The notes under the pieces: generated by a model
Seen by the model: the letters and a program-made list of their open reading frames with translations, nothing else
The model's database searches: none
What the model was told of the DNA's origin: nothing
Made by a program: the position numbers and the translations under genes
Shown here: one piece after another, positions 1 to 64,000 of the stretch
Position numbering within the stretch: position 1 is the first letter of the stretch
Layout of the letters: each line of letters opens with the position of its first letter
Assembly (NCBI GenBank): GCA_963668555.2
Contig: CAXXIC010000001.1
Location: 1,493,662-1,557,661 of the forward strand
Direction: 5' to 3'
Origin: Bacteroidales bacterium
Lineage (GTDB): Bacteria; Bacteroidota; Bacteroidia; Bacteroidales; UBA7332
Length of the DNA: 64,000 nt

Positions 1-2
1 AG

Positions 3-383
3 GAAGAAGACCTATTGTTTCCGCTGATGGGAGAAAAAGGATATTCGCCTCAACAGGGACCAGTGGCTGTCATGCTTCACGAACATGTACAGGGTAGAAA
101 CTATGTAAAAGGTATGGCAGATGCTATTGAGAGATTGCGCAATGGAGATGCTATAGCCATTACCGATATTTACACCAATATGGCCGGTTATGCCCACCTG
201 CTGCAAAACCACATCTCGAAAGAAAACAATATATTGTTCAAAATGGCTGATCAGGTATTTAGTGCAGAAGAACAGCAATCTCTATTGGTACAATTTGCAG
301 AAGTTGAAAAACATACCGACGTTGAATATAATGCTGAAAATTCGGTTGCAAAAATCGAACAACTGGCATCGGTTTATCTGTAA
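3..383 (+). CDS. Hemerythrin/HHE cation-binding domain protein (5'-truncated by window start)
   Basis: Frame open from position 3 (EEDLLFP...). It has the HHE-type motifs EEDLLFP, MLHEH and HISKENNILF. Confidence 0.8.
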   Translation, partial: EEDLLFPLMGEKGYSPQQGPVAVMLHEHVQGRNYVKGMADAIERLRNGDAIAITDIYTNMAGYAHLLQNHISKENNILFKMADQVFSAEEQQSLLVQFAEVEKHTDVEYNAENSVAKIEQLASVYL

Positions 384-385
384 TT

Positions 386-934
386 ATGAAACGGAAAATC
401 AGAAAAGCCTACCGTATGACCTCGTATGTGATCTACCGGCAGACCATACTCGAACCCATCGATCACCTCTGGACTTTCATCGGGGCATTTATCGGTATCT
501 CAGCCATTGGAATTATTCAGGGAAACCGATTGGGGCAGACTGATAATATTTTTCTGATCGGATCATTCGGAGCCTCAGCGGTATTGGTATTCGGAGCCTC
601 TAACAGTCCGTTGGCACAACCCCGTAATCTGATTTTCGGCCATTTGATCTCGGCTATTATCGGCGTTACCATCCATAAACTTCTGCCGCACGAACTCTGG
701 CTTTCATCGGCTCTTGCTGTATCGCTCGCCATTGTCGCCATGCAGATAACAAAAACCTTGCATCCGCCGGGAGGTGCAACAGCATTGATTGCCAATATAG
801 GTTCTGAACGGGTGAAAGAGTTGGGGTATGAGTATATATTATCTCCTGTAATGACAGGCGTGCTGATTCTGTTCGTTGTAGCAATTATCGTAAATAATAT
901 TCCGAAAGACCGGAATTATCCGTACAAGAAGTAG
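386..934 (+). CDS. HPP family integral membrane protein
   Basis: SPLAQPRN and LHPPGGATAL motifs, multiple hydrophobic helices; starts 2 nt after the hemerythrin stop. Confidence 0.9.
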   Translation: MKRKIRKAYRMTSYVIYRQTILEPIDHLWTFIGAFIGISAIGIIQGNRLGQTDNIFLIGSFGASAVLVFGASNSPLAQPRNLIFGHLISAIIGVTIHKLLPHELWLSSALAVSLAIVAMQITKTLHPPGGATALIANIGSERVKELGYEYILSPVMTGVLILFVVAIIVNNIPKDRNYPYKK

Positions 935-945
935 TATAAAACAAG

Positions 946-1010
946 AAAAGGTTGTCATCACGACAACCTCAACCCTTTATTAACCTTAAATCTAATACCA
1001 TGAAAAACAC
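946..1010 (-). ncRNA. Candidate small RNA resembling the conserved multicopy Bacteroides sRNA 5' motif (FopS-like, from recall)
   Basis: Minus strand reads TATATTTG (-7) then GTGTTTTTCATGGTATTAGATTTAAGGTTAATAAAGGGTTG, then hairpin AGGTTGTC-GTGAT-GACAACCT and TTT. No ORF. Confidence 0.6.
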
Positions 1011-1014
1011 AGTG

Positions 1015-1022
1015 CAAATATA
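1015..1022 (-). promoter_or_regulatory. Bacteroidetes -7 promoter element (TATATTTG) of the candidate sRNA
   Basis: Exact TAnnTTTG match directly upstream of the motif. Confidence 0.55.
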
Positions 1023-1384
1023 GTTAGTTTTATGTTATGCGACATGCTTTCAAAGCATATTTCTTCAACATATTCATCTTTTTTAAGATTAGCAAAACAC
1101 AGCCGCCTGAATAATCAGGGTATTTCACATTCCGGCATCTCAAACCGGATATATTTAAGAACGATTAAACTGGCCAATAGGTTCATATCCCTCCGCTCTT
1201 TTCTTTTCCGAAGTATTGACTGAATTTAAAGGGCATCCGCAAAACCGCCTGAACCGGCGGGAGAAAATGAGGCTATGTCGTGGATTAAGCAATAAAACGG
1301 ATACTCATTTAAAATAATCCCTAATTACATTCATCTTACAAGAATATTTCTACCTTTGCTCCGTCTTTTTAAAACCCCAATCTT

Positions 1385-2203
1385 ATGTCAACTTATTCTG
1401 AAGATACACGGAAAGTGACTACACATCGCCTGATCGAAATGAAAAGGAGAGGCGAAAAAATCTCGATGCTGACCGCATACGACTACTCTATGGCCCGCCT
1501 GATCGACGTAGCCGGTATGGACGTGATATTGGTGGGTGACTCCGCCTCCAATGTAATGGCCGGAAATACCACCACCCTACCCATGACACTCAATCAGATG
1601 ATCTATCACGGAGCATCTGTTACCAGAGCGGTAAAACGCGCTCACGTAGTTGTGGATTTACCGTTCGGAACCTACCAGGGTAATTCAATAGAGGCGTTGG
1701 CATCTGCCATCCGCATCATGAAGGAAACCTCTGCCGACTCCGTGAAGATGGAGGGAGGCGCCGAGATACGCGAATCTATCGAACGGATACTCAGTGCGGG
1801 TATTCCGGTAATGGGACACCTCGGCCTGATGCCCCAATCGATCAATAAATACGGAACCTACACCGTACGTGCCAAAGGCGAACAGGAGGCCAACAAACTG
1901 ATCGAAGACGCAATGCTTCTTCAGGAGATTGGTTGTTTTGCCATTGTGCTGGAAAAAATCCCGGCTGAGCTGGCTGCTCAGGTGGCTGCCAAACTGACTA
2001 TCCCTATCATCGGTATCGGTGCGGGAGGTGGCGTTGACGGACAGGTGCTTGTCATGCACGATATGCTGGGCATCAGCCAGAATTTCTCTCCGCGCTTTTT
2101 GCGACGCTACGCCAATCTGGCCGAGACTATAACTTCTGCCGTGGGACAATATATCAAGGATGTCAAATCGAAAGATTTCCCCAACGAGAAAGAGCAGTAT
2201 TAA
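1385..2203 (+). CDS. panB: 3-methyl-2-oxobutanoate hydroxymethyltransferase
   Basis: [17 protein letters not shown] and GHLGLMPQS motifs; TACCTTTG -7 element at 1351-1358. Confidence 0.97.
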
Positions 2204-2209
2204 GTTCTG

Positions 2210-2234
2210 CTAAATCCCCCGAAGGGAGACTTTT
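2210..2234. repeat. REP-like short palindrome (CTAAATCCCCCGAAGGGAGACTTTT)
   Basis: Imperfect GC hairpin with GAA loop just after the panB stop. Confidence 0.4.
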
Positions 2235-2248
2235 GAAATATCAGGATA

Positions 2249-2294
2249 AAAGCTTCTTAAAGCCCTCATAACGGGGATTTAAGAAGCTTTCTTT
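2249..2294 (+). terminator. Rho-independent terminator after panB
   Basis: 13-bp inverted repeat AAAGCTTCTTAAA/TTTAAGAAGCTTT followed by a T-rich tail. Confidence 0.65.
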
Positions 2295-2349
2295 TGTTAC
2301 AAAATTTTCTTACCTTTGCGATCCAAAACAGACTAACAGATAATAGATT

Positions 2350-3675
2350 ATGTTTGAAAATCTTAGTGACAGACTAGAGAGGTCATTTAAAATACTCAAG
2401 GGAGAGGGAAAAATTACCGAAATCAATGTGGCCGAGACGCTCAAAGATGTGCGCAAAGCCCTGTTGGATGCCGACGTAAACTACAAGGTGGCCAAAAACT
2501 TCACCGACACCGTGAAGGAAAAAGCGCTGGGTATGAACGTACTCACCGCGGTAAAACCCGGTCAGTTGCTGGTTAAGATCGTTCACGACGAGCTCGCCAT
2601 GCTGATGGGCGGAAGCAGCGTGGACATCAACATGAAAGGCAAACCGGCGATCATCCTGATGGCGGGTCTTCAGGGTTCGGGTAAAACTACCTTCTCGGGT
2701 AAACTGGCCAAGATGCTGAAATCGAAACGCAGCAAAAATCCGTTACTTGTAGCTTGTGACATTTACCGTCCGGCCGCTATCGAGCAGCTGAAGGTGCTGG
2801 GTACTCAGATTGAAGTTCCCGTTTACGCTGAAGAAAACAATAAAGATGCTGTAGCTATTGCACAGGCAGCCATTAAATTTGCGAAAGAAAAAGGTCACGA
2901 CTTAGTGATTATCGATACCGCGGGTCGTCTGGCGATCGACGAGCAGATGATGAACGAGATTGCAGCCGTTAAGGCAGCTGTAAATCCCGATGAAATCCTG
3001 TTCGTAGTTGACTCAATGACCGGTCAGGATGCTGTGAATACGGCTAAAGAATTCAACGATCGCCTGGACTTCGACGGGGTTGTTTTGACCAAACTGGATG
3101 GTGACACCCGTGGTGGTGCCGCTCTTTCAATCCGTACGGTTGTCGACAAACCGATCAAGTTTGTAGGTACCGGTGAAAAAATGGAAGCGCTCGACGTGTT
3201 CCACCCCGAACGTATGGCCGACCGTATCCTCGGAATGGGTGACATCGTTTCGCTGGTAGAGCGTGCGCAGGATCAGTATGATGAAGAAGAGGCCCGCCGC
3301 CTGCAAAAGAAGATTGCGAAAAACCAATTTGACTTCAACGACTTCCTCAGCCAGATCCAGCAAATCAAAAAGATGGGTAACATCAAAGATTTAGCGGCGA
3401 TGATCCCCGGTGTGGGCAAAGCGATCAAGGATGTGGATATCGACGACAACGCCTTCAAAAGCGTGGAAGCGATCATCTATTCGATGACTCCGAAAGAGCG
3501 CGAAAATCCTCAAATCCTTAACGGAAGCCGTCGTCAACGCCTTGCTTCTGGTAGTGGAACCAGCATCCAGGAAGTTAATCGTCTGCTGAAACAGTTCGAT
3601 GAAACCCGCAAAATGATGCAGATGGTGACCAAAGCGCAAAGCAACCCTGCTTTGATGCGTAAAATGAGACGATAA
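2350..3675 (+). CDS. ffh: Signal recognition particle protein Ffh
   Basis: [14 protein letters not shown] and TKLDGD GTPase motifs plus a Met-rich M domain. Confidence 0.98.
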
Positions 3676-3684
3676 TTATAACTA

Positions 3685-3752
3685 AAACGCAAAGACGCTA
3701 AGCCGCGAAGAATATTCTGAAGAGAACTTTGCGCCTTTGCGTCTTTGCGTTT
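3685..3752. repeat. Intergenic palindromic element with 8-nt periodic CTTTGCG(T/C) units
   Basis: Perfect 14-bp inverted repeat AAACGCAAAGACGC (3685-3698) / GCGTCTTTGCGTTT (3739-3752). Confidence 0.6.
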
Positions 3753-3768
3753 AAATACATAAAATATT

Positions 3769-4650
3769 ATGCAATTAATCGACGGAAAAGCAATCTCGGA
3801 TCAGGTTAAGCAAGAAATTGCAAAGGAAGTAACCGCGATCAAAGCAGCCGGAGGCAAGATTCCTCACCTGGCGGCTATTTTGGTAGGTCACGACGGCGGC
3901 AGCGAAACCTACGTTGCGCACAAAGTAAAATCATGCGAGCAGGTAGGTTTTAAATCTACATTGGTACGCTTTGAGGATACAGTTACCGAAGCAGAATTGC
4001 TGCAAAAAGTAGATGACTTGAATAATGATACCGATATCGACGGATTCATCGTACAGTTGCCGCTACCGAAACATATCAACGAGCAGAAAGTAATCGAAGC
4101 GATTGATTACCGCAAAGATGTGGACGGCTTCCACCCGATCAACGTAGGCCGCATGTCTATCGGACTCCCCTGCTTCGTATCGGCTACTCCGGCAGGAATC
4201 ATGGAGTTGCTGAAACGCTACAACATCGATACCAAAGGAAAGCATTGCGTGGTACTGGGCCGCAGCAACATCGTAGGCAAACCGATTGCCAACCTGATGA
4301 TGCAAAAAACCAATCCGGGCAACGCTACCGTAACCGTTTGCCACAGCTATTCATCAGACCTGAAAGAGCAGTGCCTGAAAGCCGATATCATCATTGCCGC
4401 TTTGGGTGTACCCGAATTTCTGAAAGGCGAGATGGTAAAAGACGGCGCTGTGGTAATCGACGTAGGTACCACCCGTGTCCCTTCTACACAAACCAAATCG
4501 GGCTTCAAACTTACCGGTGATGTAAAATTCGACGAAGTTGCTCCTAAATGTTCCTATATAACTCCGGTTCCGGGTGGTGTAGGGCCAATGACCATCGTTT
4601 CATTGCTCAAAAACACCCTGCTGGCAGGTAAAAAAGAGATTTACAAGTAA
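3769..4650 (+). CDS. folD: Bifunctional methylenetetrahydrofolate dehydrogenase/cyclohydrolase
   Basis: [23 protein letters not shown] and [10 protein letters not shown] motifs. Confidence 0.98.
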
Positions 4651-4666
4651 ATTTTTTCGCTAAGGT

Positions 4667-4698
4667 ATTGCAGGAATAAGAAAAGCTCCTTATCTTTG
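4667..4698 (+). promoter_or_regulatory. Promoter of tRNA-His (ATTG-N20-TATCTTTG)
   Basis: -7 TATCTTTG at 4691-4698 with a -33-like ATTG 20 nt upstream. Confidence 0.6.
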
Positions 4699-4716
4699 CA
4701 TCGCAATAGCAAAAAC

Positions 4717-4793
<77 letters not shown>

Positions 4794-4794
4794 T

Positions 4795-4829
4795 AAGCGG
4801 TTTCCTTGAAAAAGGGAGCCGCTTTTTTT
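4795..4829 (+). terminator. Terminator after tRNA-His
   Basis: AAGCGGTTTCCTT-GAAA-AAGGGAGCCGCTT followed by a T run. Confidence 0.85.
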
Positions 4830-4919
4830 ATGTCTCAACCCCGATTATCATTAAAGCTCTGTTCCTAAAAATCAATGTTCTGTTTTCCCACACAGAAATA
4901 AACATGTACCTTTGCATGG

Positions 4920-4980
4920 ATCAGGCTCATTGATTATTTAATCAGCATGAAATAGGGAATCCGCTAAAAACACAGACACA
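4920..4980 (+). promoter_or_regulatory. Probable 5' remnant of a cobalamin riboswitch
   Basis: Follows a TACCTTTG -7 element (4907-4914). It has hairpin TGATT-ATTT-AATCA then ATGAAATAGGGAATCCG (B12-box-like). The 3' half (GCCACTG/GGGAAG) is not present. Confidence 0.4.
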
Positions 4981-4997
4981 AACCTAATCTGTTTCAC

Positions 4998-6050
4998 TTG
5001 CAAACCACATTATTCAACACAAATAGCTTTCGGTTAAAAGGATTATTCATCCTGCTGATCACGGCAACTCTTTTCATTGCCAATCTGGCTTTCGGCTCGG
5101 TGAGAATACCCGTCGGTTCGGTTATTCAAATCCTCTCCGGACAGGATATTGACCATACAGCCTGGCAAAATATCATCCTGAATTCCCGGCTACCGCAAGC
5201 AACAACAGCTCTTTTTACCGGAGCCGCACTGGCTGTTTGCGGATTATTGCTGCAAACTCTTTTCCAGAATCCCCTGGCCGACCCTTCTATACTGGGAATC
5301 AGCGCCGGGGCCAATCTTGGGGTTGCCCTGATCGTTTTTCTGACCGGAGGAACTATGGGTCAAATCTCGGGAATAGGATTAGGAGGTCATTTCGCGATTG
5401 TAGGAGGCGCTTTTGCCGGGGCCTTTCTGGTTCTTAACCTGATTCTCTACATGGCAGGGCGATTACGTAGCAACCTGATGCTGCTGATTGTCGGGATCAT
5501 GGTGAGCTATCTGGTCTCTTCATTTATCACTTTCATCAACTTCTACTCTTCGGCTGAAAATGTATTCCTCTTTATGCTTTGGGGAATGGGCGACTTTTCA
5601 AGCGTTACTCGCGCTCAGATCGGATTCTACGCTCCGTGCATCATCATCGGGCTACTGGCTGCACTGCTTCAGATGAAGCCATTAAATGCGCTGCTGATGG
5701 GCGAACGTTACGCCATGAATCTGGGAGTAAAGATCAAACAGACCCGTATTATCATTCTTTTGATCAGCGGACTGCTCACAGCGGTTACGACTGCTTTCTG
5801 CGGACCTGTATCATTTCTGGGTTTGGCAGTTCCTCATATTGCCCGTCTGATATTAGGAACAGGCAATCACAAGAAATTACTTCCTTTCTGTTTAATATTG
5901 GGCGGAGGGATAGCGTTACTGTGCAACCTGCTCACCTCTTTCCCCGGACATGCGGGAGTACTGCCTCTGAATGCCATTACTCCTATCCTGGGAGCACCGG
6001 TGGTTCTCTACGTTTTACTCAGCCGAAAGAAAAGCCAACAAATTCATTAA
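4998..6050 (+). CDS. FecCD/BtuC-family ABC transporter permease (iron chelate or cobalamin)
   Basis: RLPQ, FQNPLADPSILGISAGA, A..LGV and GPVSFLGLAVPHIAR motifs. No in-frame ATG near the N-terminus, so TTG start assumed. Confidence 0.9.
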   Translation: MQTTLFNTNSFRLKGLFILLITATLFIANLAFGSVRIPVGSVIQILSGQDIDHTAWQNIILNSRLPQATTALFTGAALAVCGLLLQTLFQNPLADPSILGISAGANLGVALIVFLTGGTMGQISGIGLGGHFAIVGGAFAGAFLVLNLILYMAGRLRSNLMLLIVGIMVSYLVSSFITFINFYSSAENVFLFMLWGMGDFSSVTRAQIGFYAPCIIIGLLAALLQMKPLNALLMGERYAMNLGVKIKQTRIIILLISGLLTAVTTAFCGPVSFLGLAVPHIARLILGTGNHKKLLPFCLILGGGIALLCNLLTSFPGHAGVLPLNAITPILGAPVVLYVLLSRKKSQQIH

Positions 6051-6061
6051 TACCCCGGCAA

Positions 6062-7054
6062 ATGGATTCCTGTATCTTGCAATTGAATAATCTCAGTATC
6101 GGCTATGCCAATCAACGCCCGCGGAAAGTGGTTCATTCGGGTATCAACCTGTCCCTGAAACGCGGAGAACTCTCCTGCCTGTTAGGCACCAACGGCGCGG
6201 GTAAATCGACATTACTGAAAACACTGGCGGGATTCCAACCGGCTCTTTCCGGGGAAATGTTACTCGACGGTGAAGAGATGCACACCATTTCCCGCAAAAA
6301 GCTGGCGAGAAAACTGGGAGTGGTACTTACAGATACCCTGACTGCGGGAAATCTGACGGTTTACGAATTGATCTCATTCGGACGATATGTATACTCGGAC
6401 TTTTTCGGCAGAATGACTCCAAAAGATCACGAAGCGGTAAACTACGCCCTGGAGTGCGTCGGCATTTCCCATTTTGCCAAACGGAATATCGGTGAGCTAA
6501 GCGATGGCGAACGCCAGAAGGTGATGATTGCCAAAGCAATTGCACAGGAAACACCTCTTATCATATTAGACGAGCCCACAGCTTTCCTCGATCTTCCCAG
6601 CCGGGTGGAGATCATGATCCTACTCAAAAAGCTCAGCGCCGAAAACGGCAAAACCATCCTGCTCTCAACACACGATCTGGATCTGGCCCTGCAACTGGCC
6701 GATAAAATATGGTTAATGGCTAAGAAACGGGAAATAGTAAGCGGAGCACCTGAAGATCTGGCTCTGGCAGGTATGTTTAACTCCTTCTTTGACAAAGAGA
6801 GCCTGACATTTGACCTGCACACCGGCACTTTCTTATTGAATAATGATTCAAACAAAAAGGTACAACTTACGGTAGAAGGTATTCAACGTATCTGGCTGGA
6901 AAAAGCGTTAATTCGCAAAGGGTATAGGGTCGTAGACGAAACTGCGGAACTAAAAATCAGCCGGAAAGATCAATATTTCCGGATAGAGACTAAGGATAAA
7001 AGTATAACGGCTCCTGATATTGAAAATCTGCTAGGCCAATTAGCTCAACTGTAA
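6062..7054 (+). CDS. ABC transporter ATP-binding protein (FecE/BtuD-like)
   Basis: GTNGAGKST Walker A, LSDGERQK signature, LDEPT Walker B. ATG at 6062 chosen over the track start at 5579, which overlaps the permease. Confidence 0.92.
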   Translation: MDSCILQLNNLSIGYANQRPRKVVHSGINLSLKRGELSCLLGTNGAGKSTLLKTLAGFQPALSGEMLLDGEEMHTISRKKLARKLGVVLTDTLTAGNLTVYELISFGRYVYSDFFGRMTPKDHEAVNYALECVGISHFAKRNIGELSDGERQKVMIAKAIAQETPLIILDEPTAFLDLPSRVEIMILLKKLSAENGKTILLSTHDLDLALQLADKIWLMAKKREIVSGAPEDLALAGMFNSFFDKESLTFDLHTGTFLLNNDSNKKVQLTVEGIQRIWLEKALIRKGYRVVDETAELKISRKDQYFRIETKDKSITAPDIENLLGQLAQL

Positions 7055-7061
7055 ATAGAAA

Positions 7062-7096
7062 CGCGGCGAAATGCTTTCACATTAACGCCGCGCTTT
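7062..7096. terminator. Hairpin between convergent ATPase and GltD-like genes
   Basis: CGCGGCG / CGCCGCG arms. Confidence 0.5.
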
Positions 7097-7116
7097 ATAT
7101 AAAACCCCTTCAAATT

Positions 7117-8430
7117 TTATTCTTCCAATAACTTCTTCGCATCAATAAACTGCGCAATGCCTTTGGCTACGTTTTTGGCCTCTTTCATGGCCAGAACCAC
7201 AGTTTGAGGCGTATGTACGACATCCCCACCCGCAAAGATTCCCTTTCGGGTAGTCATTCCGTACGGACGCTCTTTGATGGTTACGTAACCGGCCTCATTT
7301 ACCTCAATACCTAATGTAGTAGAAATAATCCGGTTGGCCGGGCGGGAGCCGATTGCCAGCAAAAGAACATCCATCGGAATAATCTTCTCACCATCAGGTG
7401 TAGACAGACGTACTTCTTTCAGCTTATTTCTTTTACCTATCAACTCCGTCACCGAAGTTTTCCAAAGAAACTGAACGCCCTCTTCTACCGCTTCTTCGTA
7501 TTCTGTTTTCAGTGCCGATATTTCATCTTCCGTTTTATGATAAATAACTGTCACACTTTTGGCCCCCATCCGTAAGGCTGTACGAGCTGCATCCATGGCT
7601 ACGTTACCTGCTCCGATAATGGCTACAGTATCATTTACGCGCATCGGCACCTCCTGGCGTCCGAGACTTTCACTTTGATAAAGGCTCACTGTACGCAGAA
7701 AATAAGAAGACTGAACCACACCACGCATTTCTGCACCGGGAATCTCCAGCGCTCTCGGAATTGCAGTACCCGTTCCGATAAAAACAGCATCAAAGCCGCG
7801 CTCAAACATTTCATCCACGGTAATATCGCGTCCCACCATACAATTGGTGATAAAGGTAACTCCCAGCCCCTCAATTTTACGTATCTCACGGCGCACCACA
7901 TCTTTGGGCAGACGGTATTTGGGGATACCAAACATCAATACTCCTCCCAGCTCCTGTTCGCCTTCGTAGATCACCACATTAAAGCCCTGACGAGCCAGAT
8001 CACCTGCCACGGTCAGTCCGGCAGGACCGGAACCGATTACGGCTACCTTTCCGCGGGTTTTCGGTAATATATTCTCGCGGATCAATCCCATATCGCTGTC
8101 GAAGTCGGCAATAAAGCGCTCCAACTTACCCACGCGGATTCTGGCATCCTTTTTATTGAGAATGCAATGACCTTCACACTGCTTTTCGTGTGGACATACC
8201 CGTCCGCAAATAGCGGGCAGATTACTTTTCTCATTAATAATCTGCATAGCGTTACCGATATTCCCCATCGACAACTGCTGAATAAATCCGGGAATATTAT
8301 GTTCAATCGGGCAACCTTTCACACATAGCGGGTTCTTGCAATTCAAACATCGCTTGGCTTCATCAATGGCTTCTTTAGCCGAGAACCCTTCATTTATTTC
8401 TTCGAACTTTAGTTCTTTCGATTCGCTCAT
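7117..8430 (-). CDS. GltD/SudA/NfnB-like NAD(P)-dependent FeS flavoprotein
   Basis: EAKRCLNC..PLCVKGCP, CGRVCP.EKQCEG.C, GSGPAG, GAGNVAMDAAR and GIFAGGD motifs. Confidence 0.88.
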   Translation of the reverse strand: MSESKELKFEEINEGFSAKEAIDEAKRCLNCKNPLCVKGCPIEHNIPGFIQQLSMGNIGNAMQIINEKSNLPAICGRVCPHEKQCEGHCILNKKDARIRVGKLERFIADFDSDMGLIRENILPKTRGKVAVIGSGPAGLTVAGDLARQGFNVVIYEGEQELGGVLMFGIPKYRLPKDVVRREIRKIEGLGVTFITNCMVGRDITVDEMFERGFDAVFIGTGTAIPRALEIPGAEMRGVVQSSYFLRTVSLYQSESLGRQEVPMRVNDTVAIIGAGNVAMDAARTALRMGAKSVTVIYHKTEDEISALKTEYEEAVEEGVQFLWKTSVTELIGKRNKLKEVRLSTPDGEKIIPMDVLLLAIGSRPANRIISTTLGIEVNEAGYVTIKERPYGMTTRKGIFAGGDVVHTPQTVVLAMKEAKNVAKGIAQFIDAKKLLEE

Positions 8431-8814
8431 ACCTGTACTAAATTATGCTTTTCAATCCATTAAACTCCAATAATGCAATGTTGACATTGCAAATATAGCG
8501 ATTATTTGCAATGTCGAGATTACAAAACTAGTTTTTATCTGTTTTTTGCAAAAGATTTCGCTTCCAAACATTGTCTGCAATTTTGCAACTGACGACTATA
8601 ACATAAAAAGAGGCCAAACTGTTTCCTTCCACCGAAAATAAATGCTGAAAAAGGTTTCGATTAATCATCCCCACCAAACAATCCTAGACCTATTTGCGTT
8701 TAAAGGGAGTATAATTTACCATCTGAATTTCTTCCGATCACTTCTATTTTCAATTATAAACCAGAGATAATTATCTTAATATTTCAATTAACATTTTCAT
8801 CACGGAGGTTTGCC

Positions 8815-10269
8815 ATGAAAGACAAAAAGAAACTCACGACCAATGCCGGCGCACCTGTGCCCGACAATCAGAACACCATGTCAGCCGGAAAAAGAGGCCC
8901 GGTATTGTTGCAGGATGTATGGTACCTGGAAAAACTGGCTCATTTCGACCGGGAAGTGATCCCCGAAAGACGGATGCATGCCAAAGGTTCGGGTGCTTAC
9001 GGAACATTTATCGTCACTCACGACATTACCCGTTACACCAAAGCGAAAATATTCTCAGAAATCGGCAAAAACACCGAGTGCTTCGTCCGCTTCTCGACAG
9101 TAGCCGGAGAAAGAGGCGCCGCCGATGCCGAACGGGACATCCGTGGTTTTGCCATGAAGTTCTATACCGAAGAGGGCAACTGGGATCTGGTGGGAAATAA
9201 TACTCCGGTTTTTTTTCTACGCGATCCGCTCAAATTCCCCGATTTGAATCACGCTGTCAAAAGAGACCCTCGTACAAATATGCGTAGTGCCAAAAATAAC
9301 TGGGACTTCTGGACCTCTCTGCCCGAAGCGCTTCATCAGGTAACGATTACGATGAGCGACCGGGGTATCCCCTACTCATACCGGCATATGCACGGCTTCG
9401 GCAGTCATACATTCAGCATGTATAATGAGAAGAATGAAAGAGTTTGGGTAAAATTCCATTTTACAACACAACAGGGTATTAAGAATCTCACCGATCAGGA
9501 AGCAGCTGCTATCATTGCAAATGACCGGGAAAGCCATCAGCGGGATTTGCTCGAAAGTATCGACAAGGGCGATTATCCCCGCTGGACTATGTTTCTCCAG
9601 GTGATGCCGGAAGCTGACGCTGCTAAAGTACCTTACAATCCGTTTGACCTCACGAAGGTATGGCCTCACGGAGATTATCCGCTGATTGAGGTGGGCGTAC
9701 TGGAACTGAATCGCAATCCGGATAATTATTTTGCAGAAGTGGAACAAGCCGCCTTTAATCCGGCTAATGTTGTTCCGGGAATAGGCTTTTCTCCGGATAA
9801 GATGCTGCAGGGCCGACTCTTCTCCTACGGTGACGCACAACGTTATCGTCTGGGCGTGAACCATCACCTGATTCCGGTCAATGCTTCCCGTTGCCCTTTC
9901 CACAGCTATCACCGTGATGGCGCCATGCGGGTAGACGGTAATCATGGATCAACCCTTGGCTACGAACCCAATAGTTACGGGGAATGGCAGGAACAACCCG
10001 AATACAAAGAACCGCCTTTGGCACTGGATGGTGCTGCCGACCACTGGAATCACCGGGAAGATGAAGATTATTATTCACAACCCCGTGCGCTATTCCAACT
10101 GATGAATCCGGCACAGCAGCAAGTCTTATTTGAAAATACAGCTCGGGCAATGGGCGATGCTCCCAAAGAAGTAAAAATCAGGCATATCGGCAACTGCCTG
10201 AAAGCCGATCCGGCTTACGGGGAAGGTGTAGCGAAGGCTTTAGGCATCCCGTTGGATGATGTGAAATGA
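8815..10269 (+). CDS. katA: Monofunctional heme catalase (small subunit)
   Basis: [22 protein letters not shown] and [14 protein letters not shown] (proximal Tyr) motifs. Confidence 0.97.
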
Positions 10270-10321
10270 AAAACAGCGATTTAATCAATCCGTAAGAATA
10301 CGTCTCTTACAGATTAAAAAG

Positions 10322-10360
10322 AAAAGCGACTATCTGCCCTTGAGCTGATAGTCGCTTTTT
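10322..10360. terminator. Bidirectional terminator between katA and der
   Basis: AAAAGCGACTATC / GATAGTCGCTTTT inverted repeat with A and T tails. Confidence 0.85.
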
Positions 10361-10379
10361 CATATGTATAACATAACTG

Positions 10380-11693
10380 TTATTTTTCGCGAATGAAAAC
10401 ATTGATCGGAGTTCCAGTGAAGTTCCAGTGCGAACGGATCTTATTTTCAAGAAAACGTCGGTACGGATCTTTTACCCACTGCGGTAGGTTTGCAAAGAAT
10501 ACGAAACTTGGGATAGCTGTCTTAGGCAACTGGGTAACGTATTTGATTTTAATATATTTACCTTTATGAGCGGGAGGAGGAAAGTTGTCGATAATTGGGA
10601 GCAACACCTCATTCAGTTCGCTGGTTCTCACTCTGTTCCGGCGATTTTGATATACGTCAACAGCAGTTTCCAGCACTTTGAAAATACGTTGTTTGGTAGT
10701 AGCCGAAGTCAAAATGATCGGAAAGTCCACAAACGGAGCTAAACGTTCGCGAATAGCATTCTCAAACGTTTTAATGGCTTGTTGTGATTTATCTTCCACC
10801 AAGTCCCACTTGTTGATACAAACCACCAATCCTTTTTTGTTCTTCTGAATCAATGAGAAGATATTCATGTCCTGGCCTTCAATACCACGGGTTGCATCGA
10901 TCATCAGGATACATACATCCGCATTTTCAATAGCACGGATCGAGCGGATTACTGAATAATATTCCAGATCTTCGGTTACTTTTCCTTTTTTGCGGATACC
11001 GGCAGTATCCACCAGGTAGAAATCGAAACCGAATTTACTATATCGGGTGTAGATAGAGTCACGTGTAGTACCTGCAATATCGGTCACGATATTACGGTCT
11101 TCGTCCATAAAAGCATTTACGATAGATGATTTTCCGGCATTAGGACGACCTACAATCGCAAAACGAGGCAATTCTTCTTCCGGCTCATCCTCTGGTTTAG
11201 CAGTAAACTTAGAGATCAGCAAATCCAAAAAGTCACCGGATCCCAATCCGTTAATAGCAGAAAGAATAATCGGCTCACCTAATCCGAATGCATAGAACTC
11301 GGCAGCCTGATACTGCAGTTCGTGTGTATCTACCTTGTTGGCAACCAAAATCACAGGTTTATTCGAACGACGGAGGATACCGGCAACATGGTCATCCAGA
11401 TCGGTAATACCGTTGAGCACATCCACTACAAAAAGAATAACATCAGCCTCTTCGATGGCTATGGCAACCTGCTTGTTGATCTCTTCTTCGAAAACGTCCT
11501 CAGAGTTTACCACCCATCCACCGGTATCGATCACGGAGAATTCCTGTCCACCCCACTCAACCTTACCATACTGGCGGTCGCGTGTTGTACCGGCCTGTTC
11601 GTTTACGATAGCCCGACGGCTCTCAGTCAGACGATTAAACAAGGTCGATTTACCCACATTGGGGCGTCCTACGATTGCTGCTATATTTCCCAT
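10380..11693 (-). CDS. der: Ribosome biogenesis GTPase Der (EngA)
   Basis: Two tandem G domains ([18 protein letters not shown]) and a KH-like C-terminus. Confidence 0.98.
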
Positions 11694-11863
11694 TTACTAC
11701 AAATTATCAGTTTTTCAATTGTTTATCACGGAATAATATATCAAAATAAAAAGCAATACCTGTTACTCCGTGAATTTTCAGCCTGCAAAGATACGATTTT
11801 TGTTCGGATAAATAATACTATATCAAAACCTTACGCTTTCTTAAGAACAACAGAGCAAAAAAA

Positions 11864-11889
11864 GAGCCTGATTTCCAAAAATCAGGCTC
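11864..11889 (-). terminator. Terminator after mntH
   Basis: GAGCCTGATTT-CCAA-AAATCAGGCTC with an adjacent A7 run (T7 on minus). Confidence 0.8.
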
Positions 11890-11901
11890 CTATATTAATT
11901 T

Positions 11902-13164
11902 TTAACCAAAAAGAGTCAGCAACAATCTCACATTCAGATAGGTAACAATAGCGCCAATGGTCAGCAAGACGCATTTCAGATAAGTCCCGTTGGCATACTG
12001 CCCCATCACCTTTTTGGATGAAGTCAGGTAAATCTGCAAGAAGATGGTGAATGGCAACTGAACACTTAAAGCCATTTGTGAGTAGATCAGTCCTTGAAAC
12101 GGATTCGCGATGAAGAATATAATAATCAGGGCCAAAAACAGCGAAATGTATACGCCCAGACGGCTGTGATTGTCTTTCAGGTCAATAGGCTCGCCGAAGA
12201 ATCCCGCGAAAATTGAGCCACCGGCCATGGCCGAAGTGATTGTCGAAGAGATACCCGAAAGCAAAAGAGCGATAGCAAAAATAAATGCCGAGGCTTTACC
12301 CAACAACGGAATCAACATATCGCGGGCCTGCTGCAATTCAGAAACCTGAACATGATTCTTGAAGAAGACAGCCGCAGCCATAATAATCATCGCACTATTG
12401 ATCGCCCAACCGACTATCATCGAAAAAAGAGTATCGTAGAATTCGTATTTCAGTTGTTTACGAATGACGACATCGTTTTCCAGATTCCATTGACGGCTTT
12501 GGATAATTTCAGAGTGGAGAAAAAGATTGTGTGGCATCACCACTGCGCCCAGCACACTCATCACCACAACCATTGATCCTTCGGGAATACAGGGTGTTAC
12601 CCAACCGATAGCAGCTTCTTTCCAACTGATGTCTGCAATGACCAGCTCGTATATGAATGAAATTCCAATCAAAGAAACAAATCCCACAATCCACTTCTCC
12701 AGCTTACGATAAGAGTTGGAAAAGACGATAAAAAGAATAAGTGCCACCATCATTGCCGATCCCACTTTTACAGGGATATGAAAAAGCATTTGCAGTGCAA
12801 TGGCTCCGCCAAGAATCTCTGCAAGGGAAGTTGAAACCGAAGCCAGCATAGCCGTGCTAATGATAGGACGGGAGATAGCAGGTCGCAGATGTTTATTGGC
12901 CGCTTCACTCAGGCAAAGCCCGGAAGCAATACCAAGGTGAGCCACATTGTGCTGCAGCACGATCAGCATAATGGTCGACAACGAGACCATCCACAACAGG
13001 GTATATCCAAAATCAGAACCGGCAGCCAGGTTTGAAGCCCAGTTGCCGGGATCGATAAATCCGACCGTTACCAAAAGGCCGGGTCCGATATATTTCAGTA
13101 GTTCAAGACCTCCCAAAACGGGCTTGTGGTCTTTTCGCATTAAGTCTTTAAAAAATCCAAACAT
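11902..13164 (-). CDS. mntH: Nramp-family divalent metal (Mn) transporter
   Basis: GFIDPGNW (TM1) and VMPHNLFLHS (TM6) signature motifs. Confidence 0.93.
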   Translation of the reverse strand: MFGFFKDLMRKDHKPVLGGLELLKYIGPGLLVTVGFIDPGNWASNLAAGSDFGYTLLWMVSLSTIMLIVLQHNVAHLGIASGLCLSEAANKHLRPAISRPIISTAMLASVSTSLAEILGGAIALQMLFHIPVKVGSAMMVALILFIVFSNSYRKLEKWIVGFVSLIGISFIYELVIADISWKEAAIGWVTPCIPEGSMVVVMSVLGAVVMPHNLFLHSEIIQSRQWNLENDVVIRKQLKYEFYDTLFSMIVGWAINSAMIIMAAAVFFKNHVQVSELQQARDMLIPLLGKASAFIFAIALLLSGISSTITSAMAGGSIFAGFFGEPIDLKDNHSRLGVYISLFLALIIIFFIANPFQGLIYSQMALSVQLPFTIFLQIYLTSSKKVMGQYANGTYLKCVLLTIGAIVTYLNVRLLLTLFG

Positions 13165-13337
13165 TCAATTTATCAGTTTTACGTTATCGGTTTATATTAT
13201 GACACTTCTCCTTTTCAACTCTTAATTCGCATTATTTACCCTAACTAACAACAAAATCAACCGATTTGTTGAATAACCAGATCTATTGCAACCTGATTTA
13301 TTGAGAATCTACGACAGAAGTCGCATGTATAAAAAAC

Positions 13338-13386
13338 AAAGAACCGCAAAGAATCAATTGATAATTGAGTTTCTTTGCGGTTCTTT
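13338..13386 (-). terminator. Long hairpin terminator after era
   Basis: 16-bp arms AAAGAACCGCAAAGAA / TTCTTTGCGGTTCTTT with inner TCAATT/AATTGA. Confidence 0.8.
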
Positions 13387-13403
13387 ATATTTATGATATG
13401 ATT

Positions 13404-14285
13404 CTATTTCAGATCGTACCCGAAGTTACGTAGCGCACGGTCTTTGTTACGCCAGTCTTTTTCAACTTTGACATACATTTCGAGGTAAACTTTCTTACCA
13501 AAGAATGTTTCTATGTCTTTGCGGGCTTCCATGCCGACGCCTTTCAATGATTTTCCCCCTTTGCCGATGATAATACCTTTCTGGCTGTCGCGCTCGACAT
13601 TGATGACTGCATTGATTCTTATGAGATTCTCTTCCTCTTTGAATTGCTCCACGACCACCTCTACAGCATAAGGAATCTCTTCCTTGTAGTACAGAAGGAT
13701 CTTTTCCCGGATAATTTCGGTGACAAAGAATCTTGCCGGCTTATCGGTCATTGCATCTTTATCGAAGAAGGGAGGTGATTCGGGCAGCAGTTCCTGAATG
13801 CGTTTCAGCAGATACGCCGTATTGAATTTCTCTTTAGCTGAAATGGGGATAATCTCAGCTTTGGGGAATAGAGCTTTCAATTGCTCCACTAATTGCTCCA
13901 GCTTTTCCTGCGTAGTCAGGTCGATCTTGTTAATCAACAGAATAACAGGTGCTTCTACTCCGTTGACTTTCTTAAGAAAGGCTTCGTTTTTAGTCACCTT
14001 CTCCACCACATCGGTCACATAGAGCAGCACATCGGCATCTACCAAAGCTGACTGCGAGAAATTAAGCATCGATTCCTGAAGCTTATAATTCGGTTCCAAA
14101 ACACCGGGGGTGTCAGAATAGACGATTTGCATATCTTCGGTATTCACAATCCCCATGATACGATGGCGCGTGGTCTGCGCTTTCGATGTGATAATCGAAA
14201 TACGCTCACCCACTAAGGCGTTCATCAGGGTTGATTTTCCGACATTCGGATTTCCTACAATATTTACAAAACCGGCTTTATGCAT
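13404..14285 (-). CDS. era: GTPase Era
   Basis: GNPNVGKST, KAQTTR, DTPG and NKID motifs; KH domain with IIIGKGG. Confidence 0.98.
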   Translation of the reverse strand: MHKAGFVNIVGNPNVGKSTLMNALVGERISIITSKAQTTRHRIMGIVNTEDMQIVYSDTPGVLEPNYKLQESMLNFSQSALVDADVLLYVTDVVEKVTKNEAFLKKVNGVEAPVILLINKIDLTTQEKLEQLVEQLKALFPKAEIIPISAKEKFNTAYLLKRIQELLPESPPFFDKDAMTDKPARFFVTEIIREKILLYYKEEIPYAVEVVVEQFKEEENLIRINAVINVERDSQKGIIIGKGGKSLKGVGMEARKDIETFFGKKVYLEMYVKVEKDWRNKDRALRNFGYDLK

Positions 14286-14415
14286 ATGATTTCTTTTTAC
14301 GATATATTGAAAAACTTAATAACGTTCCTATTTGTGTAAATGTTCAAACATCACTCATAAGAACAAAAAACGCACCCGGTTAAAGATGCGTTTTGTTGTG
14401 TTATGTCGATTCGGT

Positions 14416-15414
14416 TTATTTGCCGTCGTATCCCCATTTCAGGTAAACCGCACCCCAGGTAAACCCGGCTCCGAAAGCAGACAAAATAATGTTGTCTCCT
14501 TTTTTCAATTGCGGTTCCCATTCTGCCAGACATACCGGTAAGGTAGCGGCACTGGTGTTACCATATTTGTGAATATTGATCATCACTTTATCTTTAGAGA
14601 GACCCATGCGTTTTGCAGCGGCATCGATGATTCGCAGATTCGCCTGGTGAGGTACAAACCATGCAATATCGTCGTGTGTCAGGTTGTTTTTCTCCATGAT
14701 TTCAGCAGAAACATCCGACATGCAAGATACAGCATATTTGAATACAACCTGACCTTCCTGATAAACAGTGTGCAGATTTTGATCAACAGTCTCATGATCG
14801 GCAGGACGAACAGAACCTCCCGCTTTCATCTGAAGATTGGGATAACCCACACCATCGGTACGTAGGATTGCATCCATAATACCCAGTTTTTCTTCAGTTG
14901 GTTCGATCAATACAGCACCCGAAGCATCTCCGAAGAGCGGACAGGTAGTACGATCGGTATAATTAGTGATGGATGACATTTTTTCGGCAGCCACCACAAT
15001 AACTTTCTTATATTTTCCTGATTTGATATATGAAGAAGCGGTCTCCAAAGCAAAAATAAAGCCTGAACAAGCAGCTGATAAATCAAATGCGAAAGCATTT
15101 TTAATGCCGTTTTTTTCGGCAATGATCGATGCAGTAGAAGGGAAAATATGATCGGGAGTAGATGTTGAGCAGATAACCAGCTCAATTTCTTCGGGTTTTG
15201 TTGAAGTCTTTTCGAGCAACGATTTTACGGCGCGTGCTCCCATATATGAAGATCCTGCACCCTCTTCTTTCAAGATTCTGCGCTCTTTAATACCGATGCG
15301 GGTCATAATCCATTCATCGGTAGTATCTACTATTTTAGAGAGCTCCTCGTTGTCGAGCACATAATCGGGGACGTATGAAGCTACGCCCGTAATCATAGCA
15401 TTAAGTTCTTTCAT
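14416..15414 (-). CDS. fabH: 3-oxoacyl-ACP synthase III
   Basis: AACSGF (Cys), VPHQAN (His) and YGNTS (Asn) catalytic triad; start MKELNAMI chosen. Confidence 0.95.
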
Positions 15415-15512
15415 ATCTATAGATTGTAGCAAAAAAAAGCATAAAAAAAATGCCCTAAAATAGTCTTTTTTAGGGCTATTGTTCTTTTAGCGGAACATTC
15501 TTTATTTACTGA

Positions 15513-15698
15513 TTATACAGCAGCTTCTTTTTCGATAGCTAATTTTCCTCTGTAATAACCACATTCTCCACATACAGTGTGGTAAAGATGCCATGCACCA
15601 CAGTTAGGACATACTGCCATTGTAGGGACGATAGCCTTGTCGTGAGTTCTTCTTTTCGCTGTTCTAGTTTTCGATTGTTTTCTCTTAGGATGTGCCAT
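15513..15698 (-). CDS. rpmF: 50S ribosomal protein L32
   Basis: MAHPKRKQSKTRTAKRR with CxxC...CxxC. Confidence 0.97.
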   Translation of the reverse strand: MAHPKRKQSKTRTAKRRTHDKAIVPTMAVCPNCGAWHLYHTVCGECGYYRGKLAIEKEAAV

Positions 15699-15712
15699 TT
15701 TAGTATAACGTT

Positions 15713-16288
15713 TTAATTATTATCTGTAAATTTCTTTAGTTCGTCCCAACGCGGATCTGTCTCTACGATATTATCGTCAGGGACATCTTCTCCTCCGTCA
15801 AATTCGATGCCAGCCCCTTCTTCATCCTCATCACTTTTGGCAATGTGCTTTCTGAGTTTGGAAGAGACCGTTTTGTTGCATTTTCCGGGGGCGTGTACAT
15901 GTTTCATCGGTATACTTAACGCAATAAATTCGTAAATAAACCATGCTACATTGATTTCACCCTCTTCTTCTGGAATTACGATCACATTGTCGCTCTCCTC
16001 TGTATACTCTTTGCCTAATTTGACAAACAGCTTTTCTTCGGTTTCGACGGGAACCTCCACGTCATCGAGACAACGGTCGCAAGGAACCTGCACCACACCA
16101 TTAATCGCAAATGTGAATTCATAGGTATAAGCCGAATTCTTCACAGTCAACAGAACATTGAGCTTGCCTTTTTGCACCTCAGTACCGTCGATCTTTTTGA
16201 AAAAGTCGTTATCCAATTGATATTCAAATGTACGAACATCAGCTAAATTACCCTTTAGCGATATGTTATATGCATTAAATTTTCCCAA
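15713..16288 (-). CDS. DUF177 (YceD) domain protein
   Basis: CDRCL and DPRW motifs; conserved position upstream of rpmF. Confidence 0.92.
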   Translation of the reverse strand: MGKFNAYNISLKGNLADVRTFEYQLDNDFFKKIDGTEVQKGKLNVLLTVKNSAYTYEFTFAINGVVQVPCDRCLDDVEVPVETEEKLFVKLGKEYTEESDNVIVIPEEEGEINVAWFIYEFIALSIPMKHVHAPGKCNKTVSSKLRKHIAKSDEDEEGAGIEFDGGEDVPDDNIVETDPRWDELKKFTDNN

Positions 16289-16370
16289 AGCTTCTACGTA
16301 TAAAACTGCGCAAAAGTACGAAAAAAAACTGATTCACAATACACTTAGCTTCTTTTTTGGATTAATTATC

Positions 16371-17528
16371 TCAGATTTCCGATTTTAACTCAATGCGAAA
16401 AACTGTTCCGCGATTGACTTCAGACGATTTTACATAGATTTTCCCTTCGTGATATTCTTCCACAATCCGCTTTACCAGAGTCAAACCCAATCCCCAGCCA
16501 CGTGCTTTGGTTGTGTATCCCGGGCGAAAAATGGTTTTAAATTTCGACTTGGGGATCCCTTTTCCAGAATCGGCAATATCGATAACAACCAGGCCACTTG
16601 CCTCCTGTTTTAACGTAATGGCGATATGACCAACTCCATCCATTGCATCGATTGCGTTTTTACACAGATTCTCTACCACCCACTCAAAAAGCGGCACACA
16701 CAATCGCACCAAGACGGGTTCTTGCGGCAAAAACGTTTCAATTTTCACTTTAGCCGAGGTACGTTTAGCTATGTAGTTTGTTGCATTCTGGAGAGTTGGC
16801 ACAATATCGATAGGTACGATTTCTGGCTTAGATCCGATTTTAGAGAACCGCTCGGCAATGATCCTCAAGCGATTGACATCCTTACTCATATCCTGAAGCA
16901 AACCGGCATCCACATTTTTCATTTTCAACAACTCGGTCCATGCCATAAGGGAAGATATAGGTGTCCCCAGTTGGTGAGCCGTCTCTTTGGAAAGCCCCAC
17001 CCAGAGCTGATTCTGTTCGGCTCTCTTTGCACTACGCACGGCAAAATAGGCTACAAGGAGGAAAACCGACATCACCAGCAGTTGCACAAAAGGATAATAA
17101 GAAAGCTTTTTCAACAATATGGAATCATCGTAATAAAGGTATTGATTGTTCGATTCGCTTAAATGAATGATAATCTTATTATCCTTTTCTTTCAGCCGCT
17201 GAACCTCTTTTTTCAGAAAAGCAGCCGAATCACGCGACGGAACAGATATATTCTTGAATGTCAATACATGATCATGCTCATCAACCAACAGAACAGGAAT
17301 CGTCCGGTTACTCTGTAAAACCTTTAATATCAAGGGTATCTCCCCTTCACCGGACTCACTGGAAAGGATACGCATGGCTTCTGCCCAGATTTCTACCTTG
17401 TTCCGTTCTTCTGCAGAAAGCTCTTCGACCAGAATGCGGGAAAAGTAAAGAAATGAACTGACCAGCATTACAGAGATAACAATGATGATCAGTGTGCTTT
17501 TTTGGCGTTTATCGTATATGGATCCCAT
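16371..17528 (-). CDS. Orphan membrane sensor histidine kinase
   Basis: Two TM segments; H-box ETAHQLGTPIS, N-box ENLCKNAIDA, DSGKG and GWGLGL motifs. Confidence 0.92.
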   Translation of the reverse strand: MGSIYDKRQKSTLIIIVISVMLVSSFLYFSRILVEELSAEERNKVEIWAEAMRILSSESGEGEIPLILKVLQSNRTIPVLLVDEHDHVLTFKNISVPSRDSAAFLKKEVQRLKEKDNKIIIHLSESNNQYLYYDDSILLKKLSYYPFVQLLVMSVFLLVAYFAVRSAKRAEQNQLWVGLSKETAHQLGTPISSLMAWTELLKMKNVDAGLLQDMSKDVNRLRIIAERFSKIGSKPEIVPIDIVPTLQNATNYIAKRTSAKVKIETFLPQEPVLVRLCVPLFEWVVENLCKNAIDAMDGVGHIAITLKQEASGLVVIDIADSGKGIPKSKFKTIFRPGYTTKARGWGLGLTLVKRIVEEYHEGKIYVKSSEVNRGTVFRIELKSEI

Positions 17529-17655
17529 AATTCTTTTATATGTTGAAACGAAGGTTTTGCATGAAATAGTATATTATCGAACCACCCGGATATAAAAATA
17601 GTGAACCAACTGGATTGATCCACTATTCTGTATGCATACTTTATTTTGCGTCAAA

Positions 17656-18777
17656 TCAGAGGCAACGGGCAAAACGTTCGAGGAACAGATCAACTTGCTC
17701 TTTAGTCAGACAAAGAGGTGGCAACAGACGGATAACGTTTGTGCCGGATACTCCGGTGAAGACTTTTTGCTCAAACAATAGTCTGGATCGGATCTCTTTC
17801 ACCGGTTGTTCAAATTCGAGACCGATCATCAGACCCTGTCCGCGAACTTCTTTAATTTGCGGAAATTTCTGCAGTTCCGCTATCAGATAATCGCCAACTT
17901 CGGCTGCGTTATCGATCAGCTTCTCTTCTTCCATAATATCAAGTACGGCAATAGCAGCAGCGCACGCCAGGTGATTTCCCCCGAAAGTTGTACCCAACTG
18001 ACCATGAATGGGGGTAAACATCGGACTGATCAGCACTCCGCCGATAGGAAATCCGTTACCCATTCCTTTTGCCACAGTAATGATATCGGGCTTAATTCCT
18101 GAATGTTGATATGCAAAGAATTTACCGCTACGACCATAACCGGATTGGATTTCATCCAGGATCAACACCGTTCCGGTTTGTGTACACAGCTCACGAAGTT
18201 GTTGCAGGAATTCCACCTCAGGAACTTTAATTCCGCCGATTCCCTGAATACCTTCGATAATCAGTGCGCAAACATCGCCTTTTTCAAGTTCTGCCTTTAC
18301 CGCTGCCAGATCATTCCACGGCACAAAAGTTACAGGTATATTATCGTTGATAGGAGCAACAATTTTCGGATTATCAGTAACCTTTACAGCTGCAGAGGTA
18401 CGTCCGTGAAAGCTTTTCTGAAAAGAAACCACGCGGGTACGTCCGGTGTGGAACGACGCCAGCTTCAATGCATTCTCATTTGCTTCAGCTCCCGAATTAA
18501 TCAGGAAGAGGCTGTATTCTTCACAACCGGAAAGCTTTCCGAGCTTTTCGGCCAACTCCACCTGTAAAGGATTTTGCACGGAATTTGAGTAAAAACCAAG
18601 TTTTGCAGCCTGATCAGCCAGGGCTTTGACATACTTCGGGTGAGTGTGGCCAACACAGATCACGGCATGTCCACCGTAAAGATCCAGATATTCTGTACCT
18701 TCGTTATCGTAAACTTTGCATCCGCTTCCTTTTTCAATCGTAATGTTGAACAACGGATATACGTCGAATAGTTTCAT
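17656..18777 (-). CDS. argD: Acetylornithine aminotransferase (class III PLP)
   Basis: SGAEANE, SFHGR, DEIQSG and AKGMGNG motifs; located in the arg operon. Confidence 0.93.
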   Translation of the reverse strand: MKLFDVYPLFNITIEKGSGCKVYDNEGTEYLDLYGGHAVICVGHTHPKYVKALADQAAKLGFYSNSVQNPLQVELAEKLGKLSGCEEYSLFLINSGAEANENALKLASFHTGRTRVVSFQKSFHGRTSAAVKVTDNPKIVAPINDNIPVTFVPWNDLAAVKAELEKGDVCALIIEGIQGIGGIKVPEVEFLQQLRELCTQTGTVLILDEIQSGYGRSGKFFAYQHSGIKPDIITVAKGMGNGFPIGGVLISPMFTPIHGQLGTTFGGNHLACAAAIAVLDIMEEEKLIDNAAEVGDYLIAELQKFPQIKEVRGQGLMIGLEFEQPVKEIRSRLLFEQKVFTGVSGTNVIRLLPPLCLTKEQVDLFLERFARCL

Positions 18778-18782
18778 TTTTA

Positions 18783-18817
18783 TTAGGTTTTAGGTTGTAA
18801 GTTTTAGGTTATACGTT
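18783..18817. repeat. Heptamer tandem repeat (TTAGGTT-type, 5 units)
   Basis: TTAGGTT TTAGGTT GTAAGTT TTAGGTT ATACGTT. Confidence 0.8.
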
Positions 18818-18849
18818 TAGTAAGACAACCTTAAATCCAACCCTGGTTT

Positions 18850-19218
18850 TTATTTTTTAGATCGCACTTTTGAAATTAACGAGATAAGCATTGCCTTAAC
18901 ACTTTCAATCTCTTTTTCTAATCCTAAATACTCTTCTTCTGAAATATATTGAAGATCCTTAGACAATAATATCCAATATGAAGTTTCGTTAGCCGAACCC
19001 AATGCAAAATTTAGAAAATTAGCAAGATCGGGAGAAGAATTTCGACCACATCCTTCTGCTATATTTGAAGGAATGGACGCAACAGATCTTCGAAGTTGTG
19101 ACGTTATCCCAAACATCTCTTCTTTTGGAAATCCCGACGTTAACCGATAGATCACTAGTACGAGCTTATGTGCTTTCTCCCAAACGGCCAGTTTCTTAAA
19201 GTCTTGCATAACTATCAT
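18850..19218 (-). CDS. Four-helix-bundle protein (23S rRNA IVP/Avd-like family)
   Basis: FPKEE.FG.TSQLRR...SIPSNIAEG.GR and ALGSANE motifs; real start may be the Met of MQDFKK. Confidence 0.93.
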   Translation of the reverse strand: MIVMQDFKKLAVWEKAHKLVLVIYRLTSGFPKEEMFGITSQLRRSVASIPSNIAEGCGRNSSPDLANFLNFALGSANETSYWILLSKDLQYISEEEYLGLEKEIESVKAMLISLISKVRSKK

Positions 19219-19263
19219 TTAAGTTTAATATTTACAGAATAACCAAATCCAGCTATTCCGAAA

Positions 19264-19298
19264 AACTTAAAACCTAAAACTTAACACCTACAACTTCC
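19264..19298. repeat. Heptamer tandem repeat (AACCTAA-type, 5 units), inverted relative to 18783-18817
   Basis: AACTTAA AACCTAA AACTTAA CACCTAC AACTTCC. Confidence 0.75.
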
Positions 19299-20272
19299 TA
19301 GAACGCCGACGGTTTTAAGTGCAGCCCCGCTTTCTCATCAAGTCCGAACATCAGGTTCATGTTGTGAACGGCTTGTCCCGATGCGCCTTTCAGCAGGTTA
19401 TCGATGATCGAGGTAATCAGAATTTTGTTACCATATTTCTCTACCTGAACGATCCCTTTGTTAGTGTTCACTACCTGTTTCAGGTCAATGGTTTTAGCCG
19501 AAACAAAAGTAAACGCCTGATCAGCATAGAACTCTTCATACAGACGAATGACATCTGCTACTTCCAATTCACAATCCAGATAAATAGAAGCAAAGATTCC
19601 ACGTGGGAAATCACCACGAACGGGAATGAAATTAATTACCCCCTCATAACCCTGCTGTAACTGCGCCAACGATTGTTTGATCTCAGGCAAATGCTGGTGT
19701 TTGAACGGTTTATAGATCGAGATATTATTGTTTCTCCAACTGAAGTGGCTGGTAGCGCCGGGTTTAACGCCTGCTCCGGTTGATCCGGTGATCGCATTCA
19801 CATGCACTTCGTCCTTGATCAAACCGTTTTTAGCCAACGGAAGCAACGCCAACTGGATGCAAGTAGCAAAACAGCCCGGGTTAGCCACATATTGGCTGGT
19901 TCTGATCTCTTCACGATTCAATTCGGGTAAGCCGTAGATAAACTTGTTTCCTTCAGCTTTCAAACGGAAGTCATTTGCCAGGTCAATGATTTTCAACGCT
20001 GTGGGCAACTTAGCGCTATATGTTTCCATAAATTTCTGGCTATCGCCATGGCCCATACACAGGTAGAGCAAATCAATATCCGAAAACGGCATCTTGTCGG
20101 TGAATACCAGATCGGTTTCACCAAACAGACCGGCATGCACATCGGTGATTTTGTTACCGGCGTTACTGCTGCTGTTAACAAATACGATTTCCACTTCGGG
20201 GTGATTGATTAACAATCGGAGCAGCTCACCGGCTGTGTAACCGGCGCCGCCTATGATTCCTACTTTAATCAT
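19298..20272 (-). CDS. argC: N-acetyl-gamma-glutamyl-phosphate reductase
   Basis: GGAGYTAGE, VANPGCFAT and DNLLKGASGQAV motifs. Confidence 0.97.
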   Translation of the reverse strand: MIKVGIIGGAGYTAGELLRLLINHPEVEIVFVNSSSNAGNKITDVHAGLFGETDLVFTDKMPFSDIDLLYLCMGHGDSQKFMETYSAKLPTALKIIDLANDFRLKAEGNKFIYGLPELNREEIRTSQYVANPGCFATCIQLALLPLAKNGLIKDEVHVNAITGSTGAGVKPGATSHFSWRNNNISIYKPFKHQHLPEIKQSLAQLQQGYEGVINFIPVRGDFPRGIFASIYLDCELEVADVIRLYEEFYADQAFTFVSAKTIDLKQVVNTNKGIVQVEKYGNKILITSIIDNLLKGASGQAVHNMNLMFGLDEKAGLHLKPSAF

Positions 20273-20366
20273 TGCAAGTTTTTTTGAAAAGTTATGAGGG
20301 TTGAAATAGAGGGTTACGGGTTTTTCCTCTGTCCATTTTCAGTTTGCCAATACATGCACTAAGCGG

Positions 20367-20714
20367 CTATTTACGGGCATTCCACAAGTGCAAAACGGCC
20401 AAAATCGGATGATAATACAACATCCTTGGGCCGGCAAACCGCATAATCTCGCGAACTTTCTTCGCGGCATCGGGCTTATAGCAATGGATGGTGCAATTTT
20501 TGCAGGTGGGCTTTTTTTCTTTAAACGGGCAGTTCTGTAAACGTTGTTCAGCATAACGAAGCAAGGTCTCACATTCTTCACACAAACACACTTTTTGCTT
20601 GTGCGTCAGACGGCAATAGATTTTCACCATGTAAGCCAGGGTTTCTTGTTCGCGCCGAAACCGGTTTTCATTCATCCTCATTCTGTTTTGGTTATCACTT
20701 ATACTAACAGCCAA
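20367..20714 (-). CDS. YgbA-like (nitrous oxide-stimulated promoter family) Cys-rich protein
   Basis: YC...H....C.EC..LL.YA..RL..CP....KPTC..C.IHCY.P and MRFAGPRML.YHP motifs; start uncertain. Confidence 0.85.
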   Translation of the reverse strand: MAVSISDNQNRMRMNENRFRREQETLAYMVKIYCRLTHKQKVCLCEECETLLRYAEQRLQNCPFKEKKPTCKNCTIHCYKPDAAKKVREIMRFAGPRMLYYHPILAVLHLWNARK

Positions 20715-20779
20715 AAGCTTCGGGCGATTGACCCTTAGCTTTTGGCTTTAGTATTTTATCTATCTTGTTGATCTGACAA

Positions 20780-21982
20780 CTACTCTTTACCGTTTCTTTT
20801 CTGAACGTTGTGGTAAATCTTCAGTTGGTTACCCAATATCTTGGTGAATCCTTTTACATCATCGGCAGTCCACGCTTTGTTAACTTCACCATACTCACCG
20901 AAATCGGTTTTCATCAAATCGAAAGTACTATCCACTCCTACCAATACATAGCGATAGGGATAGAGATTTACGATTACCTTTCCGGTTACGTTTTGTTGTG
21001 AGCTTTCGAGGAAAGCTTCCATGTCGCGCATCACCGGTTCGAGGTATTGCGATTCGTGCAGGAACATACCGTACCAGTTACCCAATTGGTCTTTCCAATA
21101 TTGTTGCCATTTGGTCAGCGTATGTTTTTCCAACATTTTGTGCGCGTTGATGATGATCATCGGAGCGGCTGCTTCGAAACCTACACGCCCTTTGATACCG
21201 ATGATGGTATCACCGATATGCATATCACGACCGATGGCATATTTTGATACAATCTCTTCGATTTTTTGAATCGCCTCAACCTTATTGGCAAATTTCGCGC
21301 CGTTAACTCCCGCGATTTCACCTTTTTCAAATTCAAGCACCAAAGTCTCTTCTCCGGTAGCAGTCATTTGCGAAGGATAAGCTTCTTCAGGCAAAGTCTG
21401 TTCTGACTTCAACGTCTCTTTACCTCCGATACTGGTTCCCCACAAACCTTTGTTGATCGAGTATTCCATCTTTTTGAAATCAGCCTCATAACCGTGCTCT
21501 TTCAGGTAGTTGATTTCATATTCGCGGGTCAACACCATATCGCGTGTCGGGGTAAGGATTTTGATATTTGGAGCCAACACTTCGAATGTGAGGTCGAAGC
21601 GAACCTGGTCGTTACCGGCACCGGTAGAACCGTGTGCCACGTAGTCAACGCCGATTTCTTTGGCACAATTGATGATTGCAATCGCCTGGAAGATCCGCTC
21701 TGAACTTACCGAAATGGGATAAGTACCATTGCGAAGCACATTACCATACACCATGTATTTGATGCTCTTTTCGTAATATTCTTGTGTTACGTCGAGCGTA
21801 AAATGTTTTGTAGCTCCAAGAAGATAGGCACGCTCTTCAATCTTTTTCAGCTCTTCAGGACTAAAACCACCCGTGTTGGCAATTGCAGTATAAAGTTCGT
21901 AACCTTTTTCTTCAGTCAGATATTTAGCGCAAAACGAGGTATCAAGTCCTCCGCTAAATGCCAATAATACCTTTTCTTTCAT
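20780..21982 (-). CDS. argG: Argininosuccinate synthase
   Basis: LAFSGGLDTS, HGSTGAGNDQVRF and GIKGRVGFE motifs. Start MKEKVLL at 21982; the track extension lies in a REP element. Confidence 0.97.
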   Translation of the reverse strand: MKEKVLLAFSGGLDTSFCAKYLTEEKGYELYTAIANTGGFSPEELKKIEERAYLLGATKHFTLDVTQEYYEKSIKYMVYGNVLRNGTYPISVSSERIFQAIAIINCAKEIGVDYVAHGSTGAGNDQVRFDLTFEVLAPNIKILTPTRDMVLTREYEINYLKEHGYEADFKKMEYSINKGLWGTSIGGKETLKSEQTLPEEAYPSQMTATGEETLVLEFEKGEIAGVNGAKFANKVEAIQKIEEIVSKYAIGRDMHIGDTIIGIKGRVGFEAAAPMIIINAHKMLEKHTLTKWQQYWKDQLGNWYGMFLHESQYLEPVMRDMEAFLESSQQNVTGKVIVNLYPYRYVLVGVDSTFDLMKTDFGEYGEVNKAWTADDVKGFTKILGNQLKIYHNVQKRNGKE

Positions 21983-22001
21983 CGTTTTTATTTTGTTTAG
22001 G

Positions 22002-22100
22002 AGCCTCCCCCAGCCCCGCCAAGGAGGGGAGAAAGACACGGAGGAATTCTCTCTTTGCTTCTTCCTCCCTCCCTAATGGGGAGGGTCGGGGTGGGGCCGA
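22002..22100. repeat. Pair of GC-rich REP-like hairpins
   Basis: CCTCCCCCAGCCCCGCCAAGGAGGGGAG and CCCTCCCTAATGGGGAGGGTCGGGGTGGGGCC in an otherwise AT-richer intergenic gap. Confidence 0.65.
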
Positions 22101-22115
22101 CTTGTTTATTTCTTA

Positions 22116-22703
22116 TTATTCAATCACAATATCACTGTCAATACCGTCGTAAATATCTCTTTTCTTCTGATCGTTCGGATCGAAGAGCATACCGGTACAC
22201 ATGCAGAAACGTCTGTTTTTGCTTTGCAGAATGGGATAATTCACACAGCTTTGACAACCTTTCCAGAAAGCCTCATCATCAGTGAGTTCTGAATAGGGAA
22301 CAGGACGATAGCCTAATTCCGAGTTGATTTTCATTACAGCTACTCCGGTAGTAAGCCCGAATATTTTGGCATCGGGATAACGCTCGCGGCTGAGATCGAA
22401 AGCTCTCTTCTTGATCGCTTTAGCCAAGCCTTTTCCGCGGAAGTCATCCACAACGATCAGACCTGAATTTGCCACAAATTGTTTATTGCCCCAAGTCTCA
22501 ATGTAGCAAAATCCGGCAAAACGATCCCCTGCGAGTGCAATGATAGCTTTACCCTCGCGCATTTTTTGTTCTATATATTCGTTTGTACGACGTGCAATAC
22601 CTGTTCCGCGTACTTTCGCAGCCGCTTCGATGGTGTCCAAAATAATCTGCACGTAAGGAACGTGGCTTTCGTTAGCCACCATTACTTTAATTTTTTCGTT
22701 CAT
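22116..22703 (-). CDS. GNAT acetyltransferase, probable N-acetylglutamate synthase of the Bacteroidetes arg operon
   Basis: GNAT motif A (VDDFRGKGLAK); position between argR and argG. Confidence 0.8.
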   Translation of the reverse strand: MNEKIKVMVANESHVPYVQIILDTIEAAAKVRGTGIARRTNEYIEQKMREGKAIIALAGDRFAGFCYIETWGNKQFVANSGLIVVDDFRGKGLAKAIKKRAFDLSRERYPDAKIFGLTTGVAVMKINSELGYRPVPYSELTDDEAFWKGCQSCVNYPILQSKNRRFCMCTGMLFDPNDQKKRDIYDGIDSDIVIE

Positions 22704-22752
22704 CTCTATTAACTTGTTACAAGTCCTCTTTATATCAAAAAAATGGACACTT

Positions 22753-23229
22753 TTATTTCAAATTCGGGATAATCATCGCCAGGGTTTCCATGATCTGACG
22801 TCGCGAAATATTTTCACGCGGAACGATCAGGATGGTATCGTCACCAGCCACGGTACCCAGAATAATATGCGGGGCTTTTGCATCTATTTCGTATGCAATG
22901 GCGCTGGCATGTCCCGGACGGGTTTTCATTACGGCCAACTGACCGGAAAACTCAATGGATAAAAATCCTTCGGCCATAAATTCATAATTAGGTGTAGGAC
23001 GTTGTGGCATATCAATAGTCCGTATATTATTGGGCAACATATATATATAAATCCCTGCATAACCGGGATTTTTGCTGATTTTCAACTGTTTCAGATCGCG
23101 CGAAAGCGTAGCCTGCGTCAGATCAAATCCCTCTTCTCGCAGAAAATCGAGTAACATATCCTGATTCTCGATTTCGTTCTGAGCCACAATTCGTCGAATA
23201 GTATTTAACCTCTCAGATTTTACACTCAT
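22753..23229 (-). CDS. argR: Arginine repressor
   Basis: TQATLSRDL wHTH and GTVAGDDTI arginine-binding motif. Confidence 0.96.
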   Translation of the reverse strand: MSVKSERLNTIRRIVAQNEIENQDMLLDFLREEGFDLTQATLSRDLKQLKISKNPGYAGIYIYMLPNNIRTIDMPQRPTPNYEFMAEGFLSIEFSGQLAVMKTRPGHASAIAYEIDAKAPHIILGTVAGDDTILIVPRENISRRQIMETLAMIIPNLK

Positions 23230-23251
23230 ATCGTATATTTATTCGTTTGCG

Positions 23252-23269
23252 ACTGCAAAATTATTCATT
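23252..23269 (-). promoter_or_regulatory. ARG-box-like operator overlapping the -7 element of the arg operon
   Basis: Minus strand AATGAATAATTTTGCAGT resembles TGAAT-N4-ATGCA/ATTCA and contains TAATTTTG. Confidence 0.45.
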
Positions 23270-23359
23270 ATATTCGATATTATGCAGGAGTATAACTGCT
23301 ATTTTTTCAAAAAATAGTACTTTCGCCCCCGATTTCACTCCTTTTATACTTTGACAAAA

Positions 23360-23956
23360 ATGCTACTCCCCTATTTGCAGGAAAACCGGATAGAAGCCGG
23401 GTGTGATGAAGCCGGCAGAGGATGCCTTGCCGGAGCTGTTTTTGCAGCTGCCGTGGTATTGCCCGGAACGTTTCGGTGCGATGCCCTGAACGATTCGAAA
23501 AAGCTGACCGAAAAGATGCGCTACGAATTGCGCCCACTCATTGAGAATGAAGCTATTGCATGGGCTGTAGGGATAGTTCCCCCCGCAGAGATTGACGAGA
23601 TAAATATTCTGAATGCATCATTCCTGGCGATGCATCGGGCTATAGATCAGTTAAAGGTAAAGCCCGAACATTTGCTGATCGACGGTAACCGTTTCAAAGC
23701 TTATCCCGACATACCGCATACTTGTATTGTGAAAGGTGACGGCAAGATGCTTTCGATTGCCGCGGCCTCCGTTTTGGCCAAAACCTACCGCGACGATTAT
23801 ATGATGCAGTTGCATAATGAATACAACCAATATGCATGGGATAAGAATAAGGGTTATCCTACCAAAGCGCATCGCAAAGCGATTGCCGAATATGGCACTA
23901 CCCCATATCATCGAATGACGTTCCAATTGCTGGAACGGCAATTGAGTTTATTTTAG
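23360..23956 (+). CDS. rnhB: Ribonuclease HII
   Basis: [20 protein letters not shown] and AAASVLAK motifs; ATG at 23360. Confidence 0.97.
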
Positions 23957-25134
23957 AAGGTCTCTCTACCCCAATCAACAGTAACGGCAAAAGCCATACA
24001 CCTTTCGAAAATCTCATAACTGAGTTCGGGAGGTAGAGCTCCGTTGGTTGCTATATCGGTATTCTCTCTCTGGAAAGATCTTTTATCCGAAATATAGGGT
24101 TGATAGGCTTTGATGAAATGGTGAAAGAGTTCCTCGGGTGGATTTTTCAGCTCATCCGCATCGGATATGCCGATAACCACCTCAACACCGGTTATATTCA
24201 GAAAGCGCTCAGTATATAAAGTCAACTTCTGCATGCTTTCGGGGTTATTGCTTGTAATGTGATAGAATGTTTCAGTAACCGGGTTCTCTATTATCGAGAG
24301 AACGGTTTCCGTAAAATAATCCACAGGAATCAGGTTGATTTCACCCTCATTCGGAATGAAGATGCGGATAGGAAGATGCAGCACGCCGTCCTCATTAATA
24401 CATATGCCAAACTCCGCCGATTTCGTCCCATTATTATTCTTGATATCATCGAGATAAATATCGCGAATATATAACATGGACTTAACGGGGTAGTAAAGCG
24501 CATTGAACCGGAGTGATTTTCCCGTTACAGAATCCCCGTATACAATTGAGGGACGTATGATGGTATATGGAATATCGCTCTCCCGGCACCTTTCGCTTAA
24601 TATTTTCTCAGCACGAGCCTTACTCTCCTCATAAACGTTAGTAAAATGCGCTGAATTCACAGGTGCTTCGTGACAGTCTATATTGTCGGTACCGGCTGCA
24701 TAAGCGGTACTGATATAATGAATACAGCGAGTTCTACTTTTCACTGCAAAATTGAGAATCTCGACAAGGCTCTCTACATTTGAATTCATTACTCTTTCGC
24801 GGTGCTTCTCGGCAAAGCAGGTATCAGATGCACAGTGAATGATACTTAATCCCCTGCTGCATAAATTCGCATATTCATCATCGCCAAACCCCAACTTGTT
24901 TTTTAGAAAATCGGTTTCATAAAACTCAAGCTGTCCCTCTAAATGTTCAATCCCGAACCATTTGAGTAGCTTCCTGATTCTCTCCTTTAGGGATTCTCTA
25001 CCAGAGGGTCGACCCGCAATGACAACGCCTTTACCCTTTAAGAGAAGGCCCGCCATAATATGACTCCCCAGAAAACCTGTCGCACCGGTGAGCAAATACT
25101 TGTCATTATCCCCGGTCAATAACATTCCATTCAT
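23953..25134 (-). CDS. Extended SDR, thioester-reductase/fatty-acyl-reductase-like (NAD_binding_4 type)
   Basis: [19 protein letters not shown] and RPSIVYG motifs; stop overlaps the rnhB stop (23953-23956). Confidence 0.8.
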
Positions 25135-25137
25135 AGG

Positions 25138-26988
25138 TCATTTTCTATTAGTTGAATAGAGAAAACTCTCCTTTCGACTGAATCCTTGTGTAAATACATA
25201 CCTTATCCAGGTTACAGTGCCGGTTTCGGCCGAATAGCGTTCGATCATCATTCCGGCCTCCATCATAGCCTGTTGCGTCTTTGTCTTTTCATCCGGATCA
25301 TTATGATCCAAATAGTAGTCATACTCAAACACGCAGCGTTTTCCGTTATCCAGAGGTGTGATAAAGCCGTAATCGTTCTTTAATCCGTGGCTGTCTGCGA
25401 TGCGTTTGAACTCACGGTTAATCTCCGCGATAAGTTGATTGTCGATGGGGAGATAAATGATCATGGCAAGCACATGTTTCTCACGTCCCATTCGCGAGCT
25501 GAGAATCCGGAACATATTGAGCCACACCGGATCGGTCATCTCCGGTCTTGAATAAAGTTTCTCGAAGAAAGGCCGAAGTTCCGGATTAACGTCGCACACA
25601 AGCTGCACCGGCGAAGGTGCAAGCGCCGCCTCGGCAAGATCGGGAAAATGTTTAAGTCCCAGGTACGAGAATGGCTTTTCGTCGCCCAACTCATTCAGGA
25701 GGTCAAGCCATTTGGCCGAAGCCAGAGAAGGCAACCCCAACGTGAGAGTCCTGATCATACGATTGTCGAAGTAGTGATGCCCCATCTCTTTTATCGAACG
25801 GAGCGCATATTTATCCCCGATCACTTGCACCAGGTATTCGATCTTCAGTTTATACCGGAATGTATCCTTCACCTTCGCGGCCAATTTTTTCGTGGGGGAG
25901 AGAAACGTCGATATATACTCTCCGCCCAACACGCCAATGGCTAGTCCTATCCGCCGCATGGCACACTCCCGGGCAAAATCAAGTGCTCCGCCCAACGATT
26001 CGAAGGGTACAAATGCGGCACTTTCATCTGAGGTTACAGCATGCAATCTGATATAGGCCGATGAACAAATCCCCGGCACCTGTGGATCTTCCTTCTTGAA
26101 CGCAAAAAGATTGGGTGCCGATTTATCACTCAGTAGAAATACATTCCCGTCATGTCCTACAAACTCCGCATCGATATAATTATCTGCTGCTGTACCATAG
26201 CTCGCCGAAAAGGTGGAGAATACTCCCGAACACATGATATTGGCACAAATCAGCGCGGAAGGCTCGGCCACATTTACGCGAAATCCACGTTTCACGGCAT
26301 CTTTCTGAAGATCAAAAGCGGAAACGCCAGGTCCGACCTTTACCCACCAGTTTTTTTCATCAAACTCAATGGTCTTCATCCGGCCCAAATCGATCACCGC
26401 ACCTTCACTCATCACAAAACCCATCACACTCGATCCGTTTCCTCTTACGGCATACGGTATTTGATGACTATTCAGCAGTTTAATCACAGCTGATATTTCG
26501 GCAGTGGAATTCGGCATGATCACATAATCAGGCATACGCGGTTCTGCCACCGGGCAGGGATCATGTGAATAGGTAAGTGCAATCACGCGGTCATTGGTTG
26601 CCCAGTACTCTCCCACTAATTCTTTAAGACCGGCGAGGACGCTGTCTTGTTCAGCCGAAAGTACTTCTCCGCCATTTTCCAGGTGAAGTCTCACGTATTC
26701 TTTCAGCGCTTTCATCACAACCGATGGCTTCATCTCTGTCACAAAATAACATTGGTAGTCACATTTGCCGCAAAGGTCACAGCTATCGGCAATCTCTATG
26801 CACTTTTCCGTCACAGGAATCCTATTTTCTACCAAGGCTGCATAGAGATCCATCCTCCCCTGAGGATAAAAACTTACATAATGTTTCTCCGCACCCGATT
26901 TGCATAATCCCGTTCCCAGGAAATCAATCTTACACATGGCATAATGCCGGCAATTTTTTGCTGTTTTCAACACATCATCCATATGCAT
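25138..26988 (-). CDS. FAD-binding (VAO/PCMH-type) oxidoreductase with N-terminal FeS motif
   Basis: CDLCGKCDYQC ferredoxin-type motif; PDYVIMP, VRGNGSS and VKVGPGV FAD-domain motifs; ends 3 nt upstream of the SDR start. Confidence 0.8.
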   Translation of the reverse strand: MHMDDVLKTAKNCRHYAMCKIDFLGTGLCKSGAEKHYVSFYPQGRMDLYAALVENRIPVTEKCIEIADSCDLCGKCDYQCYFVTEMKPSVVMKALKEYVRLHLENGGEVLSAEQDSVLAGLKELVGEYWATNDRVIALTYSHDPCPVAEPRMPDYVIMPNSTAEISAVIKLLNSHQIPYAVRGNGSSVMGFVMSEGAVIDLGRMKTIEFDEKNWWVKVGPGVSAFDLQKDAVKRGFRVNVAEPSALICANIMCSGVFSTFSASYGTAADNYIDAEFVGHDGNVFLLSDKSAPNLFAFKKEDPQVPGICSSAYIRLHAVTSDESAAFVPFESLGGALDFARECAMRRIGLAIGVLGGEYISTFLSPTKKLAAKVKDTFRYKLKIEYLVQVIGDKYALRSIKEMGHHYFDNRMIRTLTLGLPSLASAKWLDLLNELGDEKPFSYLGLKHFPDLAEAALAPSPVQLVCDVNPELRPFFEKLYSRPEMTDPVWLNMFRILSSRMGREKHVLAMIIYLPIDNQLIAEINREFKRIADSHGLKNDYGFITPLDNGKRCVFEYDYYLDHNDPDEKTKTQQAMMEAGMMIERYSAETGTVTWIRYVFTQGFSRKESFLYSTNRK

Positions 26989-27142
26989 ACTTGCTTTTTG
27001 TTTAGTTCACCAAGGATACCACATTACACCTAACATTTTCAGGTTGTACTCTGTTCGTAAATGCCTACTGAAATCCTGAATACAAAAAAGGAGAGCTCTT
27101 ACTTTATTATAGCAACAATAGATTTCGTAATTCTACAAAAAA

Positions 27143-27181
27143 AGCCAGACAAACAGCGTTCTTAATGCTGTTTGTCTGGCT
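27143..27181 (-). terminator. Terminator after the 27220-28182 gene
   Basis: Perfect 15-bp arms AGCCAGACAAACAGC / GCTGTTTGTCTGGCT with an adjacent A run. Confidence 0.85.
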
Positions 27182-27219
27182 CTATAAATGATGAGATAAT
27201 GTTTATAGCTCTGTCCCAC

Positions 27220-28182
27220 TTAGAACAACAACCTGAGTTGTCTTCCTCTGGCCTCTAATTCCTGCTTATACTTCCGGCCTTCCGGCGTTTCCATGGGTTT
27301 ATCATTCTTGAAAAAGCTGATTACCATTGCTATCCGATAAGCCGTAATCACTTCTTCGCCCAGATTATCAATTTTACGGGGCATCTCCAGAATACAATTG
27401 ATGCAGGTACCATTTTTGAACTCTACATCTCCTAACTGAACCAGCGATTTGAACTCCGCCGATTTCATACCAAAGTCCAGGATCTGTCCATTGTAGATTC
27501 CTTTCCAGCTGTAATTGCCGTTTTTTAATACCGGAGAAATAATTTCGATCACCGCATTCTCGTCTACGAGGGTCGGCAATTCATCTGTTTTAAGAATGTA
27601 TCGGGTGAACTCTTTCCGGAGAATTGTATATTCGTTTAATAATGTTTTACCGTCTTTACCCAGCGTCTTCAGACCAATCTTATTTATTTTAAAACAAGCC
27701 AAAAGTGTTTCGTAGAAATTCGATTTGCGGCGGTTGATCTTATTATTGCGATTCAACTGAGAAGCTACATACTGGTTTTCAAGACTCAATTTCTGAATAT
27801 CCTGCATTAGCTTGACCATTTCGGGATCTTCCCGATCTACTTCTGCAAACACTTTGTGAAATAGTCCGTCAACTTTTGCATTCAGGGGAGTACCCAGCAC
27901 AACCAACATCAAGGAAGTGACAAATGATGCCGTAATAGGGGCTCTTTTAGTTTCGGACTTCTTGACTATCTTGAATCGTTGACGAAATCCACCTTTAGTC
28001 AATGCTTCACTTTCAATCCGGATATCAACTTTAAGAATGGAGGAAATCTCTTTCATCAACGCTAAAAATTCTCTCTCACTGTTATTCCGGATGGTGGCAT
28101 CCATGGAATGCGAATTGTCATTAAAAGAATAATGCAACTCGAATTTACCGGAGATCTCTTCTTTACGGGGTTTTATAGACAT
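27220..28182 (-). CDS. Hypothetical protein, 320 aa
   Basis: Long ORF with its own terminator; central hydrophobic helix; beta-rich C-terminal half; no family recognised with certainty. Confidence 0.8.
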   Translation of the reverse strand: MSIKPRKEEISGKFELHYSFNDNSHSMDATIRNNSEREFLALMKEISSILKVDIRIESEALTKGGFRQRFKIVKKSETKRAPITASFVTSLMLVVLGTPLNAKVDGLFHKVFAEVDREDPEMVKLMQDIQKLSLENQYVASQLNRNNKINRRKSNFYETLLACFKINKIGLKTLGKDGKTLLNEYTILRKEFTRYILKTDELPTLVDENAVIEIISPVLKNGNYSWKGIYNGQILDFGMKSAEFKSLVQLGDVEFKNGTCINCILEMPRKIDNLGEEVITAYRIAMVISFFKNDKPMETPEGRKYKQELEARGRQLRLLF

Positions 28183-28406
28183 GCAACTACTGAAAATTGA
28201 GTTTGGGTTAATGGAATATCGGCTATTCTGGATCTATCTCTTGCTATATCAAACGATTGGCGAATCAAAAGAGCTTTACTATTGGCCTTATGAATCGCAA
28301 CAGAACTACGATCCTATCAAATTCAATGCAAATCTATTAATAAATATCTGGAACTCGAATTTTTATTGATAAGTAATGAGAACTAAATAACATCATATCT
28401 TTAAAA

Positions 28407-28508
28407 AGTTATCAACAGCAATCGAACAATTGTTGATAACTATGTTAAACACTACTACTTCTGCATATTACCAAGATATATAGGATTGATAAATGTAAGT
28501 TATAAACA
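28407..28508. repeat. 102-bp dispersed repeat, copy A, with head-to-head AGTTATCAACA/TGTTGATAACT boxes
   Basis: Gap-free alignment to 34501-34602: 34/37 in the palindromic head, 72/102 overall by manual count. Confidence 0.85.
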
Positions 28509-28584
28509 AATAGATCCAGGGCAAACGCATTAAAAATTCAACTATTACTCACTGTACGAATACCCCAGGGCAGCGATAACCCTT

Positions 28585-28616
28585 TTTGTTATTTCTATTC
28601 GGAATAATTATCTTTG
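28585..28616 (+). promoter_or_regulatory. Canonical Bacteroidetes promoter TTTG-N20-TATCTTTG
   Basis: Both -33 and -7 elements are present, 23 nt before ATG 28640. Confidence 0.7.
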
Positions 28617-28639
28617 TGATTATCAAAACATCAACCTCT

Positions 28640-28870
28640 ATGATGCGCGTTGCAGGAATTACTTTCGAAAAAGACTCACAAGGCGAGAATCGCTTTGTGA
28701 AGATCGATCTGAAAAAACAAGCCGAACGAATCAATCCGATATTAGATGAGATGGGCGCGCTCGAAGCTGATGAGTTCGACAAAGACTAGGAAGATAGTAT
28801 TACCGGAGATGAACTGGTAAATAGAGTTTCTGAGAACATAAGAAACTACTACCGGAATGAGCATCGTTAG
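28640..28870 (+). pseudogene. Small antitoxin-like gene interrupted by an in-frame TAG (28787-28789)
   Basis: Frame continues after TAG as EDSITGDELVNRVSENIRNYYRNEHR to a stop that overlaps the next ATG by 14 nt. TAG is one base from TGG (DKDWE). Confidence 0.55.
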
Positions 28871-29032
28871 GTACGATTCCAGGGTATGCATTATATCTGC
28901 ATCCGATCTCCCAAAAGTAAAAGTCGGATTTCAGCTACCTGGTACATTTTCTTACATCATAAGAAGGATCGCTATTTGATCCGCTATATTACCAACAATC
29001 ATGTTGCCGCTCATCATATTCGCGGATTGTAG
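28857..29032 (+). pseudogene. Truncated, frameshifted partner (toxin-like) gene
   Basis: MSIVRYDS start is in one frame; the C-terminal SATWYIFLHHKKDRYLIRYITNNHVAAHHIRGL is in another frame. Confidence 0.5.
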
Positions 29033-29093
29033 TTTTTGATAATTTTTTCAATCTGTCGACCTGCTCAACTTACATCTATATCTCCTCTTAAAT

Positions 29094-29996
29094 ATGTCAA
29101 ATTTAGAATCCCTGCAACGATACCTACTCCTTATTAAAAAAGTAAGAACCACACCGTATTGTACGAAAGCTGAACTTATTCAATACCTGGATGACCAACT
29201 AGATATTAGTAACGACAAGATTCGTGTACCGTCAGATAGAACGTTTGTCCGAATCATCGGCGAAATCAGAAGTTTTCTGGGAATAAGTATAGAATATTGC
29301 CGGAAAAATAGAGGCTACCATATCCCCGTAGACGAAGAACAAAATTCTATTATTGAGAATATTCTTGAACCGCTTGATTTATTATACGCAATGGTTGGTG
29401 TAGAGAGACTCCCGGAATACGTTTTTGTAGAAAAACGACGATCAAGAGGCACCGAGCATATCCCCGCAATCATGCTTGCCATAAAGGAGAATAAATATAT
29501 CTCATTCCTCTATTCAAAATTTCACCCCGAAGTCACCGACGTAAAAGTGATTCAGTCTATTGCACTGAAAGAAAGTCGGGGCAGGTGGTATCTCTTAGGC
29601 TTTGACAAAAGTGGGGATAAACTCAAATCTTACGGTCTCGATAGGATAAGCAATATGGAAATGCTCGGAGGGGTATTCAAACCCAAGGGAAATATCGACA
29701 TATCCGAAAAGTATGAACATTGTTTTGCTATGTTTACAGGTGACTCCGCTCCCGAAAAGATCATTCTTTCGTTTGATGAAAGAGATGGACATTACGTTGA
29801 AACAATGCTAATCCATCCTTCACAGAATTTATACAAACAAAGCGACCGCGTGATTGTGGAGTTGTATATGTGCATCACCCCGGATCTTATTATGGAACTA
29901 ATGTCTCGCAGTTGGTCTTTGACTGTGATCGAACCTCAATCTCTAAAAGATGAAGTGAACAAGATTTATCGTGAAGCACTTGAACGAAACAGTTAA
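29094..29996 (+). CDS. WYL-domain transcriptional regulator (HTH-WYL-WCX)
   Basis: SDRTFVR..EI HTH, LKESRGRWYLLG, SYGLDRI, and C-terminal HPSQ and VIEPQSL motifs. Confidence 0.95.
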   Translation: MSNLESLQRYLLLIKKVRTTPYCTKAELIQYLDDQLDISNDKIRVPSDRTFVRIIGEIRSFLGISIEYCRKNRGYHIPVDEEQNSIIENILEPLDLLYAMVGVERLPEYVFVEKRRSRGTEHIPAIMLAIKENKYISFLYSKFHPEVTDVKVIQSIALKESRGRWYLLGFDKSGDKLKSYGLDRISNMEMLGGVFKPKGNIDISEKYEHCFAMFTGDSAPEKIILSFDERDGHYVETMLIHPSQNLYKQSDRVIVELYMCITPDLIMELMSRSWSLTVIEPQSLKDEVNKIYREALERNS

Positions 29997-30023
29997 ATCC
30001 AACGTTACGTCTTATATTAATAC

Positions 30024-30073
30024 AGAAAGTGGCTGAAAGTCTGGGATAATCCCCAAATATTCAACCACTTTTT
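30024..30073. terminator. Bidirectional hairpin between WYL and Trp-repeat genes
   Basis: AAAGTGGCTGAA...TTCAACCACTTT arms with an inner GGGAT/ATCCC stem. Confidence 0.6.
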
Positions 30074-30085
30074 TAGTTACAATCC

Positions 30086-30886
30086 TTACAATGTCGCTAA
30101 AAACTCTTCTATCTCGGTCAGTTTTCTATATGGCTTCTGCTCTGCCCGCATCAGTCTTTCCCAAAGATGTGATTCCCGTAAATGCTCTATATCGTCAGTT
30201 GGAATATATTCGTTGAAAAACTCCAACATCTTCTTCGACCATTCTATTTCTGGATTATCTATCAACTTAGCCCAATCCCAATATTCTTTAAATTTACAAA
30301 TCAGTCGAATCTGCCACTTTAGTTTTCTGTTTTCAGACAGAGCGCTCCAATCCAATTGATCTTTAAAAAGCTCCAGTGTTCCAGTATTGAAAAATGGATC
30401 GCAGTATCTGAGAAAGAAACTTTCCGAGAAGATGTTCCAATCGATCTTATCTTGATATTGAACCAGCAACTCTCTACTCCAGGGGAAAAGGATATTCGCC
30501 GATAGCGCTGACCAATCGATCAGACCCGAATAATGCTTTACAATATCGGGAGTAATATTATCATCACCGCAGATCGCTGCCCAATCGAGTTTGACATGAT
30601 ACCTGGCAACGAAATCGACATAGTCGGCATAAGAAATAAAGCCACGGTGAGCAATAATCATGGAAAGATTTTGCCAATCCCAACGCTCCTCGAATAATTC
30701 AATTAACTCGCTCGACCAGGGCAATGAGGTATTACCGGATAACTCCTTCCAGTCAAATCGGTCCTGATTCTCAATCAAAAACTCTTTACTCCAGTTGATT
30801 TCTGTCGACTCTGAAATTCTTTGCCAAAGCTCTTTTTCTTTTTCCGCTTCGAAAATTGCGAAAGCTGTTGTTTGCAATTCTGCCAT
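30086..30886 (-). CDS. Tryptophan-rich ~23-aa repeat protein
   Basis: Recurrent DWxxLSxNxxLxWSxxL unit: DWKELSGNTSLPWSSEL, DWSALSANILFPWSREL, DWSALSENRKLKW, DWAKLIDNPEIEWSKKM. Confidence 0.85.
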   Translation of the reverse strand: MAELQTTAFAIFEAEKEKELWQRISESTEINWSKEFLIENQDRFDWKELSGNTSLPWSSELIELFEERWDWQNLSMIIAHRGFISYADYVDFVARYHVKLDWAAICGDDNITPDIVKHYSGLIDWSALSANILFPWSRELLVQYQDKIDWNIFSESFFLRYCDPFFNTGTLELFKDQLDWSALSENRKLKWQIRLICKFKEYWDWAKLIDNPEIEWSKKMLEFFNEYIPTDDIEHLRESHLWERLMRAEQKPYRKLTEIEEFLATL

Positions 30887-30921
30887 AACTTGTTTCTCCT
30901 CTATTTATCGGTTAATGATAT

Positions 30922-30957
30922 TGCAAAGGTAGAAGGTGGGTATGCCAGAATGTGGCG
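30922..30957 (-). promoter_or_regulatory. Promoter with palindromic operator CGCCA-N5-TGGCA, 11 nt upstream of -7 TACCTTTG
   Basis: Identical geometry to the site at 32346-32381. Confidence 0.7.
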
Positions 30958-30984
30958 GAGTGAAAAAAGAAAGAGAAATAAAAA

Positions 30985-31023
30985 AAGTGACTGCTTTTAG
31001 AACCGTACTAAAAACAGTCACTT
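30985..31023 (-). terminator. Terminator after the 31039-32232 gene
   Basis: AAGTGACTG-CTTTTAG / CTAAAAA-CAGTCACTT arms with an adjacent A run. Confidence 0.75.
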
Positions 31024-31038
31024 ATGCATTAACCGTGT

Positions 31039-32232
31039 TTAATTATTGCTTTTAGAACTATTTAAACTTCTTGGCATAAGCTGAAGTCGTATATTCTTAC
31101 CAACAAGATCTAATTCATTCTTTAGCCCTTGAATGAAAGAATGATCCAATTCTTTTATAATAGCTTTGCTCATTTCCACATTAAACCTGTCTATATCACT
31201 ATATTTTAAATATATAATATCAGAAAGCTCTTGCAATCTAGGTAGATTATCTCTTAACCTCAATAATACCTTATCCATTGATTCCACATGATCTAGTGAG
31301 ACATATCTAACATCAGAAATAAAATCTTTGAATGAATGGAATTCTTCTTCATATTTGAAAAACAATTCAAATTCAGCAGAATCGTTGCCTTTTTTAATAA
31401 AAACGCATCCGTCTTTTACAATAAAGCTACTTATTTGTTTTGTGGATATTATTTCACCATCTTTCGTATAATACTCTATTTTATCAATTTGATTATTACA
31501 CCAATCAGAGAAATGATCTTTATCGATTTGATTAAAAAGTCGAGTAAAGAATGATATTTTGCTTTGCGAGTATCTTTTTCGTTCTTGTGTCTGTAAACGA
31601 AACTGAAATTTCTGGATTAAGGACTGGTTGTCAAATTCTTCAATTAAGTAGTTATACTTTGTCGTTTTGCTTAATCTTTTATTGGCTTTATATTTAGATA
31701 AGGTGTGAACCTCTTCTAAACTTGAAATAATTTCTTCTTGCTGCTTCGGTGAAATATCAGCATTTTTGCAAATAACTTCGTTTTGGTTAGCTATTACATA
31801 GAAAATATACATTTCATTTTGGTTCTTGAAAAATCCACATTCGTAATCAGGATTGATTTCACTATTAATAGTTGAAACAAGTCCTTCTAATGTTAAATTA
31901 TTATCTCCATTTTCATTCCATTGATTCGAAAGATAGATATAATTATGATCTTTTTCAGGAAAGTAATCACTGATGTCAATATTATTAATAAAGCAACGCT
32001 TCCTTAACTCTACTTCTTCTGCCTCTTCTCGAAAAACAGTAAACAAGGCTATATTCCCTATCGATTGAATCTTATATTCAGCCACATGTTTTTTACTTCT
32101 TTCACTGTTCACTTTAATTTTCTGGCTTTCACTTTTTATCAGTTTTTCCAATATTCCATTATTAGCAGCCCACAAAATCACTTTCAATGCAAATCCTTGA
32201 CGTTTGCTATCAGAGATACTTAAGTTGTTCAT
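31039..32232 (-). CDS. AT-rich hypothetical protein with a putative C-terminal HNH (His-Me finger) nuclease motif
   Basis: SLDHVES ... NIRLQLMPRSLNSSKSN resembles the DH...NL.LL...NSSKSN motif of GmrSD/DUF1524-type HNH domains. Confidence 0.6.
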   Translation of the reverse strand: MNNLSISDSKRQGFALKVILWAANNGILEKLIKSESQKIKVNSERSKKHVAEYKIQSIGNIALFTVFREEAEEVELRKRCFINNIDISDYFPEKDHNYIYLSNQWNENGDNNLTLEGLVSTINSEINPDYECGFFKNQNEMYIFYVIANQNEVICKNADISPKQQEEIISSLEEVHTLSKYKANKRLSKTTKYNYLIEEFDNQSLIQKFQFRLQTQERKRYSQSKISFFTRLFNQIDKDHFSDWCNNQIDKIEYYTKDGEIISTKQISSFIVKDGCVFIKKGNDSAEFELFFKYEEEFHSFKDFISDVRYVSLDHVESMDKVLLRLRDNLPRLQELSDIIYLKYSDIDRFNVEMSKAIIKELDHSFIQGLKNELDLVGKNIRLQLMPRSLNSSKSNN

Positions 32233-32345
32233 TGTTATTTATTATTATGTTAATATTAAACGAATCGCAAGTTACCAAAACATTTTAATTCTCTTTGTTT
32301 AAATCCAATTTAATTACCAATCAAAAATCTTGATCCTGATTCTGT

Positions 32346-32381
32346 GGCAAAATTACCCCTTCTCTACGCCAATATATGGCG
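32346..32381 (-). promoter_or_regulatory. Promoter with perfect palindromic operator CGCCA-N5-TGGCG, 11 nt upstream of -7 TAATTTTG
   Basis: Identical geometry to the site at 30922-30957. Confidence 0.7.
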
Positions 32382-32599
32382 ATGTAAAGAATAAAATTTC
32401 AAATAGTGTTCTGAATTAGCTATTATTTCAAACAACAACACAGTTAACTTCCGCCCAATATTCAACACGATTTCTTTTTCCACCTCAAAACATCAATCTC
32501 TAATAGTCTTTATTTTGCACCCTCGCAAACAAAACAAAATCCCGACCCACCCTCCGGCAGATCGGGACTTCCCTTAAAAATCATCAAACAATCCCTACC

Positions 32600-33346
32600 C
32601 TACTTCGCACCCGAAGTATTGGTGGCGCTATTTGATTCCGTCTTCGATGACTTAGGGTGCGGAATACTCAGCACAGACGAATCAAATCGGTCGTTCAGAT
32701 TCTTCTGCAAGGCCACCCAGTCAGGTTGTTTTTCGGTAGAGACAACCATACTGCCCACCCAAAGTTCGTACTCAAGCATATCAGCCTGCAACGCTTCGCG
32801 AATCGGAGCCGTGGCAGCCGCCTCGCGATACTCCAACCGGGAGGTGCGGGCATCACGATAGTATTTCTCCACGATCTGAGCCGACGCCTCAAGTCCGCTT
32901 AGGATATTCTCCATTTTCAGTACAACGATCGCATCGGCATAATCCGGCAGTCGCAATACCTTAAGCGCATTGGCAAGATTTATAATCTGTTCGGGGCGCT
33001 TTTGCTTGCTGTAATTGAAGAGAAACGGCTTCATCCGATTATAAAGAGGTTCAGCAATCGCCTTTTCCGCATCATCGAAAGAGCCAAGCTTTCCCTTTAG
33101 TCCATTCATCACCTTTGCGACCAGGCTGTTACGTTTCAGCATTTCAGCATCACGCATCCGACAGATTTCGTTGTCATTTTCCGTCTGAAGGGCATCATTC
33201 ATGGTTGTCAACCGAAGTACCAGATTTTGGAATCTGGCGTTGTTTTGCACTTCGGGTAAAACCGTTTCTTTCCCATCGTTTACGATCATGCTTGCGCAGT
33301 TTACCAACACGAGGTTGGACATTCTTGATAAAATGTAATTTTTCAT
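32600..33346 (-). CDS. DUF6261-like helical protein
   Basis: 248-aa all-helical ORF resembling Bacteroidetes DUF6261 proteins (recognised by overall pattern, not confirmed); TCCCGA/TCGGGA hairpin downstream at about 32541-32568. Confidence 0.55.
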   Translation of the reverse strand: MKNYILSRMSNLVLVNCASMIVNDGKETVLPEVQNNARFQNLVLRLTTMNDALQTENDNEICRMRDAEMLKRNSLVAKVMNGLKGKLGSFDDAEKAIAEPLYNRMKPFLFNYSKQKRPEQIINLANALKVLRLPDYADAIVVLKMENILSGLEASAQIVEKYYRDARTSRLEYREAAATAPIREALQADMLEYELWVGSMVVSTEKQPDWVALQKNLNDRFDSSVLSIPHPKSSKTESNSATNTSGAK

Positions 33347-33590
33347 TACTGTAAATGTTTAGTAAAAGTTTAGTTCATAAATAATCCTCCATCTTCATTG
33401 TCATAATTAGTTTTTTAATTTGGCATTTCTCACAGCAGATTATTTATCAGGGGCGGAGGTACAGCAGGTGTTGAACACCACCGGCTTGATTTTGCCCTTC
33501 GATAAATAAGTATACTGTGGCGATTTTTGCTTACAGCAGCCTTCCTACCAGACAGGCCAGTGTATATCACTGATTACCTGAGATAAACAG

Positions 33591-33780
33591 CTTTGCTTGG
33601 TTTTCGCAAACGTGTTTCGCTCTTCGGAAAATTGCTTTTGCGATTTTCGCAAACATGATTTTCCGTATGGAAAATGACCTTTGTTTTTTTCGCAATGGCT
33701 ATTTTCTCATAGGAAAATGAGCTTTGCGAATTTTACAAAGGCAGTTCGCAGTAGCGCGAATGACCTTTGCGAAACCCAAA
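33591..33780. repeat. Degenerate tandem array, 43-bp period, about 4.5 units, each made of two short palindromes
   Basis: TTTTCGCAA at 33601, 33644 and 33687; GGAAAA at 33626, 33669 and 33712; TGA ends at 33677, 33720 and 33763. Confidence 0.8.
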
Positions 33781-33968
33781 TACATGCGTTACCGTCCGTT
33801 TTTGGGCTTGCCGATCAATACAGGAACATCCTAAATAAAAAGAAAAGCGCTTCGACAGATTCCCGCGCGTGGCCGATTGTCATACTATCATGTTTTTCAC
33901 ATTATGCGTCATCTCTGTGGGAAGACATTTTCCTCTATTCGGATTCCTTTTCTCAGTAAATGGGGTAT

Positions 33969-34050
33969 AAAATGCTTCGCTAAGCATCTTGGGTGAATAA
34001 CCTAAACCGTTCTTTGATTACCTTAAACAACTAATATAACCTAATGATCT
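33969..34050 (-). ncRNA. Candidate sRNA related to 946-1010
   Basis: Minus strand TATTAGTTGTTTAAGGTAATCAAAGAACGGTTTAGGTTATT, then hairpin AAGATGCTT-AGCG-AAGCATTTT. The -7-like TATATTGCA is imperfect. Confidence 0.35.
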
Positions 34051-34500
34051 GATGCAATATAATGGAATTACTTTAATTTACAATTACATATTTTTACGCT
34101 TATAAGCGATATGCATAATGTTTTTTACCCATCTCATACGCTTTATGCATCGTTTTTGCGTTAATTCGTAAGTTTATACCCGAAGGCCACTTTCAAATTA
34201 AAACATGTAGCTACCCTAAATATACGAATCTGTAAGTTTCAATCAGGTTTCTTTAGTATTGTATTTTCCTTAAAATAACATCATTTTGTTGACAAGTTTT
34301 CTATCATGGAGAATAATCATGAGAAATACCCATTCTTTATCGGAGTGATTGAAGTGTAAAAAGGGAAGATAGTAATAAGAATAGGACAGAGTAAACGGAT
34401 TTTCTTGTAAGTCAATGGTAGCTATATGCGCTAGCAGACAAACACCGAAAAACAGAATGGAGGATTAGAAAAATGAGGGATATGAACACACACCATCTAA

Positions 34501-34602
34501 AGTTATCAACAGCAATCAGACAAGTGTTGATAACTATATTATATCATACATAATCAATGGAATGCCCGGATATATAAACTATAAAAAGGTAAGTTTTGAA
34601 CA
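34501..34602. repeat. 102-bp dispersed repeat, copy B
   Basis: Same orientation as copy A, offset 6094 bp. Confidence 0.85.
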
Positions 34603-35025
34603 GGCATGTTAATAAAGTGAGAAGAAATAAACCTCTAAGAAAACGCGAATTTCCAGGAGCATTTTACACAAAACAGATATAACTACACGCTCGCCTGACC
34701 CAGATGCACAAGCTGTTTTTCACATTTACTGTCATCTATCAGTGCGGCTGCCTTTCCTTACGCTCTGTAAAGACAATCGTCACGCACTATATTGGAAGTA
34801 ATCAGGAAAACGCTCTGCACATTCAATGCTGAGCAAGAAGAGAGGAGTGGCTACGAACAATCGATAGCCTTGAAAAAATTGAGAAGTATTCTCTGAAAAA
34901 CAAATGAGACTATCTCCCGAATTAGAGACAGCCTCATTTATCACATTATTCTCAAATCTTGGTTGCACATCCGGATAGATAAAATACAAACTGCAATCCA
35001 CTTAAAACACATACTTTATTCAAAA

Positions 35026-37911
35026 TTACTTTTTGAAATAACTTTCAGTCGGTCCAAGGTAAGACGGTTTGTCACCACCGGTATTAATCACTATTTTCTG
35101 TACAGCGACAATCGGATCCACCATACAAACTTTAAAAGTGTGATAACCCGGTTTGTCAACTTTTACGGTTGCCACAAGCTTACGGATACTTTCTTTGACC
35201 GAGGCATCCCAACCGCCTCCATCACGCCCTTCGCCATGAAGGGAGCCGACTTTCACTTCCAGAATCTGCGGTGCAGAATCATCCATTGAAACGGCCAGTT
35301 TCAGAGTCTGTCCGGCAACAAAATTGATAGTTGGAGAGATATAAACGGAGGCTTTATGTTCACCGGGCGTGAAGAAATAAATCTTGTATTCCAGCGAATT
35401 CTGACCGGAAACCTGTCCGTTGGTCGGGAAAGGAACCATCGCAGACAACGTTCTTCCCAAGCCCGGAACTTTTTCCCAACTCACTGGCTGTCCGGTTGTT
35501 TTCGAGGTAAAGTGTTCCGCTTCCATCGAAACCACGCCATTGCTTTCTACAAAACCCTGCAGATTCTGACGGGTAGGATAAGCCGGATTAGCGACTTTTA
35601 CATTCACTGTAAAGTCTTTTCCTGCGGCTGTGATTTTCACCTTTGCCGGAATACTGTTTCCTACCGGAACCAAATCCCAGTCAACAGATACATTCAGTCT
35701 TATTTCATCCGCAACGCTACCCTTTGCAGGTGTAATATTCAACCACTTAGCGGATGCTTTCACTTTATAGGAAAATGATTTACTCCCCTTATTAAACAAA
35801 CTAACCCAGTGGCTTTCGCGGGTATATGAGCTGAATTCCGGTAATTCGAGTTGAGCATCAGCAGCATTCAGTGCCGAAGCAACACAACCTTCTACCGCAA
35901 CAGCAGGTTGTGACATATTATTGCCGGAAACTGATGTCACTTTCGGCATTATATTGGTTTTTGGATCGCTCCAACTGGTATATCCGATGTGGGTTTGAGT
36001 CATCATTCCTTTCCATCGACCATTCCCGATTGTATGATATTCTACCGACAATAGGCTATCCGTCCGGAAACATTCGCGTGCTTTTTCTGCCCATTTGTTT
36101 GCTACTATTCCATCCTGAGCTGCATAGAAGCGGTTTTGAGCAACTGCGTAATAAAGCTCATGAAGATTAGCAGAAGCTTTAGCCGGATGAAGGACTAACT
36201 GGAAGAAAGCATCACGGTATTCGGCTGGAATTACCTTGTAGATTGAATCCGCCTTTTGAGCAATCTTATTGTAGTCTGCCACCGCTGTTTCGGCTTCGTT
36301 GTAGTTCTCCAGGCTATAAGTGTTAGCATTGAGGAATTCAGGCTTACAACGGCTGTTATACATTGTGTACTTTTCTATAATCTCTGCAACATCAGCTGCA
36401 TACTTCGATCCGAATTCACGTTCGGCCCACAAACGGCAGTGTTCGGCAACCTGATCTTTACCTAAGCGCTTAGGATTCCAGGCCAGATCCATAAAAAACT
36501 CAATCGGATATTCCACGGGTTTAATATCTCCCACATTTACAATCCAAAGACGGTCGGCTCCATAGTCATACGCCTTGCTCATCTGCTCCCAGATTTTGGC
36601 TGTCTGATTTGTGTTAATCCATTTATAACTACGCGGGGCTCCCACATAGTCGAAATGGTAATAGATTCCGGCACCACCCGAACGCTTGCGTTCCAGATCG
36701 GTAGGTACACGACGCAGGTTCCCCCAGTTGTCATCGCACCAAAGCATGGTTATATCATCCGGCACCCGCATCCCGTGCTCATAGTAGTCCTGAACCTCTT
36801 TATACAAAGCCCATACCTGCGGAACCTTTGTAGCTCCCTGAGGAAAGTATTTGGACAAAATCTGACGTTGGTCTGTAACTATATTTTCCAGCAGCTTGAC
36901 GTTGGCATCCATATCTTTGGATGCAGACATCCTCTCATCCCCATCTCCACGCATCCCCATGGTCACAACACTCTCAAAATCTTTATTACGAGCGATTCCA
37001 TCTTCCCAGAACTTAGAAAGACCGTCTTTGTTCGTCTCGTAGTTCCAGGCACCTTTACCCACTCTTTTCCACTCCTGCTGTGAACGAATCATCGGTTCAT
37101 GGTGAGATGTGCCCATCACAATGCCGTACTCATCAGCAAGTTTAGGATTCAACGGATCATCCATATTGAACGCTCCCCACCACATCGCCGGCCAGAGGTA
37201 GTTGCCACGAAGGCGAAGAATCAAATCAAAAACATGGGTGTAAAATTTACTGTTTAGACCACCGAATTTCCACGCAACCCAGGTCGCAATTGCCGGGGCT
37301 TCATCATTGATAAAAATACCGCGATACTTCACGGCAGGTTCTCCGCGGGTAAAAGTACCATTTTTCACCCAAATTTCCTGGTGCGAAGCGACAGGAACAT
37401 CTGCCCACCAATTCCAGGGAGAGACTCCTATTTGCTCCGAAAGGTCATACATCCCGTAAATCGTTCCCCGCTTGTCACTTCCGGCAATGACCAGAGCTGA
37501 TTCAACGCCAGGGAAAGGATTACTGACCGTTTGTATTTTAAAAGTTTCCCATTTGTTTTTGAGATTTGAGGTGTCTATTTTACCGGAAGCTATCAACTGG
37601 TCAATGAGCTTACTTTTCCCAATTGTACCGACGATAATAGCTTTAGCCGGAAGCTTTTCTATCTCCAGGACTTTTGGTTCGAGAGAAGACACCCGTCGGA
37701 TATCGTTCGCAAATTCCCCTGCCACTCTTTTCACACCTGGATAATCAGCGGAAGAAATAATTATGGGCAATGCAGTACCATTGGCAACCAGTGGGAATGT
37801 GTTGTTTTGCTTTTGAAAATAAATGTACTGTTCGTAGCCAACAGCATAAGATTTTCCTGCTATACAAATGATTAGTAATAGCAATAAGCTACGAAATTGA
37901 AAAGATTTCAT
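35026..37911 (-). CDS. GH115 alpha-(4-O-methyl)glucuronidase
   Basis: Signal peptide; KYRGIFINDE, GNYLWPAMW, MGTSHHEPM, WCDDNWG and YYHFDYVGAPR motifs. Confidence 0.95.
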   Translation of the reverse strand: MKSFQFRSLLLLLIICIAGKSYAVGYEQYIYFQKQNNTFPLVANGTALPIIISSADYPGVKRVAGEFANDIRRVSSLEPKVLEIEKLPAKAIIVGTIGKSKLIDQLIASGKIDTSNLKNKWETFKIQTVSNPFPGVESALVIAGSDKRGTIYGMYDLSEQIGVSPWNWWADVPVASHQEIWVKNGTFTRGEPAVKYRGIFINDEAPAIATWVAWKFGGLNSKFYTHVFDLILRLRGNYLWPAMWWGAFNMDDPLNPKLADEYGIVMGTSHHEPMIRSQQEWKRVGKGAWNYETNKDGLSKFWEDGIARNKDFESVVTMGMRGDGDERMSASKDMDANVKLLENIVTDQRQILSKYFPQGATKVPQVWALYKEVQDYYEHGMRVPDDITMLWCDDNWGNLRRVPTDLERKRSGGAGIYYHFDYVGAPRSYKWINTNQTAKIWEQMSKAYDYGADRLWIVNVGDIKPVEYPIEFFMDLAWNPKRLGKDQVAEHCRLWAEREFGSKYAADVAEIIEKYTMYNSRCKPEFLNANTYSLENYNEAETAVADYNKIAQKADSIYKVIPAEYRDAFFQLVLHPAKASANLHELYYAVAQNRFYAAQDGIVANKWAEKARECFRTDSLLSVEYHTIGNGRWKGMMTQTHIGYTSWSDPKTNIMPKVTSVSGNNMSQPAVAVEGCVASALNAADAQLELPEFSSYTRESHWVSLFNKGSKSFSYKVKASAKWLNITPAKGSVADEIRLNVSVDWDLVPVGNSIPAKVKITAAGKDFTVNVKVANPAYPTRQNLQGFVESNGVVSMEAEHFTSKTTGQPVSWEKVPGLGRTLSAMVPFPTNGQVSGQNSLEYKIYFFTPGEHKASVYISPTINFVAGQTLKLAVSMDDSAPQILEVKVGSLHGEGRDGGGWDASVKESIRKLVATVKVDKPGYHTFKVCMVDPIVAVQKIVINTGGDKPSYLGPTESYFKK

Positions 37912-38031
37912 GACCTGATTTTATCAAAGGTTTTTAATGATTGAATGCCGGATACCGAAGGTTTAGCTCCGGTCCGGCATCAATTTTTGACTCGTATATA
38001 AAACTAATAAGTTTTATTGGAATAGCCTAAC

Positions 38032-38847
38032 TCACACTCCGCTGTATGCTGAGAATCCTCCATCAACGGGCAATACGACACCGGTAATAAAGCTTGCTGC
38101 ATCACTGCAAAGGAACTGTATAGCACCGTTTAACTCATTGATATCACCAAAACGGTTCATCGGGGTTTTAGCCAGTACTTTTATGCTACGATCTGTCAAC
38201 GATCCATCCGGATTGAGCAATACCGCACGGTTCTGGTCTCCAATGAAGAAGCCCGGTGCAAGTGCATTTACACGTACTTTATCGCCATACTTCTGAGCAA
38301 ACTCCATCGCCAGCCACTGGGTAAAGTTACTGATGCCTGCTTTAGAAACCGAATAGCCGGGAACGCGGGTAATCGCACTGAAAGCAGTCATTGATGACAT
38401 ATTGATGATGCTGCCACTGCCCTGATCTGCCATTACTTTTCCAAAAACGATGCTCGGATAAACGGTTCCGTTCAGGTTAAGCGCTGTTACTTTTTCCCAA
38501 TCGGATATTTTCATATCAAAGATATGCTGATCGGGATTCAATGTTGCTCCCGGGAGATTACCACCGGCGATATTCAACAGAATATCAATACGGCCCCATT
38601 TCTCTACAATTTGCTTTGCGGTATTTTCCAGGCTTTCGATGTCAAGAACGTTACCTACGTAGCCGATTACATCGCCACCCAATTCTTTAAGTTCTGCCAC
38701 ACGGGCATCCAACTGTTCCTGACGAAGGTCAAGTGCAACTACTTTTGCGCCTGCTTTTACAAAGCTACGGGCTACGCTTCCACCCAACACACCACCGGCT
38801 CCGGTAATTACTGCGACTTTACCGGCAATACTAAACATTTCGTTCAT
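38032..38847 (-). CDS. uxuB: D-mannonate oxidoreductase (SDR)
   Basis: TGAGGVLG and YSVSK motifs; directly downstream of uxuA. Confidence 0.85.
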   Translation of the reverse strand: MNEMFSIAGKVAVITGAGGVLGGSVARSFVKAGAKVVALDLRQEQLDARVAELKELGGDVIGYVGNVLDIESLENTAKQIVEKWGRIDILLNIAGGNLPGATLNPDQHIFDMKISDWEKVTALNLNGTVYPSIVFGKVMADQGSGSIINMSSMTAFSAITRVPGYSVSKAGISNFTQWLAMEFAQKYGDKVRVNALAPGFFIGDQNRAVLLNPDGSLTDRSIKVLAKTPMNRFGDINELNGAIQFLCSDAASFITGVVLPVDGGFSAYSGV

Positions 38848-38864
38848 AATAATTATTTCTCTTA

Positions 38865-40037
38865 TTATCTGGTTAAATCATCTTTTACTACAGCCATCAT
38901 ACCTTCTACCTGTGCCAAAGCCAACATGCGACCGTGGAACGAGTAACCGGCATTATAACCTTTATCGGCATCGTCAAGCATCAAACGACCATGGTCGACA
39001 CGCATGGGCAATTCCGGATTCTCTTTTTCGAAAATACGGATTACTTCAATCAAACGACCACGACCTTCCAGGTGTGACGATTCGATGAAGTTGCCATTTT
39101 CAAGGGGGTTGGTACTACGAAGATGTACGAAGTGAGTTCGTTTGGCAAATTTGGCAGCCAATGCCGGAACATCATTGTGGATTCCTGCGCTCAATGATCC
39201 CGCACAGAAAGTCAATCCATTATGCGGATTATCTACGGATTTCAGAAACCAGTTGATGTCTTCTTCACAGGTAACAATTCGGGGTAACCCTAATACTGCA
39301 AAGGGGGGGTCATCAGGGTGAACGCACATATTCACGCCAGACTCCTCACATACCGGCATAATAGCAGACAAGAAATAACGCAAGTTTTCACGAAGTTTAT
39401 CACGGTCTATTCCAGCATATAGTTCGAGGAGTTTTTTGAATTTAGCCACTGGATTTTGGTCCTCTTCGGTAATATTACCGTTAACAAAGCCCTGAGTTTT
39501 AACAATGATGCTATCGATCAATTCGTCTTTCTCAGCTTGAGTGATCGTTTTATCTAGTTCTGCCACCTTTGCCAATTCTTCGGCAGTATAATCCTGTTCT
39601 GCATTCTCACGTTGCAGAATACGAGTATCAAAGTAAGCAAAACGGACTTTATCAAAATAGAGCGACGAAGATCCGTCAGCCCACGGATGGTATAGATCTG
39701 TACGAATCCAGTCAATGACCGGCATAAAGTTGTAACAAACGGTCTTCACACCACATTTTCCGAGATTAGCCAAACTTACTTTGTAGTTTTCAATCAGTTG
39801 CTCTCTTTCCGGTCCGGCATATTTAATTGCTTCACTAACGGGAAGACTTTCAACAACAGACCAACGTAATCCATGTGATTCAATGTAATTTTTCAGTTCG
39901 AGAATCGCTTCCTCACTCCAAATTTCTCCGTTGGGAACATCGTGCAAAGCGGTTACAATTCCTTCAACTCCAATCTGTCTCAGCATCGAAAGCGTAATCT
40001 TATCTTTCTTGCCGAACCATCGCCATGTTTTTTCCAT
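38865..40037 (-). CDS. uxuA: Mannonate dehydratase
   Basis: TWRWFG, WSVVESLP, CYNFMPV, HPDDPP and MRVDHG motifs. Confidence 0.97.
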   Translation of the reverse strand: MEKTWRWFGKKDKITLSMLRQIGVEGIVTALHDVPNGEIWSEEAILELKNYIESHGLRWSVVESLPVSEAIKYAGPEREQLIENYKVSLANLGKCGVKTVCYNFMPVIDWIRTDLYHPWADGSSSLYFDKVRFAYFDTRILQRENAEQDYTAEELAKVAELDKTITQAEKDELIDSIIVKTQGFVNGNITEEDQNPVAKFKKLLELYAGIDRDKLRENLRYFLSAIMPVCEESGVNMCVHPDDPPFAVLGLPRIVTCEEDINWFLKSVDNPHNGLTFCAGSLSAGIHNDVPALAAKFAKRTHFVHLRSTNPLENGNFIESSHLEGRGRLIEVIRIFEKENPELPMRVDHGRLMLDDADKGYNAGYSFHGRMLALAQVEGMMAVVKDDLTR

Positions 40038-40219
40038 ATGTAACTATTTTAAATATTGAGAATATCTATATAAGACATAGTAAATGAAAGGGAAGAGATG
40101 AGTTTATCACCTCCCCCTTTCTCTCACCACTTAACCATCCAATAATCAATCACAGATAAAATTATCCAGAATAGCTATTTTCCACTAACCACTTAAATAT
40201 CTTTGCGACTGCGATTGGT

Positions 40220-42346
40220 TTAATTGTGATGTGTCAGATCTAGCTTAATCTTCATCAGTTCATCCAGATCATGTACCGGACGTTCGATGTCGTAAGGAAT
40301 CGGTTTTTTCGAGAATTGCTGGAAGTAGAGCAGACAGGCATCTTTCCACCAAACGGCATCACGGGATTGAATCCGCAACCGGGATTGTATCAGGCTAAAG
40401 CGTTCGTGATCCACATATTTTTCCAGCTGATCCCAAACAGTCTGGTAATGACGCACCTGTTTTACTCCTGAATCGTATTTGTAGCAGAGTTCGTTCCAAA
40501 GGGGATTCCCGTTCTTCATCCGATAATTCCACGGCACATGATGAAACCAAAGCAAGTATTTCTCCGGACAAGCCGAAAGAGTATTCAGTTCTTCTTTCAA
40601 AGGAGAAAAATATTGTGAAACGGCATCGCTTCCTTGTGTGGTACGATCAAAGCCCAACCCGATGCTATCGGCTTTGTGGTAATAGCGGGGCAACCAGTCT
40701 TCACGTGCGCCCGGCACATCGCACCAAGGCTCTGGACCGTAATGGTGTCCCCAGGCGAAGATGTGATGTAAACCCAACGGCATCATATAGTTGACCACCG
40801 TTTCGTGAGAAGTGGTCATTATCTCCTTTACCGGATTGACGAACGCCTGATCTCCGGTAAAAGTCATTCGAATCCATTCGTCGGCAATGTCGGAAGCCGA
40901 TATATTGTTATTCCATGCCAAACGACCGAATGCGTACCAGTTGGCCTGCGCAAAAGTGTGTCCGCACCAGTTGGCATCCTCGCCGATATTGGCTACACCG
41001 GCAATGGCTGTAAAGGGCTGCTTGAAGAGTGTTCCGTCAGTAACCTTAGCGATCGTAGAACCTTTTCCCTTACAATAGGTATCACTCTGGAGAAATTCCT
41101 GCCAAAGCGATGCCAGGAAGACGAGATGATTGGAAAATCCGAGGTATTCCTGTGTGATTTGCCATTCGGGCATCAGGGGTGTTTTCTTCATCGCTCCATA
41201 CAGCGGACTGAATGCCTCCCGGGGCTGAAAATCGATGGGGCCGTTTTTGACCTGAACAATCACATTGTCCAGAAACTTGCCATCCAGCGGTTGAAATTCC
41301 TTATAAGCCAGTTTGGCCCGGTCATCTTTTCCCGGAGAATAGACAAAAGCCCTCCACATCACGATTCCTCTGTGTGGTTTCAGTGCTTCGGCCAGCATAT
41401 TGGCACCATCGGCATGGGTACGACCGTAATCCTGTGGGCCGGGAAGCCCTTCGGAATTGGCTTTCACCAGAAAGCCCCCGAAATCGGGAATCAGTTTGTA
41501 AATTTCATCCGCTTTATCCTTCCACCATTTCCGGACAGCCGGTTTTAACGGATCGGAGTCGGGGAGTCCGCCCAGCTTCGCCGGTGATGAAAAGTTAATG
41601 GAGAGATAGACCTTGATATTGTAAGGGCGTAACACTCCGGCAATCGCTTTTACCTTTTGCAGATTAGCTAACGAGAGCATTTCGGGAGTCGCATTCACAT
41701 TATTGAGCACAGTCGAGTTAATACCAATCGAAGCATTAGCACGGGCATATTCGGTATATCTTGGTAAAATCTTGCTCGGAAGCTCATCCCATTTCCAGAT
41801 AGAATGTCCGGCATAACCCCGTTCTACCGTTCCGTCCAGATTGTCCCAGTGATTGAGTACACGAAGGTTGTAGGAAGGCTTTTCCGAGATATTCAACTCT
41901 TCATTTGCCTTGCCCGTCTGAATCAGCCTCAACAGGTGAAAAGCTCCATACAGAAGCCCTTTTTCGGAAGCCGAAGCTACGACGGTAAATTTGTCGTTAC
42001 CCTGATGTATGGTCCTGACGACAAACCCCTCATCGCCAAGCCTTTGAAGCTGCTGCGTCAATCCCAGTTTTTTAATGGCCGGATCGGTACTGATGCCAAA
42101 TAGCACAGATTTGTCACCAAACTGCGAAATGAACCGGGGAGAGCTTCCCGGCATCAGTGAGACTGCACGCCGGAACTCCTTTACCGCTAATCGGGTAGTA
42201 TCTCCGGCTATTCTCCCGAAAGCTATATCCGCAACCCGGGTTGACGAAAAGCGTAACCAAAGATCGTGTCCATTCTCCGCCAATGAGAGCGATACGGTAA
42301 AACATGTTACAAAAAGGAGTCCGATTATTTTTTTCATGGCGACCAT
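40220..42346 (-). CDS. GH67 alpha-glucuronidase
   Basis: LRVLNHWDNLDG.VERGYAG, KANSEG, KNGPIDFQPRE and RDAVWWKDAC motifs. Confidence 0.96.
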   Translation of the reverse strand: MVAMKKIIGLLFVTCFTVSLSLAENGHDLWLRFSSTRVADIAFGRIAGDTTRLAVKEFRRAVSLMPGSSPRFISQFGDKSVLFGISTDPAIKKLGLTQQLQRLGDEGFVVRTIHQGNDKFTVVASASEKGLLYGAFHLLRLIQTGKANEELNISEKPSYNLRVLNHWDNLDGTVERGYAGHSIWKWDELPSKILPRYTEYARANASIGINSTVLNNVNATPEMLSLANLQKVKAIAGVLRPYNIKVYLSINFSSPAKLGGLPDSDPLKPAVRKWWKDKADEIYKLIPDFGGFLVKANSEGLPGPQDYGRTHADGANMLAEALKPHRGIVMWRAFVYSPGKDDRAKLAYKEFQPLDGKFLDNVIVQVKNGPIDFQPREAFSPLYGAMKKTPLMPEWQITQEYLGFSNHLVFLASLWQEFLQSDTYCKGKGSTIAKVTDGTLFKQPFTAIAGVANIGEDANWCGHTFAQANWYAFGRLAWNNNISASDIADEWIRMTFTGDQAFVNPVKEIMTTSHETVVNYMMPLGLHHIFAWGHHYGPEPWCDVPGAREDWLPRYYHKADSIGLGFDRTTQGSDAVSQYFSPLKEELNTLSACPEKYLLWFHHVPWNYRMKNGNPLWNELCYKYDSGVKQVRHYQTVWDQLEKYVDHERFSLIQSRLRIQSRDAVWWKDACLLYFQQFSKKPIPYDIERPVHDLDELMKIKLDLTHHN

Positions 42347-42354
42347 TTCAATAT

Positions 42355-43326
42355 TTATTTCTGACCTCCACCATCAATGGTTTTGATCGTTCCATCAGCA
42401 TTATACTCCAATTCTACCACTTTTAAGCTACGAAGCCAGGTTCTTCCACCCGAAGGCACACTATCGTGATGGAACAGGTACCATTTTCCCTGAAATTCTG
42501 TAATACAATGGTGAGTCGTCCAACCCACAACAGGCGTCAGGATTACCCCCTGATAGGTAAACGGGCCGTATGGATTATCGCCAATGGCATAACATAACAG
42601 ATGCGTATCTCCGGTCGAATACGAGAAGTAGTATTTTCCATTGTATTTGTGTATCCACGACGCTTCAAAGAAACGACGTTCCTGATCACCGGCTTTCAAA
42701 GGTTCTCCGTTTTCATCGAGAATAATAAGCGGTCGTGGTTCTTCCGCAAAACCAAGCATATCCTCAGTTAGCTTTACCACACGGGAAGGTAATGCCGGTT
42801 CTTCATCAGCCGGTTCATGTCCGCATTCGATAGCTTTGTTGTCGCGGTAGCGTTGCAGTTGCCCTCCCCACAAACCGCCAAAGTACATATAGTGGTTTCC
42901 TTCTTCTTCGAAAATACAGGGATCAATCGAATAACTGCCTTTGATCGGGTCTGATTCGGGAATAAACGGTCCTTCCGGACGATCACTGATAGCTACTCCG
43001 ATGTGGAAAACGTCATTCTTATCTTTCAGGGGAAAGTAGATGTAATATTTGCCGTCTTTGTAAGCTGCATCGCAATCCCACAGCTGACGACCAGCCCAGG
43101 GTATATCTTTCACATCAAGGGCAACACCATGATCAGTTACCTCTCCTTCAACACTTTCCATCGAGAATACATGATAATCTTTCATATCGAAATGATCACC
43201 GTTATCATTTTCCGGAATACCTGACTCAATGTCATGAGACGGATAAATGTAGAGTTTACCATTAAACACGTGTACTGCCGGATCGGCAGTGTAAAGATGA
43301 GGCACTAAATATCTGGGCTCTTTCAT
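42355..43326 (-). CDS. GH43 (subfamily 1-like) beta-xylosidase/arabinofuranosidase, cytoplasmic
   Basis: ADPAVH, SIDPC, RRFFEASW and WTTHH motifs; no signal peptide. Confidence 0.93.
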   Translation of the reverse strand: MKEPRYLVPHLYTADPAVHVFNGKLYIYPSHDIESGIPENDNGDHFDMKDYHVFSMESVEGEVTDHGVALDVKDIPWAGRQLWDCDAAYKDGKYYIYFPLKDKNDVFHIGVAISDRPEGPFIPESDPIKGSYSIDPCIFEEEGNHYMYFGGLWGGQLQRYRDNKAIECGHEPADEEPALPSRVVKLTEDMLGFAEEPRPLIILDENGEPLKAGDQERRFFEASWIHKYNGKYYFSYSTGDTHLLCYAIGDNPYGPFTYQGVILTPVVGWTTHHCITEFQGKWYLFHHDSVPSGGRTWLRSLKVVELEYNADGTIKTIDGGGQK

Positions 43327-43615
43327 TTTCTAATCTTTATTTACCTATGTAACAAATCTATTTTTTCTTTGAATAACCTATATGAGCAACTATCGGTTTG
43401 ATATAGTTTTTCTATTTAAAAATGTATATTCCCTTTCCACCCCAAAAGGCCAAACAGCTCAACATTGCTGATAATCTAAATCACTCCGTATTTTACCCTA
43501 TACTTCTGATCTCATCATCAGAGTTTTAAAAAAGCAATTATTATCAACCCGATCAAAATCGCCAACAATAAAGCCGTTCCATTAATCTTTCTAAAATCTA
43601 ATTTCATCTCTGTTT

Positions 43616-45082
43616 TCACCTATTCCGACGAGCCGTCAGTTCCTCTTGAATCTGAATCTCTTTACTCTTATTGATTTCATAGAAGAATAAACAGGCTACA
43701 CTCACACAAAAAGTCAGCATAGGGAAAACGCTTATAGATAGTCGAATACCACTTATGGTTTCTACTGACTGTACCGGTAACTGCAGGTTATAACCATACG
43801 TAGCCAGAATACCGGCCACTAAAGCCCCTCCGATACTTAATCCAGCCTTTAGACCAAAAATCATGGCCGAAAAAATGATTGCTGTTGCCCGTCGGTTATT
43901 TTTCCATTCGGAGTAATCGGCTACATCTGCAATCATAGCCCACAACAAAGGAGTCGATATACCGTAAAAAAATCCATGAGCAAGTTGAGTCAGAAAAACC
44001 AATGCTATTGACTGTGGCGCGTAGAAATAAAACAGCAACAGACACAAGGCCGAAAGAAAAAGACTGACCCCGAATACATCCCGTTTACCAAACTTATCGG
44101 CTAACGATTTGGAGAAACCGATACCGACCATCATCATTATGATTCCACCGGCATTAAATAGACTGAAAGCTGATGTCGGTGCGTCTTTGGGCCAGGTAAA
44201 ACCATGAAAGCCCATATTGATCAATCCATTGTTTAGTCCTGAAATAAATCCGTTAAAGCCTACATTTTCGAGGAAATTGACTAATGAATCCCCACTCAGG
44301 TAATTCTTAAAATAGTAAACACACATCCCACCCTTCAGTGACAATGTAATAAAGATGAAAACGGTAAGAACCAGCATCGCGATCCAGGGCTTATTTCTGG
44401 AAAGGTCTTTTATATCTTCTTTTACGCTTGATTTTTGTTCCGCAGTTGGGATAATACGCTCTCTGGTAGTCAGGAATGTAATGATGAAAAAGATGACGCC
44501 GGTAACAGCAAATATGGCCATTACATGCTCAAAGCCCTTTGTTTTATCACCGTCTCCCAATATCAGAACCAGCGGCAACAGCAAACCCTGAACAACAAAC
44601 TGAGCAATCATTACCGCCACAAACCGGTAGGATGAAATACTATTCCGTTCGGCCATATCACCCGTGATCACGCCACTCAGTGAAGCATAAGGAAGATTAT
44701 TGGCTGAATAAGCGATTACCAGCAAAATATAGGTGATCAGCGCATAAGCTATTTTACCCGTTAAGCTAAAGTTTGGCGTACTAAAAGCAAGCATCGCAAT
44801 AATACCGAAAGGCAGGGCTGTCCACAGAATCCAGGGACGGAATTTCCCCCATCGGGTAGTGGTCCGGTCAGCAATAATCCCCATAAAGGGATTGAAACAG
44901 GCTCCGATCATTCCTCCTGTAAAAATAATCACAGATGCGGTTCCTGCCGGAATTTTATATACATCAGTATAAAAGAAGGCGAGGAAAGTCATGAGAGTTT
45001 GAAAAATCAGGTTAGCAGCCAAATCGCCTAAACTGTAACCAACTTTCTCGATAAATGATACTTTTTGAGATGCGTTCTCCAT
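43616..45082 (-). CDS. GPH-family (glycoside-pentoside-hexuronide) cation symporter
   Basis: EKVGYSLGD, DRTTTRWGKFRPW and MIADVADY motifs; 12 TM-like segments. Confidence 0.93.
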   Translation of the reverse strand: MENASQKVSFIEKVGYSLGDLAANLIFQTLMTFLAFFYTDVYKIPAGTASVIIFTGGMIGACFNPFMGIIADRTTTRWGKFRPWILWTALPFGIIAMLAFSTPNFSLTGKIAYALITYILLVIAYSANNLPYASLSGVITGDMAERNSISSYRFVAVMIAQFVVQGLLLPLVLILGDGDKTKGFEHVMAIFAVTGVIFFIITFLTTRERIIPTAEQKSSVKEDIKDLSRNKPWIAMLVLTVFIFITLSLKGGMCVYYFKNYLSGDSLVNFLENVGFNGFISGLNNGLINMGFHGFTWPKDAPTSAFSLFNAGGIIMMMVGIGFSKSLADKFGKRDVFGVSLFLSALCLLLFYFYAPQSIALVFLTQLAHGFFYGISTPLLWAMIADVADYSEWKNNRRATAIIFSAMIFGLKAGLSIGGALVAGILATYGYNLQLPVQSVETISGIRLSISVFPMLTFCVSVACLFFYEINKSKEIQIQEELTARRNR

Positions 45083-45450
45083 TAATCCAATATTTTAATT
45101 CATAAGTAATAATCAAAATCCACTACAGTCTCGGCCTCCAAATAATTCGACAGCCAAAGACCATCACAAATTTAGCTCTCCACTTCTCAACACTTTAGTA
45201 CAATTAGATATTCTTGTCCTAAAAATAGATTTGATTAACCTTGAACTTAAAAAAATCAGACATTTCTCCCCCCGACCAATCATCATCTGCCCTTTAAAAT
45301 AAAAACAGTCCGGTAAAAATCAGACTATTTCATTAGTAAACATGAGCTACCGGGATAATAACCCTATATAAAAGAAATGAGTTCCAACTATAAAAGCAGA
45401 ACTCATTTCAATATCAAACAGTGGGATGAGGAAATTAAAAGCCATATTAA

Positions 45451-48400
45451 TCAGACTTCTGTTGGCGACTTTCCAAAGTGTTTTTTAAACACTCTTCCAA
45501 AATATCCGATTGACGAAAACCCACATAACTCACTTACTTCGGTAACATTATATTTTCGGCTTTGCAACAATTCCAACGCGTAATCTAGTCTAACTACTTT
45601 AATAAAATCAGTAGGTGATTGATCTGTAATTGCTTTTACTTTTTTATAAAGCAGAGATCCACTTACATTCATTGCTGTGGCAAATTCATCTTTTCCAAAA
45701 TCTGTATTGGAAATATTCGCTCGTATTACTTCCAGCAATTTTTTCAAAAACTTGTCGTTATGTTCATTAGCCAGGAGTTGTTCATTATCATTGGTTGGGG
45801 CTTTTATCAACTTCATCGCTTTTACCTTAACCACCTCCCGATTACTGATAATCGTTTTTATTTTTTGGGAAAGAAGAGTCATATCAAAGGGTTTGGTCAG
45901 GTAATCATCGGCTCCCAGCCCCAATCCCTGCAATTGCTCAGCCTTTCCCGAAAGGGCAGTGAGCAATATAATCGGTATATGAGACGTTTCATAAGTCGAT
46001 TTCATCAATCGACATAGTTCGAAGCCATCCATATTCGGCATCATAACATCGGATACGACCAAATCAGGCATCTGTGTTTGAATGATATCCCATGCCTCTG
46101 CTCCATCTTCCGCCATTGTGACCTTAAAATCTGACCGAAGGGCATACAACATAAAGTTCCGCAAATCATCATTATCTTCAACAATTAAGATGCTCATTCT
46201 CTGCAAATCGGATTCCTCTTGTGGGTTATTGGGCTGTAAATCTACAGCCGGAGCTATAAATGGAACCGATTCTTCAGTATGCGCTGTTTCTTCTCTTTCG
46301 TCCTCTAACACCTCTTTATACGGAATCACGATCTTAAAAGCAGACCCGGAATTTTCCTGGCTTATACAACTAATTTCACCTCCATGTATGGTTACATAGT
46401 TTTTGACCAATAAAAGACCTATGCCGGAACCGACAATCTTTGAATTAATCGCATTTTCTCCTCGGTAAAACTCCCGGAATAGCTGGTGTTGTGCTTTTTT
46501 ACTAATTCCTATTCCCTGATCTATAACTTCAAGCGTCCAGCTTTCGGGCTCACATTTCAAATGAATCTGAACCTGACTATCACAATTAGAATATTTAATG
46601 GCATTTGAGAAGAGGTTATCCACGACCTTTTCCATCATGGTTTCATTGATGGCGGTTTGATAACACTCCTGTTCTGATACAAACAGCAGATCTATATTTT
46701 TACTTCTGGCAAAGGACTCAAACATTTGCCTGCGATGCTCTACGAGCCCGACTATATCTACCATGCGAAGAATTAATTGTTCTTTTCCGATATCCATTTT
46801 CTGGAAGTCCATCAGTTGAGTCACGACTGTTGATAAACGTCTGGCCTGTTCTGTAGCCAAAGCCAGATAATGCCGACTTATATCCATGAGATTTGGATCC
46901 TTGGAAAGTTCTTCGATAGGCGCCTTGATTAAAGTCAGAGATGTCCTGATATCATGTGCTGTATTTGTAAAAAAGCGAATCTTCTCTTCAGTGTGTTGTT
47001 GCTTAAGCCGCTGAATAAAATGATTCAATATGAAATATACAATTGCCACAATAAAGACAAACAAAAGCAGGCGAAACCACCACGTTTTCCAGAATGGAGG
47101 CACAATAGTCAACTTCAGCGTTCGCTCAGCAATCACCTGAGAAAGTGAGCTATTATACAAACGAATCTTTAATTTATAATCGCCTGCCGGTACATTAGAA
47201 TAGCTGACAAATCGGTTCGCAGAAGGCTGATTCCATGTATTATCCAGGCCATCCAACATCCAGGAGAATTTAGCTCCGGAGACATCGCCTAAGGATAATA
47301 GCTCCAGATTGAGTGTGTTCTGATTATAATTGAGGGAAAGCTCTTTCAGACTATCAAGTGGCTCTTCAAGACTTTCTCTGATAGAATGACCTGCCAGTGT
47401 CAGATCCTGAAAAAAGAGGACACCGTTGGATTCTTCTTCAGAAACCAAATTAGGAGAAAAGCGTAATATTCCATTATTCGTACCCCACATTAAATCGCCA
47501 TTATTCAGGCGACAGTGAGAGTTTCGATTAAAAGATGTGTGAGATAATGTGTAAATCGAGCTAAAGGTCAGCACATCCAAATTATTAGGATTCAAACGAC
47601 ACAAACCGTTTTCTGTACCCAACCACAGATACCCGGACGAAAACATTATACTATTTACGTAATTCGACGGCAGTCCGGATTTTGTATTTATCACCTGCTT
47701 TTTTCCGGTTTTGTAATTGTATTTCACCAATCCTTCACCACTGGTACAAACCAAAATATCATCATTGATAACAACCAGATCCTGGGCCATATACCCAAGT
47801 AACAAGGGTTTTACTTCACCGGTATTTTTATTAAAAATAGCAAGCCCATACGAGCAGGAAAATAGTAATTGACTGGAGGACAATTCGGCAAAAGTATTAA
47901 CAGGCTGAGGTGAATATATCCGAAATTTATTTTCTTTAGAAATGTAACGAATCAATTTCCCCCGAATCCCACCAATCCAGAGATCATTCTGCCTGTCTTT
48001 AAAAATGTCCAGTACAAAATCACTTTCCAGGGAGTTTTTTGTGGCATTTTTTGAATAATGAGCCAACTCCCGGCCCGTCTGCCCGTCAAGCACATAAACA
48101 CCTGACGAATAAGCACCTGCCCATATCTTACCCTGATTATCTTCACATAACGAGAGAAATACCCGTGCTTTATCATTATTATTCCGGTAGAATGTTTTCC
48201 ATTTACCTGAACTGGACTCCAAGCAACCGATTCCGTTGTCTGTAGCCGCCCATATATTCCCCCATTTGTCCTGTATGATCTTGTTTACATTATTGTCTAC
48301 TAAGGAATTCGGATCATTGATGGTGTGTGTTATCTGAGTAACCGGGATAACAGTTTTATCAAAATATGATATACCACCGCTATAAGTACAAACCCAAATA

Positions 48401-49341
48401 CGTTTATTATTATCATTAATAATATCATAAACCCCATTACCCCGAAGAGATGAAAGGTTATCAACATCCTCCTTATATACATTCAACACCTTCGAGCCAG
48501 TTCTGTCTAATTCCCAGATCCCTTGTCCGTCAGTTCCGATCAAAACGGATGAATCAGAATTGACTTCAATGGCTAAGACCGGTTGTTTAGGGAAATCATT
48601 ATTGAGTACGGCATTAAGCTTATCCGTTTTGAAATCGTAGATATATAAACCGTTTGAAATCGTACCAATCCATAATCTCTGTGTTTCAGTATCCCTAAAA
48701 AGTTTAGAAACATGAAATTCGTTTTTTGCTCTGTTCTTGAAAAGCCATTTCCGTTTCAGGGTATGTTTGTTAAAGATCCATATTCCATTAGAATTTGCAA
48801 CAAACAACTGGTTTTGATCTAATTGGGTTGAATAATAGTTTTCTCCGGAATTTTCAATTAAGGTTAACCTGCCATTTTGAAAACGAAAAAAGCCATTATT
48901 GGTAGCGAACCAAAAACAACCGTTTTCATCTACAAGCATATTACTCACACTTAAATAAACACTATTACTCAGGATTCTGGACAAATTCAATATCAGCTCA
49001 AACCGATCCGTAATCATATTATAGCGAAATATCTGGCCATTATTTGTATAGGCAAGAAGACTATTATTCGTATAGACGAGTCGTACCCTAAACAAATCAA
49101 GATTGGTATAAGGGAGCTGATAAATATGATAGTTTTCTCCACTAAATCTTAAAATCCCCATCTTGGAAGAAGCCCATAAAAAGCCATTTCGATCTTTACA
49201 AATCGAAGTTATTCCGCGCATAGAGATTCCATATATGGAATTTATATTATTAAACTTCACACTGGAAGAAAAGGAAGTTAATGAAGTCAGAAACAGAATT
49301 ATAATTAATAATTTAGATTTCATCGAAATAAGGTTTTTCAT
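45451..49341 (-). CDS. Hybrid two-component system regulator (beta-propeller/Y_Y_Y-HK-REC-AraC)
   Basis: Reg_prop repeats, PPFWKTWW TM, AHDIRTSLT H-box, VVSDVMMP receiver and C-terminal AraC HTH. Confidence 0.97.
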   Translation of the reverse strand: MKNLISMKSKLLIIILFLTSLTSFSSSVKFNNINSIYGISMRGITSICKDRNGFLWASSKMGILRFSGENYHIYQLPYTNLDLFRVRLVYTNNSLLAYTNNGQIFRYNMITDRFELILNLSRILSNSVYLSVSNMLVDENGCFWFATNNGFFRFQNGRLTLIENSGENYYSTQLDQNQLFVANSNGIWIFNKHTLKRKWLFKNRAKNEFHVSKLFRDTETQRLWIGTISNGLYIYDFKTDKLNAVLNNDFPKQPVLAIEVNSDSSVLIGTDGQGIWELDRTGSKVLNVYKEDVDNLSSLRGNGVYDIINDNNKRIWVCTYSGGISYFDKTVIPVTQITHTINDPNSLVDNNVNKIIQDKWGNIWAATDNGIGCLESSSGKWKTFYRNNNDKARVFLSLCEDNQGKIWAGAYSSGVYVLDGQTGRELAHYSKNATKNSLESDFVLDIFKDRQNDLWIGGIRGKLIRYISKENKFRIYSPQPVNTFAELSSSQLLFSCSYGLAIFNKNTGEVKPLLLGYMAQDLVVINDDILVCTSGEGLVKYNYKTGKKQVINTKSGLPSNYVNSIMFSSGYLWLGTENGLCRLNPNNLDVLTFSSIYTLSHTSFNRNSHCRLNNGDLMWGTNNGILRFSPNLVSEEESNGVLFFQDLTLAGHSIRESLEEPLDSLKELSLNYNQNTLNLELLSLGDVSGAKFSWMLDGLDNTWNQPSANRFVSYSNVPAGDYKLKIRLYNSSLSQVIAERTLKLTIVPPFWKTWWFRLLLFVFIVAIVYFILNHFIQRLKQQHTEEKIRFFTNTAHDIRTSLTLIKAPIEELSKDPNLMDISRHYLALATEQARRLSTVVTQLMDFQKMDIGKEQLILRMVDIVGLVEHRRQMFESFARSKNIDLLFVSEQECYQTAINETMMEKVVDNLFSNAIKYSNCDSQVQIHLKCEPESWTLEVIDQGIGISKKAQHQLFREFYRGENAINSKIVGSGIGLLLVKNYVTIHGGEISCISQENSGSAFKIVIPYKEVLEDEREETAHTEESVPFIAPAVDLQPNNPQEESDLQRMSILIVEDNDDLRNFMLYALRSDFKVTMAEDGAEAWDIIQTQMPDLVVSDVMMPNMDGFELCRLMKSTYETSHIPIILLTALSGKAEQLQGLGLGADDYLTKPFDMTLLSQKIKTIISNREVVKVKAMKLIKAPTNDNEQLLANEHNDKFLKKLLEVIRANISNTDFGKDEFATAMNVSGSLLYKKVKAITDQSPTDFIKVVRLDYALELLQSRKYNVTEVSELCGFSSIGYFGRVFKKHFGKSPTEV

Positions 49342-49665
49342 AATAAAGAAATTCGGGGTTATTCCGGCTGTGCAAGTGTTCGAATTTAAATACGATTAGT
49401 CAAATTCTCGCTATAATGTATTAGATTCACGGAAATGCAAAGATAGAAGATAGTCAACACATAACAATATAAAAATGAACGATCCTTTTAGTTATACAGG
49501 TCAGTTAACCTAAGCCCCTCAACAAATACGGATCACTATCATAAGCCGAAATTGACTTACAAGAATAGAAGCCATAACACACCGCACTATGTACCCTTGT
49601 AGATCTTATTATCATATTCCACTTTCTGTTTCTTCTTTTAGTGACCTTTATCTATCAACCAAAAA

Positions 49666-49698
49666 GAACCTCAGAAGTCGATTAAACTTCTGAGGTTC
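49666..49698 (-). terminator. Terminator after the SGNH esterase gene
   Basis: 13-bp arms GAACCTCAGAAGT / ACTTCTGAGGTTC with an adjacent A run. Confidence 0.8.
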
Positions 49699-49970
49699 AC
49701 TTTCTACCTAAGCTATAACTAACAAATCGACAAATCGGATACTCATTCATCCGGTTCCCTATTGAGCTATGAATTTAAATTTATCAATATGGAAAAATAC
49801 GATTTGAGGAATCAGCATTAACCCAGGAATAAATTGCTTCATGAATATTTATTTATTTCGCCTTAGTTCTATTTGCACTCTAGTTATCAAGCCATTAAAC
49901 AACCCTATACTAAATTACATTTTTGCTTTATCTATATCCGTTTTTTATCAGAATCAGACACACCACTTAA

Positions 49971-51209
49971 CTATTTGAATAAATGAAGATCAATGGATTC
50001 TCCCATTCTTCGATATCCCTTTTCGTTAGGGTGTAGAAAATCATTATCATGCATATCTGAAAGGATCGTTTTCGGCTCATTTGGATTTTCCATAATCTTA
50101 TCAAAATCAATCACAGCATCAAACCGACCACTGTTTCTGATCCATGCATTTACGGAATCTCTGGCTGACTGGCGAAAATCTTTATCATAGAATGATTTTG
50201 CAAAGGGTAGGATCGTAGCGCCATACACTTTGATTCTTTTGGCATGAGCCTTGTCAATCATCTGGCTATACGCATTAATTAAATCATTTGCTACCTTAGG
50301 TGCCATTTCGGCTGTTTTTACACCTCCAATATCATTGATACCTTCCAGAATAATCAACCAACGAACATTGCTTTGGGACAGAATATCCCGATCAAAACGG
50401 CTAACACCAGTAGGTCCAAGCCCTCCTCTGACCACGCAGTTTCCACCTATCCCCAGATTCAAAACGCCGACCTGACTTGTTGCCGGATCTTCCAATAACC
50501 TTTGTGAAAGAATATCCGTCCAACGATTTTGCCTGTTTGTTCCCGAACCACGACCATCTGTAATGGAATTACCTAATACAGCTATGCATCCGGCTTGCGA
50601 TGTAGTCAATACATCGATTCCGTTTATTACATACCAATGATCGGTTTTGATAGCTCCGCTGAAGTCTGCCGAAGCGATCTGATTTCCAGCGAGAATATAT
50701 GAGGTAGTGCGTGACCCCGGGTGACCGGTTACGTCAGGTGATGTTGTTCCGAAATAGATTGTGATGGCTAACTTCGAACCGAGCTTCAGGTTAAAGGATA
50801 AAGGATCAGAAACCACCTCTCCATTGGGAGAGATGATAGCTTCCTTTTTAGTTCCAAACCTTAATACCTTTTGGGTCGATGCATCGATAGCTCCTCCTTC
50901 TTTAGCAACGGCGACAGCAACTGATTTCAGGGTTACCGGGCTTTTACTGAAAACATTTGAGAGACGCAGTCTGAGCACTTCTCCACCGATAGAAACCCGT
51001 ACAACCTGACGTATCGTATTATTGGACAGCCCCGGCGCAGGAGGCATATTATTTGGTTCAACCAACATGGGAGCTGTACTCCAGGTTCCTACCCATTTAT
51101 TTGATTCTTTACGGTCACTTTTTGACTTAATACTTGCACATCCTGACAGACCTAAAAGAGCCAGTACTACTACCCCAATTAGGGTATTCTTAAATTGCTT
51201 TATTCTCAT
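49971..51209 (-). CDS. SGNH/GDSL carbohydrate esterase, lipoprotein
   Basis: Lipobox LSGC; GNSITDG (Ser), GIGGN, EGINDI and DFLHP motifs; start MRIKQ chosen. Confidence 0.88.
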   Translation of the reverse strand: MRIKQFKNTLIGVVVLALLGLSGCASIKSKSDRKESNKWVGTWSTAPMLVEPNNMPPAPGLSNNTIRQVVRVSIGGEVLRLRLSNVFSKSPVTLKSVAVAVAKEGGAIDASTQKVLRFGTKKEAIISPNGEVVSDPLSFNLKLGSKLAITIYFGTTSPDVTGHPGSRTTSYILAGNQIASADFSGAIKTDHWYVINGIDVLTTSQAGCIAVLGNSITDGRGSGTNRQNRWTDILSQRLLEDPATSQVGVLNLGIGGNCVVRGGLGPTGVSRFDRDILSQSNVRWLIILEGINDIGGVKTAEMAPKVANDLINAYSQMIDKAHAKRIKVYGATILPFAKSFYDKDFRQSARDSVNAWIRNSGRFDAVIDFDKIMENPNEPKTILSDMHDNDFLHPNEKGYRRMGESIDLHLFK

Positions 51210-51338
51210 TTTATTTTGGATTAAATCTCCACCAGTTAAAGTTAACCAGGCACCTTCATATACTTTTGAAGACAAAATAAATACTTTTCATCACGACTTC
51301 AAAAGCGTAGTTCACGAGAAGCCTTAAAATGGCTATTA

Positions 51339-53816
51339 TTATTTGCAAACCAGTGTATAAGATTTACCTGCTACTGTAGGTATATCATAAACAAAAGTTG
51401 ACTTCAGAGCTATCGAATTCAATTTAGCAGAATCGGAAATAAGCGGTTCCTTAACTTTTTCTGTTGCAAAGAAGGGATTTGGATTTTTACCTGTAGCTGC
51501 AATCAACTTCTGACCACCGCTCAAAAGAATCTCGTTGGGAACGCGAAGACGGCAGTTTCCTCCCAAATTCGACTTAATGATTATCTTTTGCACTTTGTTA
51601 TTATCCCAAACGATACTTACTTCAAAACCGCCGTAAGTGCGGAGTCCGCTGATACTACCCTTTTTCCAGTCATCTGGTAATGCCGGCAAAATATGAATCG
51701 CACCGTCTTGACCTTGCAAAAGCATCTCGGCAATGCCTGCTGTGCAACCGAAATTCCCATCAATCTGGAATGGCGGGTGAGCATCAAACAGGTTAGGATA
51801 AGTTCCCCCATTGTTGCCTGAATTTACCGGATCAACCAATGTCAACTGATCAGTAATCAGTTTCTTTGCATGATTTCCATCTAGCAGACGCGCCCAAAGA
51901 TTAACTTTCCAGCCCATAGACCATCCGGTTGAAACATCCCCTCGATGAATAAGGACGCTGCGCGCTGCATCAAACAATTCCGGAGTTGAATTTGGTGAAA
52001 TCTGATTACCCGGGTACAAACCATAGAGGTGAGACACGTGTCTGTGTGTGTCATCCGGATTATCCCAGTCGCCAATCCATTCCTGCAACTGACCGTACCG
52101 ACCGATTTGCATAGGAGGCAGGCGATCCTGTATTTTCTGGAATTCGGCCATCAGCTCCTTATCTTTCTTCAGCAATTTCGCAGCCTTAATAGTTTTGGTA
52201 AACAGATCGAAAAGAATCTGATTATCCATAGTATTTCCGTATGACAGTGCACTTCCCTGATGACCGCCCGGAGTATTCTCAGGGGAAACGGATGGACTGA
52301 CTACCAACCATTTGTGCGTGGGCTCTTCGATCAGGAAGTCCTGATAAAATTCACACGCTGATTTTAAGATCGGATATACCGACTCCAGATATTTAAGATC
52401 ACCATTGTAGAGATATTTTTCCCACAAATGCTGTGACAACCAGGCTCCACCCATCGGCCACTGACCGGCATTAGCAAAATCGACCACACCATTAATGCGC
52501 CAGATATCAGTATTGTGATGAGCTACCCAACCGTCACATCCGTACATGGTTTTGGCAGTCTCTTTGCCGGTTACCGACAATTCTTTGAGCATTTGTACAA
52601 GCGGCTCGTGCATTTCCGACATATTACACTTCTCTGCCGGCCAATAATTCATCTCAGTGTTGATATTGATCGTGTACTTGCTTCCCCATGCCGGACGAAT
52701 ACTTCCATTCCAGATTCCCTGTAGGTTAGCCACTTGTCCGCCGGGCTGTGAAGAGCAAATCAGCAAATAACGACCAAACTGATAATACATAGAAACCAGT
52801 TCCGGATCGTAGGATTTAGAGAAATTTTTCACCCGTTCATCGGTTGGTAGTTTTGCGGCAGGAGAAGTCCCCAGATCAAAACTAACCCGTTTGAAATACT
52901 TTTGGAAAGCCGCAATATGGCTTGCCAAAATTTTCGTATACGGTTTCGCTCCAACGGCAGACAGATAGGCTGCGCATTTTTCCGATTCGTTAGCTGTCAG
53001 GGTTTTATAATCGACAAAGTTAGTTGCCATGGAAACCAGAATGACTACCTCATTGGCATTGCTGACTTTAATCTTACTGTCGACTACAGCAGTAGTTCCA
53101 CCTGTATTAATGATTTTTGCACGTGCATCAAACTTTACCTGCCCTGTAACTCCGCCATTTGTACTTGAGAGCCCGGTCATTTCCAGAGTATTGGCATTGA
53201 TCGCATTGGATGATTTCTGCAACTGACTGTCAAAATTGGCTGTAAATGAAACTTTTCCCGGTTTGCTGGCTGTCAGCCTTACCACAATTACCTGATCGGG
53301 TTGAGATGCAAATACTTCTCTTTTGTAGGTAACGCCATTGGCTTTGAACGTGGTGGTGAATACTGCTTTTTCCAGGTCCAGTTCACGATAATAATCTGTG
53401 AAGTTTTCACTTCCTGCAAATGCGAGGTTCAGATTACCAACGCACTGAAACATCGCCCCATGCAATTTTTTGGCGGTCAGATATTTGTTGGATAGCTTAT
53501 TGGCAAAAGCGTGCTCTCCTTTAAAAATAGCCTGACGGATAGAATCTAATCCCACAAATCCATCAGGATTATCATTTCGTGACGGTCCTCCTGACCAGAA
53601 AGAACTTTCATTAAGTTGTAATTTTTCATTAACCGGATCGCCAAATACCATAGCAGCCAGTCTGCCATTCCCGATCGGAAGCGCTTCGTTCCAAACCTTA
53701 GCCGGCTTGTCGTACCACAACTTAAGTTTACCCCCCTGCGCCTGCACATGGATCAGTGATAGCGTAAAGCTGATTAAAATCAATAGTAAACTCTTCGTTT
53801 TACTCTTGTGTTTCAT
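51339..53816 (-). CDS. GH95 alpha-L-fucosidase/alpha-L-galactosidase
   Basis: LPIGNG, QFGRYLLI, YTININTEMNYW, HRHVSHL and HPPFQIDGNFG motifs. Confidence 0.95.
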   Translation of the reverse strand: MKHKSKTKSLLLILISFTLSLIHVQAQGGKLKLWYDKPAKVWNEALPIGNGRLAAMVFGDPVNEKLQLNESSFWSGGPSRNDNPDGFVGLDSIRQAIFKGEHAFANKLSNKYLTAKKLHGAMFQCVGNLNLAFAGSENFTDYYRELDLEKAVFTTTFKANGVTYKREVFASQPDQVIVVRLTASKPGKVSFTANFDSQLQKSSNAINANTLEMTGLSSTNGGVTGQVKFDARAKIINTGGTTAVVDSKIKVSNANEVVILVSMATNFVDYKTLTANESEKCAAYLSAVGAKPYTKILASHIAAFQKYFKRVSFDLGTSPAAKLPTDERVKNFSKSYDPELVSMYYQFGRYLLICSSQPGGQVANLQGIWNGSIRPAWGSKYTININTEMNYWPAEKCNMSEMHEPLVQMLKELSVTGKETAKTMYGCDGWVAHHNTDIWRINGVVDFANAGQWPMGGAWLSQHLWEKYLYNGDLKYLESVYPILKSACEFYQDFLIEEPTHKWLVVSPSVSPENTPGGHQGSALSYGNTMDNQILFDLFTKTIKAAKLLKKDKELMAEFQKIQDRLPPMQIGRYGQLQEWIGDWDNPDDTHRHVSHLYGLYPGNQISPNSTPELFDAARSVLIHRGDVSTGWSMGWKVNLWARLLDGNHAKKLITDQLTLVDPVNSGNNGGTYPNLFDAHPPFQIDGNFGCTAGIAEMLLQGQDGAIHILPALPDDWKKGSISGLRTYGGFEVSIVWDNNKVQKIIIKSNLGGNCRLRVPNEILLSGGQKLIAATGKNPNPFFATEKVKEPLISDSAKLNSIALKSTFVYDIPTVAGKSYTLVCK

Positions 53817-54187
53817 AGTGATTATTCAATTTCGATTTATAATTATGTTTTATCAATATCTTACATGAGATTATTCTGTTAATCGGTTTACCCAATACCT
53901 CTCGAGAGATACCGGTTTCAGTCCGGTGTAAATAATTAGATTGAAACCCGACCAATAACTGAACACTATACCACAAAACAAAAATAAAACACATATAAGA
54001 GTTACATTTATACTTTCAGACATACTATTCATCATATTGAATATATTCGTAAGTAAAAGGGATCCAAAAAGGATTTTGCTTTCCACGAAAGAAATGCTGT
54101 TGTCTGATGATAGTACATAGAAACCAATTATCATCAGGATTTATTCAGTAATAAAGGCTTTATGAGCAATCCGACGCACACAAAAAA

Positions 54188-54219
54188 ATAGGCTATTTCC
54201 ACAAACGGAAATAGCCTAT
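54188..54219 (-). terminator. Terminator after GH98
   Basis: 13-bp arms ATAGGCTATTTCC / GGAAATAGCCTAT with an adjacent A run. Confidence 0.85.
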
Positions 54220-54245
54220 CTACATATATCAATATCTACAGGATA

Positions 54246-57200
54246 CTATTTAATCAACACTTTGGATGAAATAACAGATCCATCAGACATCAGATTTCTT
54301 ACGATATACAACCCTCTCAGATTATTTTTGAAATTATAAACCCTGAGACCTGTAATAGTATAGTATTCTCTAGCAACGATGGTCAAATCATCTTTTGCAA
54401 CCGAAGTTACAGCTAATGGCGAACCTCCTGCATTTTCAATACCATAGAAGGTTATGTTATCCACATAAAAGTCGACATTTCCAACCCCCAAACCCCATAC
54501 AAGCTGAGTTGCTCCGGATTGATACGAAGCGAAAGCGTCAGAAGCAGTGGCACCCGGACTCCATGTAATACTATCCGTTGAATACTCCAGTTTTAAGGAA
54601 ACGTTTGAACTACCAGAAACAGTTGCGCGATACCAAACCTGTTGTCCAGCTGTCGGAACTAATGTACTGACACTTGAATTTACCTGCATTGATAGTTGAT
54701 TAAGTGTAGAATTCGACTTGTAAATTCTAAATTCTGTATGCTTTGTTGTCCCTGCATTTGCAGTATAAACAATGAAAAGATACCCTTGCATGATTCCCTG
54801 AACATAGCCGGTTGTTGCATCTCCAACCTTAGTTGCATCTCCTCTGAGAAGAACCCCTGCTTTATAGTCAGAAGTAGAAGAACCCACACATTGTTTCCAG
54901 GTAACAGAATAATCTGTACTTTTCCCGGAAAATAAGCCTAGATCAACCACTCCCGTTGCATTTCTAAGACCACCTCCGTATGGTTTAAATACATTACTGG
55001 CAACATTTTGTGCATTAGTGTAACTTACAACACCGGCTGTAGCACCGTTTCCCTGACCAATAGAAGTATTCAAAGCAGGAGGTGTGCTTGCACTCGTTGT
55101 TGCGATATCACTTGAAAAATCATATTTTTTGGTCACAGAAAGAGGTACAACTGATCCATTTAGACTTACGCTACAACCTGTTACTCCCTTAGAGCTGATT
55201 GAGACCTCACCACTGTAGCTATTTATACCCAGGCCAGATTTCAACCGTACATAAACAGGGGTTGAAGCAATTGCTCCGCCATTTGATACAAGTGTCAATG
55301 ACGAAGAATAACCTGAACCTGACGATAACGATATTTCATAGTTCGCAGAAGCCTGAATCACAATATTATCGGTAAGCGATTTTCCTGAAACGGTAAATGT
55401 CTGACTGGAAGATGCACCTAATCCCTGCATATACTTAAATCCGGACAATGTGTAATGAGATGTTGATACACTTCCCGATAAATAGGAGATATTATCCATT
55501 ACCCAGCTAAAGTTATTGGAATTTAACCCCCATACTAGCTCTGTTGATCCCGAAGTATAAGTAGCGTCAGTAAATGTTGCGGTAGTTCCTCCTACCCAGT
55601 TGAGACTATCACTCGAACATTCAAATACCAGTTTATCACCTACAGCCGTTGCCCGATACCAACATGGTTGACCGGTCAATACTTTAAAACTACTTGTATA
55701 AGCCGGTTGCGCTGTTAAGCCATTTGCACCTGCTATATAGGGGTTTAATGTAACCGTATTGTCGTCATTATTCTGAGCGACAAACAGATATCCCTGCTTC
55801 ATACCTGATGCATACGGACATGATCCATTACTGCCTGTTCCTCTCAGCAGAATACCTTTTTTTGCGCCGGTCGCTCCAAAATTTTCTTTCCAAACAACAC
55901 AATAATCAGATGCTGATGGAGAAAATAAATCTAAATCAGCAACACCTGTTCCATTGGTTGTTCCGGCAGAATATGCCTTAAAGCAATTGCTGGTTTTATT
56001 GTTGGCATCTGTGTATGAATACACTCCGGCTGTTCCGCTCTGAACGGTAACAAACTGGGCAGCAGGAGTACTGGCGCTTGTTGTAGCCTCATCGCTCGTA
56101 AAATCATAACAGGTAGCTCCATTGTCCTGCGAAACAACAATATTATCAAATATCACACTATAGGCTCCTGCTCCGTTTGCTTTAAATGTAATGCTATTAC
56201 TACCTGCATTCAGAGTTACATACTGGGTATTAACTGCCCAGTCGCTTACTGACGATGTTTGAGTGAAGGTCGGAGTAGCTACTTTAATTCCATTAACATA
56301 CAAATCGATAGTATTTACAGCTCCACCAACAGTTGAATATTTGGTTTGAAGCTTATAGATACCATTTTTCAGTACTGTAACTGTATCTCTAATTGATGCT
56401 GCAGAGTTAGTACCGAATTGTATATATCCTTGACCTGTATAATTACGAACAGTCTTATCATAACCACCTGTTACTACACTTGAAACGCTTTTACGATCAA
56501 AACATTCTGCTTCGTATTGCCGGGGACCTGTATAAATTGCAGGTTGAGCAGGTGCAGATAGTACAGCTGAAGTGAATGTGGTAAGACGATCTGTTGCTGT
56601 ACCTGAGCAATTAACTGTAATATCCACCGGACCATTATGATTTATAGCCAAAGTAAGAACCCCTCCTGACCAATCTTTTGTAACTGTACTGGCCTGATGG
56701 TTACCCCGTTCAATGTATGACCATGTTGGTTCCGTAGTGCTTCCGTAAATTTTTATTGTATCTGGCTTTAAACCGGTAATTACTTCATCGTCATAGTTGC
56801 TCAGATAGAATGTCACTTTATTAGCATATTCCCTTACTACACCTGAAGTATATTGCGAGTATTTCAGGTACATGTGATCACAGGTATTATATTTGAAAGG
56901 AATGGTCGCACTAGCCTTTTGGTTAGTTTTATATGGATTGTATGTTACCCAGCCATTCTCTATCCGTCCAACATAAAGATCACCGTTGTATTCCTGAGGG
57001 AACATAGCATTGAGTTCTGTTACTTTGCTCGAAACGCTTGGCCAACGAGTATTATATGCCGACTTGTTCACTTTAACCTGAAAAGAATTGGCATCGGCAT
57101 CATTTAGCATATAAACGGTCGGGATGGTCGGATATCGCCCTGTTTTCTTAAAAGGAGTCTTATTGTTTTCATAATTTCCATCACTATCCATTCGGTAGAG

Positions 57201-58355
57201 ACCTTCAAACAAAGTTTGGGGCGAGCTGTAAATGGCATTATCATCACCTGAATTTACATCATTAACCACCACCACCTTCGTACGGTCAATTACTTCCTTT
57301 CGACTGGGTATGCGCACTGTACCATCCAGTATTTTACGAAAAACATCCACCATTACATTATCAAAATGAGAGAAAGTACTCCAATTTCTTCTCGTATAAC
57401 CATCGGAAGTTGTCGATGTGTAATTTTCCTTAAAGCAATTTGTCCAAATGATCTCAGGACCATCAATCACTGTTTGTCCTGTTAACATAACATGTTCGAG
57501 ATGTAGTGGTCCCGCTGTAGCCAGCGTAAAATTTTTGTTCACACCTGTGGAGTCTGTCCACCCGGTATTATCATAACGGATACCGTATTGTCCACTATAG
57601 CCAGAGAGGTAAGCCCCCAGACATGTACTCTCAACATCTGAAATGTAAGATGTCTGGGTGTACTTCTCACTAAGTATATAATTCTTAGCATATTGCCGAC
57701 AAGCAGCCGCAAAACTCGAATTGCGTTTTAGCATACCAATCGGGTTAATAGATGGCCCCCACTGGTTTGCGCACCAACTAACTGACAAATACCCACCGTA
57801 TTTATTACTAAGTTTAAGCAAATCCGAAAAATGATTAATACGATCCATCCATTTGGGAGAAAGAGGATCGGTTGCGTCGTCAAAACCCCAGAACTGTTCA
57901 GCATAATTGAAGCCGATAAAGTTTGGGTAATCCCGGAAGAATTCTTCATACACAGTAAGATCGAAGTCCGAAAATTGACAATATCCGCCACTGGCAGGTT
58001 GTACCATTGCCCACATACCATTCTCGGCACAAGTTCTAACCCATGATTTAGCAATCTCATAACCGTATTCTGCTACTTTAAACCGACTAGTGGCCACATC
58101 ATGACTTATCGACAACGAAATATTCATCACCACATAAGGGCGGATGTCTTTAGGTATCAAGTCAATAATTTTCTGAGGATCCGCATAGTTCCATGTGTCA
58201 ATATGGATCAGCCACATGGGGCTTGATGGAGAAATAGGGCGCCGTAAAGGAGCTTGGGATTGAGCGCTAACATCAAATAGCGCAACAAAACTCAGGAAAA
58301 ACAGAGTTGTCAAAAAGACACTCTTTTTCCACTTCGATAAAATAGTAATTTTCAT
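54246..58355 (-). CDS. Multimodular GH98-family glycosidase with CBM35-like module, duplicated beta-sandwich modules and probable T9SS C-terminal domain
   Basis: N-terminal LRRPISP..PMWLIHIDTWN and GFNYAEQFWG motifs; YEAE/YTGQGYIQF CBM motif; C-terminal YYTITGLRV...GLYIV...SKVLIK; start MKITIL chosen. Confidence 0.85.
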   Translation of the reverse strand: MKITILSKWKKSVFLTTLFFLSFVALFDVSAQSQAPLRRPISPSSPMWLIHIDTWNYADPQKIIDLIPKDIRPYVVMNISLSISHDVATSRFKVAEYGYEIAKSWVRTCAENGMWAMVQPASGGYCQFSDFDLTVYEEFFRDYPNFIGFNYAEQFWGFDDATDPLSPKWMDRINHFSDLLKLSNKYGGYLSVSWCANQWGPSINPIGMLKRNSSFAAACRQYAKNYILSEKYTQTSYISDVESTCLGAYLSGYSGQYGIRYDNTGWTDSTGVNKNFTLATAGPLHLEHVMLTGQTVIDGPEIIWTNCFKENYTSTTSDGYTRRNWSTFSHFDNVMVDVFRKILDGTVRIPSRKEVIDRTKVVVVNDVNSGDDNAIYSSPQTLFEGLYRMDSDGNYENNKTPFKKTGRYPTIPTVYMLNDADANSFQVKVNKSAYNTRWPSVSSKVTELNAMFPQEYNGDLYVGRIENGWVTYNPYKTNQKASATIPFKYNTCDHMYLKYSQYTSGVVREYANKVTFYLSNYDDEVITGLKPDTIKIYGSTTEPTWSYIERGNHQASTVTKDWSGGVLTLAINHNGPVDITVNCSGTATDRLTTFTSAVLSAPAQPAIYTGPRQYEAECFDRKSVSSVVTGGYDKTVRNYTGQGYIQFGTNSAASIRDTVTVLKNGIYKLQTKYSTVGGAVNTIDLYVNGIKVATPTFTQTSSVSDWAVNTQYVTLNAGSNSITFKANGAGAYSVIFDNIVVSQDNGATCYDFTSDEATTSASTPAAQFVTVQSGTAGVYSYTDANNKTSNCFKAYSAGTTNGTGVADLDLFSPSASDYCVVWKENFGATGAKKGILLRGTGSNGSCPYASGMKQGYLFVAQNNDDNTVTLNPYIAGANGLTAQPAYTSSFKVLTGQPCWYRATAVGDKLVFECSSDSLNWVGGTTATFTDATYTSGSTELVWGLNSNNFSWVMDNISYLSGSVSTSHYTLSGFKYMQGLGASSSQTFTVSGKSLTDNIVIQASANYEISLSSGSGYSSSLTLVSNGGAIASTPVYVRLKSGLGINSYSGEVSISSKGVTGCSVSLNGSVVPLSVTKKYDFSSDIATTSASTPPALNTSIGQGNGATAGVVSYTNAQNVASNVFKPYGGGLRNATGVVDLGLFSGKSTDYSVTWKQCVGSSTSDYKAGVLLRGDATKVGDATTGYVQGIMQGYLFIVYTANAGTTKHTEFRIYKSNSTLNQLSMQVNSSVSTLVPTAGQQVWYRATVSGSSNVSLKLEYSTDSITWSPGATASDAFASYQSGATQLVWGLGVGNVDFYVDNITFYGIENAGGSPLAVTSVAKDDLTIVAREYYTITGLRVYNFKNNLRGLYIVRNLMSDGSVISSKVLIK

Positions 58356-58585
58356 CTTGATAAGGTTGAGTCTTAAGGTTAACAAATACAAATTACAGAG
58401 AAGTAACAAAAGTAATAGCTCATCCCGGGCAGCATTAGCATTCTCAGATATTCAATTTGACAATCCAGACTTATTTTGAGTTCCTTCTGCCTGACTCTGT
58501 AAATTTAGCGGACGACGAATCAAGCAGTATCCAACTAAAAAACAACAGACTCACCTTAAGGCTTAAGGTCAACGCTACACAGGAT

Positions 58586-60970
58586 TTAATCCGTCACCAA
58601 TTTATCCAGTCTGTTTTTCAGCTCTGTACCCCAATAATGTTGTGTATTATTCTCGATCACTGCCCCGTTCTTATTGACAATCATAAAATGGGGAATGCCG
58701 TTGATTTTGTATTGAGCAGCCAGTTGGTTCCATTCATCGCGGGGGATCCGCAAATGCTCACCTTTGATGTCTTTGATAAAATCATTGTAAGGCTCTAACG
58801 GAGAGGCTTCTTCATCGGTGATATAAATGAATTTCACTTTCTTATCCTTATACTCATCGGGCATATCTTTACGATTGGTCATTCCTGAACGACAAGGACC
58901 GCAGCTGGTTGACCAGAAGTCGATCGCCAGTATGTCTCCTTTGTATTTTTCAATCAGTTTGTGCAGAATCCGTTCACCAGATGTTACCGGAGCTTTCGAC
59001 TGTATAGTTTTCTCATTTTGAAGAGCGACCTTTTCCTTATTGATACGGACTAATTCGCTTTGTAAGAAGGGTGTCTTAAATAGGGGTTTCAGTAAATCTA
59101 ACTGTGCCGGGCTAAACGGTTGTGTTTTAAACTCAGAACACATTGCCCTGAGCATAATGATTTCATAGATTAATCCCGGCTCTACACCCAGCTTCTGACG
59201 TAGGATTGCTTTCTGGATATCACAGGAATGGATTTTGTTCAGGATGTTAATCAATGTCTTATGTCGGCTCGAAAAGATCTCTTTCGCTTTAATGAAGCTA
59301 TTCCATTTTGCGGTGTCCTGGCCAAAGGTTCCAACTGAAGCGAATAGCTCTTGTTCTGCCGGCGTAGGGGTAATATTCATTTTCTCAAGAACAGATAGCA
59401 GAGCCGGAAAACTATCGACGCCTGCTACAAAATTCTTATCTATGACTTTCCAACTCATAATGCCGGCCAGTTCTTTGTGCTCCAGCTCCATTCCGGCAAA
59501 ATCAGCAGGAGTTATGAGAGGAGCATATTCCAGTCGGTTGATGACAGAGCTAAAGTCATACATTACAGGTAAAAGAGACTGGTTGGCAAAGAGGTCTTTC
59601 AAGAAATCATGGTAGGAAATATCCCGTAACACTTGCTTTGTAGAATCATCATTTGCTTTAAATTGCAGATTCATCAAATAATCCAGAATATATCCATAAC
59701 ATTTTGTGTCAATCTGCAGCGACTTTAGCTGTACTGCTTTTGGAGATAGCTGATTTTGTTGCACATAGGCATTGAAAGCGCCGATATCGGCTTGTCTCTC
59801 TTTTAACCGATTGGCTTTGAAATCGGAGGGTGAAAGCTCTGTATCCTTGTGATATGTCATATAATTGCGTTCACCAATATTCTCCATAGCATATAAATCA
59901 TAATTCTCCAAAGCATGATTTCCCATGAACTGTCTCGGGTATTCTTCTTTTTTCGTACCTAAATTCAGATAAAGCATCGTTTTATCACCGGGCTCCATAT
60001 ATATACAGCACAACTCTCTTCCGATCCGGAATGTAAGCATAGTCGGTTGGATCAAATCAAACTTTGCTTCAAAGCGCCCATCCGGTTGAAATGTCAGGAG
60101 AGCAGGGTAATCCTCCCTTGTCAGATTGTTTTGCACATAAATCAGATCGGTCTTGAATCCGAGCTTGGGTGAGTAGCCTTTCAAATACCCCCGTAGGATG
60201 GTCTCTTTCCGGCCAAAAGGCAATGACGTTAAAGCGGGTTCTCTCTTGGTTTTGTATTCAGCACGGAATGTTTTTTGGCGGCTATAGGTCTGCATCGGGC
60301 TTTTACCTTCTGCAATCATCAGCTTGTCGTCTGAAACCGGAAGCAGGGTTAGGGTTACGGATCGTTTTCCGTTTTTGAGTACCATGGTGGTTGATTTCCC
60401 TTGCTTGCTGACAGACTGATATTGCCAGAAATCATTTTTATAAATCGCCAGTTTGTCGGAAAGGCCCAATGCCCACTCGTTACTTCCGTCCGTTTTGAGC
60501 CAGTTGCCTTCCAATGCTTCCGGCAAAACAGCCTTTCTTTTTGAAGGATTAATCTCAACGCCAAAGATCTTAAACGCTCCGTCGATGTTGTCTCCTTCAA
60601 TAAAATCAATTTTAGATAATTTCTTGTCAATCGGAGGATAGACCAAAGAGAAATGGACTTTTCCAGATTCGGGCATATACCATTTATCGCCCAGTTGACC
60701 GTTATACCCTATCGCGTATTTGCAGTAAATTTTGTTTCCACCCTCGGAGTTGATGAGGTAATTCTTTTTTGCGAATATGATCCATTGTCCGGGAGTGCTA
60801 CTGACAGTGAAATCAAGCACGGTGGCCGTATCACTGAGTGAGATACGGTCAATAATTACGTTGGGTTGCGTTGCAGCTTCTACCTTGGGAGATTTAATTA
60901 CGCGGGGTTGCGCAATCCCTGCCTGACCGAGCAGGATCAGCAATAGAATGAGGAGGATGTGTTTGTTCAT
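58586..60970 (-). CDS. Large secreted TlpA-like (thioredoxin-fold C-terminus) protein
   Basis: Signal peptide MNKHILLILLL; C-terminal IDFWSTSCGPC and INGIPHFMIVNKNG; start at 60970 chosen. Confidence 0.85.
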   Translation of the reverse strand: MNKHILLILLLILLGQAGIAQPRVIKSPKVEAATQPNVIIDRISLSDTATVLDFTVSSTPGQWIIFAKKNYLINSEGGNKIYCKYAIGYNGQLGDKWYMPESGKVHFSLVYPPIDKKLSKIDFIEGDNIDGAFKIFGVEINPSKRKAVLPEALEGNWLKTDGSNEWALGLSDKLAIYKNDFWQYQSVSKQGKSTTMVLKNGKRSVTLTLLPVSDDKLMIAEGKSPMQTYSRQKTFRAEYKTKREPALTSLPFGRKETILRGYLKGYSPKLGFKTDLIYVQNNLTREDYPALLTFQPDGRFEAKFDLIQPTMLTFRIGRELCCIYMEPGDKTMLYLNLGTKKEEYPRQFMGNHALENYDLYAMENIGERNYMTYHKDTELSPSDFKANRLKERQADIGAFNAYVQQNQLSPKAVQLKSLQIDTKCYGYILDYLMNLQFKANDDSTKQVLRDISYHDFLKDLFANQSLLPVMYDFSSVINRLEYAPLITPADFAGMELEHKELAGIMSWKVIDKNFVAGVDSFPALLSVLEKMNITPTPAEQELFASVGTFGQDTAKWNSFIKAKEIFSSRHKTLINILNKIHSCDIQKAILRQKLGVEPGLIYEIIMLRAMCSEFKTQPFSPAQLDLLKPLFKTPFLQSELVRINKEKVALQNEKTIQSKAPVTSGERILHKLIEKYKGDILAIDFWSTSCGPCRSGMTNRKDMPDEYKDKKVKFIYITDEEASPLEPYNDFIKDIKGEHLRIPRDEWNQLAAQYKINGIPHFMIVNKNGAVIENNTQHYWGTELKNRLDKLVTD

Positions 60971-60983
60971 TTGGATGGTCTGT

Positions 60984-61217
60984 TTAGTATCGTTTTTCTT
61001 TTGACTCTGATTGTTCTCCCGGAATTTCATCACAGGTTTCGTCGATTGCCGTAGAGCAGGTGTCTGCTTGAGGTATATTTACTATTCTTTCGCCAGACAG
61101 ATCCTTAACTATTTCCTGAAGGATAGGACTATCTTTTTTTAATAACGAAGCAATATATTCTTCAGGATCCTCTGCAAATAAATTTTCCCGTATCCATGCT
61201 TTCAAATTACTTCTCAT
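60984..61217 (-). CDS. Small hypothetical protein, 77 aa (uncertain)
   Basis: ATG start, ends 14 nt before the preferred TlpA start; no recognisable motif. Confidence 0.3.
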   Translation of the reverse strand: MRSNLKAWIRENLFAEDPEEYIASLLKKDSPILQEIVKDLSGERIVNIPQADTCSTAIDETCDEIPGEQSESKEKRY

Positions 61218-61720
61218 ACTTTAAACTTTTAGGATTGATTATATCTCCTTTACCCTTTCTATCGATAAGATTGAAGTGTAATTTCTTCAAACCAGTAAAC
61301 CTGATAACAGTTTAAAAACAACGCTGATATGAACAAAACAGCGACTCCAGCACATTTCAGTTGAAATAAAATCCAGAGTCAGAAAGTGCAAATTGTCTAC
61401 ACTTCGGTCAACAACTCAGATACAACTCGCTTCGAAGGCAAAATAAGGGTTTATTACGTGTAGAAACTTACATTATCAGATACTATATTATTAATTCTAA
61501 ACATATTCTATACACAACGAAACTGAAGCCAGATGAAGGACAGGACAGCAGACTACCGCTTGCCCCCTGTTCTTTAATTTGATAACCGGTACTCATAAGC
61601 CATTCTGATTATTGCTATCGCTACACTTGCCAGCCGGAGGCCGGCTTCTAACTGAACGAAGGGTGGACACCTTCGCTCAACGGCCTTCGCTTTATATACA
61701 CTACTGGCAACCGGGGGGGA

Positions 61721-62542
61721 TTATTTCAGAATAGCCTGATCGGACACGATAGAAACATCTTCTTTCTCAGCAATAAGGGGGCCATGATACCCTGCAAGTG
61801 GCACATCCGCCCGGAATGGCTTAACGTCTTTAGCCGTTCCGCTCTTCAATTCTTCGGCCAGCGACAGCATCCTGGAGATATACGCTTTGCCGATCGGCTT
61901 TTTAAGATAAACGTAGTGTCCGCAATAGATGCGGGGAATGCCGTTATCAATGAAGGCAAGCATCCGTTTGCACGCTTTAATGTAATCGGTTATCGGCGAT
62001 AAAGGCTGTAATTGCAGCCACACCTGATTCGATCCGAATGCATCACCGGAATAACAGTCGCCATTGGCACGGTCAATCAGGACGATGGAGCCCGGAGTAT
62101 GAGCCGGCATATGACTCACTTCTATCTTCCTGTCACCCAGATCAAAGACATATCCGTCATCTACAAAATTCACTTTCCCCTTGTAGCCTTGTCCTTCCAC
62201 CATGGGAAAATCAGCCTTGTGCATAAAAATAGCACCGAAATAACCGATGTTTCCCGTATGATCATAATGCCCATGCGTGACGACCACATCCAGCGGCTTG
62301 GAGGTGATTCGTCGGACTATCACATCAAGCGAGTCACATTTAGTCCCGGTATCAATCAGCAATGATTTTTTGGCCCCTTCAATAATATACAGGGTGCAGT
62401 TGTCGGATGTTTCACCAATCCAGACATGTTCTTTTAGCTTTGAAATAGTCAGTTGCCCGTTTTGAAAAACCTGGGCTGACAAAGCGATTGTCGCGAAGGC
62501 TAATACCAACACGAATGTTACTCCTTTTCTGTAGTTAATCAT
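61721..62542 (-). CDS. MBL-fold metallo-hydrolase with signal peptide
   Basis: THGHYDHTG, HTPGS, SGDA and YCGH motifs. Confidence 0.92.
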   Translation of the reverse strand: MINYRKGVTFVLVLAFATIALSAQVFQNGQLTISKLKEHVWIGETSDNCTLYIIEGAKKSLLIDTGTKCDSLDVIVRRITSKPLDVVVTHGHYDHTGNIGYFGAIFMHKADFPMVEGQGYKGKVNFVDDGYVFDLGDRKIEVSHMPAHTPGSIVLIDRANGDCYSGDAFGSNQVWLQLQPLSPITDYIKACKRMLAFIDNGIPRIYCGHYVYLKKPIGKAYISRMLSLAEELKSGTAKDVKPFRADVPLAGYHGPLIAEKEDVSIVSDQAILK

Positions 62543-62585
62543 ATATTCAATATTATCAGGTTAATAAAGCCACCCATCACCTCAG

Positions 62586-62608
62586 ACACACCGTAGGAGG
62601 CGGTGTGT
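62586..62608. terminator. Hairpin between the TlpA-like gene and the MBL gene
   Basis: ACACACCG-TAGGAGG-CGGTGTGT. Confidence 0.45.
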
Positions 62609-62783
62609 TATTAGCGAATTCGATAGTTATCTCGGGATGTACTTACACGGAGAATAGACAGAGTCTAATAGAGAAAAAAGAAAAAGCTCTGTGAATTCTA
62701 TGTGTAAAATGTAACAATAAATTTGTCCTATTACTTAAGTGACGGGGGAAGTTCATAAGTATTGTATGGGCAATAAAATCCCA

Positions 62784-64000
62784 TCATTGAGCTGTGAGCT
62801 TCATCAGCATCTCTTTGAGTTCGCCATTACTTTTCTCAATCGGACTCTTCGGATCAATAATCTTTCCGGATTTGTCAACTACCATATAATGAGGAATCGT
62901 ATTAATTTCAAAATGTTTGCAGATATATTCCCATTGGGAATTGCTCAGTCGGTAATGTTCGCCACGAATATCGGGAATCGTGTTTTCCCAAACTTTTTTG
63001 GGTGACGACTCGCCTGTCAGGTACAGGAATACCACATTGTCATTTTTTATTTCCTCCTTGAGTGGCACTATTCTTTTTATGGCATTGCCACAGGGACCGC
63101 ACCACGTTGCCCAAAAGTCAATATAGATTACTTTACCCTTATATTTCTCAATGATTGCATCCAGCAGTTTCTCGTTATCCGTTTCGGGAGTGGCATTGAG
63201 GTGATAGATGTTGCTCTGGCGTTTGAGCAGGTTTTGTCTTTGAAGCTCATTGTTTTTGTCAATCACATATCCGGCAAGCACCTGATTAGGAATGTTCTTG
63301 TAAACCTCTTGTTTGGATTGTTCATTCAGAAACTCATAACTAGAAAAGGGAATCAAATAGAAGTTGACTTTTATCAGGGTAGCGATAATGTTGTCTTTTC
63401 CAACCACCTTGAAAATTCTTTCACTCGTATTGTTCAGAGTTTGTGTTTTTAATGACTCCGACAAGTCGGCTTGATATTTAGTCAGGAACTCGGGGATTGA
63501 TTTCTTGATATTAATTCCTTTGAAAATGGAATCTTCCGGAAGCTTGTTGCCCTTAATCTGTTCATTGAACAGGCTGTCCACGATCAATTCATTAGCAGTA
63601 AGCTGGTTCTTCTTTTTAATGTAGGCGAGTGCATTTTGCAATACAGACATTCCTCTTTGCTCTTCATTTGTGCTCTCCGGTGGCATATTCCTTAGAAGTT
63701 TGGTGAGAGTTTCCAGACTTTGGTTACTGCTAATCGCGAATGAATCTTTAAAGGCTTTCCCAATTGTGTTGTAAATACTTTCCGTAAATGTCTGGTTTTT
63801 GAAAGGCGACACATTCACGTCACTGCCGGATATGTATTGCCTGTAGCCGTAGTTGTTTTTCGCATACAGGTTGTAGTCCAGTAGTGCATTGGCCTGTTTC
63901 ATCTCAATACGGTTTTTCAAGATCCGGGTTGCTTTTTTGCTCAAAGGATTTTGCTTTTGATCGCTGGCTAAGCGTATCTTGTCTTGCTCATAAATACTCT
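62784..64000 (-). CDS. TlpA-like thioredoxin-fold protein, C-terminal part (5'-truncated by window end)
   Basis: IDFWATWCGPC and INTIPHYMVVDKSG motifs; frame stays open to the window end. Confidence 0.88.
   Translation of the reverse strand, partial: SIYEQDKIRLASDQKQNPLSKKATRILKNRIEMKQANALLDYNLYAKNNYGYRQYISGSDVNVSPFKNQTFTESIYNTIGKAFKDSFAISSNQSLETLTKLLRNMPPESTNEEQRGMSVLQNALAYIKKKNQLTANELIVDSLFNEQIKGNKLPEDSIFKGINIKKSIPEFLTKYQADLSESLKTQTLNNTSERIFKVVGKDNIIATLIKVNFYLIPFSSYEFLNEQSKQEVYKNIPNQVLAGYVIDKNNELQRQNLLKRQSNIYHLNATPETDNEKLLDAIIEKYKGKVIYIDFWATWCGPCGNAIKRIVPLKEEIKNDNVVFLYLTGESSPKKVWENTIPDIRGEHYRLSNSQWEYICKHFEINTIPHYMVVDKSGKIIDPKSPIEKSNGELKEMLMKLTAQ

Follow-up and report, generated by a model that had tools for sequence, protein, structure and literature searches.

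DnaA is known to act away from the origin of replication in titration, reactivation and transcription control, and at the outside end of IS50/Tn5 a site for the host DnaA lies just within the transposon end. To our knowledge, it is only for E. coli, B. subtilis and a few further bacteria that the roles of DnaA beyond the origin have been worked out, and we know of none for the Bacteroidota. In B. subtilis, box density and box quality decide binding to the DnaA-box clusters (DBCs), and the expression of the neighbouring genes sda, ywlC and yydA goes up or down when DnaA is bound (Ishikawa et al. 2007, PMC2533591). In the DARS elements of E. coli, boxes I and II are opposed about 5 bp apart and box III is arranged head-to-tail with box II (PMC6868365). 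Origins distant from dnaA are on record for Bacteroidetes (PMC4755523). The repeat described here is most likely a non-origin DnaA-box element, which is a known kind that is unstudied in Bacteroidales.

The window, a stretch of 64,000 nucleotides of contig C1 of a Bacteroidales genome, carries this repeat as copies A and B (1.522 and 1.528 Mb on C1) on either side of a 6.1-kb block. The coordinates and figures of the initial annotation were found to be exact: 28407-28508 and 34501-34602 align gap-free with 72/102 identities, the head is identical at 32/35 positions (34/37 including the next two bases), and GATATATA, GTAAGTT (28495-28501 in copy A and 34589-34595 in copy B) and the AACA that ends each copy occur at identical offsets. 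The homology extends to the left of this start, giving about 134 bp (28375-28508 and 34472-34602) in a gapped local alignment that scored 91 as compared with 36 ± 6 for shuffles. The 65-nt tail following the head has 38 matches, and none of 20,000 shuffles reached so high a number. The pattern AGTTATCAACA-N10-16-TGTTGATAACT has exactly two matches in the window, and 0/100 dinucleotide shuffles gave one. When the repeat was compared with the whole 5.3-Mb genome, just these two copies were found, together with one related, denser cluster of 5 boxes in 58 bp at C1:1474156, 48 kb upstream of copy A. The 13-nt spacer is conserved between the copies at 10 positions, which exceeds the need of DnaA alone and may merely reflect the age of the duplication. 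The features of both copies and of their surroundings are collected in Table 1.

Table 1. Coordinates of the modules, their boxes and neighbouring features in the window.
Feature	Position	Strand	Remarks
Module copy A, full homologous unit	28375..28508	+	Local alignment with copy B; gap-free 72/102 over 28407-28508; lies between the PDC-S42 gene (-) and the small ORF/WYL genes (+)
Box A0 TATTGATAA	28364..28372	-	Reads TTATCAATA, 1 mismatch; immediately upstream of the PDC-S42 -33 region
Box A1 TTATCAACA	28409..28417	+	Perfect match to the box of this genome's probable oriC
Box A2 TGTTGATAA	28431..28439	-	Perfect; head-to-head with A1 over a 13-nt spacer
GATATATA block, copy A	28475..28482	+	Offset +68, same as in copy B
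Box A3 TTATAAACA	28500..28508	+	1 mismatch; within the GTAAGTT..AACA block; overlaps the weak -7-like word TAAGTTAT
Module copy B	34472..34602	+	Within the 1.68-kb non-coding stretch 33347-35025
Box B1 TTATCAACA	34503..34511	+	Perfect
Box B2 TGTTGATAA	34525..34533	-	Perfect
GATATATA block, copy B	34569..34576	+	
Box B3 TTTTGAACA	34594..34602	+	Same word as the oriC box at C1:2002053
Box B4 TGTTAATAA	34607..34615	-	TTATTAACA, 1 mismatch; copy B only; head-to-head with B3, 4-nt gap
PDC-S42 candidate defence gene	27220..28182	-	Copy A 225-260 nt upstream of its start codon
-7 promoter element TAGATTTG (Bacteroidota type) of the PDC-S42 gene	28329..28336	-	
Solo ISAs1-type terminal inverted repeat relic CAGGGCAAACGCATTAAAAA	28517..28536	+	9 nt to the right of module A
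Bacteroidota promoter TTTG ... TATCTTTG of the 49-aa ORF (28640-28789)	28585..28616	+	Separate from the module
WYL-WCX regulator gene	29094..29996	+	Inside the bracketed block

The DnaA-box consensus for this genome was taken from its probable oriC. On C1 the cumulative GC skew reaches its lowest point at 1.99-2.00 Mb. The probable oriC is an AT-rich gap between a TrmH-like gene and nadA (C1:2002050-2003700), in which the TTTTCAACA-TTATCAACA doublet occurs three times, together with about ten other boxes. The origin boxes of this genome are of the TTWTCAACA type, and no clusters of the canonical TTATCCACA were found anywhere in it. The earlier description of TTATCAACA as one mismatch from the DnaA box therefore needed correction; the word is a box and not a near-miss, since it builds the genome's own probable oriC. 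Work on published origins (PMC4674748) and on phage T5 (bioRxiv 10.1101/866236) has likewise counted this word among the DnaA boxes. In the DnaA of this genome, DHATV takes the place of the DHTTV seen in the structures from E. coli, B. subtilis, M. tuberculosis and Aquifex, so that Ala stands at the position of Thr435 of the solved DnaAs, one of the six base-contacting residues (PMC2533591). No boxes were found upstream of dnaA in this genome, and so the classic DnaA autoregulation is not visible in it. When 200-bp windows of the genome were ranked by TTATCAACA boxes (≤1 mismatch), C1:1474156 came first, oriC second and copy A third, with copy B within the top 20; these three non-origin clusters are located 475-528 kb from the probable origin.

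The possibility that the repeat is itself oriC was rejected. The GC-skew comparison proposed in the initial annotation placed the minimum 475 kb from the repeat, and the skew was monotonic across the window with no switch of polarity. In addition, no unwinding element or DnaA-trio run is common to copies A and B, the CTA-CTA-CTT run after box A2 being lost in copy B.

We consider that each copy is probably a non-origin DnaA-box module, predicted from its sequence to bind the DnaA of this bacterium. The earlier suggestion of a multi-site module for DnaA is supported by this analysis and could be sharpened, as the boxes are the genome's own origin word and the conserved GTAAGTT..AACA block is the third DnaA-like box of each module. 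The perfect boxes of each pair are 22 bp apart from centre to centre and on the same helix face, and one or two weaker boxes follow 60-90 bp downstream. At ≤1 mismatch, copy A has four boxes in 145 bp and copy B three to four, and 3-4 boxes per about 145 bp is at the low end for stable DnaA binding in B. subtilis (PMC2533591).

The sister species G002 has a single orthologous copy, located at the corresponding place upstream of the PDC-S42 orthologue. The 11-nt arms of this copy are perfect, its pair has the 13-bp spacing of A and B, and a TTTTCAACA box lies downstream of the inverted pair; the box order is forward, reverse, reverse. The spacer and tail are unrelated to those of this genome, and the spacer itself contains the box-like TTGATAACT. 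Perfect arms in A, B and G002 together with a diverged spacer and tail indicate that selection acts on the boxes. The proposed selection on binding sites was thus borne out, the arms of A and B being identical at 22/22 positions against 38/65 in the tail, and the conservation in G002 being confined to the two boxes. The -7 element of the PDC-S42 gene sits in a stretch 94% conserved with G002; the placement of box A0 relative to this promoter is not preserved there, with a terminator hairpin lying between. None of the genus's other 6 genomes has the feature, and the perfect inverted pair was found in 4/61 relatives of the order, a rarity which argues that it is not a conserved regulon element.

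Among public genomes, GTTATCAACA-N11-15-TGTTGATAAC occurs at at least 119 loci of a species-level collection, as compared with about 10 expected from composition by our own estimate, which amounts to at least tenfold enrichment. The spacers of many such loci hold canonical TTATCCACA or TGTGGATAA boxes, and a dnaA gene lies within 8 kb in 40 of these 119; across phyla, canonical DnaA boxes are interspersed with the palindrome beside dnaA. This mixture, and the identity of the arms with the origin word, argue against the reading in which the palindrome is an operator dedicated to some other dimeric transcription factor, be it the WYL-WCX protein, the 49-aa antitoxin-like protein or the product of a gene elsewhere, and resembles DnaA boxes by coincidence; we hold this reading to be quite improbable. 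Such an operator would fit the perfect arms running two bases past the 9-mer, the symmetric G-to-C / C-to-G change by which the arms of the related C1:1474167 site differ, the 10/13 conservation of the spacer, the 22-bp spacing that suits a dimer on one helix face and the position of copy A upstream of a regulator gene. However, no box pair was found within 500 nt upstream of any of 29 WYL homologues in other Bacteroidales or at 8 distant PDC-S42 homologues, and G002 retains the palindrome with none of the island genes beside it. The palindrome is independent of both the WYL and the PDC-S42 gene families, and another dimeric protein as the binder, the second option of the initial annotation, loses ground with these findings. 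The WYL-WCX regulator as palindrome binder, in BrxR/CapW-like autoregulation, was rejected on the 0/29 homologues; in this genome 650 nt lie between the palindrome and the start codon of the WYL gene, and this interval contains a further promoter and an ORF.

The copies could also be the promoter of an unannotated small RNA or peptide, in which each copy would give rise to a short plus-strand transcript through its TAAGTT(A/T)T -7-like element and the palindrome would serve as hairpin or operator. TAAGTTAT and TAAGTTTT indeed stand at equal offset in the two copies, and in ISAs1 elements a true TAnnTTTG box 38-39 nt after the palindrome drives the transposase gene. In the copies, however, the -7 words are without the conserved final G and without a -33 TTTG, and whole-module folding was not above shuffles (z = -0.45 and -0.73). 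Furthermore, the sequences downstream of A and B are unrelated to each other, there was no Rfam match, and no ORF of more than 42 aa follows copy B. We regard this explanation as very unlikely. The absence of any convincing gene or RNA downstream of copy B counts against the DnaA-module reading as well, as do the well-conserved spacer, the lack of boxes upstream of dnaA, the low number of boxes per module, the rarity of the pair in the order and the shifted placement of box A0 in G002.

Both copies are located exactly at synteny breaks with relatives: the homology between this genome and G002 stops at 28368, and that with G001 and G002 restarts at the GH115 stop codon (35026). The bracketed block has a lower GC content (0.34-0.41), G002 has a single copy, and a terminal-repeat relic of ISAs1 type adjoins module A. 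The first 14 nt of this relic are shared in full with the terminal repeat of an ISAs1-family IS from a Dysgonomonadaceae MAG. Moreover, multicopy ISAs1-family elements in Bacteroidales MAGs from termite guts carry the palindrome subterminally, with the inverted pair 13-20 nt inside the terminal repeat. These features favour the copies being recombination or insertion ends of the 6.1-kb segment, either as direct repeats left at Campbell-type joints between a module-bearing circular or transposable segment and a chromosomal module, or as subterminal sequences of a decayed mobile element. Nevertheless, we regard this as unlikely. The block has no transposase remnant and no plasmid or phage similarity. 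The window holds no integrase, as had been noted, PF00589 being unmatched there and the nearest tyrosine recombinase located at C1:1612632, and no recombinase domain was found in the island ORFs; among the gene labels given to the block, WYL-WCX and DUF6261 were confirmed with Pfam, NCBIfam and PADLOC while 'TA' and 'HNH' were not reproduced. At 71% identity and with their conservation in patches, the repeats do not look like fresh att or target duplications, and the outer sides of A and B are without a terminal inverted repeat. An ISAs1-family IS or derived MITE, which would have CAGGG-type terminal inverted repeats at both ends, was likewise rejected: a single repeat-like word was found, in direct and not bracketing orientation and with no partner. 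When relatives were compared for an empty site, G002 had one copy and a conserved left flank, and it is not a clean empty site because the DNA to its right is different (a DUF6266 remnant, MazEF and S41-ParC, the S41-ParC genes of this genome lying 73 kb further on); the GH115 flank is located elsewhere in G001 and G002. The earlier island-end claim lacks support in its original form, with neither integrase nor clean empty site on its side, but the synteny breakpoints and the IS repeat relic at A keep it from being refuted. The island-end and DnaA readings are not exclusive, because such elements can carry DnaA boxes.

A broader view, to which we give only a slim chance, is that the convergent DnaA-box pair in Bacteroidales is a portable cassette by which mobile or accessory DNA recruits the host initiator. 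The pair lies about 40 nt upstream of the transposase promoter in the multicopy ISAs1-family elements, where it would be the equivalent of the IS50-end DnaA box, and it brackets the 6.1-kb defence-type block here. Recombination between A and B would free a circle bearing one module together with a 43-bp palindromic repeat array and an AT-rich kilobase; as this layout resembles an origin, replication of the block, or its copying or rearrangement, might depend on DnaA. Alternatively, DnaA status could gate transposition and accessory-gene expression.

If the copies are non-origin DnaA-box modules, as we prefer, DnaA as the initiator of a TTWTCAACA-box origin would most likely bind both, and the bound DnaA could form a small oligomer. 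We infer a function in promoter control or in DnaA buffering: the oligomer may tune the flanking promoters by DnaA level or nucleotide state, or the modules may only provide extra high-affinity sites that buffer free DnaA. The leftward promoter at copy A would be that of PDC-S42, with box A0 against its -33 region, and the rightward one a weak TAAGTT-type promoter. Copy B probably originated, once the sister species had split off, as a duplicate of about 134 bp of copy A; both copies now lie at the edges of a variable segment.

The Bacteroidota are a dominant gut phylum, and their DnaA reads a variant box. One genome offers three compact candidate non-origin DnaA sites, two of them beside candidate defence and regulator genes, and the locus ties the same site to the ends of ISAs1-family insertion sequences. 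If DnaA binds, the modules would be probes of Bacteroidales DnaA box specificity (T435A change) and of any coupling of replication status to accessory-gene expression and to genome rearrangement; if it does not, the element would be an orphan operator.

Compared with the IS50/Tn5 end, copies A and B are without bounding terminal repeats and transposase, and have a solo relic beside A. With the Bacteroidales oriC predicted by DoriC/Ori-Finder (PMC4755523), the modules share the 9-mer and an AT-rich non-coding setting; they differ in being without a GC-skew switch, and the genome has its own origin at about 2.002 Mb. The E. coli titration/DDAH locus datA is likewise a box cluster a few hundred kb away from oriC, where DnaA could be retained, but it depends on an IHF site and on a set arrangement of no fewer than 4 boxes, and the C1:1474156 cluster resembles datA more closely than copies A and B do. 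Like the DARS1/DARS2 core (PMC6868365), the modules are short and outside the origin, with the first two boxes opposed and a third box alongside. A DARS-type sequence was rejected, the perfect pair being 13 bp apart in A, B and G002; the weak B3/B4 pair alone comes near the DARS spacing with its 4-nt gap. The B. subtilis DBCs (PMC2533591) are likewise intergenic clusters of the organism's own box off the origin. In contrast to these, the element here has 3-4 boxes per module with a perfect convergent pair and not a tandem run as its core, and is duplicated and flanks accessory (defence-type) genes.

Two modules carrying an inverted pair of DnaA-box-like sites, copy A (28375-28508) and copy B (34472-34602), flank a variable block of 6.1 kb. 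The gap-free alignment between 28407-28508 and 34501-34602 reported in the initial annotation was confirmed, with 72 identities in 102 positions overall and 34 of 37 in the head, and gapped alignment widened the homology to the full modules. The head pattern occurred exactly twice in 64 kb and was present in none of 100 shuffles, and the identity of the 65-nt tails (38/65, 58%) was attained by 0 of 20,000 shuffles. When the whole 5.3-Mb assembly was searched, A and B were found to be the only copies of the module, and a third, related site was located beyond the window at C1:1474167, 48 kb upstream of copy A. The search of metagenome contigs with the module and its conserved spacer gave 0 matches, and an exact protein look-up for other strains returned the same arrangement only. 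The sequences downstream of copies A and B were unrelated to each other, and neither the sister species G002 nor the C1:1474156 locus showed further homology to the flanks.

The two 11-nt arms are identical between A and B (22/22), and the spacer agrees at 10 of 13 positions. The sister species, with about 85% gene identity to the genome under study (G000), contains a single palindrome in the equivalent position, before its PDC-S42 orthologue, with both 11-nt arms perfect. Its spacer TTTGATAACTATA is unrelated to that of A and B and is itself box-like, and a TTTTCAACA box lies further on at a different distance. The arms have thus been kept in A, B and G002 while spacer and tail diverged, which agrees with the earlier suggestion of selection on binding sites and indicates, from sequence comparison, that selection acts on the boxes. 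The conserved GTAAGTT ... AACA block noticed earlier is also a box, with the sequence TTATAAACA in copy A; copy B has TTTTGAACA, a word that recurs in the origin. Because the spacer is common to A and B but not to G002, copy B is a duplication younger than the split of the two species. A 253-bp tandem duplication in a Dysgonomonadaceae MAG (L043:3278 and 3531), whose unit comprises the 3' end of a TonB-dependent receptor gene and an inverted box pair, is another case of the pair duplicated together with its flank.

The box word TTATCAACA had been described as one mismatch from the DnaA box, but this genome uses exactly that word at its origin. Cumulative GC skew along the chromosome changes direction at 1.99-2.00 Mb, and the probable oriC there holds three TTTTCAACA-TTATCAACA doublets and about 10 more near-matches. 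It lies 1.6 Mb from dnaA, and an origin far from dnaA is usual for the phylum (PMC4755523). Clusters of the canonical box TTATCCACA were absent from the whole genome, no DnaA boxes were found upstream of the dnaA gene, and the oriC doublet TTTTCAACATTATCAACA was not conserved as an 18-mer in 30 relatives. The DnaA protein (C1:364070-365509) has KDHATVLH in domain IV, where the solved DnaAs of E. coli, B. subtilis, M. tuberculosis and Aquifex have (R/K)DHTTV. Thr435 is one among six base-contacting residues of DnaA (PMC2533591), and its change to Ala parallels the C-to-A change at box position 6, so that an altered preference of this DnaA at that position is plausible from the sequence. The word TTATCAACA has also been given as a DnaA box of the Cyanothece linear chromosome origin (PMC4674748) and as a variant DnaA box in phage T5 (bioRxiv 10.1101/866236).

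When 200-bp windows were ranked genome-wide by TTATCAACA-type boxes, a cluster at C1:1474156 came first, the origin second and copy A third, and copy B was also listed. This densest cluster (C1:1474156-1474213; L003:1490-1550) has five boxes with a 12-13-bp period, two forward and three reverse. It precedes the window by 19.5 kb and follows the stop codon of a DUF6266 gene by 56 nt, with an AlaX-like gene ~255 nt downstream of it. The corresponding position holds a three-box form in G002 and none in another relative, G001. The apparent cluster at C1:1282345 falls within a coding region and is probably due to chance. In G002, a 63-aa ORF (L012:9969-10160) located 110 nt from the palindrome resembles a DUF6266 C-terminal remnant (Pfam DUF6266, E = 0.003; 29% identical to the final part of the L003 protein), and the module on the PDC-S42 side may therefore derive from the cluster on the DUF6266/AlaX side.

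The genome, with GH115, BACON, DUF6261 and DUF6266 as markers, was assigned to Bacteroidales, and its closest public relatives carry the label Dysgonomonadaceae. Copy A occupies the gap between divergent genes (Table). The PDC-S42 gene to its left is present only in G000 and G002 among 16 genomes of the family, and its product also matches weakly the NCBIfam "LAPAL motif putative phage structural protein". The surroundings of copy B are bounded on one side by a DUF6261 gene, which has a palindromic repeat array of 43 bp, and on the other by a GH115 gene at its 3' end; they contain the palindromic tandem array (~33591-33825), AT-rich DNA and copy B, are unusually long as non-coding DNA for a bacterium, and have a layout loosely like that of an iteron-type origin. 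A FAD-oxidase and SDR gene pair (23960-27086) is missing from the otherwise collinear G002 locus, which makes it a second indel of the neighbourhood. In the PHROGs search, only the Trp-repeat protein and the WYL domain had matches, in both cases to families of unknown function.

Positions of the probable origin, of features around copies A and B, and of palindromes at IS ends
Feature	Position	Strand	Remarks
Probable oriC	C1:2002050-2003700 (L139-L141)		AT-rich gap between TrmH/SpoU-like gene and nadA, at GC-skew minimum
PDC-S42 gene	27220-28182	minus	left of copy A; 320 aa; PADLOC candidate defence family match, 1e-100
PDC-S42 Bacteroidota -7 box TAGATTTG	28336		left of copy A
Solo IS terminal-repeat relic CAGGGCAAACGCATTAAAAA	28517-28536		right of copy A
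Separate promoter TTTG/TATCTTTG	28585-28616		right of copy A, before 49-aa ORF
49-aa ORF	right of 28585-28616 promoter		between promoter and WYL-WCX gene
WYL-WCX regulator	from 29094		beyond 49-aa ORF
Copy B surroundings	33347-35025		1.68 kb without credible ORFs
IS-end palindromes, termite-gut MAGs	L033:48, L059:2148, L045:547, L070:801, L080:115, L095:55, L103:55, L105:2749		sequence

The initial annotation had proposed a multi-site module for DnaA or another dimeric protein. The origin-word boxes and the third box favour DnaA, and the WYL regulator did not hold as the binder. Its homologues occur in 98 of 401 Bacteroidales genomes, the 29 best of these gave 0 box pairs within 500 nt upstream, and the palindrome is kept in G002 without the island genes. 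An element belonging to the PDC-S42 family was rejected, since 8 distant homologues are arranged in operons and none has the palindrome. A structured RNA was likewise rejected, the module giving only a trivial hairpin and whole-module folds no better than those of shuffles; Rfam (26-38 kb, E <= 1) returned spurious miRNA matches only. As promoters, the copies offer TAAGTTAT and TAAGTTTT, weak -7-like words that lack an accompanying -33 element, and unrelated downstream sequences. An origin function of copies A and B was discarded on the lack of a GC-skew switch in the window. The CTA-CTA-CTT run after box A2, of the DnaA-trio or unwinding type, is confined to copy A and is treated as chance.

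In the other reading, copies A and B are recombination or insertion ends of the bracketed block. Synteny breaks at both copies: the homology with G002 stops at 28368, and in the GH115 flank, homology to G001 and G002 restarts precisely with the stop codon at 35026. Two side findings keep this reading alive, the IS-end palindromes of termite-gut MAGs described below and the ISAs1-type relic CAGGGCAAACGCATTAAAAA. The relic lies 9 nt right of module A, but has neither partner repeat nor transposase, and copies A and B themselves lack bounding terminal repeats. Nor is G002 a clean empty site, because a DUF6266 C-terminal remnant, MazEF and S41-DUF3316-ParC genes lie right of its palindrome, the last of these being 73 kb further on in G000. 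As stated initially, no integrase is present, and no tyrosine recombinase was found across the window. Significant transposase or DUF6266 remnants were absent beside A and B, as was any transposase remnant in the block, and the block as a whole had no similarity to plasmid or phage DNA.

The inverted pair does sit inside ISAs1-type terminal repeats in termite-gut Bacteroidales MAGs. In eight such contigs, this palindrome is placed 13-20 nt to the inside of a CAGGG[TC][CA]AACGCAT terminal repeat, and the TAnnTTTG promoter of an ISAs1 transposase (PF13808) follows 38-39 nt downstream. The contigs end ~50 nt deeper into the element, which points to a multicopy IS. In this order, DnaA-box pairs thus occur on mobile DNA. 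A DnaA box lies in the IS50 end, of which the termite-gut pair may, by analogy, be a counterpart. A 1148-bp ISAs1-family element (terminal repeat CAGGGCAACCGCATCAAA; e.g. C1:282341-283488) occurs at least 8 times in G000; it has a transposase ORF (374-aa open frame) and no DnaA-box pair. The module may be linked to rearrangement boundaries and to IS ends. A REP/MITE-like inverted repeat (GGTTGACTTTAG...CTAAAGTCAACC) was also seen at L003:1363-1494, where it adjoins a RAYT-like gene, at C1:1595380-1595446 and at many other sites in G000 and G002, one copy being ~90 bp from where G002 synteny restarts at the S41 peptidase gene.

The pattern GTTATCAACA-N11-15-TGTTGATAAC, scanned in one genome per species, occurred at at least 119 loci against ~10 expected by chance on our own composition estimate. 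Among the matches listed, many spacers contain canonical TTATCCACA or TGTGGATAA boxes, and 40/119 loci have a dnaA gene no more than 8 kb away. Across many phyla, the inverted pair is thus a normal part of DnaA-box arrays.

These results together indicate that the element is a real, selected and duplicated DnaA-box module outside the origin, a known type of element in a phylum where such sites had not been studied before. DnaA would bind the two perfect convergent boxes, 22 bp or two helical turns apart from centre to centre, and weaker flanking boxes would help it to form a small complex. In copy A, the complex would be 70-105 nt upstream of the PDC-S42 -7 box with box A0 abutting the -33 region, and from this position could modulate the PDC-S42 promoter; both copies could also simply hold DnaA. 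The sequence features themselves have been demonstrated; we consider binding of DnaA to the modules fairly likely, and a downstream effect of this binding less so. The DARS core has two boxes in opposite orientation with 5-bp spacing (PMC6868365); the module shares the orientation but has a 13-bp spacing, and is therefore not filed as DARS. As a datA-like candidate, the C1:1474156 cluster is better than copies A and B. The nearest studied counterparts of the modules are the DnaA-box clusters of B. subtilis, where the quality of the boxes and their local density determine binding, with activation or repression of the genes nearby (PMC2533591).

Follow-up and report, generated by a model that had tools for sequence, protein, structure and literature searches.

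A palindrome in place of the -33 element at two promoters beside a probable DriD-like WYL activator in Bacteroidales

In the 64,000-nucleotide stretch of Bacteroidales DNA analyzed here (the window), two minus-strand promoters share one architecture, in which a palindrome stands where the -33 element would be, and a gene for a WYL-domain transcription factor (P0001) lies beside them. Our reading, to which we give a probability of roughly 60%, is that P0001 is a DriD-like, probably ssDNA-triggered activator of two separate single-gene units, those of P0002 and P0003.

Two promoters with one architecture

The canonical Bacteroidota promoter has a -33 TTTG 19 to 21 nt upstream of a -7 box of the form TAnnTTTG. 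The two promoters and the genes that they precede are as follows.

30943-30957, minus strand: operator 1, CGCCA-CATTC-TGGCA, at the -33 position (plus strand reads TGCCAGAATGTGGCG)
30924-30931, minus strand: -7 box of P0002, TACCTTTG
30086-30886, minus strand: P0002, 266-amino-acid Trp-rich repeat protein, target 1, conserved partner of the WYL clade
30985-31023, minus strand: terminator-like hairpin and T-run, past the P0003 stop codon
32367-32381, minus strand: operator 2, CGCCA-TATAT-TGGCG, a perfect palindrome (plus strand reads CGCCAATATATGGCG)
32348-32355, minus strand: -7 box of P0003, TAATTTTG
31039-32232, minus strand: P0003, 397-amino-acid protein, target 2

On the minus strand, operator 1 reads CGCCACATTCTGGCA (30957-30943) and operator 2 reads CGCCATATATTGGCG (32381-32367). 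Each is separated from its -7 box by 11 nt (30942-30932 for operator 1), and the start codons are the ATGs at 30886 (P0002) and 32232 (P0003). Neither promoter has room for a -33 TTTG, because the fixed G.CA letters of the palindrome fill those positions; the element is absent from both and present (TTTG, 20 nt) in the promoter of the WYL gene. An earlier note on this DNA had described the palindromes, the 11-nt gaps, and the missing TTTG correctly to the base, and the WYL gene that it placed next to them is indeed there, as an open reading frame at 29094-29996 on the plus strand, convergent with the targets. We rejected an operon of P0002 and P0003; the hairpin at 31023-30985, which resembles an intrinsic terminator, stands between the two genes and makes them separate transcription units.

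The motif and WYL genes in the genome

The window has two copies of the palindrome YGCCA-N5-TGGCR (0.16 expected; 1 of 100 shuffles reached two), and the whole 5.3-Mb genome has 15. To control for spacing, palindromes were scored at gaps of 0 to 30 nt from the 5761 TAnnTTTG boxes of the genome. A gap of 11 nt gave 3 exact palindromes and 7 with at most one mismatch; the other 30 gaps gave no exact palindromes and 0 or 1 with one mismatch. The genome has exactly three WYL genes, and a genome-wide scan for the composite motif, which the earlier note had suggested, showed that each of the seven composite sites (at most one mismatch) has one of these genes within about 9 kb. One site lies in the own promoter of a WYL paralogue heading an RNase_T/GmrSD cluster, and a divergent pair plus a third site lie near the WYL paralogue that has an IIGP-like GTPase and a TPR protein as neighbors. 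The role of the third exact site (C1:4861515) is ambiguous because a terminator-like hairpin overlaps it. In the imperfect sites inspected, the promoter-proximal TGNC core never varies and the distal half does, in keeping with a contact that depends on its distance to the -7 box.

The neighborhoods of all three WYL paralogues share YGCCW-N5-TGGCR at the same 11-nt spacing, and the recognition helices of the proteins differ (RTFVR in P0001 versus RTLHNH and RTFHNH in the other two). We counted both observations toward the alternative that one of the other two WYL paralogues mainly serves the P0002 and P0003 promoters, or all three do so redundantly, in which case a two-gene regulon of the adjacent WYL protein would be too simple a picture. 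We nevertheless regard this as unlikely, since the left half-sites differ by neighborhood (CGCCA at the window locus and in an orthologue with 63% identity; YGCCT near one paralogue; TGCAA, TGGTA, or TGCCA near the other) and the sites in the genome cluster tightly around each WYL gene without mixing. As a separate observation, the nearly identical half-sites of the three paralogues were counted against assigning one protein to each promoter.

Relatives and orthologous loci

The tie between palindrome and WYL gene was followed in a comparison set of about 260 genomes. A generalized motif, YGNCA-N5-TGNCR-N11-TAnnTTTG, had 34 matches in 61 relatives, versus 5 for the reversed pattern used as a control. 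For 22 of the 34, one of the roughly 68 WYL genes was no more than 6 kb away on the same contig; the chance expectation is an estimated 0.1 or so. When palindromes up to 7 kb on either side of WYL genes were collected, 12 of 26 were followed at 11 nt by an exact -7 box, and another 3 had a box with 1 to 2 mismatches; the sole other gap was 18 nt, for an opposite-strand box at a site with another box at 11 nt. Half-sites in members of the clade are TGTCG, TGACG, or TGGCG, and more than 25 promoters, whose WYL regulators are only 25 to 65% identical, keep the 11-nt spacing to the nucleotide.

The architecture is kept ahead of homologues of both targets in the loci L025, L039, and L047, and the pairing of WYL gene and Trp-repeat gene persists in orthologous loci, with the promoter type unchanged. 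In G002 (WYL protein 63% identical), CGCCATCTTTTGACG-N11-TACTTTTG heads an operon ending in the Trp-repeat orthologue, and in L039 (51%), ACGACGCATTCTGTCTT-N11-TACATTTG is directly ahead of the Trp-repeat homologue. In the distant island L047, a single WYL gene is surrounded by five promoters of the perfect form YGACATTATTTGACA-N11-TATnTTTG; one of the five precedes P0012, a homologue of P0003. A P0003 homologue is convergent with a WYL orthologue of 57% identity in L002, and another, in L001, has neither a WYL neighbor nor the motif. Elsewhere, the two cargo genes, P0002 and P0003, occur independently.

These comparisons also bear on the idea that the shared architecture is a coincidence, the relic of a duplicated promoter, or the binding site of a non-WYL factor, which we consider very improbable. 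That the operators are only 1.4 kb apart was counted in its favor. Against it, the two promoters have no similarity beyond the motif, and chance is excluded by the gap control, by the genome-wide co-location with WYL genes, and by unrelated islands, L047 for one, in which the architecture recurs. The WYL gene is the only common neighbor across the loci.

Comparative genomics thus strongly supports control of both promoters by the adjacent WYL protein (seven of seven sites, 22 of 34 matches, and the L025, L039, and L047 loci). P0002 and P0003 are not a coherent two-gene system, and the motif is not private to P0001 but is a grammar that the WYL regulators of a large Bacteroidia clade have in common, the two paralogues in this genome among them.

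The regulator P0001 and its surroundings

The regulator gene and the features around it are listed below.

29094-29996, plus strand: P0001, 300-amino-acid wHTH-WYL-WCX transcription factor, the proposed regulator (Pfam, PADLOC)
28585-28616, plus strand: likely promoter of the WYL unit, canonical, with TTTG at 28585-28588, 20 nt, and TATCTTTG at 28609-28616
28641-29032, plus strand: interrupted reading frame with in-frame TAG at 28787-28789 and 28868-28870 and a terminal TAG
27220-28182, minus strand: P0004, PADLOC phage defense candidate PDC-S42 (PDLC05016), 1.1e-100
28405-28447: direct repeat, left copy
34499-34541: direct repeat, right copy

P0001 matches the Pfam families WYL (PF13280, 2.6e-9) and WCX (PF25583, 5.8e-7), both over the cut-off, and the PADLOC WYL profile at 1.2e-23. 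Its AF2 model, a predicted monomer with a pLDDT of 83, has a winged helix-turn-helix of three helices and a beta-hairpin at residues 3 to 76. With this predicted monomer, Foldseek ranks 1 to 15 are all DriD or PafBC (E values of 5e-13 to 6e-10), and BrxR and CapW appear from rank 16 with E values 4 to 5 orders of magnitude worse; alignments to DriD, PafBC, and BrxR are full length (300 to 340 columns). A sequence search of the PDB matched only PafBC and DriD chains, with PafBC chains at the top. The recognition helix is SDRTFVRIIGEIR, in which S-x-RT(F/L)-x-R is conserved in orthologues, and 43 homologues all keep the motifs GRWY and LDRI.

The plus strand from 28200 to 29100 contains just one exact -7 box, with TTTG 20 nt upstream, and TTTG-N20-TATCTTTG is the putative promoter in use for P0001. 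No YGNCA-N5-TGNCR was found upstream of the gene at up to one mismatch. In the window, the P0001 gene neither heads nor diverges from the target genes, and it has no operator of its own. In several orthologues, and for a WYL paralogue in L034, the regulator heads or diverges from an operon in an autoregulatory layout.

Upstream of the WYL gene, the interrupted reading frame may represent a small gene that has decayed; a Pfam scan of its read-through product gave nothing significant. Because P0004 matches PDC-S42, we regard the area as a defense island. Upstream of P0004, the sequence has no palindrome and no WYL-type promoter, and this gene is outside the counted regulon. The direct repeats (a 43-nt core with 91% identity and weaker similarity over about 100 nt), of which these are the only two copies in the genome, bracket a 6.1-kb block with the WYL gene and its targets.

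Likeness to known WYL systems

DriD of Caulobacter crescentus (PMC13004042, PMC10853764, PMC9186387) is a homodimeric activator with the same domain order as P0001 and is its best Foldseek match (E value, 5e-13), at a sequence identity of only 15 to 20%. The DriD site, ATACGAC(X)7GTCGTAT (for example, CGACA-GTAAC-TGTCG), is found in promoters without a -35 element at a constant distance to the -10, and the printed promoters read TGTCG-N11-CAATCT and TGGCG-N11-CAAGGT (PMC13004042). We take CAATCT to be the -10 hexamer because an optimized -35 construct puts TTGACA 17 nt away from it. In the same work, the driD promoter was also used as a DriD target. DriD sites of the form CGACA-N5-TGTCG (TGGCG in didA) have the same core and 5-bp spacer as the window operators and, like them, lie over the -35 place, 11 nt from the -10 hexamer of -35-less promoters. 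DriD differs in belonging to another phylum, the window using another type of housekeeping-sigma promoter (-7 TAnnTTTG, -33 TTTG); in its half-sites, whose middle base is C in the window (GCC/GGC) as against GAC/GTC for DriD; and in its cargo, which is DNA damage genes (among them didA, bapE, recJ, and dnaG), whereas that of the window is two uncharacterized genes in a defense-type island.

The mycobacterial "sigma adaptation" factor PafBC (PMC8635444, PMC11804915) is among the top 15 Foldseek matches of P0001. Its motif, tGTCgg(N10)tA(N3)T, amounts to a -26 TGTCG 11 nt from TAnnnT in promoters without a -35 element (PMC8635444), a geometry like that of the window. The PafBC site is a single half-site because the heterodimer reads DNA with only one HTH. 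PafBC controls about 150 genes, whereas the window has one regulator gene and a small regulon close by, with a full palindrome as the site. SiwR of Mycobacterium smegmatis (PMC10693628), a WYL homodimer that activates the dinB-like operon of two genes beside its own gene, is similar in its local regulon beside the regulator, its palindrome between -35 and -10, and its dependence on the -26 region; it differs in its 19-bp palindrome with a GGA triplet, its actinobacterial promoter, and its cargo of a known superfamily. The window operators fit the DriD/PafBC half-site pattern TG(T/G)CG, with TGGCA and TGGCG and a 5-bp spacer.

BrxR and CapW, from BREX, CBASS, and other islands, belong to the same superfamily as P0001 and share with this locus the variable defense cargo nearby and inverted repeats with a 5-bp separation (PMC9122601, PMC11662680). 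These characterized WYL regulators of defense islands are repressors, and P0001 might likewise be a BrxR/CapW-like repressor that occupies the -33 operator in unstressed cells, keeps RNA polymerase out, and is released when its WYL domain binds ssDNA. The place of the locus beside the defense candidate P0004, the WYL paralogue that heads the GmrSD cluster much as BrxR would, and the several orthologues with a site in their own promoter all favor this reading. We still hold repression to be rather unlikely. BrxR has its boxes downstream of the promoter, the site of CapW bears no sequence relation to the window motif, and for neither is a fixed phasing to the -10 reported, whereas the window operators precede the -7 box by a constant 11 nt; neither a promoter-blocking, unphased operator nor the box sequence of the family was found at them. 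A repressor needs no nucleotide-exact spacing, yet the spacing holds in more than 25 promoters across divergent regulators. With no room for a canonical -33 element, the target promoters should be weak unaided. P0001 is nearer to DriD/PafBC than to BrxR/CapW in sequence and fold, and its gene is not the first of a regulated operon.

Several observations were set against activation by P0001. An operator over the -33 region would serve a repressor too. A site in a regulator's own promoter is the classic autorepressor layout, and such sites occur in many WYL orthologues and one paralogue. The L001 homologue of P0003 without WYL gene and motif and the ambiguous C1:4861515 site were also noted on this side, as was the fact that the fold ranking is built on a predicted monomer model. 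The operator-free canonical promoter of P0001 was counted on the other side; DriD and PafBC are likewise present before being activated.

The two target proteins

P0002 contains 16 Trp residues and about nine units of 23 to 25 residues with the form DWxxLSxNxxLxWSxELIxxF. It matches phrog_3532 at 1.5e-18 and has no match in Pfam, PADLOC, or the PDB. Its orthologues are convergent with WYL orthologues in L025 (52%), L037 (57%), and L039 (37%), and it is possibly a repeat scaffold or sensor.

The N-terminal half of P0003 is poorly conserved, and the C-terminal domain (about residues 200 to 397) is confidently folded, with R212, R218, and H315 invariant, N391 nearly invariant, and the motifs LDHxxP and LQLMxxxxNxxK. 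Homologues adjoin WYL genes in L002 and L047. Pfam gave no match for P0003 or for any of its 37 to 38 relatives, a PDB sequence search with the family profile found nothing, and Foldseek had no match at an E value below 0.9. In the model, a strand (311 to 315) is followed by a helical insert of about 65 residues, a strand (383 to 387), and a helix (388 to 393). H315, N391, and this strand-helix layout are compatible with a beta-beta-alpha-metal topology and are no proof of it, and the label "HNH-like" once given to P0003 is not demonstrated, there being no HNH profile or fold match. P0003 may be a nuclease-like effector. Neither target matched PADLOC-DB 2.0 at an E value of 0.01 or better, in keeping with the prior view that they belong to no system that can be named.

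Discussion

The proposal that the WYL protein acts as an activator replacing the -33 contact fits best with the DriD/PafBC half-site, the 5-bp spacer, the 11-nt distance, and the closest fold; we infer both the physical binding of P0001 to the operators and activation as the direction of regulation. In such a mechanism, a P0001 homodimer of the DriD/PafBC type would probably be made constitutively from its canonical -33/-7 promoter, and its two winged-helix domains would bind the 15-bp YGNCA-N5-TGNCR standing in for the -33 element, with precisely 11 nt between the promoter-proximal half-site and the TA of the -7 box. The dimer would engage the operator once its WYL domain has bound the ligand, which, on the example of all characterized members of the family, is most likely ssDNA from DNA damage or phage replication, and would recruit or adapt the housekeeping RNA polymerase at otherwise weak -33-less promoters. 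The P0003 and P0002 units would be switched on separately.

The Bacteroidota housekeeping sigma factor reads quite different promoters. We see even odds for a broader proposition, namely, that a large clade of Bacteroidia WYL regulators shares the DriD/PafBC geometry (TGNCR, 11 nt, TA, no -35 or -33 element) by an ancient mechanism that is independent of sigma type and provides an inducible ON switch for defense and conflict islands. If true, DriD/PafBC-style activation would reach a third phylum with a different RNA polymerase promoter code, which bears on the generality and age of activation by a WYL dimer in place of an upstream element; that arrangement would be ancient and not tied to the type of sigma factor. 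Whole defense or conflict islands could then be under an inducible ON switch, as opposed to the repressor switch of BrxR/CapW, and defense island genes would have a WYL activator where the defense-linked WYL regulators described so far are repressors.

The composite motif can be used as a computational tag because it is rare, with 0 to 1 matches per genome expected by chance. The operons marked by it were of GmrSD, HNH, AAA+, IIGP-GTPase, and Rhs-like types; uncharacterized genes like those of P0002 and P0003 were marked as well. If the proposition holds, YGNCAY-N4-TGNCR-N11-TAnnTTTG would tag undescribed inducible defense genes, including the Trp-repeat and P0003 families, and would lead directly to new inducible conflict genes in Bacteroidia of the gut and the environment.

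Two promoters with a palindrome in place of the -33 element

The earlier note had described two minus-strand promoters in the window, one ahead of the gene for P0002 (a 266-aa Trp-repeat protein) and one ahead of the gene for P0003 (a 397-aa protein earlier labelled HNH-like), each with a 15-bp palindrome 11 nt from a -7 box, and had assigned both to an adjacent WYL gene, that of P0001. The sequence agrees exactly with this description in both palindromes, both 11-nt gaps, and both -7 boxes. The features of the locus are as follows.

Features of the WYL locus (window coordinates)
30957-30943, minus strand: operator 1, CGCCA-CATTC-TGGCA, read from the sequence
30931-30924, minus strand: -7 box of the P0002 promoter, TACCTTTG, 11 nt past operator 1
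32381-32367, minus strand: operator 2, CGCCA-TATAT-TGGCG, read from the sequence
32355-32348, minus strand: -7 box of the P0003 promoter, TAATTTTG, 11 nt past operator 2
31023-30985: hairpin and T-run after the P0003 stop codon, ahead of operator 1
28609-28616, plus strand: -7 box of the WYL unit, the sole exact one upstream of the WYL gene, preceded at 20 nt by a canonical TTTG and lacking a palindrome
28641-29032: broken frame between this canonical promoter and the WYL ATG, with two in-frame TAG codons and TAG also at its end
27220-28182: neighbour gene, match to the PADLOC candidate PDC-S42 (1e-100), without a WYL-type promoter
28405-28447 and 34499-34541: two copies of a direct repeat whose 43-nt cores are 91% identical (total length, about 100 nt)

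The ATG of P0002 (open reading frame 30886-30086, minus strand) lies 38 nt downstream of its -7 box, and that of P0003 (32232-31039, minus strand) lies 116 nt downstream. The proposed absence of a -33 TTTG at both promoters was also borne out: in the palindrome, the constant letters G.CA fill the positions 19 to 21 nt upstream of the -7 box, which is where the Bacteroidota -33 TTTG sits, and therefore a canonical -33 element is impossible in either promoter. Because a hairpin and T-run separate P0003 from operator 1, the two genes do not form one unit, and each has a WYL-type promoter to itself. The 300-aa WYL open reading frame (29094-29996, plus strand) is convergent with the P0002 gene, and since the promoter ahead of it is canonical and lacks the palindrome, P0001 is probably made constitutively. 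Two other origins of the architecture were rejected. A sigma-54 -24/-12 promoter (TGGCA...TTGC) misfits in spacing and in its second element, and a duplicated promoter was ruled out because the two promoters have no similarity beyond the motif.

The direct repeat, which holds an internal inverted repeat (GTTATCAACA...TGTTGATAAC), flanks a 6.1-kb WYL block (28405-34541) and occurs in the genome at these two places only. Neither an integrase nor a tRNA was found inside the block, and across the island no Rfam or tRNA hit exceeded the threshold. The broken frame may be what is left of a small gene or gene pair that has decayed; it and the small open reading frames upstream of the WYL gene had no family match. 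Upstream of a DUF6261 gene, window 33595-33782 holds a long imperfect inverted repeat (arms 33597-33683 and 33693-33779, 70% complementary) and a 43-bp array, whose sole Rfam match was a spurious plant miRNA far under threshold.

The composite site is tied to WYL genes within the genome

The window contains two copies of YGCCA-N5-TGGCR, where 0.16 would be expected, and the whole 5.3-Mb genome has 15. As a control for spacing, we took all 5761 TAnnTTTG boxes of the genome and scored the 15-mer upstream of them at every gap of 0 to 30 nt. Gap 11 alone yielded exact palindromes (3 exact, 7 with at most one mismatch); each of the remaining gaps gave 0 exact and 0 or 1 with one mismatch. The genome has exactly three WYL genes, and each of the seven composite sites has one of these at a distance of about 9 kb or less. 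One paralogue carries a composite site, TGCAATATTTTGGCA-N11-TATATTTG, as its own promoter. This second paralogue (L034 5079-12674; G000:C1:4855079-4862674) heads a cluster in the order WYL, 167-aa unknown protein, RNase_T exonuclease, GmrSD_N-DUF7834, and GmrSD, and two downstream unknown genes (194 and 285 aa) each stand behind their own WYL-type promoter. An exact site in the same locus (C1:4861515) overlaps a terminator-like hairpin. The other paralogue has a divergent site pair and a third site nearby, preceding, among others, genes for an IIGP-like GTPase and a TPR protein. That the shared architecture reflects chance, or a factor other than a WYL protein, we consider very improbable.

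The association extends to other Bacteroidia

The generalized site YGNCA-N5-TGNCR-N11-TAnnTTTG matched 34 times in 61 genomes of the same order; its reversed control matched 5 times. Twenty-two of the 34 share a contig with a WYL gene at most 6 kb away (about 68 PF13280 matches in the same 61 genomes), the distances being compared by hand from two result lists and the chance expectation of about 0.1 being our own estimate. These WYL-linked sites also agree at letters left free in the search: position 6 is a pyrimidine in 22/22, position 10 is T in 16/22, and position 16 is T in 15/22. Among palindromes within 7 kb on either side of WYL genes, 12/26 are followed at 11 nt by an exact -7 box and a further 3 by one with one or two mismatches. 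Spacing differed just once, with a box 18 nt away on the opposite strand of a site that is also boxed at 11.

In a phylum sample of 201 genomes, the association was kept in three further Bacteroidia (G072, G087, and G138) and one other lineage (G105). TGACAC-type matches in one family, f70, were not WYL linked, so we claim the association for Bacteroidia and G105 only. Genomes of f70 (e.g., G088:C1:2179152 and G167:C1:1957956) carry a near-identical TGACACGATATGACAC-N11-TAACTTTG promoter, in many of them once per genome, with no WYL gene near. Because its half-sites form a direct repeat and not a palindrome, another regulator is likely. G087 (L041-L046) has seven CGACAYNTTYTGTCG-N11-TAnnTTTG promoters, two at its WYL gene and five dispersed; of the latter, four precede paralogous operons (each encoding a 525- to 568-aa protein followed by one whose N terminus is Rhs-like) and one precedes a gene for an HNH protein. 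This pattern suggests that a WYL regulon of conflict genes extends across that genome.

GCCA-N5-TGGC matches near a WYL gene in G043 were discarded as promoters: they are five copies of a repeat of about 60 nt with a GCCAC-GAA-GTGGC hairpin (L026 11809-13311; G043:C1:421809-423311), 0.6 to 2 kb upstream of a 41%-identical WYL orthologue. Each copy ends in CGCCAC-GAA(G)-GTGGCA (example, GGTGCCGCCGGGCTGAAAT..CAGGCTTACAGCCTG..CGCCACGAAGTGGCAG) and fits the operator pattern without a -7 box; possible identities are a structured RNA, a set of decoy sites, and a mobile repeat. A search of genome contigs for loci related to P0001 returned one distant Lewinella match, which lacked the motif.

P0001 resembles WYL activators in predicted structure and in site architecture

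P0001 matches Pfam WYL and WCX, and a PDB sequence search returned PafBC and DriD chains only. With its AlphaFold2 model (pLDDT 83, 43 homologues), Foldseek ranks 1 to 15 are all DriD/PafBC structures (E values, 5e-13 to 6e-10), followed by BrxR and CapW (3e-8 to 1e-5). In the recognition helix, the motif S-x-RT(F/L)-x-R is common to the orthologues of P0001, and the two paralogues have RT(L/F)HNH in its place.

The DriD site is ATACGAC(X)7GTCGTAT, the DriD probe ATACGACAGTAACTGTCGTAT is CGACA-N5-TGTCG, and DriD promoters lack a -35 element and hold the site at "the identical distance" from the -10 element (PMC13004042). The printed promoters read TGTCG-CAATGCGCGGA-CAATCT and TGGCG-CATGGCTCGGC-CAAGGT. 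Since the authors' optimized -35 construct places TTGACA 17 nt ahead of CAATCT (PMC13004042), CAATCT is the -10 hexamer and lies 11 nt from the half-site, an assignment that is our reading of the printed sequences and not of the paper's figure. The PafBC motif, tGTCgg(N10)tA(N3)T, also belongs to promoters without a -35 element, by a mechanism termed sigma adaptation (PMC8635444); it is likewise TGTCG-N11-TAnnnT, the spacing of the window's sites. Thus, the window's operators have the half-site and spacer of these activators and lie at their distance from the -10 equivalent. SiwR, a local WYL activator, has its palindrome between the -35 and -10 regions (PMC10693628); BrxR boxes are 11-bp repeats with a 5-bp spacer downstream of the promoter (PMC9122601); and the CapW site is unrelated to the window's motif (PMC11662680). 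Our literature search found no paper describing such an architecture in Bacteroidota.

We therefore favor, at a probability of roughly 60%, a model in which P0001 would act as a ligand-activated recruiter of RNA polymerase at both target promoters, because the spacing is fixed, the box is of DriD type, the -33 element is missing, and the structural ranking points the same way. By analogy with DriD, PafBC, SiwR, and CapW, we infer that the ligand would be ssDNA. That P0001 is instead a repressor is a less probable reading, about which we are doubtful; it keeps its weight because every characterized defense-linked WYL protein represses and many members of the clade have the site in their own promoter.

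Cargo genes vary around a constant WYL gene and promoter

P0002 has 16 Trp among 266 residues in about nine units of 23 to 25 residues. It matches phrog_3532 (function unknown) and, weakly, hypothetical proteins of jumbo phages; Pfam, PADLOC, and PDB sequence searches gave no match. P0003 was negative in Pfam, NCBIfam, PHROGs, PADLOC, a PDB profile search, Foldseek on PDB, and phage tblastn. In keeping with the earlier note, which could place neither target in a system it was able to name, both lack Pfam and PADLOC matches. The C-terminal domain of P0003 is common to about 50 distant proteins, with invariant R212, R218, and H315 and a nearly invariant N391. In its model (pLDDT >90), the strand-His ... 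strand-helix-Asn order would suit a split His-Me finger, without proving one.

P0003 relatives are rare, with three matches in 5.8 billion clustered proteins. In one locus (L002), a 40%-identical homologue is convergent with a 57% WYL orthologue. In another (L047), the 37% homologue P0012 lies in an island around one WYL gene with PDDEXK, DUF559, HSDR_N, HNH_2, and ADP-ribosylglycohydrolase genes and five perfect YGACATTATTTGACA-N11-TATnTTTG promoters, one immediately ahead of P0012. One homologue (L001) has neither a WYL neighbor nor the palindrome. A Logan contig (L003; ERR12035211_3065508) is 100% identical to window 31290-32540 in its middle and was left unused as chimeric on both sides; its flanks are unrelated sequence, high-GC on one side, and it is most likely an assembly chimera.

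A genome of the same genus (G002) has a 63%-identical WYL gene convergent with a 52% Trp-repeat orthologue, the last gene of an operon that begins with CGCCATCTTTTGACG-N11-TACTTTTG. The same convergent pair recurs in L037 (WYL, 65%; Trp-repeat, 57%). In L039 (WYL, 51%), a 37% Trp-repeat homologue stands behind its own ACGACGCATTCTGTCTT-N11-TACATTTG promoter, and GGACACATTTTGTCC-N11-TACTTTTG belongs to the gene upstream. By sequence comparison of these loci, P0002 and P0003 are not tied to one another, and the gene that accompanies P0001's WYL clade most faithfully is the Trp-repeat gene. Therefore, the WYL gene and its promoter grammar are the constant part of these loci, and the cargo is the variable part.
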